From: Phoronis australis
Lineage: Eukaryota > Animalia > Phoronida
Assembly (NCBI GenBank): GCA_002633005.1
Contig: NMRA01000783.1
Location: 54,926 to 118,925, forward strand
DNA: 64,000 nucleotides
Direction: 5' to 3'
The translations under genes and the position numbers were made by a program. The notes below the pieces were generated by a model that searched no databases, was not told the origin of the DNA, and saw nothing but the letters and a program-made list of their open reading frames with translations. This document shows positions 1 through 64,000 of this stretch, one piece after another. Position 1 is the stretch's first letter, and every line of letters begins with the position of its first letter.

Positions 1-593
1 CCCCCCCCCCTTACTGAAAACGTAGATCCGCCACTGGAATATTCAATATCGAATTTAAAACCCCAACAGTACTGACGCCACGGGAACTCTTCAGTTGGCT
101 CAACACTAACTGGCCGGGATTTGAACAAAAAGCGGATTCGTCGGTTTTCTTTTTCATTGATAGAAAAACAAATTTTCAATTGACGTTTTGCGAATTTGAA
201 AACAAAAATAGAACTTCTCTTTTCGTTTTGAGTCAACATATTGAATGTAACGGAACTTGAATCAGAGGGCCGCGACCGACTACCGACGTACTTACGTTGA
301 GTGCCGTCATGCATTGTGGTCGAGATAGTAAGTCTATCGATAGAGTTAGCAAGTCTATCGATGGAGTATCTAAGTCTACAGGTATTTACAGGAATTCAAT
401 CGAAAGAGATAATGATTAGCATATCGTCAGTCTAAACTAGGGCACTCAACAATCTGTCCCCGGAGTGCTCTCCCCGGATAGAAAACAATGAACTTTGTCG
501 CTACAGATGTCGCTTCAAATCTGGACTCGGAACGAGGCTGCAAAAGGAAACTGCGAGTAGTGTCGTGTTCAAGTATCCAGCTTGTTGTTGACC

Positions 594-687
594 ATGACAA
601 ATGTCCAGAAATTGGTTTATTCATTTATTGAATTTCTTGAGGACCAAAAGCAGTTACTCGACGCTGAATCTGTTGAAAGTTTAGATG
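594..687 (+). CDS. SGTA: SGTA exon 1
   Basis: ACCATG start; [31 protein letters not shown]; donor G|gtactg. Confidence 0.88.
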
Positions 688-3600
688 GTACTGTTGAATT
701 TCTAGTGACGTTGTCATCTGTCCAGTCAACACGCGACTTAGTTTTAAGAGTAAAACAGTGATAGTCAGATAGTGAATAGTTGAGGTCTGATCAAAGGTGC
801 CTGTGGTGACTATCCGTCTCTAGCTGGCCAAAAGACGGTGAACCTCCTTTGGCTTTAGGAGCTTCATACTTCGGAAGCTTTTGGGCTAGTCTTACCTCAC
901 ACTGATTAAAACATCAAAGTCATGTGTTATAAGTACCTTTTGCGTATAGAGGGTCACCGGCGTAGGAGGCCGTCGATGTCAGTAATTCCTTCAATCCTTG
1001 CAACTCCAACAAGTATCCTGTTGTCAAACTTTTTCTTCGAGCAGTTCTTCGTTCAGTTCCCAAAATCAGAAACTAGCCATGGCACTGGTTGGATATAGCG
1101 GTCCCTGATTTAGAGAAGCAGGCAATCACTGAGTAACGGTCCCGTTATTTAGTGGATGAAACTGCATGGTTCTCTAAATCAGGGATAGCATTGGTACAAA
1201 GCTGTATACTAAATATACAGCTTTGCACCACTGTGGGTAAAAAAGTGGTAAGATAAAATCTGACACAAAATTAGAGTCATTAAAAACTACAGTCTTCTTT
1301 GACTAAACTAAAGTATGTAACGGTGTTGGAAAAATGGCGTTCTACTGTTATTCTGCTGCTATGTTGTGGAGCTATCTTTAGCGACAGCTTTTGGTGCCAT
1401 GAAATATTTGCGTCACCTATTGGCCAGTATCTTTTTTCGCCGATTCTTCAATCAACTGTAATTGTTCTTTCACGAGGTTGCGTACACGTCTCAACAAATT
1501 ATCGGAACCAGTTTCACTTCAAGTTTTTAGAATTTTGATCCCGAAAAGCCGAATTTCAGAAGAAATTTTGCTGCTGCCAAGCTATGATCATCTCCCAAGA
1601 GATGTCGCAAAAATTTAGGAAATGGCACGTAGGCGTGACACGAGCGTCCTGTTTTCAAAACGACGACATACTTTTCATTGTTAGAAAAGGCAGCGAGTTA
1701 CGCAAGAAAATGACGTTTATTGCATTGTTTTTCGCTTAAACGGTTGTAATGGGCAAGGTGAGTGTCGGTTGATTCCCATATTTTGCATGCACTCCGTCCA
1801 GACTTTAGCTTTACAAGTCATGTTGATACAAGTTTCACGGCGAGGTGACGAGCAGAACTACCCTGGCTGTGTGCAATTTCGGGTCTATGGAAAAAAATAC
1901 ACACAGTGGTACCTAGCTTATTTTGACGACAGTCTTCATACAGCTAGCTGGCTGGCTAAATCAGGGACTGCTATATTCGACCAGTGCCCTGGCCATTTTT
2001 AACTCTGCTCCCTGGCATGTGCTGTGTAAAAATGGCCAGTTTCCTATTTTGGGAACTGAACGAACGACTGCTCGAAGCAAATGTTTGATAATGGGAGTAT
2101 TTGTTCCACTTCCAGTTGGAAGAAATTAAAGACACCGACAGCCTCCCTCCTAAGGTGTCCCTCTATGCGCAAACATTACTTATAACAACATTATTTTGAT
2201 GCTTTAAACAGTGTAAGGTATAATTCACTGAAAAGCTCCCGGCATATGAAGCTCCTACTGGCCAGCTAGTAACGGTGGTCACCGTCTACACTCGACCAGC
2301 TACCAGTCACAGTCACAGTGTCAGAACACTTTGACTAGCCTTGGTGCAAAGCTGTACTACTAAGATATAGTTTTGTGCCAATTTAGGCAAAAACTGACCG
2401 AGTAAAATGTGACATGTAATAAGTGTCATTAAAATCTATACTCTTCTTTGAGTAAACTAAATTATTTACTGGTGTTGGAAAAATTGGTGTTGAAAAAATT
2501 GGCATTCTACCGTTGTTCTGTTGCTTAAGCTGTGGAGTGATCTTTTGCGTCGGCTTTTGGTGTCATGAAATATTACGTCACGTGTTGGCCCGTTTCTTTT
2601 TGCGCCCATTTTTCAATCAACTGTTCTTTTTTCACGAGGTTGCCTGCATGTCGCAAAAAATCATCACAATTGGTTTCATTTCGTTTCAAATTTTTAGTAT
2701 TTTAATACCAGTACCAGCAAAGCAAATTTCAGAACAAGTTTGCTGCTGCGAAGCTGTCATTGTCTGCCGGGAGATGTGGAAAAGAATTTAGGAAATGGCA
2801 CGTGCCACGAGCTCACTGTTTTCAACAACACGATAGACTTTTCTTTTCTACAAAAGGCAGAGAATTACACGAGAAAATGATGTTAATTAGATTGTTTTTT
2901 CACTTAAACAGGTGTAACAGGCAAGGTGAGTGTCTGGTAACTCCCACATTTTGCATGCACCCTCGGTGGTCATTAATTCAACATGTAAGTTTCATGACAA
3001 GGTGACGAGCAGAATTACCCTGATTGTGTGAAATTTTGTGGTCTAATGAAGTTCAACACATAGTGGTACCTCTCCATGTTTTGACGATAGTCTTCACACA
3101 GCTAGCAGGCTGACTTCAGACAGTGACCAGTCCACCGTCTCTAGCTGGCCCCAATTGGGCTCCTATAGGAGCTTCATGTACTGGAAACTTTCCGGCCAAT
3201 TATGCATCACACCTTAAAATGCGCTAAAACAGTTGTCCCTTCCAGGTTATCTGTTCCTGATCACACTGATTAAAATATAAGATTCAAGTTATTATTTGTT
3301 CATAGAGGGACACCTTAGGAGGCCGTCTATGTTCAATTTCTTTCAACTCAAACAAATACTCCTGTAATCAAACTTTTTCTTCGAGCAGTCCTTCATTCAT
3401 TTGCCCAAATCGGCAACTGGCCACTTTTACACTGCGCTCACTCCTATTTTTACCACACCTGCCAGGAATGTCTTTGGAATATGAGTTTACCAATCCTGTG
3501 ATGGACGATCCAGTTGAATTAGTAATCAAGTTTCACAAACACACGTGATGCACTTTGTACACGTAACCATAGCCCTAATGAAGATCCTGTAAAAGTATCA

Positions 3601-6600
3601 CTACACGACGTCATCAGTATAGTCATATCTGAAATTGTCACAGGTGGACTGCCCTTACTGTATATTTGTTGTTTTTCTAGTTGCCACACAATGCCTGGAG
3701 GCTGCATATGGACTGGATCAGTGTGAGACTGACCAGCTGAGAGTGCCTATGAAACTAGCTGATATATTTAATGAAGCTGTAGGGTGCATGCCAGAGGAAG
3801 ACGACTTCACGTTATTAAACCCAGAGGTAACACCAGAAGCACAGCTGGAGGCCGACAGACTCAAAGCACAAGGTAGTTCGTTTTTTGTCGCTTTAAAAGG
3901 GTGACTCGACGCTGGTCCTCATTCGTTCTGAACCCTGGGCACCTGTAAAATGATTCTAGCAATTTTTTTTTTTTATTTCCAGAAGTGTGCTGGTGAAAAT
4001 CTGAATACCCCCTATCAACTAAGCTTTCCTTTGACTTTGTTCGGTAATATAGGCACTCTGATTTTATCATGATTGTAGATGAAAAATGTTCAAAGTAAAA
4101 TGCTGTAAAGAGCTAGTTTATTTTTTTTATTATGAGAAATGTTTCATAAAAATATTGCAGGCGGTCCAATACCTGAATTGCATTGGACATGCGCAGGCCA
4201 CCTACGCCGGGCCCATTGCACAAAACACCTGATTTGCAGCTTATGAGACACATTTTGGGTTACACGTAAGAAATTTTCGAAAATTGAAAAAAATGAGACC
4301 TGGCAAGGACTACTTGTTCTGAATTTCTTCAGCTAAACAAATCATTCATTGAAATTTTGCAAAAGTTTTCCACTAAAATTGGATAGATGGCGAACTTGAT
4401 TTAGCTGGACAGTATTTACCAAAATTAAGTGGAAACTTCGAAATTAGACAAAGTTGTGATGCTCAAAACCACAACTAAATATCCATGGACTAGAATTCAA
4501 TTTAGGCCCCGCTAAGTGTTACTCCATCCGCATAGTTGAAATTGCAACAACTTATTAATAATGTACAAACAATTAATGGATAGGCACAACAACGTCACAT
4601 TAATCTCCGTCAAAAGTGCGACAAAAATGCTATTTTATTGCAACAAGCGTGTGACTAAACTGCCAAACAATTAAGGCGTTATGTTGATCAACGTCCGACT
4701 GAGTTTTATTGAAGTCTGCTGTTACAGTACTGTTGCCATACCATTTTAAAAATAATGACTTAGTCGTGGTTTAGAAACTTGTCACTTTTAGCAGTACTGA
4801 GAATGAGGCACGAAACGAGGTAGATTGGATCATCTCATATTTTTGTCAGGATTTCCCCTCCTTGTGACCAGAAGTATTTTTCTTGAACTATTGAGACTCT
4901 AGGGATACCAAAACAGTGCTGGAGATTTTCAAAAGAGCCTCCACCCAGTATTACTCCTACGAGGGTCCTTTCAGAAATGGGGACTGAAAAATCCCCATGG
5001 AGGCTGTTCATCCATCACTCATAGTTTTCAAACTGCCAATAAAATGAAAACTGGTATTTCAAGTCAACCAAAGTTGAAATCTGGGTTGAAGAAACGAATC
5101 AACACCTCCAGTGCCCAACACCTTTGACTCAATTTTCTAATTTAGGGGCAGTCTCGGAATGCAGATGATGTGGTCACCTAAGCAATACAAGTTTCCGAAA
5201 GAGCACCAATGAGGCAAAAAATCACTTGTATGGGTACTACCTACTGGTTGATTTTTCATAAATTTGTTATGCATAGCAGGTACCCTGAAACTGAATCCAT
5301 GCTACTGCTTATTTGGGTACCTTGTCTGGCCGTTGGAAGTATTCTTTGTGATTCATATATGTATTGACATTTCAAGCATAATGTAAATTCGAAGTCATGT
5401 ATCCGTTGTTTTACAGGTAATGAGTTCATGAAGTCCGAGAGGTTTGAGGAGGCGTTAGACGCGTATTCCAAAGCCATTGAGTTGGACCCCTTTAATGCCG
5501 TTTATTACTGCAACAGGTAGGAATATGTAGTCCCGATTCATGTGTGTCCTAATATTTTGAAAGAAAGGGCTCGAGTAATATTTTGCCGGTAAGTGATGGA
5601 CTTCATCAGTACATAGCCTAACTCTAGGGCATCGTGATGATCGGGTACTTCGCCCTGGATATAATTTTGTGTTTGTTTTCAGGATTTGGCAATGACCGAA
5701 GTCGAGCTATAAACAACAAGTTTGCAAATTACTTCAGTGCCACTGTTTCCTTGCTTAAGAAATGGACTTGAATTTGATTTTGATCAGCATTTGTAGTCAA
5801 AAGTTTTGATGGTCAGGCATTTGCCACACCCAGCAACACCAAAAGATTCTATCTTGTAAGGGGAAATCCAACTTGTTGGTACGATCAAGTTAACAACCTA
5901 GAACAGCTGTGCAGACTTCGTCCGGACTTCTTGAATTAAGTACAAAATCCGTAAAACTTGATTTTTGACTTTTTACCTATCACTTGTTAAATTGGGCCAT
6001 GTGGCCATTTTTGTTTTTCGCTTTACCCAACTTTTTGAGATCCATCGTAAAATTTATGAAGTCCTGCTTTTGATAACCCCTCGTCAGTCGTCATACGAAA
6101 GTGGAACACTTGAGCAACAATTCCTAACAGCGTTTTTAAAAACAATGCATAACGTATAGTACCTGAAAAATCCACACAACTCCGATCTGAGGTATGATGT
6201 TCCGAGGTTAACCTTGTTTGGATGTTTTTCTAGGTCCTACATAATCATAATTGAATATGTGACATGTGCATATCCTGACTTAACTTACACTTTTGAGTTT
6301 TCTGTACATGGAAATAACCCTCCCCCCATGTTCTTATCTGGTAACCATTGATCATTTGTAGGGCCGCAGCTTATAGCAAGCTTGAAAAGCACAAGCTAGC
6401 CTTGAGAGATTGCGACAGAGCATTAAAAATTCAGCCGGATTATGGAAAAGCTTTTGGAAGGAAGGGGTAGGATTTCAAATTTGATATTCATTTTGATAGC
6501 TTTTGCAGTGTGGAAACAGGGTGAGACAAATAGGTTACGCGGTATTGGCCTAGGGAAATAAGTGAAAGGAGTCCTTCGTTTTGATCATTTGACTAAACAG

Positions 6601-9600
6601 AGAAGGGAGATGTACACATGCGTGATGGAATTCATGATGTAGGAGTTGTTCAAGAGACAACCTGATTGCATGCATTTTGCGAGTGCTGTGGGACCGTTTC
6701 ACCAGGTGCCTCGTAGAGAATTTCAATCTCATTATGTAGGTAAAATGGGTAAATAGTATTCAGGCAATAGGTAGCTAAAAATGTATTACTGTACCTTATG
6801 TTTTAGCTCCTAGTTTCCAAGAACGTTCTTAATTTTTACAATGATGTGTCAATTACGAAATTCTTGATGAATTAGTGTTGTATAACTTGTGAGCTTTCAT
6901 ACTACTATGAAAAAATACTGAGTTATCAAAAAACAGTCACAGTCTGGCTGATTGACACCAAAATAGAGGTACCTTTTAGTGCAGCCAAGTGACAATAGTG
7001 TCACAGGATCACTGATTCTTCGGGAAAGTACCAGTGTGTTTCTGTTTGTTACAGACTCGCTCACTCAGCGCTCAATGAACATGAGCAGGCCATCACATGC
7101 TATACTAGGGCTCTAGAACTAGATCCTGATAACCAGAGCTATAGAAATAATATGGACGTTTCAAAACAAAAGTTAACCACAAGTCCTTCACAAGGTCCAG
7201 AGGTTGGTATCTCATTGACACACTTCATTTGAGCGGAGATGTACGCAAAGCAAATACATTTAGCCATGTGTCAGCACAGAACGAACATGTTTGACATAAC
7301 GCGCACAAAGACACTCCTGTCGAGTTCATGCAGAATTGTGGCCACAGTGTAGTTTTCATGAAAAGCTGACAACTTTTTTCTACACATTTTTTTCCGTACG
7401 GATAGTCGTAATGTAAGATATATTTCATAGTGTAAGTGTTGAAAATAATTATTCAAACCTGTGTATTTTCATTCGCACGACTCATTTGTAAACAAAGTAA
7501 CACTGAATGTTAATCAAACAGTCTGAGAGTGCCCACAAGAGTACATCCATTCTATTAACAAAGCTTGAGTTGATGACTATTTTCAATATCCAAAAATCTG
7601 CAATTTTCTTGCTAAAATGTTCAGCTGTTCCATTAACAACGCGCAATATTTCTGAAGTCTCCATTTCCGTCATTACTAAGTTGAGAGCGGAGTTAGCGTA
7701 TAGTTAATGAAAAATCTGACGTGACTGCAAAAGCCTCGTTTTCTCTTTTGTGGAATTTCTTGATGAAAACTGTGTGAATTTTATTACAGGTTGGTGGTGC
7801 TGGGAATATGCCTTCATTTGGAGGCATGGATATGAGTCAGCTGATGAATAATCCCCAGATTATGAGAATGGTAAGAAACTGGCATGTGTGTTTCATGCGA
7901 CCATTGGTTTGTCATTTTCAGGGTAACACGTAATGCGTTCAGCCAAACGCGAAACAAGTGTCTTCTAATCAGTAGTGTCATCTGAGTTTGTTTTGTGTCA
8001 AATGTATGCCTTTCATGGACTTCATGGAGCTCTGGTCTATTTTGGAAAAAAAGTCTTGCAGTTAATAACTTTGTGTGGAATCCTTGGGGTCCTTAATTAT
8101 GACTGATCCAAAATTTAACATTATTTCTCAAAATAACCAATGTTACCAAATCCTCGTTTCCGTCATCACTGTCTACATTTAGATGATTGGCTACCAAATT
8201 GTTTAATCTTGTTTTGCATCAATACTGCGTTGTTATGAGATGGGTTCTTCGAGTGGGTCTCAGTCATTTTAAATGAATTTATGAACTCAAACTTTACCAG
8301 TTTCTTTCTCCATCAATAATGTCGGGAATGGTTAGCACACGCTGTGGCTGGCTATTGTCGTGATTAGGATCTATTGCCGTTTGGCTATTAACACAAAGAC
8401 TTACAGCACTCACAGTTATGTGACAGTGACTGTATGGTGTTTGTGCATAACTTCACCTTCTTTTTTAATCTGTTACAGAAATATTGCTTTCACCATATGA
8501 AGTAGTGACCCGCCTGTGGAGTCCATCTCCAATTTCATTCTAAACAAACGGGTGTAATGATTCGTGTATTGATAGCTCTTTTGGCACCTCAGAAATGACT
8601 CCCAGCCTTTACTGTGTAGTCATGCCAGTTTTGCTGTGTAGTGGGAAGTTGTTTAATTCATGGCGTGGTGTTGATAATATCCAAAATTGGAAAATAATCA
8701 AGGGTGTGTGTCGTGCACCTTTTAATTTGTCATCACTATGTTACTTGTATGTCTGAACACAGTGCAGTACTTTATACTTATGTCGCGGTTTCCTTTACAG
8801 GCTCAGAATTTCATGTCAAACCCTCAAATGCAGCAGGTGTAAGTAGAGTTGATAAAGTAATACTATTTCACTTGTACTGGGGTGTTTTTAAAAAGACTAA
8901 AACCATTACTATATCTCCGCATTAGGGTGATTTCATGGAAACGCCTTGTGATTTGAGCATGTGCACAAGATTAGTTTAAGCACTCTTTAGCTGGCTAAAA
9001 GTGAAATTATATCAGGTCTTTTACTCGCACACAAACTGCATTATGATATTATTTTTCAATCATNATCTATTGCCGTTTGGCTATTAACACCAAGACTTAC
9101 AGCACTCACAGTTATGTGACAGTGACTGTATGGTGTTTGTGCACAACTTCGCCCTCTTTTTTAATCTGTTACAGAAATATTGCTTTCACCATTAATGAAG
9201 TAGTGACCCGCCTGTGGAGTCCATCTCCAATTTCATTCTAAACAAACGGGTGTAATGATTCGTGTATTGATAGCTCTTTTGGCACCTCAGAAATGGCTCC
9301 CAACCTTTACTGTGTAGTCATGCCAGTTTTGCTGTGTATTGGGAAGTTGTTTAATTCATGGCGTGGTGTTGATAATATCCAAAATTGGAAAATAATCAAG
9401 GGTGTGTGTCGTGCACCTTTTAATTTGTCATCACTATGTTACTTGTATGTCTGAACACAGTGCAGTACTTTATACTTATGTCATGGTTTCCTTTACAGGC
9501 TCAGAATTTCATGTCAAACCCTCAAATGCAGCAGGTGTAAGTAGAGTTGATAAAGTAATACTATTTCACTTGTACTGGGGTGTTTTTAAAAAGACTAAAA

Positions 9601-12600
9601 CCATTACTATATCTCCGCATTAGGGTGATTTCATGGAAACGCCTTGTGATTTGAGCATGTGCACAAGATTAGTTTAAGCACTCTTTAGCTGGCTAAAAGT
9701 GAAATTATATCAGGTCTTTTACTCGCATACAAACTGCATTATGATATTATTTTTCAATCATAAACAAAATGTTTATACCATTTGGGACTCAAGAGAACAT
9801 TTCAGAGTTTGTTGGCGTTGGCCAACCCTAAAATTGCAAATTTGAAAGTGGCACACGTACGCATTGTCTGTGACTTGAGCTTGGAACTGAGTGCTGAGCA
9901 AGCTTGTAATTGAATGTTGAGCAAGCTTGGAACTGAGTGCTGAGCAAGCTTGGAATTGAGTGCTGAGCAAGCTTGCAACTGAGTGCTGAACAAGCTTGGA
10001 GCTGAGTGCTGAGCAAGCTTGGAACTGAGTACTTTAATGTAACTTTTATGCTTTGTCAAATTTTTGTAAAGTTGTGAGAGTGCTCTTGCATCACATACGC
10101 AGGAATGAGGCCATGCATTCTGTTCCCCGCCATGGCCTGGGCCCGGTCTCTAATCTTTTTGCTATAATAAATGGAACTCGAAATTATGTTTGGCATTTTC
10201 GACTGTACTTTTGTGCCAACTCAAGTAAATTGTATTGTTCTATGCTGGAGTTCATAATGACTTATGTGAATAATTTATTAGTCCCAGTTTACAGTTGATA
10301 AACCCAACATTAAGGCTAAAAGTTTGAGTTTGGACTCGAAATTTCGAGTTTTTACTCGAGTTTGCAGCAAGAATGTAAGGGTCACCAAGTGCTAAGTTGG
10401 GCTGGAAACTCATGTGAGTAAACTATATGTATTCAAGCACATCTGAGTTCGCACAAAAGATGTAGAGAAATTGCCAAAAATAATTTCAAGTTCTTTTCGA
10501 GTACAAATATTAGAGACCGGACCTTGGCCTGGTGCTCTTCACAAGTCCATTGGCAGACTTGCTTCTCCCATACCCATGGCTACAACTCTTGCCCATCAAG
10601 ATTGAATACCAGGAGAAAAATTACTGAAATATCTCCATCTGTTGTGTTACAGGATGACTAACCTAGTGGGTAACTTAGGGGGTAGTAATGACAGTGACGG
10701 AGCGGGGCAGATGCCTGATATGAGTGCATTTCTCAGAGTGTGAGTACTTTTCAGTCATTTTGAAAGGAATGTCATTTTGTAGATTTCAAATCACTGATGA
10801 CATTATTGGTGAGAGAAGTTATTTCCTGAAATTGGCCTCATCATGAAATCGAACGTTGAACCTCTTAATCTCACTCACAAAAACTACAGATTTTGTTGCT
10901 TTACAGCTCTGTTCAAAGCTAATATTTCCAAGAAGTCTATCCCATTCAACAATGATCCCAGTATGTGCTAGGTTAACGGATAATGTCCTGATAATTTCTC
11001 AAAATACGTCCTTGCTCATTTTGAAGATCTCGAATAACACAAAACGTGCATCAGTCCTTTCCATACTATGATACAAAGCGACTTTTATCCTCAAACAAAT
11101 CATTGAGTCGAGTAAACAATAGTGTAAAACAGCTGTCACATTTGACTAGGTAGGTTGTCTCTCCCAATACTGTATTGCTATCAGTCACATGTGATCTCGA
11201 TTGCGTTCTTGATAAAGCAAGGGAAAGTTAATAACCAGATTGTTTAAGTTAATCTAACTGTTATGATTTTCATGTGGAGGTTTGAAGTTCCTCTGCCTGG
11301 TAAGTGTCAACTTTCTCCCAATTCATGTTTTGTCAAATGGTCAGCCTTCAATGAAATATCTTTTTATTCGTCAATCAACGAAAAAATATGTCATGCCGCA
11401 AAGCGTTACACAATAATTATTGTTTCTTGTCACATGAGTATCTTCATTTTTTGCTTTGAATTCATTGTAAGTTTCTAAAAAAGAACTCGTGTTTGAACTA
11501 CATAACAGCAGTGTACAGGCAACCATGTTTAATTTCCCAATTGACCTATCGCAAGCTCCACCCCGTGCGAAATGTCAACAAACAAACAATAAGTTTTACC
11601 CGGCAATGTGTTGTTCGTCGGGTAAAATGGCGACTTGGAAACGAAGGTGTGTCAAGAATACTGCATTCTGATTGGTCAGTTAAGCCGTCACTCGAAATTT
11701 CAGTGATAGGTCAATTTTAGTCACCTTCAAACATCAACTGCAGTTTCAGAAATCAAAGTGCCTTTTGTATTAAAACAATGTCTTCATTTTTATTGCTGAT
11801 ATCTCTGTTGTTGGAAGGATAATCAAAAATCTAAAGTCATTGTTCCTTCAATCATAGACCATAACATAAGTGTGCAAAATTTTGTGTGCATTGACTCGTG
11901 CTCTGGGCAAAGTCAATTTCCATCCCAAGCACCTTGTTCTGGTTTAGTGTGTCGAAGCTTTTTTCTAATTTCAACACTGTCCAGTTTAGTGCATTTTAAT
12001 GGAAAGCAAATGTGATTATGTTCAAATTGGTGTCTACTCCTGCAAGGGTTTACTGGCAAAGCAAGCTGCTTTTGTTATGCTGAAATTTGTTTTCAATCAG
12101 AACAATAGTTTCTTGGCAAATTGAGCTCTCCTCATCACGGAGGTAAAAAAATACGAGCCAAAACAATGCTGATCTCTGTGTTTTAATCACCAGGGGACAG
12201 CAGTTTGCACAGCAGTTTCAACAGTCTAATCCAGAGTTGGTGGAAGAGATCAGGAGGCAGGCAGCTGGCTCCAACCCTGAGCCACCCCCATCAGGCACAG
12301 GTAAAATACTAACAATGTAAATTTTTTGACGTGAAAATGATGGTGAACTTCCCAGTTTTCAAAGGCATTACTAAATTGCAGTAAAGACGTTTTTAGCAGT
12401 CATCACTTTTTAATGAACTTTGCTCAGTGACAGTGTATTGTTCAACTTGATTTTGGAAAACTTTCCAAAATTCTAAATTTTACGAATTAATTTGGTAAAA
12501 AGTGACATTTTACATCTCTGTGGTTTTGTGTCTTGAACTGAATAGTTTGTCGTCTGCTTAAACATTCCCTTTAGGTCATATACAGTGTCACTTAAAGTCT

Positions 12601-13379
12601 CGTCTGCTCTCTGTTCACCTCTTCCAATCTTGTTTGCTGACGTTTTAGTGTGTTATTGATTGTCATACGTTTATTTGTATTAAAGGTCTTTGGCCCAAAG
12701 TACAATAAACAAAAATTAAACAGGCTCATTTGCACAGGCAGTCAACCCATTTAAGAGTTGTTCTCTTCTTTTAAGGGCAGGATATACATGATATTTAACA
12801 AAAGATATATCTGGAATAGCTAGTATACGTGTGTTTGGAATCTAGTCTACTCTATGAAACTCTGCCAAACTTGCCAACAAACTCTACCAAACTTTTTGTT
12901 CGTATATAGCAACCTGTCTTCGCACTGGCAAACTTCTTGTTTGCATACTCGGCTCAACTCAAGAATGCAGTTAACGAATCGTTAATTATGGTAAATAAAA
13001 AACCTGAGGCTGGCAATTCAGGGCATGCTCATTTTTGGTGTTTTAATTCGCAGAAACATTTTCACTTGAAAGTGGCTGCAGTGTTTTATTATTGATCCAG
13101 CATACATGTTGTTGTGCAGGTGTGTTTTACGTAGGTGTGCAGTTTGCAAATTTTCTCCGAGAAAGGCTGTCTCAGCATGTAGCTTCATACACATGTACAT
13201 CTAATTACAGCACTACATGGCAGAAATTTTCGTCATCTTTGTTGTGCTTGTGAGGGCCATGTCGCATAATGAATTCAGTTTAACACACTCAAGTTGGATT
13301 GTCATTTAGGCACACTGCTTTTCCGTTTAATGAAACGCTGTTCGTATCACTTGCAGAAAAACCAGAAGATCAAGGCTGA
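594..13379 (+). CDS. SGTA: Small glutamine-rich TPR co-chaperone (SGTA/SGT family), 10 coding exons, about 324 aa
   Basis: GT-AG exons 594-687, 3681-3872, 5417-5516, 6362-6466, 7055-7202, 7790-7870, 8801-8838, 10653-10739, 12194-12300, 13357-13379 join in frame (975 nt). The product has the N-terminal dimerisation domain ([15 protein letters not shown]...[16 protein letters not shown]), 3 TPRs ([46 protein letters not shown]) and an M/Q-rich C-terminus ([34 protein letters not shown]). The last exon is the least certain. Confidence 0.93.
806..3467. repeat. Composite interspersed-repeat array A(+)-B-A(-)-B-A(+) filling SGTA intron 1
   Basis: Module A (about 270-340 bp) at ~806-1080 (+), ~2031-2282 (-) and ~3123-3467 (+). 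Module B (about 770 bp, starting with hairpin TGGTACAAAGCTGTATA..TATACAGCTTTGCACCA) at ~1190-1957 and ~2340-3116. A 31-bp inverted repeat lies at 1081-1111/1958-1988. Confidence 0.8.
3681..3872 (+). CDS. SGTA: SGTA exon 2
   Basis: tttctag| [12 protein letters not shown]...EADRLKAQG |gtagtt. Confidence 0.9.
5417..5516 (+). CDS. SGTA: SGTA exon 3 (TPR1)
   Basis: ttacag| [33 protein letters not shown] |gtagga. Confidence 0.93.
6362..6466 (+). CDS. SGTA: SGTA exon 4 (TPR2)
   Basis: ttgtag| [35 protein letters not shown] |gtagga. Confidence 0.93.
7055..7202 (+). CDS. SGTA: SGTA exon 5 (TPR3)
   Basis: ttacag| [40 protein letters not shown]...GPE |gttggt. Confidence 0.9.
7790..7870 (+). CDS. SGTA: SGTA exon 6
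   Basis: ttacag| [27 protein letters not shown] |gtaaga. Confidence 0.9.
8369..9761. repeat. ~695-bp near-identical tandem duplication joined by a single N (probable assembly artefact)
   Basis: 8369-9063 vs 9065-9761, N at 9064, few SNP/indel differences. Confidence 0.9.
8801..8838 (+). CDS. SGTA: SGTA exon 7 (duplicate copy at 9499-9536)
   Basis: tttacag| [13 protein letters not shown] |gtaagt. Confidence 0.88.
9878..10032. repeat. 23-bp minisatellite, about 6.5 copies
   Basis: Unit AGCTTGGAACTGAGTGCTGAGCA repeated head-to-tail. Confidence 0.92.
10139..10524. mobile_element. MITE-like element with ~16-24 bp TIRs
   Basis: GGGCCCGGTCTCTAAT ... ATTAGAGACCGGACCT; TGGCCT occurs directly on both flanks (10133-38, 10525-30). 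Confidence 0.6.
10653..10739 (+). CDS. SGTA: SGTA exon 8
   Basis: ttacag| [29 protein letters not shown] |gtgagt. Confidence 0.85.
12194..12300 (+). CDS. SGTA: SGTA exon 9
   Basis: caccag| [35 protein letters not shown] |gtaaat. Confidence 0.9.
13357..13379 (+). CDS. SGTA: SGTA probable terminal coding exon
   Basis: ttgcag| EKPEDQG* in the correct phase, giving a short acidic tail as in SGT proteins; alternative endings exist. Confidence 0.6.
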
Positions 13380-13920
13380 GCTGCTGTGGTTGTATTTGAA
13401 GAGGATTGATTCACGAGATGATTGTCGAGCTATTTGGTGCATGGAATGGCTTGTGTGTACTGTAGTTTTAAAGTCAAAATTGACATCTTTTGTTTGGGAC
13501 ACAGATGTTTGGGAGCAAACATTTATCTACTAGAAGTAAATTAACATTAAGTTTGTTTCCCTCGTAAAACCTACGTTGAACTAAATTTGCAATCTGATAA
13601 GAAAGTTTTTTAGCACTGTTATAAATTTTCACACATAAAGGCAGTTCACCGACTCTTGTTCGCATTCAACAACACTGCTCTCCGACCGCCCAGCACGATG
13701 GGTGAACTCCATATTCATGTACAGTGTTGGGCAAACAAGAGCTGTTTGTGTGCGAGACTTGTTTTGTGAGTGCTGCACTGCCTTCAGCAGTCGGTGAGCT
13801 ATGTTTGTCAGTCGGTAAGTTGAGTTTACTGGGCCTGTGAGCCATGTTTTTAACTGAGGAATTATGTTCGTGTGTTTAACAGTCATGTTGTTTCCACCCC
13901 TTAAAATATGAAATATTATT

Positions 13921-14350
13921 AAAAAGGTCACGTTTGAGTCTAATACTGGAATAAAAACTTAATACAAAAATTAGCGACCTTGCGTCCGCATCTCACGGAC
14001 TTCAACTTGGCTTGTGAGGTTATCGTTATTCAGGCCAAGTGGTGGCGTTTTGGCTAAACAGCGTGGCATTGACATCAGTACACCATCCCATACGTGTGAC
14101 AAATTGAATCGTAAACCGCCTCTTTTATTTAAAGAGGGACCCTCAGTGCGCTCGTGGAGAGCTTCCTTTACACCCGTTTTGAACCAGTCTTCCTCACAGT
14201 CTAAGATAGTGACATCATCCGTATTGAAATCATGTCCAGTGGCGCACATGTGAGATGCAGTTGCAACGTCGCTAATTTTTGTAAGTTTTATTCCAGTATT
14301 AGACTCAAACTTGATCTGTTTTCTCAACTGGATGTCTCAAAATTTTCATG
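13921..14350 (-). mobile_element. Penelope-like retroelement remnant (GIY-YIG endonuclease C-terminus) with an inverted terminal copy
   Basis: Minus-strand peptide HMCATGHDFNTDDVTILDCEEDWFKTGVKEALHERTEGPSLNKRGGLRFNLSHVWDGVL fits the PLE GIY-YIG C-terminal pattern; ~60-70 bp inverted repeats at ~13921-13996 and ~14250-14323. Confidence 0.8.
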
Positions 14351-15145
14351 CTTTCATCTTTAAAAAGGAGCAAACATTGACTAAAAATGGGAAAAGAAGT
14401 ATTTTACACACTGTCTTGCTCATGCCGGAGGAATGTGTCTGGTGCAAAAGGAACCAAAAAACTATGTTAAGCGTGGCCCAGTAAATTTTATTTTCTCACC
14501 CTCATGACTTTTATTAACTTACATTAAACTTGGCAGCGTAACCAGTACTTGGTCAATTTTGTTTGAAATCTACCGTGCAGACTATCCAAAGGAACGGTCT
14601 TACCAAAAGTTACCTGAAGTGTAGAGTTTTGGGGATCTTATTTTATCTTAGTAGAGAAACTGTTGTTGACTCAATTGGATTGTTACTTCCCTTAGATATG
14701 TCGTAAAATAAACAATATTTCTTGTCCGCTTTTTTGTCACTGTTGATTTTTTACCTCTCAATCCACCCACATTTGACGATTTTTTATGTCAGTAACTTTG
14801 GTTTGGGCCTCTTGCTACAATAGCATTGGTCTCTGCTTGCACTTTACCAGATAAGACCGAAGTGTTTTTCAGACTTTGGTTGAACTGGCATACTGTTGTT
14901 GCTGAAATTAGTTGGTAGTCATTTCATGCGCGCAGTGTTGTCAGCCAGAGTCACTAGTTCGTGCTTGGAATATTTCTGCCTTTTCAGGTTGCACTGGAGA
15001 TTGGTGTAGGGTGTTATTGTCACTTATTTCAATTAAAAATGCTGCTGCATTGGAAGAGCAAATTTGAGTGGGAAGAAAGTTGCTTTTGACTCCATGCTAC
15101 ATAACGGCTTTGATAGTAAATTGGAAACACTTCCAGCATTTGTTG

Positions 15146-15975
15146 TTTTTATGCGCCCACATATTTATATGTGGCGCATATTGCGTCATCTCTGTTTGTC
15201 GGGCTGTATCGCCTAGAACCTCACAGGATGTTGATGAGATTTGGCAGATGTGTTCCTATGAAGCTGACTACGGATTTCCATCGGACCCGACTGCTGGTGT
15301 GCCTCCTAGTGGCAATTTAGTTTTTTACGTTTACCTCTGTATCTTCAAAGGTCTTCCACCGATTTTCATGGGGCATAGACATCCATTAATAAGGTTACGC
15401 TATCCTCCTGTTTTCGGATGAATTCAACGTATTTTGCGCCCCTAGTGGCCTTTTTTACTGTTTTCGTGTCCTTCCCTCTGTCAACCAAACCACTTTACGG
15501 ATGATTGTGAAAAGTGGTATGTATAATATGTTCTTAGTATGGAGAATACGATTGATGATTTTCTGACGATTTCGACCTCTGTGGTGCCTCCTAGCGGCAG
15601 TTGTTTTTTTTTCTTGCTTCCATAGCTGTATCTCCTGAACCCACTGCGGGATCTTTGTTAAATTTAGCTAGCCAGTTGACATGGACGACAACTTGTGGAC
15701 GGATCCGACGAACTCTGTGCTCACTAGTGGCAATTTTATTTTATTTTTTATTTTTTCGTTTTCCCCTCTTTCTGTTAAGTTCCTTGACGGATTTTTATGA
15801 GATTTGGCAAATAGCTTTCTGTTAAAGAAACGATGTCATGTTGCCGTTTTCGGATGGATTCGACGTATTTTGCGCCATGTAGTGGCCATTTAAGGATGCA
15901 AATAAACCCCTCTAGAAGCACACCGTTCCGGTGCATTCGTAGGCGCGTTCAAACACTCCGCGTTGCTCTCATGTT
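15146..15975 (+). mobile_element. HINE/DINE-like (Helentron-associated) non-autonomous element with ~140-bp internal repeats
   Basis: T-run followed by the short palindrome ATGCGCCCAC-ATATTTATAT-GTGGCGCAT; diverged internal repeats each end in GCC(Y)CTAGTGGC; a related copy lies at 42356. Confidence 0.65.
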
Positions 15976-17091
15976 TAACAAATTGATGAGCTTTTTCACA
16001 AAAGTTGTTTTGCTGGAGAGTTTCACATACAGATGCGTGTAAGATGTTCAATGCATAGCGGTGTGTTTTTTAAACGCAAGTACGGTTCACGAGACCTTCA
16101 AGTCGAGAAATTTTCGCTTTTACAAGGCAAACTAGCGTATTCTATGTCAGAATTCAAAACGATTAGTCCTTTAAATGACCTTCATTTTTGCTGGTAGGCC
16201 TATGATAACGAGAGTCACTTGCGAAACGCTCGCTTTTCTCTCAAGTGATTTGGGTGGTTTCACTGCGTGGTCTCGCTTGAGGTGCCGGCGAGAAACCGCC
16301 GCACTCTCTAGCATACACGTACATTCTAGTAGGTAAGTATGCAATTTGAAAAAGGAGAAAATAAATGTTGAAAAAACAACTGCCAAAATTCTAGGACTGA
16401 CTTGCCATCCGAATGTCATCAAAGTAATTAAAGATGCATTCAAACTACGCGCCAACTCGCAACATTTGAGTCCAGAGAAAAATAACGACAGGGAAAGTCA
16501 TAGTTCGCGAGAAGAGTCAACGAGGCAGTAGATGTATGTGTGGAGTATAATTAATTTCATTTCCACCTATGTGTATCTCTGATGAATCAGTAAGATGGAA
16601 ATTTCTGGAAATCTGGACTGGTAGAAAAGAAATAAGCAAAACCCTGGAGTCCCACTCCTGTCTCGCAACGAGAAATCGAGCGCACAACCCCCATTGGAAG
16701 TACATGGCAATATGTCATGTGTACTTGCTTTTCTAGTGAGGTAATTAGCGTTATTGAACTCGATCCACGTACACCGAAAGCACGAAGCGACGCGAGATAA
16801 ACGCATTTGAGGTCGGATCAGGCGGCAATGTTTGCCTAACTTACGCTAAAAAATTTCATTAAACTATCGTTTTTCTGCAATAAATCTGAAGGTCTATTAC
16901 TGAAGAAGCCGCGTCTTACATGTTTACGACCTTTGCGGCCGTTAACACTCGGGATTTGTCAAAAGAATTGGCCACTGGGTATAAACCGGTGAACGGAGCT
17001 TATCGACGGTTCATTGACGCAACGAATCGTAAAGAAGTACTGAATCGCCTTGTTCACGCAATTATTCTCTGCAGACCAACTCGGTACCAAA

Positions 17092-17148
17092 CAGGCGGGT
17101 CCAAGGGGTCTTGACTTGGACCCCCCCCCCATCCTGAATCCGCTCCTG
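17092..17148. mobile_element. Tiny CAGG..CCTG MITE with 5-bp TSD
   Basis: TSD CCAAA at 17087-91 and 17149-53. Confidence 0.6.
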
Positions 17149-17923
17149 CCAAAGCATGGTGACTTTTCGCGGCTTTAAATATGGGTCATATTAGTTGATC
17201 AATGAAAGCTTTTAGATTCGAGGTTTCGTGTTTTCTAAGTCAATAAAGTACACGGGTTATTTGATGTATGTTTAAACTAACACCATTTAGGTTAAATTTT
17301 GCTTAGGATGACGAAATTGGGACAATCCAATGTCATTCCATTAGCCTAATCGTCCCAGATGCAGTAGTTAGACCTCAAGCATCCATTTTCAACGAGCCTT
17401 AACAACGGCTCTTTAAATATCCCAGCTTGCAAAATCCCTATACGCCATGACTCAGTGATTACGTGGGTGCAAACTATCGACAACCACGGAGGTGCAGTGG
17501 TGACAATGAGAAAGAATCTGACTTTGGGGCAACAGATTGGCGAAGTCGAATGTCTTAGTGTATTCTTTCTCTAATGATGTTTACCTCCCTGTGGGCCTTC
17601 TTACTAAAAGCGGCTGAAGTTTCGGGGGCGGGGGTTGACAAAAACTGTTGTTGGGATATCACGGGGATACAATTAAGTGGAGGTAAAAACAGATGTAGAC
17701 TAGGTATGGAGGGGTGTAAAAACAAGTAGTAACCTCATGGCGAATCTTGGAGGAGAAACTACCTATGGGAGGAGGGTTGCGCTTACTTTTGTTTGCCACC
17801 CACCCCATATAAATTTTACCTTGCTACGGACCCGTTCGCTTATCCATCTCTAAAAGTGATGGGAGGATGAAGAGAAACAGGAAACATTTTAATTAGGGCG
17901 GTCTCAGTTTTCTAATGCAGCTT

Positions 17924-18370
17924 CCAGTGGCCGGTTGCTTGAAACAGTCCCAAATAGGGACTCAACTAAGGTCTTTTTGCGTATTTGTGTCTTTATGGAC
18001 TCACAGATGCAATATTTTCCTATCATTTCATCTTTAATACGAGAGCCTCTTTGATTAATGACATTTTTCAAATAATATACATCTGTAACTAAAAACTGAG
18101 CATTGAGTCAATTAAAAAGAAATAGGGACTTAGTCCTTAAACTGGGGGTGTTGCATGAAAAGATCCCTATTTATTTTCGAAAATATTGACAATTCAACGT
18201 AGAGTTCCCTCTCGATTTGTATCAAAGTCAAAAGTTGTCTTAGTAACGGCACTAAAACAATACAAGAAAGGGCAATCGATGTTTTCACAAGTTCAAAAAT
18301 ACGCAGTAGATTTAGGGAACTTACTAAGTTGAGTCCCTATTTGGGACTGTTTCATGCAACCGGACACTGG
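17924..18370. mobile_element. MITE with ~45-bp TIRs
   Basis: CCAGTGGCCGGTTGCTTGAAACAGTCCCAAATAGGGGACTCAACT ... AGTTGAGTCCCTATTTGGGACTGTTTCATGCAACCGGACACTGG. Confidence 0.85.
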
Positions 18371-18413
18371 TTTATATTTTACAAAAGATTCCTTGCAAGA
18401 TTTAGGTCCAAGC

Positions 18414-18625
18414 CAGGGGCGGATCCAGGATTTTGAGTTAGGGGGCAGGGCACAGGAATACCAAAATTTTGCCACATGCGCGCGCCCAACCTAAAATGTA
18501 GGGATGCAGAGATCTCGAATTTTTGGGTTTGTGAACCTTATTGCTAAAAAAGAAAACGGTAAACGGGGNTCAGCAATTCGCATCCCGAACTGCCAAATGG
18601 TCCCCTATACCTAAATCCGCCACTG
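18414..18625. mobile_element. MITE, CAGGGGCGGATCCAGG family, 5-bp TSD
   Basis: CAGGGGCGGATCCAGG ... CCTAAATCCGCCACTG; TSD CAAGC on both sides. Confidence 0.8.
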
Positions 18626-18942
18626 CAAGCATGTTTATCCTCACGGTGCATCGCCCAGAGACCTTGTGCGGGGTAGCACAGAAAAAGGCGGGTGGCTGTA
18701 GCCACCCAGCCTCCTATGGTGCGCCGCCCATGATCCTGCAAGCAATTGGGGCGAAAATGGAACGAACTCCTAGTTACCAAGCATGCTTGAAATCTCTGGT
18801 GTTACTGACCCGGCAAACATCAATTCCGAGCACGTGTGATGCGCGTGGGACGCTCCGCTTTCCAAAATCAGCTGCGTCTATGTACGTGCAGTGAGGAACA
18901 TTCTTTCAGAGTAAGAGAAGTTCTTTAATAAACTGGACTAAG

Positions 18943-20940
18943 ATGCCGCCACACGACGTGGTCTCTTTCTGGGCACTGGTGTTCTGTGTCATTGCGTCAT
19001 TTCTCTTCCCCTGTGGTTTGGGAAATGGAAATAAAAACGACACCAGTAATCAACCTGTGAATGAATTACGAGGCTCTACAAAAAACAAAATCGGAGGTGG
19101 ACAAAATGAACAAGATGGTGAAGAAAATGAACAAATGTATGGAAGCGGTCAAGGCAGTGAAGAGATAGAGCAAGGCAGTGGTGAGACAACAGAGTGTGAT
19201 CAACCTATTCTTCTGAACGGAAAAATAGTTGGTAGCTTCAGTGAGAGGTACCGAGATGGCGACGGAGTGATTTTCAAATGTAACGGAGGATTTTTCTTGC
19301 AAGGAAACCAGGAGGCTATTTGTCAACCAAATGGAAATTGGACCAGTTTGCCTAATTGTACTGTATCAAATTCTACATGTTCAAGACCAATCTTAAAAAA
19401 TTCCATGGTTAAATCTGGCAAAAGGAAAGAATACAAGATCAACGAACAGGTAACAGTAGCCTGTATGCCGTCCTATTACATCATGCAAGGCTCGCCCTTA
19501 ATAACATGCTTGGGTTTATCGAATTGGTCTGGTGCACCAAGGTGCATGGAATCTACGAAAATCGCCGGCTCGATATTTCTCAATATAAGTTTTAGAGCGA
19601 TTTACAGTGACCTAAAAAATAGGACAACTATAGAGTTCGTTGAAACCATCGAGACGTGGCTCATATCGATATACAACAAAACAATTGCAGATTTCCACAA
19701 CGTGAAAGTTACCGGATTGGATAGAGGACGAGCTCTTGTTGTTGTAGATCACAACATAATCATTAAAGGACGTAAAACTGACTCTCAGCTCCATGAATTC
19801 GTAACGTTATCGTTGAAAAGGTTTGCCAATGGAAGCGTAGTTACGATAGAAAATCGAAATGTTAATGTCATTGGCCGACCGATCCTCAGATACAGTTCAC
19901 GAAATAAAACACAATCTGAAGAGGGAAATTTTAAAATAGTTGAAGAACCATTCTTTCTAATACTTCCCATTACTTGTGGTATCGTTGGATTATTAATTAT
20001 TGTAATTGGCATTGTTTTGTTGTGTAATCGAGCGAAAATGAAAAAAAGGAAAAACATTCAACAAGGACAAACAGCACCAAGAATACTGAGCCTAGCACCG
20101 CCGCCGCCTTGGGCACCTCAGGGTCAGACGGAAGTTGACCAAGGTAAACCTGATGAGAAAACTATCTCGCCTGAAACGTCAGTTTGCGCTAAGGGCTGGA
20201 AAACACTTCGGGAAAAGTGGAGTCCGTCCGAGGAAGTTGATCATGATAATTCGGTGAAAGTCCCGCCGCCTAAAATGGGAACGATAACGGAAGTGGAATC
20301 GACGACACATGCTGAGGTAACAGAGGAACCAGAAATCCCTGTAGAGATGCAACGGGGGAATTTGGTAACGTCGACACGTGACGATAATCTGGAAAAATTA
20401 TTGGAAATCGTTCAAAAGGCGAGGTCGTCCAGAGCAAGTGGCCAGCTTGGCGCCGAGATCAAGTTAGCCGAACGGAAAATGGATAAACTTAAAGCGATGA
20501 AAAAATACACGGAGAAAGTAGTTGAAAAAACAAAAGAGATTGCTCAAGAAGTCAAGCGTTATCATCACCCCCCGCCCGTACTTTTCGACATTGTGATTGC
20601 CATGTTACTGTTCTGCGGAGAACACGAAGATAAAACACGCGAATGGCGAAACTGTCAGCAATATTTCACAATGCACGCGTCAACTGACACGCTGTGGATA
20701 TTCGAAAGACTCGCTGACATTAAACTGAAACACATACACCCGGAGATTGCTACGCGAATTCTGGAAATCATTGGCAAGCACGATTTCATGGATGTGGCTG
20801 AAGCCAGTAGGGGAGCAAATGTCATGTACTTATGCCTAAGAACAATTTGCGAGAAAGTTGTTGCTGGCGTTGTTGGCACAAAACCAGCTGTAGGAGAAAG
20901 ACAGGCTCAACTTCTCTCTGAAATGACAAAGAAAATTTGA
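18943..20940 (+). CDS. Intronless type I membrane protein: signal peptide, 2 CCP/Sushi, SEA-like, TM, cytoplasmic dynein-stalk MTBD-like domain (665 aa)
   Basis: Uninterrupted 1998-nt ORF. Hydrophobic N-terminus (aa ~7-27); CCP cysteine/tryptophan pattern at aa 85-139 and 146-201; SEA-like aa ~203-315; TM aa 337-361 followed by basic RAKMKKRK; many NxS/T sequons on the extracellular side; C-terminal aa ~533-637 matches dynein MTBD motifs. Confidence 0.9.
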   Translation: MPPHDVVSFWALVFCVIASFLFPCGLGNGNKNDTSNQPVNELRGSTKNKIGGGQNEQDGEENEQMYGSGQGSEEIEQGSGETTECDQPILLNGKIVGSFSERYRDGDGVIFKCNGGFFLQGNQEAICQPNGNWTSLPNCTVSNSTCSRPILKNSMVKSGKRKEYKINEQVTVACMPSYYIMQGSPLITCLGLSNWSGAPRCMESTKIAGSIFLNISFRAIYSDLKNRTTIEFVETIETWLISIYNKTIADFHNVKVTGLDRGRALVVVDHNIIIKGRKTDSQLHEFVTLSLKRFANGSVVTIENRNVNVIGRPILRYSSRNKTQSEEGNFKIVEEPFFLILPITCGIVGLLIIVIGIVLLCNRAKMKKRKNIQQGQTAPRILSLAPPPPWAPQGQTEVDQGKPDEKTISPETSVCAKGWKTLREKWSPSEEVDHDNSVKVPPPKMGTITEVESTTHAEVTEEPEIPVEMQRGNLVTSTRDDNLEKLLEIVQKARSSRASGQLGAEIKLAERKMDKLKAMKKYTEKVVEKTKEIAQEVKRYHHPPPVLFDIVIAMLLFCGEHEDKTREWRNCQQYFTMHASTDTLWIFERLADIKLKHIHPEIATRILEIIGKHDFMDVAEASRGANVMYLCLRTICEKVVAGVVGTKPAVGERQAQLLSEMTKKI

Positions 20941-21271
20941 TTTGTACCAGTTTTCAATTAGCCACATGCCTTTGTGTCATGCTCTTTGGTGTGATCAGAA
21001 ACCAAGGAAGACAAGTTAGCCTAGACCGATCCAGAAGTCGCTGTGGTATGGAGTTTTCTACGCAGGTTTTGTTTCCAAACTCGCGTGAACAGGCCATGTG
21101 ACGTTATACATGTATCTTCAACAGTTGGTCACAACATGCTCACGTAAAGATGATTTGAACTATAAAATTGTTTACATGTGTATTTTTGTAAGTTTTCATT
21201 GTTTTACTCGTGACGAGTTCTTAGTTACAAATTCCTCTGCAAAACGCTCTCTAGCGTACATGTCCCCAAAC

Positions 21272-21427
21272 CAATGCTGTAGTGGTAAAATAAGACGTAA
21301 GTAGGCGCCCAAAGCCCACCGTACCACCTTGAGCACTGAACATAACTAACGGTACGTAGGCGCTACGTTCAAATGCCAAAAGGTGGTTGGCTGCGCCTAC
21401 GTGCGCCTACGCCCCACTACAGCTCTG
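21272..21427. mobile_element. hAT-like MITE with 8-bp TSD
   Basis: CAATGCTGTAGTGG ... CCACTACAGCTCTG; flanks CCCCAAAC / TCCCAAAC (7/8 match). Confidence 0.65.
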
Positions 21428-21972
21428 TCCCAAACAATGGCCAAGATTCAAATTTAACCAAATTTGTTATTTTCGTACCTGGAAACTAATCTCGACCGTT
21501 CGTCCGGGTACACAATCCCCAAAGTCGCCCGCATGTCTTTGCATTCTCTATATCAATAATCGCGGCATACATTTCTCTGGGGTTCTGGACCCCGAAATAA
21601 TTTTTTCGCGACTATTGTTGAGGACTACTAACACACGTGGCTTTGGGGATGTTCTGGATGTGGGTCAAAGATATTCGTTTGGATGAATAAAATATGAAAA
21701 TTTAGGTTCAGTTCGACTGACCTGAATCGGTATCATTCATCTAATTTCGAGTCCAGTTACACCTGTACTTTTAACACTGCTTATGCGATTACTTTGTCTT
21801 GGAAATTATTGACAAGTCTTTACACGTGTTCGATAACTACATGTATGTGCAAAACCACAAAAATTAGCTACCTATGATATATATTTTCTGACAGGTGCAT
21901 ATTAGCATCCTGATGACATTTTATTTTTGACTTCGTGCCAGTCTGTCACTCAGTAGTTTTGTCACGTGTCCA

Positions 21973-23072
21973 TGTCTTAATAAATTATACCAAAAAGAAG
22001 AGTACAATATTATTCACACCAAAACAAAAACATCAGTAACAAGTTTAAGCCGAAATTCATTTGCTATCTATGTTCACAGAACTCAAATTAAGACGTTATG
22101 TTTTTAAAACATCTTTTATGCAACTTGATTTTGATTTTTGTTCACAAAAATTGTAAATATTCTGTTTTTGATTGAAGAGTACATAAAGCCCAGAATGCGT
22201 TCGATCGATCATTTCTTAGTCACGTTGAACATGACGTTTGTTCCAAAGTCAGATTGGGCGTTCAGTGCCTACAGGTACCGTCAAGGGAGCTACCTTGTAA
22301 AAAAAAAAACGTTTACCGCTAGCCGTTAATGGACTTTTCACGTAAATAATCTAGTGCTGCGACTTTGTGAGAGAGCACCCCGGCCCATTCGAAAATGTTT
22401 TCAGTTACAGGCCACTATATCAGAAAGGTTTTGAGCATACATGTACGGATTGGCTCGCGACATTTTTGTGTATATTGGGTTCATCCAAAGCGAATTCCCG
22501 GCAATGCATCCCCCTAAGCCGAACANTGTCTTAATAAATTATACCAAAAAGAAGAGTACAATATTATTCACACCAAAACAAAAACATCAGTAACAAGTTT
22601 AAGACGAAATTCATTTGCTATCTATGTTCACAGAACTCAAATTAAGACGTTATGTTTTTAAAACATCTTTTATGCAACTTGATTTTGATTTTTGTTCACA
22701 AAAATTGTAAATTTTCTGTTTTTGATTGAAGAGTACATAAAGCACAGAATGCGTTCGATCGATCATTTCTTAGTGACGTTGAACATGACGTTTGTTCCAA
22801 AGTCAGATTGGGCGTTCAGTGCCTACAGGTACCGTCAAGGGAGCTACCTAGTAAAAATAAAACGTTTACCGCTAGCCGTTAATGGTCTTTTCACGTAAAT
22901 AATCTAGTGCTGCGACTTTGTGAGAGAGCACCCCGGCCCATTCGAAAATGTTTTCAGTTACAGGCCACTATATCAAAAAGGTTTTGAGCATACGGATTGG
23001 CTCGCGACATTTTTGTGTATATTGGGTTCATCCCAAGCGAATGCCCGGCAATGCATCCCCCTAAGCCGAACA
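21973..23072. repeat. ~550-bp near-identical tandem duplication joined by a single N (probable assembly artefact)
   Basis: 21973-22525 vs 22527-23072, N at 22526. Confidence 0.9.
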
Positions 23073-24313
23073 CGCCGGATCAAAGTTGATCATGACAAGA
23101 TTTATGAACTTTCTTATCGATAGTTTCTATCGGATAAAAGCACGAACCCGGTATTTCCAAAGATGTGCCCTTTGTGGTCGAAGGGGCATTTCCAGCCTGT
23201 TATGTCGTATTTTTCCCAGCTGGTCGCCGTGAAACTCACAGGCTGCTCTAGTGCAGTAACGGAACCGGTAAGTTGCTATGATCATAAACATGGGGAGCAG
23301 AAACCCACAAATTCGAGCCAAATCCGTCTGGCGTTAGAACACTGAAAACAACAAAAAATGGCCACTGCATCATCGCTGAGGCAAGAGGACTGAGGATATT
23401 TGAGACTAAATTCTCGCATATTCATTCATCGATAAACAGAAACGGTACTTGCTTTTCAAAAGCGCCGATCGAGTGCGGTCGGTGGGGGTGACGGTCGGTG
23501 GAAGTGGTGGCAACGGAAAGCTAAACCCGTTCCCGACTTTCCCTATCAGAGTACGGGTGCTTTATAAATGAGGTCGGGTTGCCGCGGGGCGGTTGCTTGC
23601 AGCGAAAAAGTGAGCTCAGTATCGTGTAGTAGATTTACTTAAATGCAAGTAGTCCACAAAGCTACACATACCATACTGTGTCTCTTTGGCAAAATTACTT
23701 AATTGGTGGTGAGGAAATTCGAGGTGGCGCAACAATCGGCAGTTAAGGTTATGTGAAACCCTATACTATGGTCAAAAGTTTGTGTTCACTTCGGAGCACC
23801 ATATGTCTTCAGAAACAGTTGATCGTATTCATATGAAACTCTATGCTAGGCAGAGTTCTCAAACATGCTGCCTATGACTTGTTTTTAAAATTTCAGACTA
23901 CATTTGCATGAGTGGATATCAAACATAATTCTATGAGTTTTACTTATGAAAAATATTTAAACATGTGTAAAACGAAAACGAAATGAAATGTTAACAGCAG
24001 TTTTTAGTCCACTCTTGAACATTTGATGAGTGCTCAGTTGTTAATACCGTCGTTTAATCACAACTATTAATGATGTTTCGTTTTTGCTAGCTAAATTTTA
24101 CTAGAAGGCCTAATTAATAATAGATTGATAACTAAGTAAAAAAACAAATTCCGTACAAGCTTTCTACATTCACAGAACTTAAAATCTGTTGTTTTCTATA
24201 GATATTTTGTTACAGTAGATCGGACTTTTCGATAACGTACGTCCTGCACTTACTAGCTATAGGTTTGAAATAGTCTTGGCTCATTCCGTACGTCACATAC
24301 AGTTGTCGGACAT

Positions 24314-25690
24314 CAAGCGCCGATCCAGGATTTTGAGCTGAGGGAGCACTGGGCAGAGACAAACGACGCCCGAACTGCTACTGGAAAGATCTGCCATGCC
24401 GTGAATAATACGCTTACAAGGAAGTCACGCATTTCTAAAGATATGCGGGAATTTTCACCGCTCGTCGTTCTGAGCGGCTTGCACCAGGATCAAAGAGAAC
24501 TCGGCGCCGGAATCAGGTACAAATGCGATGACCGCATTGCCCGATGCGAGAAAGACCCAATTAAATGCAATTATCCGACCATAAACTGTATTAAACATCT
24601 CTGACTGTACAATGTACATAGTGGCAAATTTTCAAAATGCATTAACCACTAATTTTCGTTATAAACGAACACCACGGCGGTATTCAGCTGAAAAAAAAAA
24701 CACTAGTACGGTTTTCGATTTTTAAAAATCGACGAACTCACTAATAATCTAAAAACTACAACAATTGTGTACGATTGAAGATAAACTACCGCGCGTATTG
24801 ATATACTTGGTGGATATACAAACGCTGATCAGAGTTAACAATATCACATGGATTCATTTTTAATATTCTTTCAATCTCGATCGTTTAACCAGATTTTTGA
24901 CCATTAAACAGTTGTTGTGCCCACTTTTCATTTTTTTATTACTGACAAAGGGCTAGAATAGTTAGTCAGTGCCACCAAAATTGTCCAGAGATTACAAATC
25001 TTCAGTTTGGTTATCACCATATTTGTACTTTTGCATATATTTTATGATTTGAGTTCTAATAAAGTTTAAAATTTAATGACATGTGAAATGTTTAGTGTAC
25101 CTGTAATGTGGTAAGTTTAGGGATGGGCTCACAATGAACTTAACTAATTAAATTTAACTGGCGATCAAAATCTACCACTGTTTTGGTATTTCAATTTCAA
25201 AACTTAGATAAAAAGTTATCAACCCGTCGGTTAATTCGCGGTAAGAAAAAAAAAACAAGTGGGCAGAAACATTAAAAATTACACAAAGGAAACCAATATG
25301 AAACTTATCATTCCTTGGGAAGTGGCCCTTTTGTGAAGATAAACACAAGTTAACCTTTTTAGTCATTTTGTAATACTTTATAATGTACCAAGTTAAAACT
25401 ACCGTACTCTCCAGAGTTGCAGGCTATAACTCCTGCCAAACGTCAGAGCTAGAAAACCAGCTTGATTGGGCCGGTACTATTGTTGAGACAGTCTTGCTAG
25501 CAATTACCTTTCCACTTCATTACCTCAGCATCAATACAAAGAGCGTGCTGAATAGGCCTCATAAAAGTTGTCTGGGGCTTAGGGAATCAGAGCGGCAACC
25601 AGTGCAAGCGAGAAATTCTCCACGTAGGAAGAATTTTGTGGGGCCGGGTGCATGGCCCCTTTAAGTTTTTCGCCCCTAAATCCGCAACTG
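24314..25690. mobile_element. Longer (~1.38 kb) degenerate member of the CAGGGGCGGATCCAGG family
   Basis: CAAGCGCCGATCCAGGATTTTGAG ... CCCCTAAATCCGCAACTG; flanks GACAT / GACAC. Confidence 0.5.
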
Positions 25691-26089
25691 GACACCGAAT
25701 AGGTCGTCGTAGAAATGTGTGGTCTCCAAATGTATCAGTTCAGCCGGATCACCCCGGCACCCAATTTCAATGGGAAAGCCCCGACCTAATTAGCGCAGGT
25801 CCGTTTGGGTTCATGCACAGTCAACACCCGGCAGCTGAGATTTTATTGGTCAACCCTGTAACACCGATAACTCGGAATCAGCTAAATGTTTCTCCCAGCT
25901 GTTAATTCGTCATGGATTGGAAGCTCAAACGCGACTCTTAAAAATTAACGTCCAGATGCCCGAGTGTCTCGCTGAAGTAATGCTACTGACGTCTGGCGAG
26001 GTCGAGCAGGGTTCCCGGCCCTAACGGCCCGAAAGACTGCTCAGCCGGTAGGCTTTAGTGCGGCGACCCTACCTGCTTTTCAATCATCA

Positions 26090-26175
26090 CCCGTCGACCA
26101 ATCAGAGCCCAGAACAGCCCAATCGGACGCCATATTGAACTCCAGCTCGACCTAAATTCAGGAAGTGACGCTTGT
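26090..26175 (+). promoter_or_regulatory. Probable dlg1 proximal promoter
   Basis: CpG-rich segment with CCAAT boxes (26098, 26119), YY1-like CGCCATATT (26128) and ETS/CRE-like GGAAGTGACG (26161), about 150 bp upstream of the ATG. Confidence 0.55.
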
Positions 26176-26313
26176 TTCAGGCCAAATTTAAGATTTTTGG
26201 ATTTGCAAGCAGACACACATTGATGTTATTTTGTCCACACTTATTTGTATGACCGCTTGGTGGTTCGAGATCACTAGTTGAACGAAGCAATTACGGAAAT
26301 ACTCGGAAACAAG

Positions 26314-26332
26314 ATGCCGGTTCGCAAGCAAG
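26314..26332 (+). CDS. dlg1: dlg1 exon 1
   Basis: MPVRKQ G|gtgagt, the canonical Dlg1/SAP97 start. Confidence 0.92.
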
Positions 26333-29300
26333 GTGAGTCAATAGGCATAGTGTTCCTCGCAGTCTCATTTGCTCGTTTTTCACTCAGTCAACTTCAAATA
26401 CATTCTTGCACCATGCGTGCGTATAAAGACTTACCTCAGCATTGTTATTTTTTGTTGTTGGTGTAGCCTACTGTGTATTCAGTGCTAGATCTCTGCCATT
26501 TACTTATCCCCGTAAATTTATTCAGCACGTCCTGCGTACACTCGGCGTACAGCGTGCGCTTGGGCGGGCGCCGTTGTGCTCCCGCCAGACGTTATCACAT
26601 ATCAGGTTAGGACTATTACAATACTATTACAGTCAAAAATATTTTACAATTTAAGGATTTATGTCCGCTATGAATCCAACAAACGAGTACATGAGGAAGC
26701 ATTTATTGGTGAATGCCAGTGTAATGCTTACGATGAGCAGTAAATATTGGCCCACTCAAGGATCATTTTAAATAAGCGTGGGTGTGGGTGAATTGACCCA
26801 CATGGCCCATACGATGTCTTATCTCCTGGCGAACGAACGTAGTGTTAAAAATGGACAGTTGCTGATTTGTTGATCGAATGAAGGACTGCTTGAAAAAATG
26901 TTTGATTACGGGAGTATTTATTCGAATTGGAAGGAATTATAACACCGACAACCTCCTAAGGTGTCCATCTATGTGCAAAGGTACTTATAACAACATGTCT
27001 TTGATGTTTCAATTAGTGCGAGGCATAGTTCGCCTAAAAGCTTCCGGCACCGTTTCTACGGCCAGTCGAGACGGTCACTGTCAACATAACAAAGCCGGAC
27101 GTCATGTGATACAACACTACTTCCCTTCTTGGGAGCATTGGCTCCTACTGACTGCAAATCTCAGCAACTTTCCAAGCATCCTGGAATTACAGCGCCCTCT
27201 TCATCAGCCACTCGGGGAAAACTTACATTATATGTCATTCTCAGGGTTTCGTCAGTCAGGTCTATCCATAGTTGAATTCTCTGAAAAGTCGTTGCGTTCA
27301 ATGCTGAGACTTAAGTCGGAGATCTTGCATTCAATCCAATTGGCCAGTAGGCTTCAAAGAACTCAATGCTACATCATGAGTCAACATACAAGAGGGTCAT
27401 GTTAATTAGAACCTTTTGGGCAACATCTCACCTCTGGTACAGCTTTTGAACAATGACAATGTGGGTAAAATTTGTTAAATCAGATGTGATACAAAAAACC
27501 GCAATTGTACTAAAGGAAATACACTGGATGTGAGTGCGATATTATGTCAGCTTCTATCTCCATGAAGTAAAGTGTCGTGTATTGACCAATTCCTTGTTTG
27601 CCACTTCTTAAATCTACTGTCCTTCCTCAAGGTTGTGTACAATTCACAACAAACTTCTGCCAGTTCTGGTACTGGTTACTAATGTGCTTTTAGTTTTTAT
27701 CACCAAATCGAATTTCTTAGCACATTTTGCTTCGACAATGTTGTTACCATCTCCCTAAAGATGTCTTGCATCATGAGCGTATTATTTTAAAGTCGATGAC
27801 GGACTTTTTTGAGCACAGCAAAAGAGGGAGCGTGGTGCTTTATCTAACGGCTGTAACGGGTAATGTGAGTATTGGTTGATTGTCAGATTTTGCATTGAAC
27901 TCTGGTTGTGAGCTTTACTGATATGTGTTTCATAGGGAGGTTGAGCAGAGCTCTGGGGGTAGTGTGAAACTCAGAGGTCAATACAAACTCAATGTATTTG
28001 TCCTTGTTTTTGCAAGCTGGCTGGCTACTTTTAAGTGGGATTTTGTCTGATGAGACTGTCCGTTAAGTGCCATACTTGGTCCACCAATTGTTCAGTTCAT
28101 TACTTTTAACTGTCATCACCTATACATTGTTAGTGGCGTGTGCATGCAGGGGCGGATCCAGGATTTTGAGTTAGGGGTGGCCAGGGCAGAGCCATTATTT
28201 TGCCCGTCAGACATTCGCACCCCAGAACTGCGAAATGTCCCCCCACCCCTAAATTCGCCACTGGCATGTGAAATTTCATTGCATTTTGAAATTCTTATTT
28301 CCCATTTGACCACCTGGGAATTTCGCCAAGTCGCCAAATGTGACTTGGCGTTTTTAATGCTAAGCGAACAGTATAACCGCACCAGTTCCTGTGATATAAA
28401 CTTGAAAACAAGTCTATGAAATGTTGAAAACTTCACCTATTGTATTTTTCCATTAAATCGTAAAATTACTGTCTTGCCAATGCAGAACCAGTTTTTGAAA
28501 CTATTGTTTCAGTGTTTTGACTTTAGAAATTTTTAAATTACTATTGTTGACCATGGCCACAAGATAAATATTGCTGTCGATTTATGATATTTAGCATGTC
28601 GCCAAATAAATTACCGGTAGTGCTAATTGACTGATAACTTGTTGGACGTTCTAGCCACTGGACTGAACAAATCTCCAGCGGAACACCTGAGGTCACCTGT
28701 GCCCCTTTTTCAGCCAGTCAAAGGGAAACTTAGGGGTACCTCGCATATTTTGCAATTCGTGTATGGTCTCTTTGGGTTTGATATGCCCGATAGACACGGT
28801 CATCTCTAACCTAAATGAGAAGACTACGATCAAGACGTTGTGTCAGTGCATGGTAAATCGATGAGTTTTGGACAGACTATTCTGATTTTCCCTGGACAAT
28901 TCTGACTCCCATTTGTTTAATCCTTGCAGTAGGACACGTGCTCTGATGTGTGCATCAGAGTTTTACCAAATCATAGCAATCGCCAAACAAAATCTGAGGT
29001 CACTTTGGCCACTTCTACCTGTTTAGCTGGCTAAAAATGGAAACCGATTGAGGTCTTTAACTCTCATAATATTCCTTTCCTTTGTTGAGAGTTGGCAACG
29101 GAAATGGAGTCCAGTCAAGGTAAGGGATATTGCGAGACAGCCTAAAAGAATAAAAGGCCCAATTCTGTTTTCATTTTTAAACAACTTTTTTAAAGGGCGT
29201 CAAGCAACTTTATTGTTTTTTACTTGAGATAAGACATTTTTCTTTAGAGACATTAACTTGTCTTGCTGCAGACACTACTAGTACCAATTTCATTTTTAAG

Positions 29301-32300
29301 AATATTTTGCAATCTAAGGACTATCTCGGACTGTTTTAGCAAATTATTTAGAAATGCAACATATTGCGATGATGTGATTATAAAAGTAGTCCTGGGCAAA
29401 TGACCAAACAATGTCCGGAAAGCAGCGTGATGGGATTTTTGTAATAACACTATGTGAGCCCAAATGACACATGCCATCAGTACAAAAGTCGTTTAGTTGC
29501 AGAATTTTTTGTTTTGACGTTTTTCAAATTATCTATGAATACCATTGGAGCTTGTTTAGCATAGGTCATGCTGAAGCAGTATTGCAGTACAGTTGGCAGA
29601 GGAGAATGTAACCACGCCTATATTTTGAATAGTTTTGCATGATTCGACAAGAAAAACATTGAATCAAAACCGATTCCACAATGGTGGAATTGAGTATGGT
29701 CTCTCTAAAAATTTTAAATTCACATATATGAGGTGAAATCTCAGTTGCACGCAAATTTTCGTCTGGCATTGCCAGAATAATTTTAAAAATCTCATAAATG
29801 AGGTGAAATCATCTTGGCTATAAGTAAATCTTGGTCTGATAGCATGGGAAAAGGGGAAGTTTTACTTGTTATTCGTCAGGGAAACGGAATATGTAGGTTT
29901 TGGTCTAGTCTTATTCTTAGAATTTTGTCTCCTGTCATACCTGCCTATTACATGATAAGCAGCTTTGACAGTTCTCAGTGACAATGTAGAGACCCTGGTT
30001 TTCTGCTTTTTAAAACAAAGAAGTCCATCCTAGCAAAAATGGATTTCAATTTTTTTGTTTTGTGAACTATCAAATTCCGTTTTATTGTGTTAAAGTGATA
30101 AATAACGTGAAAATGATGTGGGCATTACCTTACTTTCTTCTCTGAATTATGCTGCAGCTCCATTTTACCAATCAATGACTTGCTGCACGCCATGTTTATG
30201 GTTTCTCAAAACTGGAAAAGATCAGTGCCGCTGTCGGAAGGAATGAACGACAACTTAGTCATGTCTGCTCCAAAACAATAATCGATCAAATTTGATGGAT
30301 TATATTTCTAATTTTTGGTAATTAAATATGAGAGTTATGGTATCTACTACTGAAACATGGTAATTCCATTTGAAATCTCATTTTCCGTTATCAGGAAAAA
30401 CTGGGGTATCTTCATAATAACAACAGGCTGAGGAATCGGATTTTAGTGCTGCTCAGTGCTTACCCAAGCTGCAGATTTTGTTTGTCCTTGGCCATTCCAA
30501 AATCAATGAATTTGAATTGTATTTGTCAATTTTTTATTAAAATTTTATCACAACACATGCAATTCTAAACACCAGAAGTGGTCTGTGAGCAATGAAGAGG
30601 TTGGTTGTCTAGTTTCACTTGGGGACTGTGCTTTGTTGTTAAAATGCAGTTGCATTTGAACTCCTTTTAAAAACTGCTGTTTGTGGTCTCATTGATGTCA
30701 ATCAGATGTCAAAAATGCTGCAATTTATCATTTAGTCACTAATGAACTCTAATTTAGGTATAATTACACGTCTAATTCTTAAAGGCCTGGGAAATTTTCC
30801 TTTTATATGACAACTGGACATATAGTGTTTGATCCACATTTGTCTGCCGGTTGGTCAAGTTGGCATTTCATTTTTAGCGAGTCATCAGCGACGTTACGAT
30901 GATGGGTAAAAAGTCCGTTGAAAAGACCTTAACGATTAATCTAGATACATTATGTTGTAGTTTCACTTAAATTAGTCATATGAGTTAACATTCACAATGC
31001 ATGTGTAGTAATTAACAAAAATGAGTAAATATTGAATGGACATGGAAATAGTGATCACAATCGTTTTTTAAGTCTGTTCTGCAAATCCGGTCTAGTAAGA
31101 ACGGTTGAGCTTAGAAATTAAGTGCATAACCTGCTATGCCTTAAGGTTACTAGTATGTAGAACCCTAGACAAATGTCCAGCAGTCCAGATTTGGCTAACA
31201 TCAGAGCCTCTCCATGTAGACTTGTCCATAAGGTTGACAGTCAATCTGTACAACCCAACTGGCACTGGATGAGTCAATACGACACTGTTCGCTCCTTCCC
31301 GTTTTCTAACTAGCTTGCTGTGACCTGAAATATTTATGTTAAATAGAATGTTTGTATTCGCTGTCTTTAAGTACCAGTGAAATCAGTGTACTAGTAGAAT
31401 GCCCAGCATTCGGGCACAGAACCAAGCTATTTCCAGGCTAGTTTCTGCTCTATTTTGAATGTGAAAATTTCATAAGATGATGAGCATGTCCATTCTAACC
31501 TGCCCTGTCCCGTTTTTGGCAATTCCAAAAATCACTGAACGGTGAAAGTTGCAACAAGTTTTATGAATGCAACTTTAGGATTCAAATTCAAAGTTCTTGT
31601 TTTTGGCATTGAAAATTGCCGAAGCAGATACATAGGGACTCGTACAATTTTGATTTATATATCTGAGACGAAGCATTTCATTGACGACCATTTGGGAGTT
31701 CCTGTTGCTGTGTAGTTACGTTAAAACGTCCCCAGTTGAAGATGCAGTGTGAGGGACTTGAGAATTTGTTTTTGGGTAAAAGATAAACGTGGTGTACCTG
31801 ATGAATATTGTATTTATTCGAAATTCCATACCATAGCTAGCATGAGATAATGTTTTGAAAATATATGGACATTCTCAACTGCAACGTAAAATGATCAGTT
31901 TTGGTATTTCTTTTTCTACGAATTTGGCGAGATTACCATAATTGGGTTCCGAGGCTTTTTGTGTAGACCGTGACTTGATTATGGCGACATATCTGTTGGT
32001 GTTACCATGCCATAGATAGTTGTCTGGGGCAGTTATCACTGATTGCTGTCTCACTGAACTCTAGGTAAGGCAACTTTTTATGTGGCTAGATAATGGATGC
32101 CTGTAGTGGTAGTGATAGTGTCTATTTGAAAAATAATTAAATAATAGAACCACAACACTGTCGTTATTGACAGCAACATCTGCCGATGACATCGAAGTTA
32201 ACCGTCTACTGCTTCAACACTCGGCTGTTAAGACAATGTTTCTTTTTGCATGAGGATCTTATTTGTTTTTCACAAAAAATCAAAATATGCATGAATCGAA

Positions 32301-35300
32301 AGGAGAATATACAAAACAGTAAGAGTGTTTTTGAGATCTCATTTTGAAAATCTATATCAAATGAAATCTAGTCTCATCATGTCATTGACAGTGTTGTTTT
32401 GCTGTCAAAGATTGTACCTATCTCTTTTGCTAAATTATACTAAAAAGACATGACCACGTGACCAAGTTCATGGCAGATACGAAAATCAAATTTTACTGGC
32501 TAAATCTGTTTTCAGAAAACATATAATACGTAATTTTTTGAGCCCAAACCGAAGCTAATGGTCTATAATGAGCCAACTTCACCAAAACATCGAGGCGCCG
32601 GCATCGGCATGAAAGGCTCTCTAGTTCGTTGGTCTCATAGTGTTTTCTTCGTTTTCAAGATGCCCACCGTGCGTTGGAACTGCTGGAAGAATATCACACC
32701 AAACTCAACCGACCACAGGACAAGCCCCTTCGCACTGCTATAGAACGAGTCATCCGAATTTTTAAAAGCAGGCTCTTCCAGGCCTTACTTGGTAAGTATT
32801 TCAACCTCTGAATTGCACAGCCTGTTTCAGGGACCTCCCTCCTGATAGCATCCATGTTCAAATGGTTGCATTTGGGGTATCAATTGGACAAGAGACCCCT
32901 TATTTGTTCATTATCTGTATCAATGCTAACACTCATTGTTAAGCTGTCAGATGTTAAAAATAACAAAGTAGGCTATTCAAAGCCCCCTGTCTAAAAGTAA
33001 AGGTTTGAATCAGGTCAGTTGTGTGTAGGCTGAAGTTATGGTGTTCAATTCCATTTTGGCATTGGAATTTAACTTGGAAAAAGATGAAATTTCCACATTT
33101 TGATAGGCTGCTGGCACTTTTCTATGAAGACATTTCCGTAATTTCAAGCACATTATAATTTTATACATTAATTTTCTACGTGAACTGGTGTCATCGAATT
33201 CATTGGCGTGGCCTTATATTTTTTTTAGCACATCTTGTGACTGAAGTTAAGTGCCATTAACTGTGCTGTCAGAATAAACAAATGTTTTCTGATGCTGCTA
33301 GTCCACACCTAAATTCCAAGCTCTTCAAAACCTATTGTGCAATAGACCTAACCAGGCTGTGTACAATTTTTCATTTCATTGGTATTCTGTTTTCACAGGA
33401 TGCTACCCACAACAATTGGGCAGGTTTCTGCTTTCTGTCTAAGTGCTAATTGCTATTCACCGAGTTTGTTGGATAGTGGAATTTTGGGGCGTAAGATTTT
33501 AGCCTGTTTACAGATTACGGTAATTGCCAGCTAAAGAGATCTAGTGTAGTGTATACTAGTGATGATCTTATATGCAGTGGTAATGGTGTGGTATTCACTG
33601 TGGACAGTACATTAACGTGTTTTGTTTAATTAAAGTACTTATGCTTCTAATTAGTAGAGACAGTCAACCAATCAATCCTGTGTCCAGAAGTGCTGTGTAT
33701 GACTAGGCCTTGGTTGTGGCTCCTGAATGTCAGTTTTTTAGCTGAAGTTATTTTAGTCCTTCACAATTTACTAGAGATTAAAACTGCTGGATATAAAAGA
33801 GGCCACGCTCATGTTCTGTTTGAGTAGATGTAAAAGTTCTTCGAAACTGGGTCAATTTCTAACCTTGATGCACACACACTGACACACAAGCTGTAAAGAG
33901 AGCTAGGTACTTGTTCAGACATACTCACTGCACTTTAAACTGTTGGGAACTGTTCTTATTAAGTGAGTACGCCATTTGTTTTGACCTATAGATGCATCCA
34001 TATTGATTGATGGCGGCAAACGACTGCTAGTGCAGTTATCTTAATGTAAAAACGGTTAATTGCTCGTTAATAATTTTCTATCCATATTGACATGTCACTG
34101 TGGTCCTGGTGAGAAGGGAGCGTGTCTGCTTGTCAGTGCTGTATTCGTTTCAAAATAAAAAAAATTGTCATATGGTGACTTCAGTGAGGGGCTTGGGTTT
34201 CAAGAGTGCCAGGCGAAGTCTGCTTTTTGCGTTTAAGAGTTGATGCAAGCTCCATGCAGCAAAGCATCCATGTGTTCTGTTGCTTTAAATGGACATCCTC
34301 GACGAGAAAGTAATTTTTGTAAGTTAGCAGTATCGTGGTTTCGAATGTACTGCCTCTGCAGTATCAACCAAACGCTCTACCGCTTGAAGCCCAACCTCGT
34401 GTTAAAAAGCAAATTACACATGTTTAAATGGTAAAGACACCAGCCTCGATTTCAGTGAATATTTGGCAGACAACAGTGAGAATTGAAAGATTTGTAAAAA
34501 ACAATGGGTTTTGTTGTTTTATAGCTCTGATCAAAGCTATTAGCTTTTAGAGGTGTAATTATTTAACAATAAACTCAAAAATGTGTTTTTTGATTGCAAA
34601 AATGGAAATATCCCTTTCAATGATGCTGACGTCTGTGTCTATCAGGGTCAGATTAGACACTCAGAGTTTGAGAAAACAAAATTGTACCGCAAACCAAGCA
34701 ATCAAGGAAAAAACAGAAGTGAAACATTGCCTTTATTCTTGAGGCAATCTTTGCTTTTTGCTTCCCATTTTTTTCTTGTAGCGAAGATTCATCAATTTTG
34801 GCTGTAACATTATCGGCAAGGAGAAGGATTTTCTGAAATCACCCCCTGTACATATTCGAACCTGGAACCTTCGAGATCACTTTGCTGATGAGCTAAGTCG
34901 CTCTCGCTTAATGACAGATTATTTTAAGCGTATTTAAGTGGTATTTAAAGTAAGTAGCAGAGACTGTTGAGGATTGCCGACAGATTTTATTGTTTTATGG
35001 CTCTGCTCAAAACTGATCTCTGCAAAACGTCTATCATATCCAAAAATAATCCCAAAATCCGTTTTTCAGATGTAGCAACAATAATATTCCTTGGATATTC
35101 ATTTGGAAAACAACAGGCTATGATGTACATATAAATAGTGTGACTTGGGTGACCATATCACTTGCTTGGTATACACAAATATGCTTGGTTGCATCCATTT
35201 GAACATCCTCTAGATGGCGCCTAGGTCACACTCCAGTGTTAAATGCATCATTCTTTTCAGATATTCAAGAGTTCTATGAGATCACTCTCTTGGATGAGCA

Positions 35301-38300
35301 GAAGTCTACTCAACAGAAAACCCTAGAGACTCTGCAGATAGCCTCCAAGTGGGAACGACAAGCTCCTTTCACCAACAATGCGACTGATGTAAGTCCCCCC
35401 TCTCCCTTCCCTCCTCTTTTCCCCTCTCTTCTTCCCCCCGCCCCCTTCTTCTCTCCCTCCCCCCTCTCCCTTACCCTCTCTTTCCTCACCCTCACCCTCT
35501 TTTTCCCCCTCCTTCCCTCCTGCTCTCTCCCTTGCCCCTCTCTGTTGATCCTTCCCCCCTTCCCCCGTCTCTCTCTGTCTCCTCTCTCTGCTGCCAGCTC
35601 ACTAATATTGCATCAGTGTGTAATTGAACTTTGTATATGCTGTCTTGATCCATCTGTGTTCCATATCATCCCAGCTTTTTAATAGGTCTTGGCCAGAAAC
35701 AGCTGTTCATAGGCTGCTCACTTTTGATAGTGTTACATTCCGTTTAATGTATAACAAAGTGTAAACATTGGTGTTGGTAAGCAACATTGGGTAGTTTTTT
35801 AGTGGACTCCTGCTGTAATTTGTGTTGCTGGCTGTTCGTTTTTTCCTCACCACTGAATGTTGAGCTCTTTTGAGTGTCAAAGCTGTATTTTCATCACATT
35901 ATGTGTATGTTGGAAAGTGGTTGTTATGGAAAGTCAGTGTTAGATCTAGAACATTGACTAGGGTGCTGTTTTTTCTGGGAATATTGAAATATTGTACGGT
36001 AATTCTAAACTTGTCTGGTGTACAATATGGCCGACAAGTGAACTCCTATTGTGTCAAAATTTTCCACAAAAATAGGGGTTAAGAAAATTTTAGTTTATTA
36101 CTTGCCTGGTTTGTATATTGTAGATGTTATAAAACTTGGTAAATTTCAATTATTTTCAGTAAAGTAGTCAACTTTTGAAGATGGAAAAAATGACAGCTTG
36201 GGCAATTATTTTTGTGTGAAATTAGCGAAGAACTACTATAATTATTCAGGAACCTCTCGCACATTTCAGTGGCTAATACTGAGGAAATTTTATGTTTGTA
36301 CTCAATTTTTGCCAATATGCTCTATTGCTGCCCCATTCGGGGGCTAGTTAAGTGTACAAGTCAGCTACCATCAGACAATGTTTTGAAAACTGCTGGGCAT
36401 TCACCATAATGGTAGAGCTGTCGAAAATGAGGTAAAGGCAAGTTATCCATGATTTTTGTCTAACATTGATGAGATTACCATATATTGATTGGTTTTCGGG
36501 TAGAAATGGAGACAGTATGTTATCATTAAGCTATGCCAGGCACATTGTGGCCGTTTTTGGATGCATGCATTTTCAACATCTGAAATGACTAAACTGGAAT
36601 GAAAGTGCACCCACGGCGAGCTTTTTTTTCATTGATTTGCGTCTCATTTACGTCAGAAAATCCTGGTAAAACTTATGTCTTTATCTCTTGAATGAATTGT
36701 GATGGTACCTTATACATTGCAAAGTTGGGACAGCGTAACAACACGTGGGGCTGTTTTCAAAATAAACTAAACAGATTTTGACAGAACTCCGGCAAACTGC
36801 CTAACTTAGATACACTTATGTCGTTGAAATTTTGTTGCAATATATACCTTTTTTATCAAACTTTTATTGGACTTTTATGTGACATTATTACGCATAGTCC
36901 CTAATTATTCATTTATTTACGAATGAACTTGTGCAGTGTGCTGTCAAGGTTTAGGCAACATGCATGCATCAAGACCTGTGAGTTTACATTTTGTTGAGAT
37001 TTATGTTGGATTGAAATTGGTTTTAGTTGCATATTTATGCACTGAAACTTTATACGGAATTGCAAAGTTTTTCAGCTTACCTTGAAAACTTCTGAAATAG
37101 CGTTATGTCAGTGCTTCATGCAACCATGCCCTGAAATGGAGTTAATACGAAGCAACACATCCTGTAATTGTGGCAGGGTTTCTGCAAAGCTTTCACGTCA
37201 GCAATTGTCACTTACATGGGCTCCGGATTTTGCCTATTATTCTGTATAGAAAACTGGTTCTAAAAATATGCGACCCCTGTAAGTGACTAGTACCTTCACT
37301 TCTACGGAACACGCCTGATGGTTGTTTCTGTACATCCACAGAAAGTTCAGTCGGAGGATGACTTGCCACCCCCTCCACCAGAACTTGAACCTTCCCCAGT
37401 CATAGAGCAGGTCGAGCAACCAGTGCTGGCATCGAAATCACCTGAACAAGTAAGTGCAGGAGTATGTTGGTGTCACGGGATAGTTTATTCACTCTCGTGG
37501 GGCCGTAGGCTAGATTTCTCGACACAATAATGTTTTTCCCTAGACATTCCATCAACAAAAAATAATTAATCAGTCTTTTTTTCACTGAAAGTGTACATTA
37601 TCTATCAATGTTTTAATATGTTTCCTACTTATCAGTGGTTTCTGGGTTTGGAAAGAGCTAACTGTTCGTTATTTGCTAGAGTTCATGTCAGCATTATACC
37701 GTGATCTGCTATGACTTGCCAACTGAGTAAAAAATTAGTTTATTGTTGGCAGGCAGGCTATAGCTGTCAAAAGTGAACACAAACTGGACCTAGTTATTGT
37801 TTCAATTTAGCACAGGACAACCTTGAATCACCTTTTAACCGGATGTAATTTCAAGATTAGATTAAATTACGTTGTTACCATTGCTCAGTAAGCTTGATAA
37901 GTATTGGTGAAGGTTGATCAATAGTCTTCGAAATTTAATTATGCACTCGTTTTGTCTGTTAATAATCTAAACACTCACCATTACAAATTCAAGATAAATC
38001 ATTTTCATCATGTGTAATTATAAAGCTGGACGGAAATGAGTGTTTTCTGCTGTTTGTAGAAATTCTCTAGACTGCAAACAGAACTCATTTACTGCTGCGT
38101 CTTTAAGTTACATTGCAGCCTTCTGTGGGGAAAATCGCAATGTTCCAATGTCGATTACTCACTCCGGATATGATGTGGTAAACATTTAATGCTGTAGTGT
38201 AATACAATTCAATGCAATGTAATATGTATGGGAATAATGTAATACAGTGTTGATACTATGTAATGTGATGTAACACAGGATGAGGAAAGTGATGACATGG

Positions 38301-41300
38301 ATGGATGGGAAGAGGAAGAGATAGTGCTGGAGAGAGTAAGTACCAGCTTGTTTGAGGTTGGAGATTTTGAGAAATGGAAAATCTTGCCTGCCTGGTTAAC
38401 ACAAAATCAAGTTTTTAGAGCCGAGTAAGTAAAGCGACAGTCTTTGTTTTTGGTGGCTTTTTTAAGACTTTCATTTTGTTGGTTCATTGAGTCGCTCAAC
38501 GCTAATTAGGTCAAACCAACATTGTCAAGTTTAAACTGGAATAAGTCGAGTTAATGGCAGTGATTCATTACGCTTAATCAATCAATGGATTACAATGGAA
38601 TCCATGATGTAATCATTTGTAATTGAGAATGCTAACTTGCAGTATTAAAAAATTCTACCCTAAAACGCGAGCCAAAAGACCTGTTTTCAATGTTGATACT
38701 AAATGAGACTCTATTGGCATAAATGGGGTTCTTAAGGTCGAGTAACTTTTTGTTGCAGAAAAATTAAATTTTGTGTATAATTCTTTGCACAGAAGTTGTT
38801 AGATAGTCCTCTCACGGCCTTTTCTTAAATACCCTTGAATGCACATGCAGTCAATCTTAAGCACCTTGATGTCTATGTCTACAGGGTGGTGCTGGCCTAG
38901 GGTTCAGCATTGCTGGCGGTACCGACAACCCGCACATCGAGGATGACCCCAGCATATTTATCACGAAGATTATACCTGGAGGTGCTGCCGCTGTTGATGG
39001 GAGACTGAGGTAACACTGGACTGTGTGTTATGACATGTTTTGCAAAAAATCTGAAAGTGTGTTTTTTGCGTTAAAAGGTGAAAGAGATGAAGTTGAAGAC
39101 TTTCTTTAAATAATATATTGAGTGAGTGGTTGCGTTTCACTGGAAAATGGACTGTAAGACTTGGCTTGAACCCTACAGAACCATTTTTGAATCATTTATT
39201 GAAAGTTAAAACTCTTGAGATGACATGTCGGAATACGGAATATCACTCACACCCACACGCGCACACACACCCACCCACTTACCCACACACACAATTGCAC
39301 CATATCCCACCTATTAACTGCCCCAACTTTTATTTAAAGGTTAACATTACTTGTAATGGGTTGCAGGCTCTATTTTCCACTGTAGATGTAGTTATCCCTT
39401 TTTGAACTTTATAAAACTTAAACATACTTTGTGGTGAAATTACTTAGCATTGGGAGTGGATAACTTTTGTCTTTAACCAGGTAGTCGTACTTAAGTAAAC
39501 CTGCATCTACAAATGTATGAAAAATTTATTGGTCATCTTTGTCAGTGGAACTCGTTACAGTAACAGGACCACTTGTTTTCAGACTTAACCAAAACTGCCA
39601 TCTTGAGGCATAACCTTGCATAAGGTCATCATGAGGCCTTGCAAACCTCAGGCAATTTCCCCCTGTGCAGTAACTGGGTAGCTCCATAACACCAGCTGAA
39701 GTGGGACAAAAATCCCTTGCAAAAGGCCCATTACACACTCGTTTTCTTTTCACTTTGATTAACATTTTGAGAGACCGTTCGACACTCTGTTATAGAATCA
39801 ACGATATTATTGTGAGTGTGAACGGCGTGAATTGCATCAACGTCACCCACACGCAGTCCGTGGAGGCGCTAAAGAAGGCAGGCACCACCGTCCGTCTGCA
39901 AGTGAGGAGATCAAAGACACCGGGGGAAATTATTGAAGAAATTTTATTGGTTAAAGGCAGCAAAGGTATCGTGTGTGTTTAGTTACTAGTGTGTGATGAG
40001 AGGAGACATTTTGTTATAGCTTGAGACTAGCTTGTGTGTGAGCAGCAATCAAACGCAACTGTCACATAAAACAACTTTCGGTTTGACCACTTGCAGTTAC
40101 GATATTTGTCTCAAAATATTCCTTTGGAGGTTTGACGGTTTTGAGACTGGGCGCTACAGGTTAACATGACACTGTGGATCATTTTATGAACCAAGCATGG
40201 TCTCAGGGAACTACAAACTGTCAGTTCTTTGTATGTAAAGCCCACAAGTCACTGAGTGAAGAAAATTCTGAGACGCATTTTTGGCAAGTGGTCTAATTCA
40301 AAAGTTTATAGGCGCTTTAAGCTGACAAACCTACTGGTCTTTTACAGCCTGGTTATTGTGTATGTTCCTAAAATAGATGATCCTGGTGTAATTGTTATTG
40401 TTATTGATAATTGAATGTTTTGCAGGCCTTGGTTTCAGCATTGCCGGTGGTATTGGTAACCAACATATTCCAGGGGATAACGGCATCTTTGTCACCAAAA
40501 TAATTGAGGGCGGAGCTGCACATTCGAACGGCAGACTTGCTATTGGTGATCGTATCATCTCTGTAAGTTAAAAACGTAATATTTGTCCATAACTAGACAG
40601 TGTCTTTTCTGTATGTTGAAATGTGTGCAGGTATTGTCATGAGATTGTCGTTTTTATCGCCACTCAAACATTTCTAATACAGATGTAGAACCTAAGGAAA
40701 ATGTCATTATGGAAATTTCTTTTTTCTTTTGTTTTCAAGTGATTCCGTGAACTGATTGTGCCATCAGTTCAGAATTGGGAATTCTAATATTAAAAAACAG
40801 TGTGCTATCTTCAGAACTCTCTCTTGTGAGATATTGCCCAAATTCTGCACACTACTGAAGAACCTGAAGGAGTGGTGTCATGTTTTGAGCTGGGTCTGAT
40901 TGTTGAGGGTTAGAGGTACTGGCAGTTGTGTAGTTTTGGGGTCTAAAGCATATGCGAGTGGTATTGAAAATAAATTTTCAGATTTTTCACCCATTTTGCA
41001 CGTTGTAAGACCTTCAAAAGAATACATCTTTTGATTATGTTAACATCGCAAGTCACCTGTAAACAGTTCAAGAGGTCTCACGAATCCATAAAATGACAGA
41101 AAAGTCTTATGAAAAATGTTCATGGTCCCATGGAGCTTTCAAATGCAGGAATACATTTAATGAGTCACCTCGTATTTTTCTTTAAACTTCTGCTGAGGCT
41201 CAATTCCCATCAATCAGTTCAATGTGATTTGGTTTTATCCAAGCATGGTGAATCTTGACGTGATGTGAACCAAAGCTAGTGTGTTGTCTGGCAACGATCG

Positions 41301-44300
41301 GTCTTGTACACGTCCCTTTTGTAAGTTTTACTGTATGTTTTACAAATATCTTTTCTAGGTGAATGAGGAGAATGTTGAGAACATCACTCACGAACGAGCT
41401 GTTGACATCTTGAAGGCGACGGATGAACGTGTCCAGCTCGTGGTGGCCAAGCCGTCCTACAGCCAGCATGACGTGTCAACTGAGGAACAGCCAGAAACAC
41501 CAGCAAGTAGGTACCCGACATCACGAGCTTAACAGCATTTTCACTTGGGATGGGAGAGCTTGGGTGTCATCTTGACTGACTGTCTTTTTGTGTAGTTCTG
41601 ACGGAGTTCTAGGTTGTTTCCTTAAAAAACATTGTTTTGCATTATCTACAATTTTATCATGGGATAACTGTATTCATTCCATCTGAAATTACCTCTCCAT
41701 AAGGAGTCCTTTCTAGGTTTCTCACTATGATATTTCTAATCAACATTAGTCAAGTCATATTTTTCTCCTATTACTATTTACAATCTCTTTAATTTACTCC
41801 CCGTGTGCATCTTCATTGGCATCGTGATTCATTTTTAAGTGCTGTTGTACCAGTCATTGTATATTTCAGGTGAGGAGATCAATCAGGTTGATGGACCAGT
41901 TCCTACTATCGCTGATGAAGTCATGTCACGGTAAACAATGGCAATACAATCCCTCATTCTCTGAAGCTACTTACAGTACATGCCTGAAGTATTCAGACAC
42001 AATTCCTTGTCATGATGGCATGGCGCAAGCTGAATTCATCGTCAAAGTTGTCTTCCCTTGTGACGGAGAATGAAAGGGATTAGTAAGGTCGCTTAGCCGT
42101 TCTGTATTTAAAATTGTGACGTTACGTACCAGTAATTTTGCCATTAACAGAAATAGCCGTCACGACAGGAAAACGTTGTCTGATTACTTTCGTCATACGC
42201 AAAATGTGCCGAAATCACAGGCATAACACTTCTCAAACAATTCACAAGTTCACTACTGAAACAAAGGGCTTGCCTTTATTACCACATTGTGCTTTGATAA
42301 AAACCTACAGTGTTTTCATTGTTTAGCTGGAACTGTCGTGGTTTTTCGTAATTGGTTTTTATGCGCCCACTTGTTTATATGTGGGCGCATTATGCCGTCA
42401 TCTCTGTCCATCCGTCCGTACGGGCGGCGTCTGTCCGGCGTCCGCTGCTCTATCTCCAAAACCCTTTGACATATGTTCATAAAATTTGGCACATATGTTC
42501 CATTCATGAATGGGACGGCATGTGCGAACTTTCGGACGGATCCGACTACCGGTGTGCCCCCTAGTGGCAATTTTGTTTTTTACCCTTACCTTTGTATCTT
42601 CTAGTGGAAATTTAAGTATTTTACATTGCCCTCTGTATTTTCATAGGTCTTCAGATGTATACTTTGTGTTACTTCGTGACTATGAAGGAAAAGTTCCAAG
42701 TAGAAATTAGTTTCTGGCATTCTAATGCTGTGCTAATCTTGTATGTTGGTAAATTTGTTTTTAATTCTATGTTTCTGTGGTGCTTTAAGCAACTGATGTA
42801 TAGGATGTGCTTGCATTATGAAGATCACTCACATTTTGCCCCTTAGCCTATTGAGGAGACAATGACCATGCCTTTCCATTTTACAAAGTACAACATACTA
42901 CATATATGCCCTTTACTGGCCACTTTATGGTACCAATAAACAACCCTAGAAGGATACCGTATGCGGTGCAATTGTGGGCGAATTTCAATGCTCTGCATTG
43001 CTCTTGTTTAGCTTGCTTTAGTCCCCACAATAACCAAAGTTTTCAGATGTTATTAACATTTTGATCAAGAAATGTAAGTTGTACCTTACTGACAAATGGG
43101 TGTTTTTAGCCACTTGTTTAGAAAACTAGATTTCAGCTCATAAAAGTATTATATTTTCTATAAAAGTCGGAAGCCTGTCAATTTGTTTTTACTTTTTAAC
43201 TATCGGATATTGGTTGGTTCACGTAACCATGTCTTTTGAGTAACATTTAGCAAAAAAGAAAGGTACATTGATAACAAAACATCAGCGTCAATTACATCAA
43301 CAAATTTTGCTTGATATAAATGTTAGTGATCAATTTTCAAAAATGCTGAGAATTGTCAATTTCGTATTTTGTAAAAGTCCTGTTTCTATAGTCCCACCAG
43401 CAAAAGTAGAAAATTTTAAGAACAAGTTCAAACATGGTTTTGGAAATAGGTGCAGAAAGGATAGTATTTGATAGTTTCATGGGAATTTGATTTAGTCATT
43501 TCTGAGACACGATGTTGCGAAATTTGGACATTCTCTTAAGTTCCTTCATTAATTTCACAAAAGTGTTGTGCTTTGGCTAGACATAAATTAACCCCAAGCC
43601 TGTTCAAAGAATGGATGGTATTTACAATATATTGCTGGATACAAGAAAACGGATATTACACGTTAAAGTTTAATAACAAAATGCTTTAATAAGCATTGAT
43701 TTTCTCTGCTATCAATGTAACTGTCCTCAGGATTTGAATGACCTGGCCACCAAGGCTGCACATTTATCTATTCTGCAAAATCAAAAGGCTTTAGCTCTGA
43801 CAGATGTAAAAGCTTCTATTTTCTGAAAGCTTGATTTCCTTGTAGAATATTATTCATGACTTAACGCAAATTTGTTTATCATTAGATCACTTGTCTGTGT
43901 CTTGTTCGTGAAGTTCCTAATTAAGGTGCACTTAATGGTATTAAAATGACCAAACTTCTTATGCTATCAAAATTCAAGATACAATCGTCAAGGCAGTGTT
44001 ACAGCTTCCAAAATGATTTTCATTTCATGCAACTTTTGACTTTTTCATAATTTAAAATGACAGGTAGTAATTAGGAGAACAGTTCATAAATAGTAAACCA
44101 TAGTGTCTGAATTTAATAGGCCTTTTATGAGATTTGTTTTTTCCGTAGTTAGTCATGTTTTGATAATAAATGTCAGTGCTTCGTTCGTACCAGAAATTGT
44201 ACTTATTCTCAAGGTCGCTTCGAAGTTCACCTATTTACCCAATGTGATATCAGTTGTGAATGTAATGATTTTATTTTAATACAGTGCAAGATTGAGAGAG

Positions 44301-47300
44301 TCTGGTTTCAAGCAGTCATTGGCTTTCACTTATCAATACGTTATCTAAATTAAACATTATTTTTTGTTAAGGCGAGTTTATGACAGCTTTAAAACCTAAC
44401 AGTAACGGAATTTTGTTATTTTAGATATACTGGACTAACCAGGTAGTTAGCAAAGCCATAGCAAAGTCAGAAAGCGCGAGTTCAATCACGCAAATGTAGG
44501 CCAGTCAAATGATAGGTGAAGCTGCCTTTTCACATCATGTTGCGTCACAGCGAGATCCCTGCACGAACAGCAAAAGGCCGATAACAGTTGTATTGAATAG
44601 AGGGTATAATTAGAACACCACTGTGTGTGGGAGGTGTTCGCTGCTGTTTGAATTAAAAGGACTTGGTGATTCTCGCGGGGATGTAGACAAAAGCAAGCCA
44701 ATTCGCCTAACAGTTCGTTGCATTTAGCAATTTAAAGCGCGAGTGAGCTCAGAGCGATGCTCTTAACATACTGTAGGAACCACATTCACAGGTCTTACCG
44801 TTCAAGATAGGCTGAATTAATAGAAAAAACATGTTACAAACCTTTATAGCTTTTTGTGAAGTCTCTCAGGTCAATACACGAAGGCTGTTGGTTATATTTA
44901 TGAAAACACACGAAGGCTGTTGGTCATATTTATGAAAACAATCCTACACTGACATTCACACCGGTTTTCTAACCTTGAAATTTGCTGCTGTCTTCTAAGA
45001 AACCATCCAGCTGATGATATCGCTCTCTGGAGATGAACTGGGGGTAATTAGGCACGGAATTGCCCATCATAAACATGGTTGTTAACAATGGGGCTGACAA
45101 TAGTATTGTCTCATTTTAAAAGCTCTTAAGTAGCATATTTGAATAATTCGTGAAAAGTAGACATCGTCTGGTTTTTGAGTTTTGAAAATTGTACAAGAAA
45201 TGTGACTTCTGTAACCTAAAACTAGAAAGTAGTCTACATCCAGTATTTTGCTTCATTAGTTCTGCTGAGCGTGCAACACAATGGGACAATTACCAAGCCG
45301 ACGTCACGAACCAGCAGTTGGAAATTGAAGAATGTCAAGTGTCGTGATCGTATAATTGTGGGCATGTGACAACTTTTGCAAACATTGCTATTTTCGACTC
45401 AAGAGATTTAATTGGAGGAGTTAAAATTAGTCCCTTTCCATTTAGGGTTTAGTGTTACAAACATTTTGAGTGGGAGATCACTGTCGCAAAGACCTTGCAT
45501 TCACAGGATATTTTGCACACGAAATTGACAGTTTTCACAAGACAATTTGAACATCTGAATATTTTCCTCGCATAAGAAACGTGAAGAAAACATAAGGCAA
45601 AACTGTGATAATAAAATCTATCCAGCAGTGCATGGTTTTAACAAGCCCCATGCGTCTTGACACACCAGTAAAGTTCCCATTGTACCCTGTGTAAAATCTT
45701 AAGCAAGAAGTGTATATACTTTTGAACTTCCAATTTGAAAGTTAAATAATCTTGTATGGCAAAAATGGCGATAAAAGATATCTTTTGAAATATTGCAGTG
45801 AAATGCATTATAAAACTAACGTTTCAGTGCCACGCCCCATTTCAGTTGAACCGGAAGTAACTCTTCGATAAAGAAGATAGTTTTGCTGTTGGACGAACAG
45901 ACAAATGTAAACCTTGTTTGAAAATGGGTTGAATTTCTGTGCAAAGAACAAGTGTTATTTGTTTATTTATTGTTAAATTTTTGTGATGGAACATACTGCA
46001 AGAGAATGTATACGCCGAGCAAAGTTAGGAGACAGGAATTGTACGACTTGAGATATTTTAACAGGTAAACAGTTGCTGAGAATTTTTGAGGAAATGGTCG
46101 CTTAGCGGCTTAGACAGCTTATCGCGTCAAAACCTCATCTGAATTCAAAACGAGATTAAAGTTCATTGATAAAGCCAGAAAAGACGTAATTGGTTCTGGT
46201 ATTTGTTATTTTAAAATTGATATGGTGATGTGGTATTTTCATTGCCCACTGTCAAAAACGTGAAAAGAAAAGGTCTGACGCCAGGTGGAATCTGTTGGGA
46301 TTGTTATCTAGTGCCACCTGGTATCAATTTTCAGGTGCAAGAGTCAAAAGTAGAACCAATGTTGTTTTCTGAACATGATTTTAGTTACATTACTCCCTCT
46401 TTTGGTATGCAGATATCCAGCAAATGATGCCAGCAAGGTTTTGAATTCTAATTTTAAGCGAACGTCGCACCTGGTTTAATGCCAATGCATTTTATTGTGT
46501 ATTTTAGCTTTTTTGTAATCCTAGTATGGAATGTGAAATGTAAATTATCGGTAACAGTCTCAAACTAGCCTGCTTAAATTACGACTTGCTCGTTTAACTC
46601 ATCCACTATTGCATTCATTTAACCCTGTCGAGGGTCTCTGATTTTCTGATAATAAAAAATATGCTCGTCTTACATTGTTTTGTAAATTAGCAGAATTCGT
46701 TGTACTCTCTTTAAGTAATAATTAATTTTAAAATTATTTGAGAATTGTCTTATTCTTTCTGCTGCATTAATGCCCCAACTGTGTTCTACTGATAAATTGC
46801 TGCTTGCCGTGTTAATTGTTTTTAAGTCTTCAAGAATAACAGTGTCACCTTTGAAAAGTATGAACGAACTTGAATGTCTGCTGCTACAAATTGATCAATT
46901 AGTCCAGAACGGGTATTGTTTCAGGAAATTTGATTTGTAATTTTACAGACTGCTTTGCACATGTTGATGAAGCTTCTAAAATATTTTGCAGGGAACCTAG
47001 GAAGGTTGTCCTTCAAAAGGGAGCAAGTGGTCTGGGTTTTAACATTGTGGGCGGTGAAGATGGAGAGGGGATATTCATCTCTTTCATCATGGCTGGCAAT
47101 GTGGCTGATCTGAGTGGAGAGCTTAAACGAGGCGACCAAATACTCTCGGTAGGTTCACAGAGGATTTTAGTGAAGTACGGACTAAAATTGTTGAAGAAAT
47201 TGGTCCACTTTTAGTTGTCAAAGGCTTCAAATGTTGTGAATGCCCACAATTCCCCAGAAATTTNCAGAACGGGTCTTGTTTCAGGAAATTTGATTTGTAA

Positions 47301-50300
47301 TTTTACAGACTGCTTTGCACATGTTGATGAAGCTTCTGAAATATTTTGCAGGGAACCTAGGAAGGTTGTCCTTCAAAAGGGAGCAAGTGGTCTGGGTTTT
47401 AACATTGTGGGCGGTGAAGATGGAGAGGGGATATTCATCTCTTTCATCATGGCTGGCAATGTGGCTGATCTGAGTGGAGAGCTTAAACGAGGCGACCAAA
47501 TACTCTCGGTAGGTTCACAGAGGATTTTAGTGAAGTACGGACTAAAATTGTTGAAGAAATTGGTCCACTTTTAGTTGTCAAAGGCTTCAAATGTTGTGAA
47601 TGCCCACAATTCCCCAGAAATTTGTCTAGTGATAGCTGTAGCATGGGTTTTGAAATATGGCATTTATTTGATATTAGTGGTATCTTTTATGAAAAATGAC
47701 AGTTGGCTTTGTAATTAGTGGCAATGGGGAGTCCCTTCAAAGGCCCTTCTTCCTAAGAGGCTTGCTGCCTATTTTTTCCCAAGGGTTGCATACATATTGA
47801 TTTTGTTTTGACAGTCACATATCACATACATGATTTAGTGATTGATTGCAGTGAACAGGATTTGCTCTGTACTTAATGTCTGCTTCGTCTATTCCAGGTA
47901 AATGGCGTAGATCTGCGCACCTCGACGCATGAAGAAGCAGCCGTTGCTCTGAAAAATGCTGGTGATACTGTAGAAATCATGGCCCAGTACAGGCCTGAAG
48001 GTATGGAGTCTGCGCTTGAGCGTTAAGACTGGGCTGCAACTGCTGTCTGGAATGTCTCAGTTGGCCACGTACATATCATAAAGCAGGGTCTTCTGTGCTC
48101 GTAGTTTGTGTACATTCCGAATTTTTTGTTGTATTCTGGGACACTTTATGTTATTCTAGATATCCGTAGTCGAAGAATAATCATTGTATTGTTGTTATGT
48201 TATTTTTGTGCTTGCTAACGTTTTATTTTTAATGTTGATCCGGTAATGTGGTTCATTTCACTCAAATTAGGTGGTAGGTAAACGGGATATTTTTTTGTAA
48301 ATTTTGCAGGTTTCTTTATTTAAGCACAAGGTGCACTGCGAATCAAAATGCTGTTGTTTCGATACAATCTTTGAAATGTCTGGTGAATTTCATCCAGTCT
48401 TACTATCGTGTGCATGAATTCGAATAATTGTGTGGCAAGGTCAGGGGTTTAATTATCACTGGTAGTTCACGTAGGTCAGTAAGCATGCTTGTTTATCGGA
48501 TCACGTACTGTAAAAAGTGACTACATCCTCTGGACATAAGATTTAGCGTGCACCTCTCCCATTGCATTTCAATGTGCAGCACTGCCGAAACTGCAGTCAT
48601 AGGCTTCGGTCGGTCAGCTGTTTTTCGCGCGGTTGCTACACAGTAATCTATTCCAGACCCGTGCATGTTGTCCGGTACTAACAGGGGCCGTAGCATTTGA
48701 TGTGTTGTAGCACTGCATGTGGAATGAACCGTCCCCCCATGCAACGCATGTTGACATACCATAAGAAATTTTATTGGCACTTGAGCTCGCGAGAAATTAT
48801 GTCTGCTGAAAATAGTTTGAGTGAGCATTTCTCGAAAATCTAGATGTCACGATGTCGTCACTTTGAAACTTAATGACCTTACTGACTCTTTTTGTCTTTT
48901 GTTTTATTCTTGCTCTACAAAATAACAAAGCGCTGAAACGGCACTAGTTTAGCCTTGTATTTCTGTTTTGTTATTTCTGTCGCCGCATCTAATGTGTCTT
49001 TGTCACAGTGCCAATAAAATTTCTTTTACGTTACTGTGTGTTTTATTTGAGCAGCAACTTGAATGTGATATTATTTTCGTCTCCTTCTGCACTTTAGGTC
49101 CTTGACAATTTCTAAACAAACAATGTTAATGTGTTAGGTTGTATGTTTCGTTCGAATTTTAGCTTGCGTTGTGAAAATGTCCTGGTGGAAGTCAGTGTTG
49201 GCCAAATAAATAAAAATGGTTCCATCCGCAACAATGCTGTTTGCTCACGCATGTTGTAGCAAACAGAGAATGTCTACTGACCTAGTGGAACACGACAGCT
49301 GCTTCAAAAAAATTTATCAAAATCTGATTTGGAAGTGGGAACAAAGTTGTCTTAAGATAACAAACTGGGTGTCCACACTGGGCATTTTCAAAAAAAATAA
49401 AGTTGTGAAAGCAAATACCCGGAGGCAATAACCAAAACAAAATGTAAGGGTCTATTCACAATTTTTTCATTATCAGGAGCACGAAGGCTGCTTTTAAGAA
49501 GTGGAGGTGTTATGGGCTGCCACATCAGTGCAGGGACATCAAAAATAGAGATAGTCCGAACATTCCGGGAATCATTGCATTTTTCTGGAAGAATTGGTTT
49601 GAGTTTTTGTCAGTTTTTGGAATATTTTTGACAGCTGTCCAGAATACTACGAATGATTTTTACCATCTCCATATCTTGGGCAAAGTTTCCCTCAGTCCAA
49701 AAGAGTTGCTGTTTGGCCTGCCAACATGGGCTTTAATCGGACAATAATCGTGTACAAAGCCTTGTTTATCGGTGTACTGAGTGCAGGCAGCCAAGCTCTG
49801 CCACNNNNNNNNNNNNNNNNNNNNNNNNNNNNNNNNNNNNNNNNNNNNNNNNNNNNNNNNNNNNNNNNNNNNNNNNNNNNNNNNNNNNNNNNNNNNNNNN
49901 NNNNNNNNNNNNNNNNNNNNNNNNNNNNNNNNNNNNNNNNNNNNNNNNNNNNNNNNNNNNNNNNNNNNNNNNNNNNNNNNNNNNNNNNNNNNNNCCCCTC
50001 CTTGTGACATTCTAGATCTGCTAAAATTTACCATTGTGACACATGTAGTTTGATTCATCCTGGCTTAAACGTCAACACAGCTTCACATACAGCTAAATAT
50101 TCATACATTACGATAAATTGTATTTTAAACCAACTTCAATACACTGCATTCCTGGGAAGCTCACATTTATACATCTTCACCTGTATCTTATCGTGTTGAC
50201 AAGAAGGGTGTTTAAATTGATTAACTAGTGAAAATTGTTGGAATTCTTGTTCCACTGCATGCTGGTGTCGTTGCTAAACTGATACCGAACAATGTTACTG

Positions 50301-53300
50301 GGTAATTTTGTATACACATCACAACAAGAAAATGAAAACCTGTGGTGAGCACGCAAAGCTCTTTTTGAGAACTAGTTTTTAAACCAAATTATACGACTAA
50401 GATATGTGTTCGTCTTCAACAGGTGTTGAAAAAGTTTTTCAAAAAGATAGACTGACGTAAAGTAGGGATGCAATTCCAAGTTGTGTCCATTAGTACATAA
50501 TTACGTTATTCCATGACTCACTGCTAGCGTATTGAGCATCTTCTTTGGTGCTTGATCCGATAGCGAGAGACAATCGCAGGCAAGTGACAATTCATAACAA
50601 AGATCTTTCAGCCAGTTACTCTTGCAATTAAGCCTGGATCATACACTGTTCACAACGTACAGCCGCGGTACATGTCTTTCATGTTTTAAATGTGAAGAAG
50701 CATGTTCTGGAGTGAAAGTTTTAACTTGTACTCCACTCAAAACGTATGGGTTAAATGCATGGTTTTAATTTTGCAAGGGGCCAGTCTAACCTTAGCTGCA
50801 TGTCCTCTGTTGTTTTAGACTAAATGTCTCTGTTGACATGGGCCTAGATAATTTATGAGAATTGACATCATATTTCATCATACATAGTGGTCAAACATTT
50901 CAACCATTGATAAGTACTGGTGATGTTCTGATGTATTGTCGATCACATGATGAGTCACGTGACACTTCAGTGGTCTGCTGAAGTCCTCAGGATGAGGACG
51001 CAACGTAGCTAACTCAAATCCGTAACTCCAGAATTTGATTTGGTTTTCTATATTTACCCAACTGGATTACTAACGGTATTCATCACGATATTCTGATGTC
51101 TTGCTGCAGTCCTGGTTACACCCCGAAAGTATATATAAGTTAACAACCCAGCTTGAAGTGATAACTAGGCAATAAGCCACAGACCATTCAAACCCATAGC
51201 CCAGCCCTACATGTTACCATTATGAAAAGATAACTAGGTAATAAGCCACACACCATTCAAACCCATAGCCCAGTCTTACATGCTACCATTGTGATCGAAG
51301 CCATACATGTTTCCATTATGAAGTGATAACAGGTAATAAGCCAGAGATCATTCAAACCCATAACTCAGCCCTACATGTTACCATTATGAAGTGGTGACTA
51401 GGTAATAAGCCACAGACCAACCCATAACCCAGCCCTACATGTGACTTTTATGAAGTACCCCGTCAATCCAGGCAAGTTATGATAAACCCTGTGAATTGCA
51501 ATCCACTTTTTCACAAGTAAAGGATTATGATATGCAGCCATAAAGCTACGTATGCCAGAATTTCATTGCCAATGATTTAGGAATGTGACAGTACATCCAT
51601 TCTTTCCTTCAAAAACCATATTTGATTTATGCGTTAAGTTGGTCTTGTTCCTTTCTCATTTGGATGTGATCTTTGGGCTCAGCACTGCTTTTCCAACCCA
51701 ACTGACCAAAAATTTTTCAGTGAGCTTGGTCTCTAACAGTAACAAACCAGGTTCTTTTGAAGCTGTGAATTGCCACCAATTGGACCAATAAACAATTCAA
51801 GACCAATTAAGTAGCTGAGTGGCCTATTTCAAGTCTTATTTATTGACAGAAAGCATATCATTGACAGAGTTTAATGCAACTGTAACATGTTGTTTTTTTG
51901 TCTTGAAAACATGTTTGGTGAAATGTTTGCAAGTGAGATGGTTGCCTAACAATTGACTCAGAAGTGAGTGCAGTGTGCTACATTGTTAAAGCTTGAATGT
52001 AAATCCAGGAAATAGCACGTACATGTATTTAAGGATTTACAAACCTGATAGGTTTCTTAGAAACGCAATTTATGGAAATTTGTTGATTTCCTATAATTAC
52101 TCTTGTAAACATGAGCACAGCCCCAAAAATCACTTTTGCATTATATCCAAGTTCTCAGTCATTCCTTTGTATACATTCTCTAGTAAGATTGAGCTCAGGG
52201 GAGGAGACACCTTTGTGCGATGCTCGAATGTCTGCTAGTGAGGCCAGGATTGGAGCAAGGGTCTCCCAGACGGGGCTTAGGAGCTCAAACCACTGAGTCA
52301 CACTGTGCAAAAGGTTAAAAACGAAAATAGAATTGGACCGTTTACTTTCATAAAATTGGTCTTGTAATACTCTTGTGTTAGGATTCTATCTTCTGATTCG
52401 CCCCTCTAATTAATTTTTGAAGCATTTTCCTGAGTTGCTGATGGTTTTGAGATATTCAGATTTTTGGCCAACCGATGAAATTTGACGCATTTTCCTGAGT
52501 CACTGGTGGTTTCGAGAATTCAGGATTGGCCACTCTATGAAATTTGAAGCGTTTTATTGAGTCACTGGTGGTTTCCATTATTGTTATTAACGGAAATGAC
52601 ATCCTATCACTGTTAAGAATATTGTGAGACAGATTTTATAAGTGCAGAAAGACCCAATTCAATTTTTTATTTTTTGCCAGCTAAATTTAAGGTTGAACTG
52701 TCGCTTTGTATCATTGACTTCATGTTACTTAATCTCTGGAAGTAGTTTCAAAATCCATGGGTTTCCCCGGAATGAAGTGTCTATTTCTTCAAATAGTATA
52801 ACTTGTACTGAAAACGTGATGTAATCCTGAAAGCTACACAACACACAAACCAAACATCAGAGCAGCATATTACATTTCACATTTATCACATCCACTGTCA
52901 GAGTCCATTTACTAATCAAAACATCCCCCTGTGATTACTATAATACTTGGCTGTGCATTGGAGCTATCATGTTCTTGTACACATGTGGATGTTTATTTTC
53001 ATGTTACAATGATTACCCATGTGCAGAATGTTCAATGTCTGTATTAGAAGTGAAGACAGCTGTCCACTGGTGAGCATGGGGGAAATGGGGTGTAGCTGTT
53101 GTGTGAACAATTTTGATGATGTGTCCCCCGTATTTGAGAGAGTAGGGCACAAAGGGTGAGATCAAATGTGACTTTTCGTATTCACCCATTGTTGTCGCAT
53201 TCTCTGTCGCTAACGAAGGTGATGGAATTGTGAATTGTATCTTGCGAGGGGGGACAGAGAACACTTGTCAGACGCAAGCTTTCACTAGTGGTAGGCGAGT

Positions 53301-56300
53301 AACCTACTGATCCAATTAGTGCCTGATAGCATGATTTTCTTACTAAAAGTCGTCTGGATGACCTTTCCGTGATCTTGAATTATTTATTGAAAAACGTAAA
53401 CTGTCCAAGATACTCATCGATTCTGTTGTATCGGTCGAACTTTCTCTCGATAAATGACTCGTCATTGACAGGCATTGTTGAATCTACTTGCATTCCTTGG
53501 TTTCTCGGATTTCTGAGTTAAAGGTCGATCTCAGGCATTGACCATCCCCACCTACCTGGACCCCGTTAGGTGAAGTTGTGTTTGACTACATTGTGTTCCT
53601 CAACAGAGTACAACCGGTTCGAAGCAAAGATCCATGACCTGAGGGAGCAGATTATGAGTAGCAGCAACACAGGCACGCTTAAAACAACACAGAAAAGGAC
53701 GCTCTATGTCAGGTGGGTGTAGTTATTCAAGAGGCTGTGCAGGTTAGACTTCCAAATGGGATTCAATGGAAATGAGACTTGTGGTACCCGAAGAGTAAGA
53801 TTTGCCAAAACATGTAATTTGCTATGAAATTTTATGTTTTACATGCTACAGTTACTTCAGGCGAAATGATTAATTCGCTTCACTTTCCTAGCATCTTCAC
53901 GTACTAGTTTGATGTTTGTCGTTTTCTGCGATTTTTTCTCTAGCTCTGAGACCAAACTGGTGCTGCAGAGTCTGATTACACTCACTTGAATTATTTCATC
54001 AAGTGTGAAATCGACAATTGGAAACCTAAGTGAACCTGAACACAGGTGTTTTTTTACCTAGTTGACTAATGCTATGACCGAATCCGTTGCAGGGCTCTGT
54101 TTGACTATGATCCTGTAAAGGACAGTGGTCTTCCAGGAAAAGGTCTGTGCTTCAAATACGGTGATATTCTTCATGTGACCAATGCCAGTGACGATGAGTG
54201 GTGGCAGGCACGCGTACTATCCCCCGAGGGCGAGGAGGGGGATATGGGAATCATTCCGAGTAAGAGGAGAGTGGAGAGAAAGGAGAAGGCGCGTGTACGT
54301 AATGTGAAATTCCAGGGCAAAGCTGGTGCTGATAAGGTAGGTTTAGGGATGGCCGTGTGGCACGTGACACAGTACCCATCATGAGACATTACACGGTGTT
54401 CTCTAAGGTCTATGGCGAACGTTTCTATGGGCAGGGCTCTGTGGACCATAGTCGTTGATCTGCATGCAATGTACAGGAAGTCTTAAATGAAACTCCTGTT
54501 GTCTACATTGAGCAAAAATATGCTATAATATGCCTGTGCCTCTTCCACGAAAGATCTGTTTTTGGAATTTGCTGTGTATGAGTGAAGAAGTATTGCTGAT
54601 GTGTGTTGTGTACCTGTAGACGTGGCGGTCCTCTTTAGAAAGCTTGTGTTCCTTTCGGTGTGGTGCTGCCACCTACCGGTGTGGAATAAACTGTTATAGG
54701 TCAACTTTGGGATAGCTTAGCAGTTTAGGCAATTTTTTACGACGGTTAGCATGCGTAAATTTTGAACTAACAAAATGATATGATCTAGTCCTTGAAATGT
54801 GTAACTGTCAAATGTGAGACGTAACTCTGAATTACATGCACGTCACTAGATGTCACTTGTTTTGAGCCCTAGCTTGGCATCCGCAATTTCATTAATTAAA
54901 GCAAATTTCAAATGTGACGTTTTGCAGATGTCTACTGCTGATAAACGCAAGAAAAACTTTTCCTTCTCCAAAAAGTTCCCCTTCATGAAGAGCAAAGACA
55001 AGTTAGAAGAAGAGGGACCCAATGATAGCACTGGAGGTTGGTCTGTCATTGTTAATGTCATTTTATAGGTAGCAGCTTTTTTGTCGTTCCGTCATTGTGG
55101 TCTCTACTGTCCAAAGTCTTTTGTCATGTGTCATGTTTCTTAACTGTATGAATCAACGGAAAGCGGAAATTTATACGCGGTCATTTTTTAGAAAAGGCCA
55201 ACCTAATGATGGTTAATGCAAAACTTTTGTGGAAAACAGATTGAAGAAATTGAGTTAAAAAGTTGAGGAAATAAAGTTTATTGAGAGGTTATGCACAGAC
55301 TAATGATTGGCTTTGACAAAAACGAAAGGAGATTGGTAATTTTGTTTTTTTATTTTTTTGAAGACAGTTATTTTACTACAGTTTGCAAAAGTTAGTATTT
55401 TATTGCTGTTCTAGCATTTCTTTATGAACTTTGTCGCATGAATTGGAATGTGCTTTCTCAGTTACAAACAAAGTCTTTGCATGCTTCTCGTATGAAAAAG
55501 ACATTAAAAACGTTTAATGTGTGACCGTTGTCACAATTCTTCTGCCCAGTCTGGTTCTTCAACTGTCAGTCACTTTCTAAAGTGCCGTTCAGTTGACCCC
55601 GTTACCGTTACTGTTGATGTCTTCTTCTGGGGAAGGGCGGGGTTATTCTCAGCTGTTTTGTGCATGTCGCCTGCATTTTTGTCTCTTTCTATTCCATGGC
55701 TAGCCAAGGACCTGATGGCTGACATTGAACACAGTAAGTGACTACGTCCATACTCAAACGACCAAGCTTGCGTAACTAACTGCCAGCCACTAGTTGCGCA
55801 AAAACGAGCGTGTAATGTTAGTATAGGCAAACGTTATTCAAGCTTGGCCGTCATAACTCAATCTTAAAAAGGGATGGTTGCTAAGACCTGTGTAATTGGT
55901 GTTAAGTCAAGGAATCAGCCTGACTTAGTGAAGTTCACCGGGTAGTTTTCACTTGACACGAATTTCAACACGTCCAATCACTTTCTGATTCGGTGGTTTG
56001 CATTTTCCTGATGTACAATTGTGAGCTCACTTGCTCTTACGCAGCACTCGCGTAATTAAGTTATACAGTTTTTGACACAATTTGCCACGTGTTGATAGAT
56101 CCATACCTCTGTATACATTAACACATGTAGGTTAATATTTTTTTTGAACATTGATGTTATCAAATTGCCACTTTCCATTTTGTCAACGACAGCTGCAGTT
56201 ACTTGAAATAGGCAACTCGATGTTCACTAGGTGGCGCCAATAAACAAATGGGGCTCTTTTTGACATCGGAATAGCAGAAAACAGTTCGTCACGGGAACAT

Positions 56301-59300
56301 TTGTGTGATAAGGCTCCCATGGGATTTACCTGAATGAATGGTATTTCTTCAGAAAGGCCCCTCTTTCTTCTTTTCTGATGCCCAGTGAATTTTGAGTCCC
56401 CCATTCCAACAAGTGTTGCTTTGGTGACAGTTATGCGGTACAGACTGTGCTGAGAATAAATAAGTGTAATTTTTACTTTTCACTTTTCCACCGTAACGTG
56501 TAATGAATTAAAGTTGTTTCGTTTCGTTTCGTTTTGAATAGACTTTTCTGTGTAATAAGTGTTCTGTTGTTGTGCCTTACTTTATATGTATTGGGTGTCA
56601 GACTGCAGTAGCTCAGTCTGCATAGTGTGCCACAGGAGGTCCAGTTCTTAGATTTTTTTGTTCCTGTTGTCTATTCTGAACTTAATACCCTTCTCAACTT
56701 TCGGTAGTTACTAAAACTAGTTTAATTAATGGTTTACTAATCAATTCACGGCACTGATTTCTGGGCGTGTTGTTCTCCATGGAGGCAGCTGAGTAACTTG
56801 AATACAATCTGTCCGTGATGTTGGATGAGCCTCGCTGTGCTCATACAAAATTTGTGACGTCCAAATTTAGTTGGAATCAATCATTAGAGTATGTACTCTG
56901 CTGCTGCGTCCATTATGCACGAGAGGGCGATATTTGATCTGACCTTACGTTATGACGAGAGTAGTAATACTGGCAAGGTTTCACTGCTTTTGTTCATTGA
57001 TTTGTCTGCCAAGTCTGATGCAGTATTTTCAAGTTCTGTTGGCCCTGATGGAGCACAACAGCATCAAAAGTCAAGGACAGATTGTACTTTAAGCAAGATA
57101 CTATGTTTGAAGCATGTTTTGGAAGGTTGGAGAAATCGCTGGATTCACTTCTTTTAATTCCGTATGAACTCTTGCACGCTTTTTATTCTGAACGTCTCAC
57201 TCTTCCGGGCAGGGCTGGGTTGCACGAAACTTGAAACCTTATTCGCTGTTTGTTTAAGTCTGGATTGTTGAATGACATCAAACACCTTGTTCAGCACGTG
57301 CAACGTGACACATGATGATGATGCAGTTGTTGCTATACTGTGTAGAACTTTTATGCGTCCAGTCTCGCGTCTTTAGTTTCCCCTTGAAAGTTCCCGTGCT
57401 GTTTTGTAGGGAAACAGCCCAGTAAGTGCATTACCTGAATAGTCATTTTATTAGGTGTATTCTGTTAAGTAAAATTTGGACAGCAGTGTTCTCCACTACA
57501 CGAAAATTCAATTTCGACAGGAATTACAAAATTGATGTCCGTGCTTGAAAAGTGAGGTGTTCATACTGTGGAGAGTTTGTATGTGATCTGGTACCAGAAG
57601 TCCAAAATGTCCTAACTTGCGTAAGAAACGGGTAATATTCTCCCAATAATTGCATGGGTTTTCAAATTCGATACAAATAAGCCAGACTCATAACAATAAA
57701 ATTTAAACTCGAGTCGGTGATGAGTAAAGACAAGTTGTGGTGTATTGAAGATTACCAGTCTGCTTATTTTCTGTCTACTTGCATTTTCTGCTTCATTTTA
57801 CTTGTCGCACATTCTAATTCTATACATCCAAATATCAAAATCCCAAAACTTTTATTTAGTTAATTAAATTAAATTTAGTGCACTTGTGAAACGTGAACAG
57901 TCAGTGTTTTGATGTGGTGTGACAATTACTAGGTTATCAACAGCTTAGTTACCCACAATTCCTCTATGAGGTAGTTGTTTTAGGTCAAAGCTCTGACTAC
58001 ACATCACATGATCACATCCGGGTCACGATCAACGAGCATTTAGTGTTTGTTGGTGCATAGTACATAAACAAAAGCATAGTAGTTCCCTTAAAGTTTGTTT
58101 TTTTTTCGGCAGTTTTGTGACAGGTTTCCAGATTTTTGGTTGGGAATCTTAAAATGGGATTATGCTTCAGGTTCTGTGAAACTTGGGGTGGGATTAGCAT
58201 CTTTCTTTTAAAATACTCAAGATAAGAAATGTAAGTCATTGACAGTGTCTAATGTGTAGTGGTAGTTGTTGAACTCACTGGCTGTCAGTGTTAGGTTACT
58301 TGGCTACAATATTCCTGGCAATTAACTTCGTATTTTCAAATGTAGATGTCGGAATTTGGAGATTAGGATTACCCTTTAAATTGAAAGCAAATGGGAATCT
58401 GGTAAAGTATCGCCAATTTTGTAGACAACATGAAGGACAAGTGATTTTTTCATGAAGTTTAAGTTATTCGTTCGGTATCATAGCTGCCGTCATTTTTTTT
58501 TAGAAATAATGAGCTCAGTATTCTCAAGAGGGTTAGAAAGCTTTTGAAAATTAAAAAGGTGATTTTTGATTGAAATTGGTGAGATTTTAACGTTCACTAG
58601 AGTTGGTTTCGTCAATATTTCATTTGCTTACAACTCGGCATATGCACCTTCACCGGATGAACTCTCCACCTCCTTTCTGCTGACAGTTTATTTCCTAAGA
58701 AACCCCAAGTGTTGATTACTGCGTTAATATTTAGCTGTTCATTTCAGGTGGTGAAGACGTTGTGCTTTCTTATGAATCTGTCGTCCAACAAGACTGTAAG
58801 TCTTTATTACCCGACTGATACTGGTTATTTGAAACCTTTCGTTGTTGGTTGACCTGTTTGTGTTGTATAGTGATTTTAAAAACTGTATTTCACCAAGCCT
58901 GACTGATAGGTGGCATTGGGCATTTTGTCTCTTGTAACTCTCCACTAGATGAGAGATTGGTTAAAACAAATCTTGATTTGTTTCGATTTTATTAAAGTTG
59001 GTTCTTATTATTGTCAAGTTGGCGCACTATTATTGAAAAGGATAAGTGATAATATGCTGTGAAAAACAACAGTCAGTAGACAGCTACATTTTACTGTAAC
59101 TTAAAGGGGCAGAAACCCACACCTGTCGAAAAAAAAATTGTTTTAGGCCTATTACTATTTCGCAGTCAGCCTCACTTTTGTTCCAAATTCAGATAAGAAG
59201 TGATTTATTAACTTGAAAATACGGCAATTGCTTATTGGTTCATTAAATTTTTAGTGACACTGGATGAAAGCTTGAATAAGCTTCATTCAGTGAGGCAGTA

Positions 59301-62300
59301 TGGCCCTCAAAGGAATTCCATGTGATTGTATCATTTACTTCAGACATTGCCTCTTGGTGATTAGCTTTACAGCTGTTGTTGGGTGGAGAATCGACAAATG
59401 TACCGAGAATTCAAGAGAACGTACATCAAAATTTTAGACATACAACACTCATGTGTTTGAGCAATTCTGCATCCTAGAGTGACTTTTGCTGAACTACTCT
59501 GACTTGAGGCAAAGAGTAAGAACTCAATGACAATGTTTTGGAAGTGCAAATACGTCTGTCACGAAAGTTGAGTCGTCTGTTGCCATTTCAGTAAAGTATA
59601 CTCGTCCTGTGATCGTGCTGGGGCCATTGAAGGACAGGATTAACGATGACCTGATTTCCGAGTTCCCCGACAAGTTTGGTAGCTGTGTTCCTCGTAAGTA
59701 GCAGAGTCTGTGTGTGGCCTAATCTCAGTTGTAACCCGTGAGTAGCAAACGACCAAATACAATACATTGAATACATGGTAAACTAGTTCTGCACTCAAAC
59801 AGTCCGAGCACCCCAACACCATTGGAAAAAGGCAGTTTAGGTGGAGATGTGAGTTGTCAAGTACAAGAATTTCTGGATATCATGTTTATTGGTGAAGAAA
59901 CAGAATTTTCAAGTTTTGTGTTTGCGGAAGTTGCACTATTCGCCATAAAAACATGATTTTTTGGAAAACCACAGTTCACATAATAACAAGTGTCTAGGCA
60001 CTAATTTTGCACCCGTCATGTTTTATTTTTTGCCTAAGAATTATTTGAAAGTATAAGGTTAAGTGATATAATTTATTTGGAAAATGTTTGAACAAATGGA
60101 GCTCTGGGTAGTGAAGCTAGTCAGTTTTTGGTAGCTGTTGGAATGCACCTCACAGAGTAAAGTGGTTAAGTGACAGACGTGAAATTGGTTTATACCCGAG
60201 TTCCTAAAATCTTATGAACCCTGATAGTAAACGCACAAGACTGCAGAAACTATTACACTCCATTAGGCCAAGCTAGTGCGCGGACCAGCTCTCATCACGG
60301 CTAGTGTTTTATTGATCGTGGATCCGAGGGATTTTTTTCAGGCACACTGTGCTGTTCAAGTTGTTGGTACCCCTCATAAGTTCAGTACAGGTGGTCAAGA
60401 GTCCCTTTAAATTCACTCTCTTTTCAATACGAATTCACACTTTATGAACTCTCAGAACTAGCATGTGTTATTTGCATGTTTCCTCGGTCACACTCAAGTC
60501 TTTGTCTGATATTGCTAAAATTTTAAGAATCACTAAAATAGGACGAAGTCTCTTGGACAGCACAGAAATTTTTGTCTGGTAGGGTAAGGAGGTGCCATCT
60601 GTTGTTAGCTAGAGAAACAAAACTGTGTTTTGATGTGGCGTTATTGTCTATCACAGTGAATAGCCTTGCCTATACTCAGGGACAATGTTACTCAAAAGCA
60701 ATATAGAATCGCGCCTCAAATCTGAAAGGTTTCCGATTAATTAATTCTGAAATTTTTTCTGATTCCCACCTCTACCTATTACTAGCGAGTATGTGTTTCT
60801 TCTCAGATACAACCCGGCCGAAGCGAGATTACGAGCAAGACGGGCGCGACTACCACTTTGTGGAGTCGCGGGAACAGATGGAGCGTGACATCGCCAATCA
60901 CTTATTTATTGAGGCAGGACAATACAATGATAACTTATACGGAACAAGTGTGGCTTCTGTTAAGGAGGTGGCAGAAAAGGTTAGTCTTAAATTAATATTC
61001 CTGGGCTCAGCAGCTCCAGCAGTGAGTGCTTATTGATCCAGCTGTTAAAAGTGCAAAATTCGTGTCTTGTCAATTTGTGATTTGATTCCATAGCATGACG
61101 GCGTGTTGTTCTCAAGACGCAGTACTGGAGTTTTCTCTCATTTTTGTAATGACATTGCTTATCCAAGGTGAATGTCTACAACATCTATTAAGAGAGAGAA
61201 TAGTCCCCACTAATGTCTCTGAACATGACCAGTTTGTAAGTAAAAAGTGTAGGTGGTCTGACCCAAGCTGCTTAGTAAAACCCATTGGCACAAAATAGCT
61301 GAAGCCATTTTCATTTAATGATATACACAAATTACACTCAAAGACTGACGCATACACAAATTAAGACTGAGCTGAGGTGCTAAATACCTGACTCAAGGGT
61401 CTAGCACTGGGGTCCAGTGGGATTGCAATCCGTGACACTCGACCCACTATGCCACACTACCTCCTCTCGCACAGTTAATAGTTCTCCGCATGGACTGTTA
61501 TAGCATATTTCTGAAACTGTTGTTTTGGTAGTAGTTAAACATGATGCTACATATTGTGTTGCAGGGGAAACACTGCATTCTAGACGTGTCTGGCAACGCC
61601 ATCAAGAGGCTCCAGGTGGCGCAGCTCTATCCCATCGCCATATTTATCAAGCCGAAATCAGTAGACGGCATCATGTATGTACAGCTGTGTGGCCAGTATT
61701 AAAGTGATTAATTATCTCTGACCGCGTTGAGGAGGATACTTATGCAGTGGTAGCACTGTAGTGTTAAAACGAAAAAAAGGTTACTCGCATTTATTTGGTT
61801 TGTTGTATGTTGAAGAAAAGTTGACGGTCATTGTGTGGGCCGATGATTAGCTGAGATTGTAGTGAGTGAAAACTATAATCGTAAAATAGATTTAAACAAA
61901 ACTGCTATAGGTGAATGCAATCTTGTCAAATGGTCTTGATTAGTTGTACACGTGCTGATTGTCAAGTAGAGAGTAAATTTGTCATCTTAAAAATCACTCG
62001 AAAGTTATAATTCTAGTTAGTACCAGTTTCTTCTCGTTTCATGTCAATGTTGATTTTAGTTTTTCCCACAATTTTGGAATTAACTGAGTACTAAGATTAA
62101 GACACGACTTGTGATCAATCACGGGGTGGATCCAAGTTGGGGGAAACGGAACTTGTGTCCCTCTTGACGTTCATGCATCATTGGAGTTAAGCTTATGTAG
62201 GGTCTTTAACATTGTCCAGATTTGGCTGACTTCAGAACATCGTGTCTTAGAAATGGTTGGTCGGGTTCACTTGAAACCTGCTGTTATGCTTTAATCACTG

Positions 62301-63849
62301 TTATCCAATGCAGTGTTACGAATTATTTTGAAAATGTTCCACGTTGGTATGAGGGCTGTCAAAAACAGGACTTTCATAATTAAGAAAACTGCAACATCGT
62401 TTTTGCGATGTCATCTTGAACATTTATATCCAATGGAATTCAGTTGTGTTATTGACATGTTTTCTTTTCTATACTTTTCCTTTCTACTGACTTTCCCTAA
62501 AAAGACATCATCAAAGTAATTTAAAAAATATAAATACTTTTACTTGGATTTATACTATCAGTTAGCAGATATTCGGCTGAAGGAAGACTGTTGATAATTA
62601 AAGTCCTACATAACATTCATTCTCAACTGCCAGAGGTACAATGTCGTAAGGAGGGGCAACCTCAATTTTCGCAGGAAAACACGCATAATCCCTAAAATCG
62701 GCTTGTCAACGGGGTTTGTTTATTGTTGTTGGTCAGATCCATACCCNCATTTTGTCATCTCAGTTTTACTCCAACAATCCCATTTTCAAGGTTAGAATCA
62801 CCTGCACATGTTCAGCCCAGACTGATATGGCTTGTACATCGACTTGAGACTAATTATTATGTAATTATCCTCTGTTGGTATAGGGAAATGAACAAACGGA
62901 CTACCGAGGAACAAGCCAAAAAGACGTTTGAACGTGCTGTTAAATTAGAGCAGGAATTTGGAGAATATTTTACAGGTAAGATTTTGATTCTGTGGTTTAC
63001 AAGAAGAGACACAGTAAGGAGTGTACAGAGTAGTGGCCTGTAGTTGAAGGAAGTCCGTAGCATTTTGCAAAGTGCACTTCAAGGCCGACTTGTGTTGGAA
63101 TATATAGTTTTTGCAATTTGTTAACGTGAGCATATGCATGTGAGGTGCAAAACATGACATTGATGAAGAGGGGTCAAAGTTTCTTCTCATAGACTGAAGC
63201 AGTTTTAACTGTCAGCAGGAATTGAGAGATTCCCTGTAATGCAATGAAAAAGTCCAATTTTGGAAGAGCTGGCCAGCCTTTTTTTGAAGGTGGTTGCTAT
63301 ATGACATGTCTTCTGTTTGTATATACCAGCCCTGAATGATCTGTTGTATGTTGAAACTCGGTTGTTGCCATAGCATGGGCACTTAAGCAACCAAGATTGT
63401 ATTTTGCAGTTTAAACAGTCAATTAGAAACTAGTGTCCTTTAAAATGGGAGCAGTGCACAATTATTTTGAAGCTAGGTGCAGGTCCATCTTTGAAAATCA
63501 TTGTTTTTGTCCACCTTTCTCGGTTCTTTATGCAGCAAGTTAGCGTCAGACCATGATAAAAGTGCAAACCAAACGGAGGCACTGAGAGCTATACCGGTAA
63601 GATTTCCTAGCACCAACTTGACTTATTTTGTTGTGTTAAGTTTTGTTTATTGACTTGACCACGTTTGCACTGTGTGGAAGTTAGATGAAAGACTGGACAG
63701 TAGTCAGAACCCGTCTTCACACATTTACGTTTCTCTTTGCAGCGGTAGTCACAGCCGATACCGCTGATGAGTATTATGCAAAAGTAAAAGAAGTGATACG
63801 GGACCAGTCGGGGCCTACTATCTGGGTGCCAGCCAAGGATAAGCTGTAA
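26314..63849 (+). CDS. dlg1: Discs large 1 (MAGUK; L27-PDZ1-3-SH3-HOOK-GUK), 21 core exons, about 811 aa (825 aa with two optional exons)
   Basis: Exons 26314-26332, 32660-32791, 35261-35388, 37342-37449, 38279-38335, 38885-39009, 39796-39965, 40426-40562, 41359-41506, 41870-41930, 46992-47148, 47898-48000, 53607-53712, 54093-54336, 54928-55036, [55704-55733], [57410-57421], 58748-58795, 59592-59693, 60807-60979, 61565-61674, 62884-62975, 63743-63849 join in frame. Landmarks: [15 protein letters not shown] start, three GLGF loops, [15 protein letters not shown] end. Confidence 0.97.
26842..28030. repeat. Further diverged copies of modules A(-) and B in dlg1 intron 1
   Basis: ~26842-27080 resembles 2031-2282; ~27430-28030 resembles 1210-1957 with deletions. 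Confidence 0.65.
28147..28263. mobile_element. MITE, CAGGGGCGGATCCAGG family, 5-bp TSD
   Basis: CAGGGGCGGATCCAGG ... CCTAAATTCGCCACTG; TSD GCATG on both sides. Confidence 0.8.
32660..32791 (+). CDS. dlg1: dlg1 exon 2 (L27)
   Basis: [44 protein letters not shown] |gtaagt. Confidence 0.95.
35261..35388 (+). CDS. dlg1: dlg1 exon 3
   Basis: [32 protein letters not shown]...ATD |gtaagt. Confidence 0.95.
35393..35590. repeat. ~200-bp polypyrimidine (C/T) low-complexity tract
   Basis: Almost purely C/T on the + strand immediately after the exon 3 donor. Confidence 0.9.
37342..37449 (+). CDS. dlg1: dlg1 exon 4 (proline-rich)
   Basis: ccacag| [19 protein letters not shown]...SPEQ |gtaagt; phase 0-0. 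Confidence 0.8.
38279..38335 (+). CDS. dlg1: dlg1 exon 5 (start of PDZ1)
   Basis: [19 protein letters not shown] |gtaagt. Confidence 0.88.
38885..39009 (+). CDS. dlg1: dlg1 exon 6 (PDZ1)
   Basis: [42 protein letters not shown]. Confidence 0.96.
39796..39965 (+). CDS. dlg1: dlg1 exon 7 (PDZ1/2)
   Basis: [29 protein letters not shown]...ILLVKGSK. Confidence 0.95.
40426..40562 (+). CDS. dlg1: dlg1 exon 8 (PDZ2)
   Basis: [46 protein letters not shown]. Confidence 0.96.
41359..41506 (+). CDS. dlg1: dlg1 exon 9 (end of PDZ2)
   Basis: [32 protein letters not shown]... Confidence 0.92.
41870..41930 (+). CDS. dlg1: dlg1 exon 10 (linker)
   Basis: tttcag| [21 protein letters not shown] |gtaaac; its phases match both neighbours. 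Confidence 0.8.
42356..42660 (+). mobile_element. Truncated copy of the HINE-like element
   Basis: TTTTTATGCGCCCAC..GTGGGCGCAT palindrome, (GTCC)n-like microsatellite, GTGCCCCCTAGTGGC. Confidence 0.65.
44876..44939. repeat. 32-bp tandem duplication
   Basis: ACACGAAGGCTGTTGGTYATATTTATGAAAAC x2. Confidence 0.85.
46905..47623. repeat. 359-bp near-identical tandem duplication joined by a single N (probable assembly artefact)
   Basis: 46905-47263 vs 47265-47623, N at 47264; duplicates the PDZ3 exon. Confidence 0.9.
46992..47148 (+). CDS. dlg1: dlg1 exon 11 (PDZ3; duplicate at 47352-47508)
   Basis: [52 protein letters not shown]. Confidence 0.93.
47898..48000 (+). CDS. dlg1: dlg1 exon 12 (end of PDZ3)
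   Basis: [34 protein letters not shown]. Confidence 0.95.
49805..49994. other. Assembly gap
   Basis: Run of 190 N. Confidence 0.99.
50965..51090 (+). mobile_element. Penelope-like pLTR fragment with a degenerate hammerhead-like motif
   Basis: CTGCTGA-A-GTCCTC-AGGAT-GAGGAC-GCAACGT followed by a CAACTGGA tail as at 14326. Confidence 0.45.
51154..51455. repeat. ~69-bp minisatellite, about 4 copies
   Basis: Unit TGAAGTGATAACTAGGYAATAAGCCACAGACCATTCAAACCCATAGCCCAGCCCTACATGTTACCATTA. Confidence 0.9.
52233..52306 (-). mobile_element. Possible degenerate tRNA-derived SINE head
   Basis: Minus strand reads TGACTCAGTGG (A-box-like) ... GCTCCAATCC (B-box-like); similar weak heads near 34850 (-), 56600 (+) and 61380-61460 (-). 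Confidence 0.3.
52416..52577. repeat. ~63-bp diverged tandem repeat, about 2.5 copies
   Basis: TTTGAAGCATTTTCCTGAGTCACTGGTGGTTT...GGCCA...ATGAAA recurring. Confidence 0.75.
53607..53712 (+). CDS. dlg1: dlg1 exon 13
   Basis: [36 protein letters not shown]. Confidence 0.95.
54093..54336 (+). CDS. dlg1: dlg1 exon 14 (SH3)
   Basis: [40 protein letters not shown]...[15 protein letters not shown]. Confidence 0.96.
54928..55036 (+). CDS. dlg1: dlg1 exon 15 (HOOK, I3-like)
   Basis: [25 protein letters not shown]... Confidence 0.92.
55704..55733 (+). CDS. dlg1: Candidate dlg1 30-nt cassette exon (HOOK)
   Basis: Pyrimidine tract + tag| [10 protein letters not shown] |gtaagt; phase 1-1, open frame. 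Confidence 0.55.
57410..57421 (+). CDS. dlg1: Candidate dlg1 12-nt microexon (HOOK)
   Basis: gttttgtag|GGAAACAGCCCA|gtaagt; phase 1-1. Confidence 0.55.
58748..58795 (+). CDS. dlg1: dlg1 exon (HOOK/GUK junction)
   Basis: [15 protein letters not shown] |gtaagt. Confidence 0.92.
59592..59693 (+). CDS. dlg1: dlg1 GUK exon
   Basis: [33 protein letters not shown]. Confidence 0.96.
60807..60979 (+). CDS. dlg1: dlg1 GUK exon
   Basis: [19 protein letters not shown]...[23 protein letters not shown]. Confidence 0.96.
61565..61674 (+). CDS. dlg1: dlg1 GUK exon
   Basis: [37 protein letters not shown]. Confidence 0.96.
62884..62975 (+). CDS. dlg1: dlg1 GUK exon
   Basis: [30 protein letters not shown]. 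Confidence 0.96.
63743..63849 (+). CDS. dlg1: dlg1 terminal coding exon
   Basis: [35 protein letters not shown]. Confidence 0.96.
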
Positions 63850-64000
63850 AATGGACAGAAACTAGTTTTGCCAAACTTCCTCAAGCATCTGGTCTTGCTA
63901 AATTTGAATTGTATTTCATAGTTTTATTGTTTTTTTCTCTTCCGTGATAGTGTTTATAATGTATCATGTCTACAAGAATATGTGTTCTATTAATGCATGT

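Follow-up and report, generated by a model that had tools for sequence, protein, structure and literature searches.

An open reading frame (ORF) of Phoronis australis encodes a predicted type I membrane glycoprotein with two extracellular Sushi domains, a single transmembrane (TM) helix and a cytoplasmic tail. Profile searches and a predicted structure identify the end of this tail as a true homologue of the dynein stalk tip, the microtubule-binding domain (MTBD), diverged and motor-less. According to sequence comparison, the domain belongs to a motor-less MTBD family and was not taken straight from dynein; its most likely mode of action is that of a dynein MTBD without the motor, though the protein is not a dynein. 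The combined architecture of Sushi ectodomain, TM helix and MTBD tail is real and apparently undescribed. Microtubules usually reach the membrane via adaptors or anchored dynein; if the reading is true, a membrane-spanning protein able to grip them in the manner of dynein would form a one-piece link from the cell surface to the lattice. The ORF lies in a 64-kb stretch of DNA analysed as a whole (the window), whose features are collected in Table 1.

Table 1 Features of the locus, in window coordinates
Feature	Position (nt)	Strand	Evidence or remark
Single-exon ORF, 665 aa, predicted type I membrane glycoprotein	18943–20940	+	X4 contig, X5/X6 RNA
Predicted signal peptide, ~aa 1–27	18943–19023	+	Hydropathy peak aa 6–24
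Acidic Ser-Gly segment, aa 55–84, net charge −10	19105–19194	+	Two SG dipeptides, acidic context
Sushi/CCP domain 1, aa 85–139, 4 Cys	19195–19359	+	Pfam PF00084; PDB matches factor H, CR1, CR2
Sushi/CCP domain 2, aa 146–201, 4 Cys	19378–19545	+	Second PF00084 stretch; Cys positions
Putative SEA-like block, aa 205–318, 114 aa	19555–19896	+	Resemblance of pattern
TM helix, aa 338–361, then basic patch	19954–20025	+	Hydropathy 3.05, one strong peak
Cytoplasmic linker, aa 362–479, Pro/Glu/Thr-rich, two proline runs	20026–20379	+	Sequence
Two-helix hairpin into short CC1, aa 480–528	20380–20526	+	AlphaFold helices, alignment A1
Dynein MTBD fold, end of CC1 + H1–H6 + short CC2, aa 522–645	20506–20877	+	Profile, AlphaFold, structure alignment
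C-terminal loop and helix, aa 646–665	20878–20937	+	AlphaFold, alignment; similar extension in lophotrochozoan subfamily
Probable 3′ UTR	20941–22019	+	RNA depth drop; repeat inside (~21218–21618); AATAAA at 21686 and 21979
Discs large (Dlg1)-like gene, multi-exon	26314–64000	+	Same strand, 5.4 kb downstream of ORF

Predicted architecture and topology

The ectodomain is dominated by a Sushi pair, which matches Pfam PF00084 in two stretches (E = 2.4e-20, 73.1 bits against a cut-off of 20.7) and is the sole significant Pfam family in the 665-residue protein. Its eight cysteines all lie N-terminal of the TM helix, and all ten N-glycosylation sequons fall within aa 32–321, with none in the 304-residue tail. 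Together with the signal peptide, the single TM helix and a positive-inside charge distribution, this makes type I topology well supported on the basis of hydropathy and motif counts. The TM region additionally gave weak matches to Syndecan and TM_ErbB1, below the Pfam cut-off. In the acidic segment preceding the first Sushi domain, the two Ser-Gly dipeptides are what we take to be possible glycosaminoglycan attachment sites. The cytoplasmic linker is likely disordered, judging from its composition.

An earlier note on this DNA, made from the letters alone, had described a signal peptide, two Sushi domains and one TM helix, all of which are recovered here, together with a SEA-like domain, which is unconfirmed. 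The block following the Sushi pair presumably resembles a SEA domain in its pattern; residues 202–326 gave no Pfam match, PF01390 included, and no meaningful PDB sequence match.

The extracellular half has the order of CD46-, CR1- and CR2-type proteins, namely a signal peptide, tandem CCP domains and one TM helix. To our knowledge those proteins have short tails without a folded cytoskeletal domain, and the likeness implies no complement role for the protein described here. The Sushi–TM–MTBD order was not found again in three word-indexed searches, two of which scored the top ~8000 candidates, or in one full HMMER scan; since only those top candidates were scored in the two, the missing orthologue is weak evidence. 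Of these two, a search near the length of the protein yielded 44 proteins, all of them soluble and listed without Sushi or SEA, and a search for longer homologues (top ~8000 candidates scored, and crowded) returned four proteins, three of which are dyneins.

The tail domain and its motor-less relatives

The earlier note had placed a dynein-MTBD-like block at aa 533–637 (nt 20539–20853), exactly where it lies, and the homology it proposed stands. Taken as a single sequence, the tail has no match to Pfam MT (PF12777), and a word-indexed search gave none among 534 candidates, so that the dynein link needs the relatives of the tail. A lectin match in the PDB obtained with the single sequence (E = 0.082) was rejected as spurious. 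A full HMMER scan with aa 480–665 retrieved 77 proteins at E ≤ 0.001; 15 of them match PF12777 in its central part, three above the cut-off, and none matches the dynein AAA families. The Pfam comparison called for in the earlier note thus fails with the tail alone and succeeds through its relatives.

We aligned the tail with 47 of the 77 relatives, choosing the shorter ones (alignment A1), and compared the resulting profile with the PDB. Among the best 60 of 76 rows, 58 are dynein heavy chains or MTBD constructs and two are designed bundles; one 4,583-residue row is labelled radial-spoke. The best E-value is 1.5e-12, for DNAH6, followed at 7e-12 by the isolated yeast MTBD, and one relative (P0004) matches DNAH6 in the PDB on its own (E = 1.6e-5). 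A profile built without the Phoronis protein scores its core at 80.3 bits, compared with 0.3 for the reversed protein, 42.4–50.0 for three dyneins and no more than 9.5 for any of the reported shuffles (941 of 1000); with the hairpin included, the score is 124.5 against 48.6–54.3 for the same dyneins.

AlphaFold modelling with alignment A1 (48 sequences) yielded a confident structure (pLDDT 92.4), replacing a poor single-sequence model (pLDDT 53.8) whose fold searches were uninformative. In this model, six short helices (H1–H6) between CC1 and CC2 superimpose on solved MTBDs: mouse dynein 3ERR (Z 11.7, rmsd 2.6 Å, 111 aligned residues), 5AYH (Z 11.6, rmsd 2.1 Å, 110 aligned) and, over 110–120 residues at Z 11–11.7 and rmsd 2.1–2.7 Å, dynein stalk tips in general (known from 3ERR, 5AYH, 6KJO, 6RZB, 8I3J and DNAH6). 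The top five of 48,161 structural representatives are dynein MTBDs, in agreement with the modelling check proposed in the earlier note. Foldseek also placed dyneins near the top with no E-value below 0.001 (best 0.016), and our structural claim is based on VIA-align and the ranking, not on the Foldseek E-value.

Like the dynein MTBD, which occupies the middle of PF12777, the domain carries a helix-1 glutamate among basic residues, a proline pair and a helix-3 Trp-Arg; Gly559, Trp568 and Ser622 are likewise retained. Unlike dynein, it sits on the tail of a membrane protein, has a glutamate in place of the helix-6 arginine, and is without AAA+ ring, linker and long antiparallel coiled-coil stalk. 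As the earlier note had it, no AAA ring is present: the Sushi family alone is significant, the stop codon follows 25 residues past CC2, and the window holds no other long ORF. The proposal that the MTBD had been freshly grafted from dynein does not hold, given the profile scores above. Identity points the same way, reaching 33% at best to the motor-less family and 16–19% to three dyneins.

The family sits, by sequence, at the C-terminus of many invertebrate proteins, KY/hillarin-like ones above all, and the hairpin at aa 480–528 is common to its members in A1. The KY-like Ig domain PF23265 occurs in 29 of the 77 relatives, and the members known by name (19 of the 77 first matches were looked up) come from molluscs, annelids, a brachiopod, a flatworm and amphioxus. 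KY-peptidase/hillarin/LTD-1-like proteins (PF01841 plus PF23265) and EF-hand proteins called ‘trichohyalin-like’ carry the same C-terminal module, unannotated there; unlike the Phoronis protein, they are soluble, none was found with Sushi domains or with such a signal peptide and TM helix, and their identity to it is at most 33%. Two relatives (P0003 and P0135) contain two or three MTBD-like copies, with three matches in a pearl oyster KY-like protein. The group mislabelled ‘trichohyalin-like’ (P0058, P0077, P0099–P0125) is conserved between molluscs and a brachiopod, and its members have EF-hand-like helices at the N-terminus as well as a charged coiled coil and the MTBD-like domain. One candidate, P0069, proved not to be a member of the family.

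In a tree built from 88 non-redundant domains out of 126 (115 columns), the Phoronis domain falls in a group of 24 rows with 99/98 support, alongside limpet, leech, tubeworm, Dimorphilus and Macrostomum proteins, which suggests a lophotrochozoan host and donor. The branch of the Phoronis domain is long (1.32, compared with a median of 0.38). A search for further invertebrate proteins joining a TM segment to such a domain, as the earlier note had advised, was productive: TM segments precede the module in four of the 77 relatives, namely amphioxus CLCA-like, mucin-like and CD20-like predictions and an unnamed ENA protein. P0029 and P0048 were not counted as TM proteins, since their hydrophobic peaks belong to KY-type regions. 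In amphioxus XP_035689228.1 (CLCA-like), XP_066263927.1 (mucin-3A-like) and CAH1240778.1, an ectodomain or TM segments lead through a low-complexity linker and helical units to the same module at the C-terminus. These proteins differ from ours in that they are uncharacterised gene predictions with other ectodomains, and their domains group apart. Forcing the four TM relatives together with the Phoronis protein was rejected (AU p = 0.009, on 34 rows, with a quick tree, a simple model and a grouping picked after the first tree had been viewed), which makes it likely, though not proven, that the membrane-protein fusions arose separately.

Among solved structures, a motor-less counterpart is Chlamydomonas RSP2 (7JTK chain C, residues 354–584, named through the matching 7JRJ chain I), which has the same fold. 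It is the top Foldseek row (E = 0.016) and aligns with model residues 1–162, hairpin included (Z 10.9, rmsd 5.8 Å, 146 aligned); by sequence, a family member weakly matches its residues 465–518 (E = 0.027). RSP2 differs in being a soluble subunit of the axonemal spoke head and neck, without TM helix or ectodomain. An MTBD-like fold also occurs in a bovine sperm axoneme chain (9FQR Xl, residues 1326–1494; Z 8.2), which, from its length, we guess to be EFCAB5. A Toxoplasma intraconoidal microtubule chain (9YA2 L) matches weakly, over 124 of 162 residues (Z 6.5, rmsd 3.6 Å), in a range common for the tool; from its size it is probably ICMAP2, whose globular domain binds between protofilaments according to the available parts of PMC12819142. 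In those parts, dynein is absent from the main text and appears in a reference only. Nor is a likeness to the MTBD mentioned in the accessible portions of PMC11779644 (searched with its supplements), PMC12399478 and PMC10309588. The ‘MTBD-like’ element of the TTLL11 papers was discarded as a precedent; in the excerpts of PMC12366701 it is a different helix-loop-helix motif.

In the full-text literature, which leaves subscription papers mostly outside, we found no motor-less dynein MTBD on membrane or hillarin/KY proteins. The earlier note had known the architecture from no characterised protein. Its apparent novelty lies in the particular Sushi–TM–MTBD order; it does not extend to the components, since motor-less copies exist in solved structures and other membrane proteins carry the module. 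The joining of a membrane protein to an MTBD is rare, not unique. A motor-less MTBD on the tail of a cell-surface protein seems not to have been described before, and this use probably arose more than once.

Predicted microtubule contacts and possible function

Six salt-bridge residues of the yeast dynein MTBD are listed in the available text of PMC7042235. Counted along the 6KJO alignment onto A1, four of the six positions are kept (K3117–K531, E3122–E536, R3124–K538 and R3152–R569) and two are changed, R3159 to T576 and, with reversed charge, R3201 to E620. In yeast, mutation of R3159 or of R3201 each cut affinity more than twofold (PMC7042235, in part). The mouse contacts include K3299 and R3337, according to excerpts of PMC6629372.

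Helix 1 retains an acidic residue with basic neighbours (K531, E536 and K538), and the helix-1 glutamate is the only acidic contact described in the accessible part of PMC4298687. This glutamate, which pairs with α-tubulin R402, is present in all 124 full-length family rows, isoforms included. Combined with lysine or arginine at the R3124 position in 85% of the family, its invariance suggests that the motor-less family keeps a tubulin-facing surface. In helix 3, R569 is kept and T576 is not, and three axonemal-type dyneins lack both residues at these columns.

Helix 6 lacks its basic contact, with E620 at the R3201 position, where all three dyneins compared have lysine and the family is mostly acidic or neutral (11% K/R). 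R623, three places after E620, might substitute for it and occupies the place of Dictyostelium K3472. Pairing of R3469 and/or K3472 with α-tubulin E416 has been proposed (PMC4298687, in part), and yeast K3204, which matches K3472, was dispensable in the available text of PMC7042235. At position 619 there is an alanine here and K/R in 67% of the family. The core has a net charge of −2, where three dyneins have +1, +3 and +4 and the family averages +1.3 (sd 4.3); helix 6 itself is at −2. Where 122 of 124 family rows have a tryptophan as CC2 begins, the Phoronis copy has C631; the loss of this near-invariant residue and the long branch point to a relaxed or changed function. We put specific microtubule binding by this copy, weak if present, at a little under even.

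Our preferred explanation, which we hold tentatively and as slightly short of an even chance, is that the protein is a cell-surface glycoprotein whose motor-less MTBD tail serves as a weak, ATP-independent tether of microtubules near the membrane. The predicted topology would leave the domain inside the cell at the end of a flexible cytoplasmic linker of ~120 residues. With the AAA ring missing and a CC2 of only 18 residues, there would be no stalk sliding, and thus a fixed affinity without ATP-driven switching. That affinity would come mainly from helices 1 and 3 and, for want of the usual helix-6 arginine, would be low; avidity would be supplied by clustering in the membrane. As to origin, the module may derive from the lophotrochozoan motor-less family, with its KY/hillarin-linked and stand-alone members, and have been fused to a Sushi-bearing ectodomain, possibly via an mRNA intermediate, given the intronless coding sequence.

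An MTBD fold need not mean lattice binding, as RSP2 carries the same fold at the spoke head. The tail could instead dock onto a protein other than tubulin, the role that the copy in RSP2 appears to have; we consider this reading unlikely on balance. The match of RSP2 to the model with its hairpin is in keeping with docking, as are its C-terminal part, which extends to the spoke head surface in excerpts of PMC10774353, the rarity of K/R at the R3201 position in the family and the negative helix 6 of the Phoronis copy. Yet every full-length family row has the tubulin-pairing glutamate, which is retained here together with the basic residues around it, and in helix 6 most members keep a basic contact through an arginine that usually stands one place earlier. 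We know of no alternative partner.

More doubtful still is that the gene is a lineage-restricted chimera whose MTBD-like tail is a drifting passenger, with the ectodomain doing the work or the gene doing little. We found no orthologue in the searches above, the best family identity is low, the branch is long and the CC2 tryptophan is lost, all of which would fit drift, as would low expression and an intronless coding sequence beside the multi-exon Dlg1-like gene. Against this, no stop codon has interrupted the 665 codons in spite of deep divergence, the domain is modelled with high confidence, and the helix-1 contacts, proline pair, Gly559, Trp568 and Ser622 are all in place. The listed alleles, a tiny sample, also run counter to drift in the tail: both codon changes in the tail domain are synonymous, compared with four of five upstream that alter the protein.

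A wider proposition, which we regard as possible and advance with some reserve, is that the dynein tip is a mobile invertebrate module, fused at least twice independently to the tails of surface proteins to yield lattice-binding receptors without adaptor or motor, coupling adhesion to cortical or ciliary microtubules. The analysis reveals that many mollusc, annelid, brachiopod, flatworm and amphioxus proteins of KY/hillarin-like, EF-hand and CLCA-like type end in an unannotated domain. It also provides a direct way of asking whether an MTBD fold without a stalk can bind microtubules, and diverged copies of this kind, as natural experiments, can show which contacts are important.

The gene and its surroundings

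The gene is real and transcribed at a low level. Its stop-free frame extends over 681 codons, the runner-up in the window reaching 179, and in a DNA run from a second sample (X4) a single unbroken contig of 2197 nt spans 18904–21101 with the ORF intact, differing from the window at 16 positions and in five gap letters. Between 69 and 90% of the words of the 64-kb stretch are present in four DNA runs of one study. Reads were mapped for four of the eight listed runs, using about one-fifth of each RNA run. Sense-strand RNA covers all six ORF bins in X5 (3.8–5.8×) and X6 (0.7–6.4×), and X7 shows no ORF expression; the strand call takes first mates, all on the minus strand, as sense, assuming the usual stranded library. 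The transcript over the whole ORF that the earlier note had looked for is thus seen in two of three RNA runs, as depth rather than as single molecules. RNA depth falls to zero from 22020 onward. A pyrimidine run ending in AG at 18900–18912, ~30 nt 5′ of the ATG, resembles the splice acceptor of a 5′ UTR intron.

High-copy repeats at 15000–16000, 18010–18811, 21218–21618 and 24400–25600 attract reads from many other loci; the third lies within the probable 3′ UTR and the others flank the gene. It is very improbable that misassembly produced the fusion or that two genes have been taken for a single one: repeats with depth in the thousands at 18010–18811 and 21218–21618 flank the locus, no single RNA molecule was seen across the ORF and the X4 contig has its gap letters, but that contig is unbroken, sense RNA fills every ORF bin in X5 and X6, and none of the joints listed falls inside the ORF.

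The downstream gene is presumably Dlg1-like, on the strength of its motifs, and marks the window as animal DNA. Its first coding exon lies at 26314, with L27 exons near 32660 and 35260 followed by PDZ, SH3 and guanylate-kinase exons. Nesting of the ORF within a Dlg1 intron was rejected for the isoform with this first coding exon. The third PDZ exon occurs twice within 46903–47574, in nearly identical copies 360 nt apart with an N at 47264 between them, which is probably a haplotype or assembly duplication.
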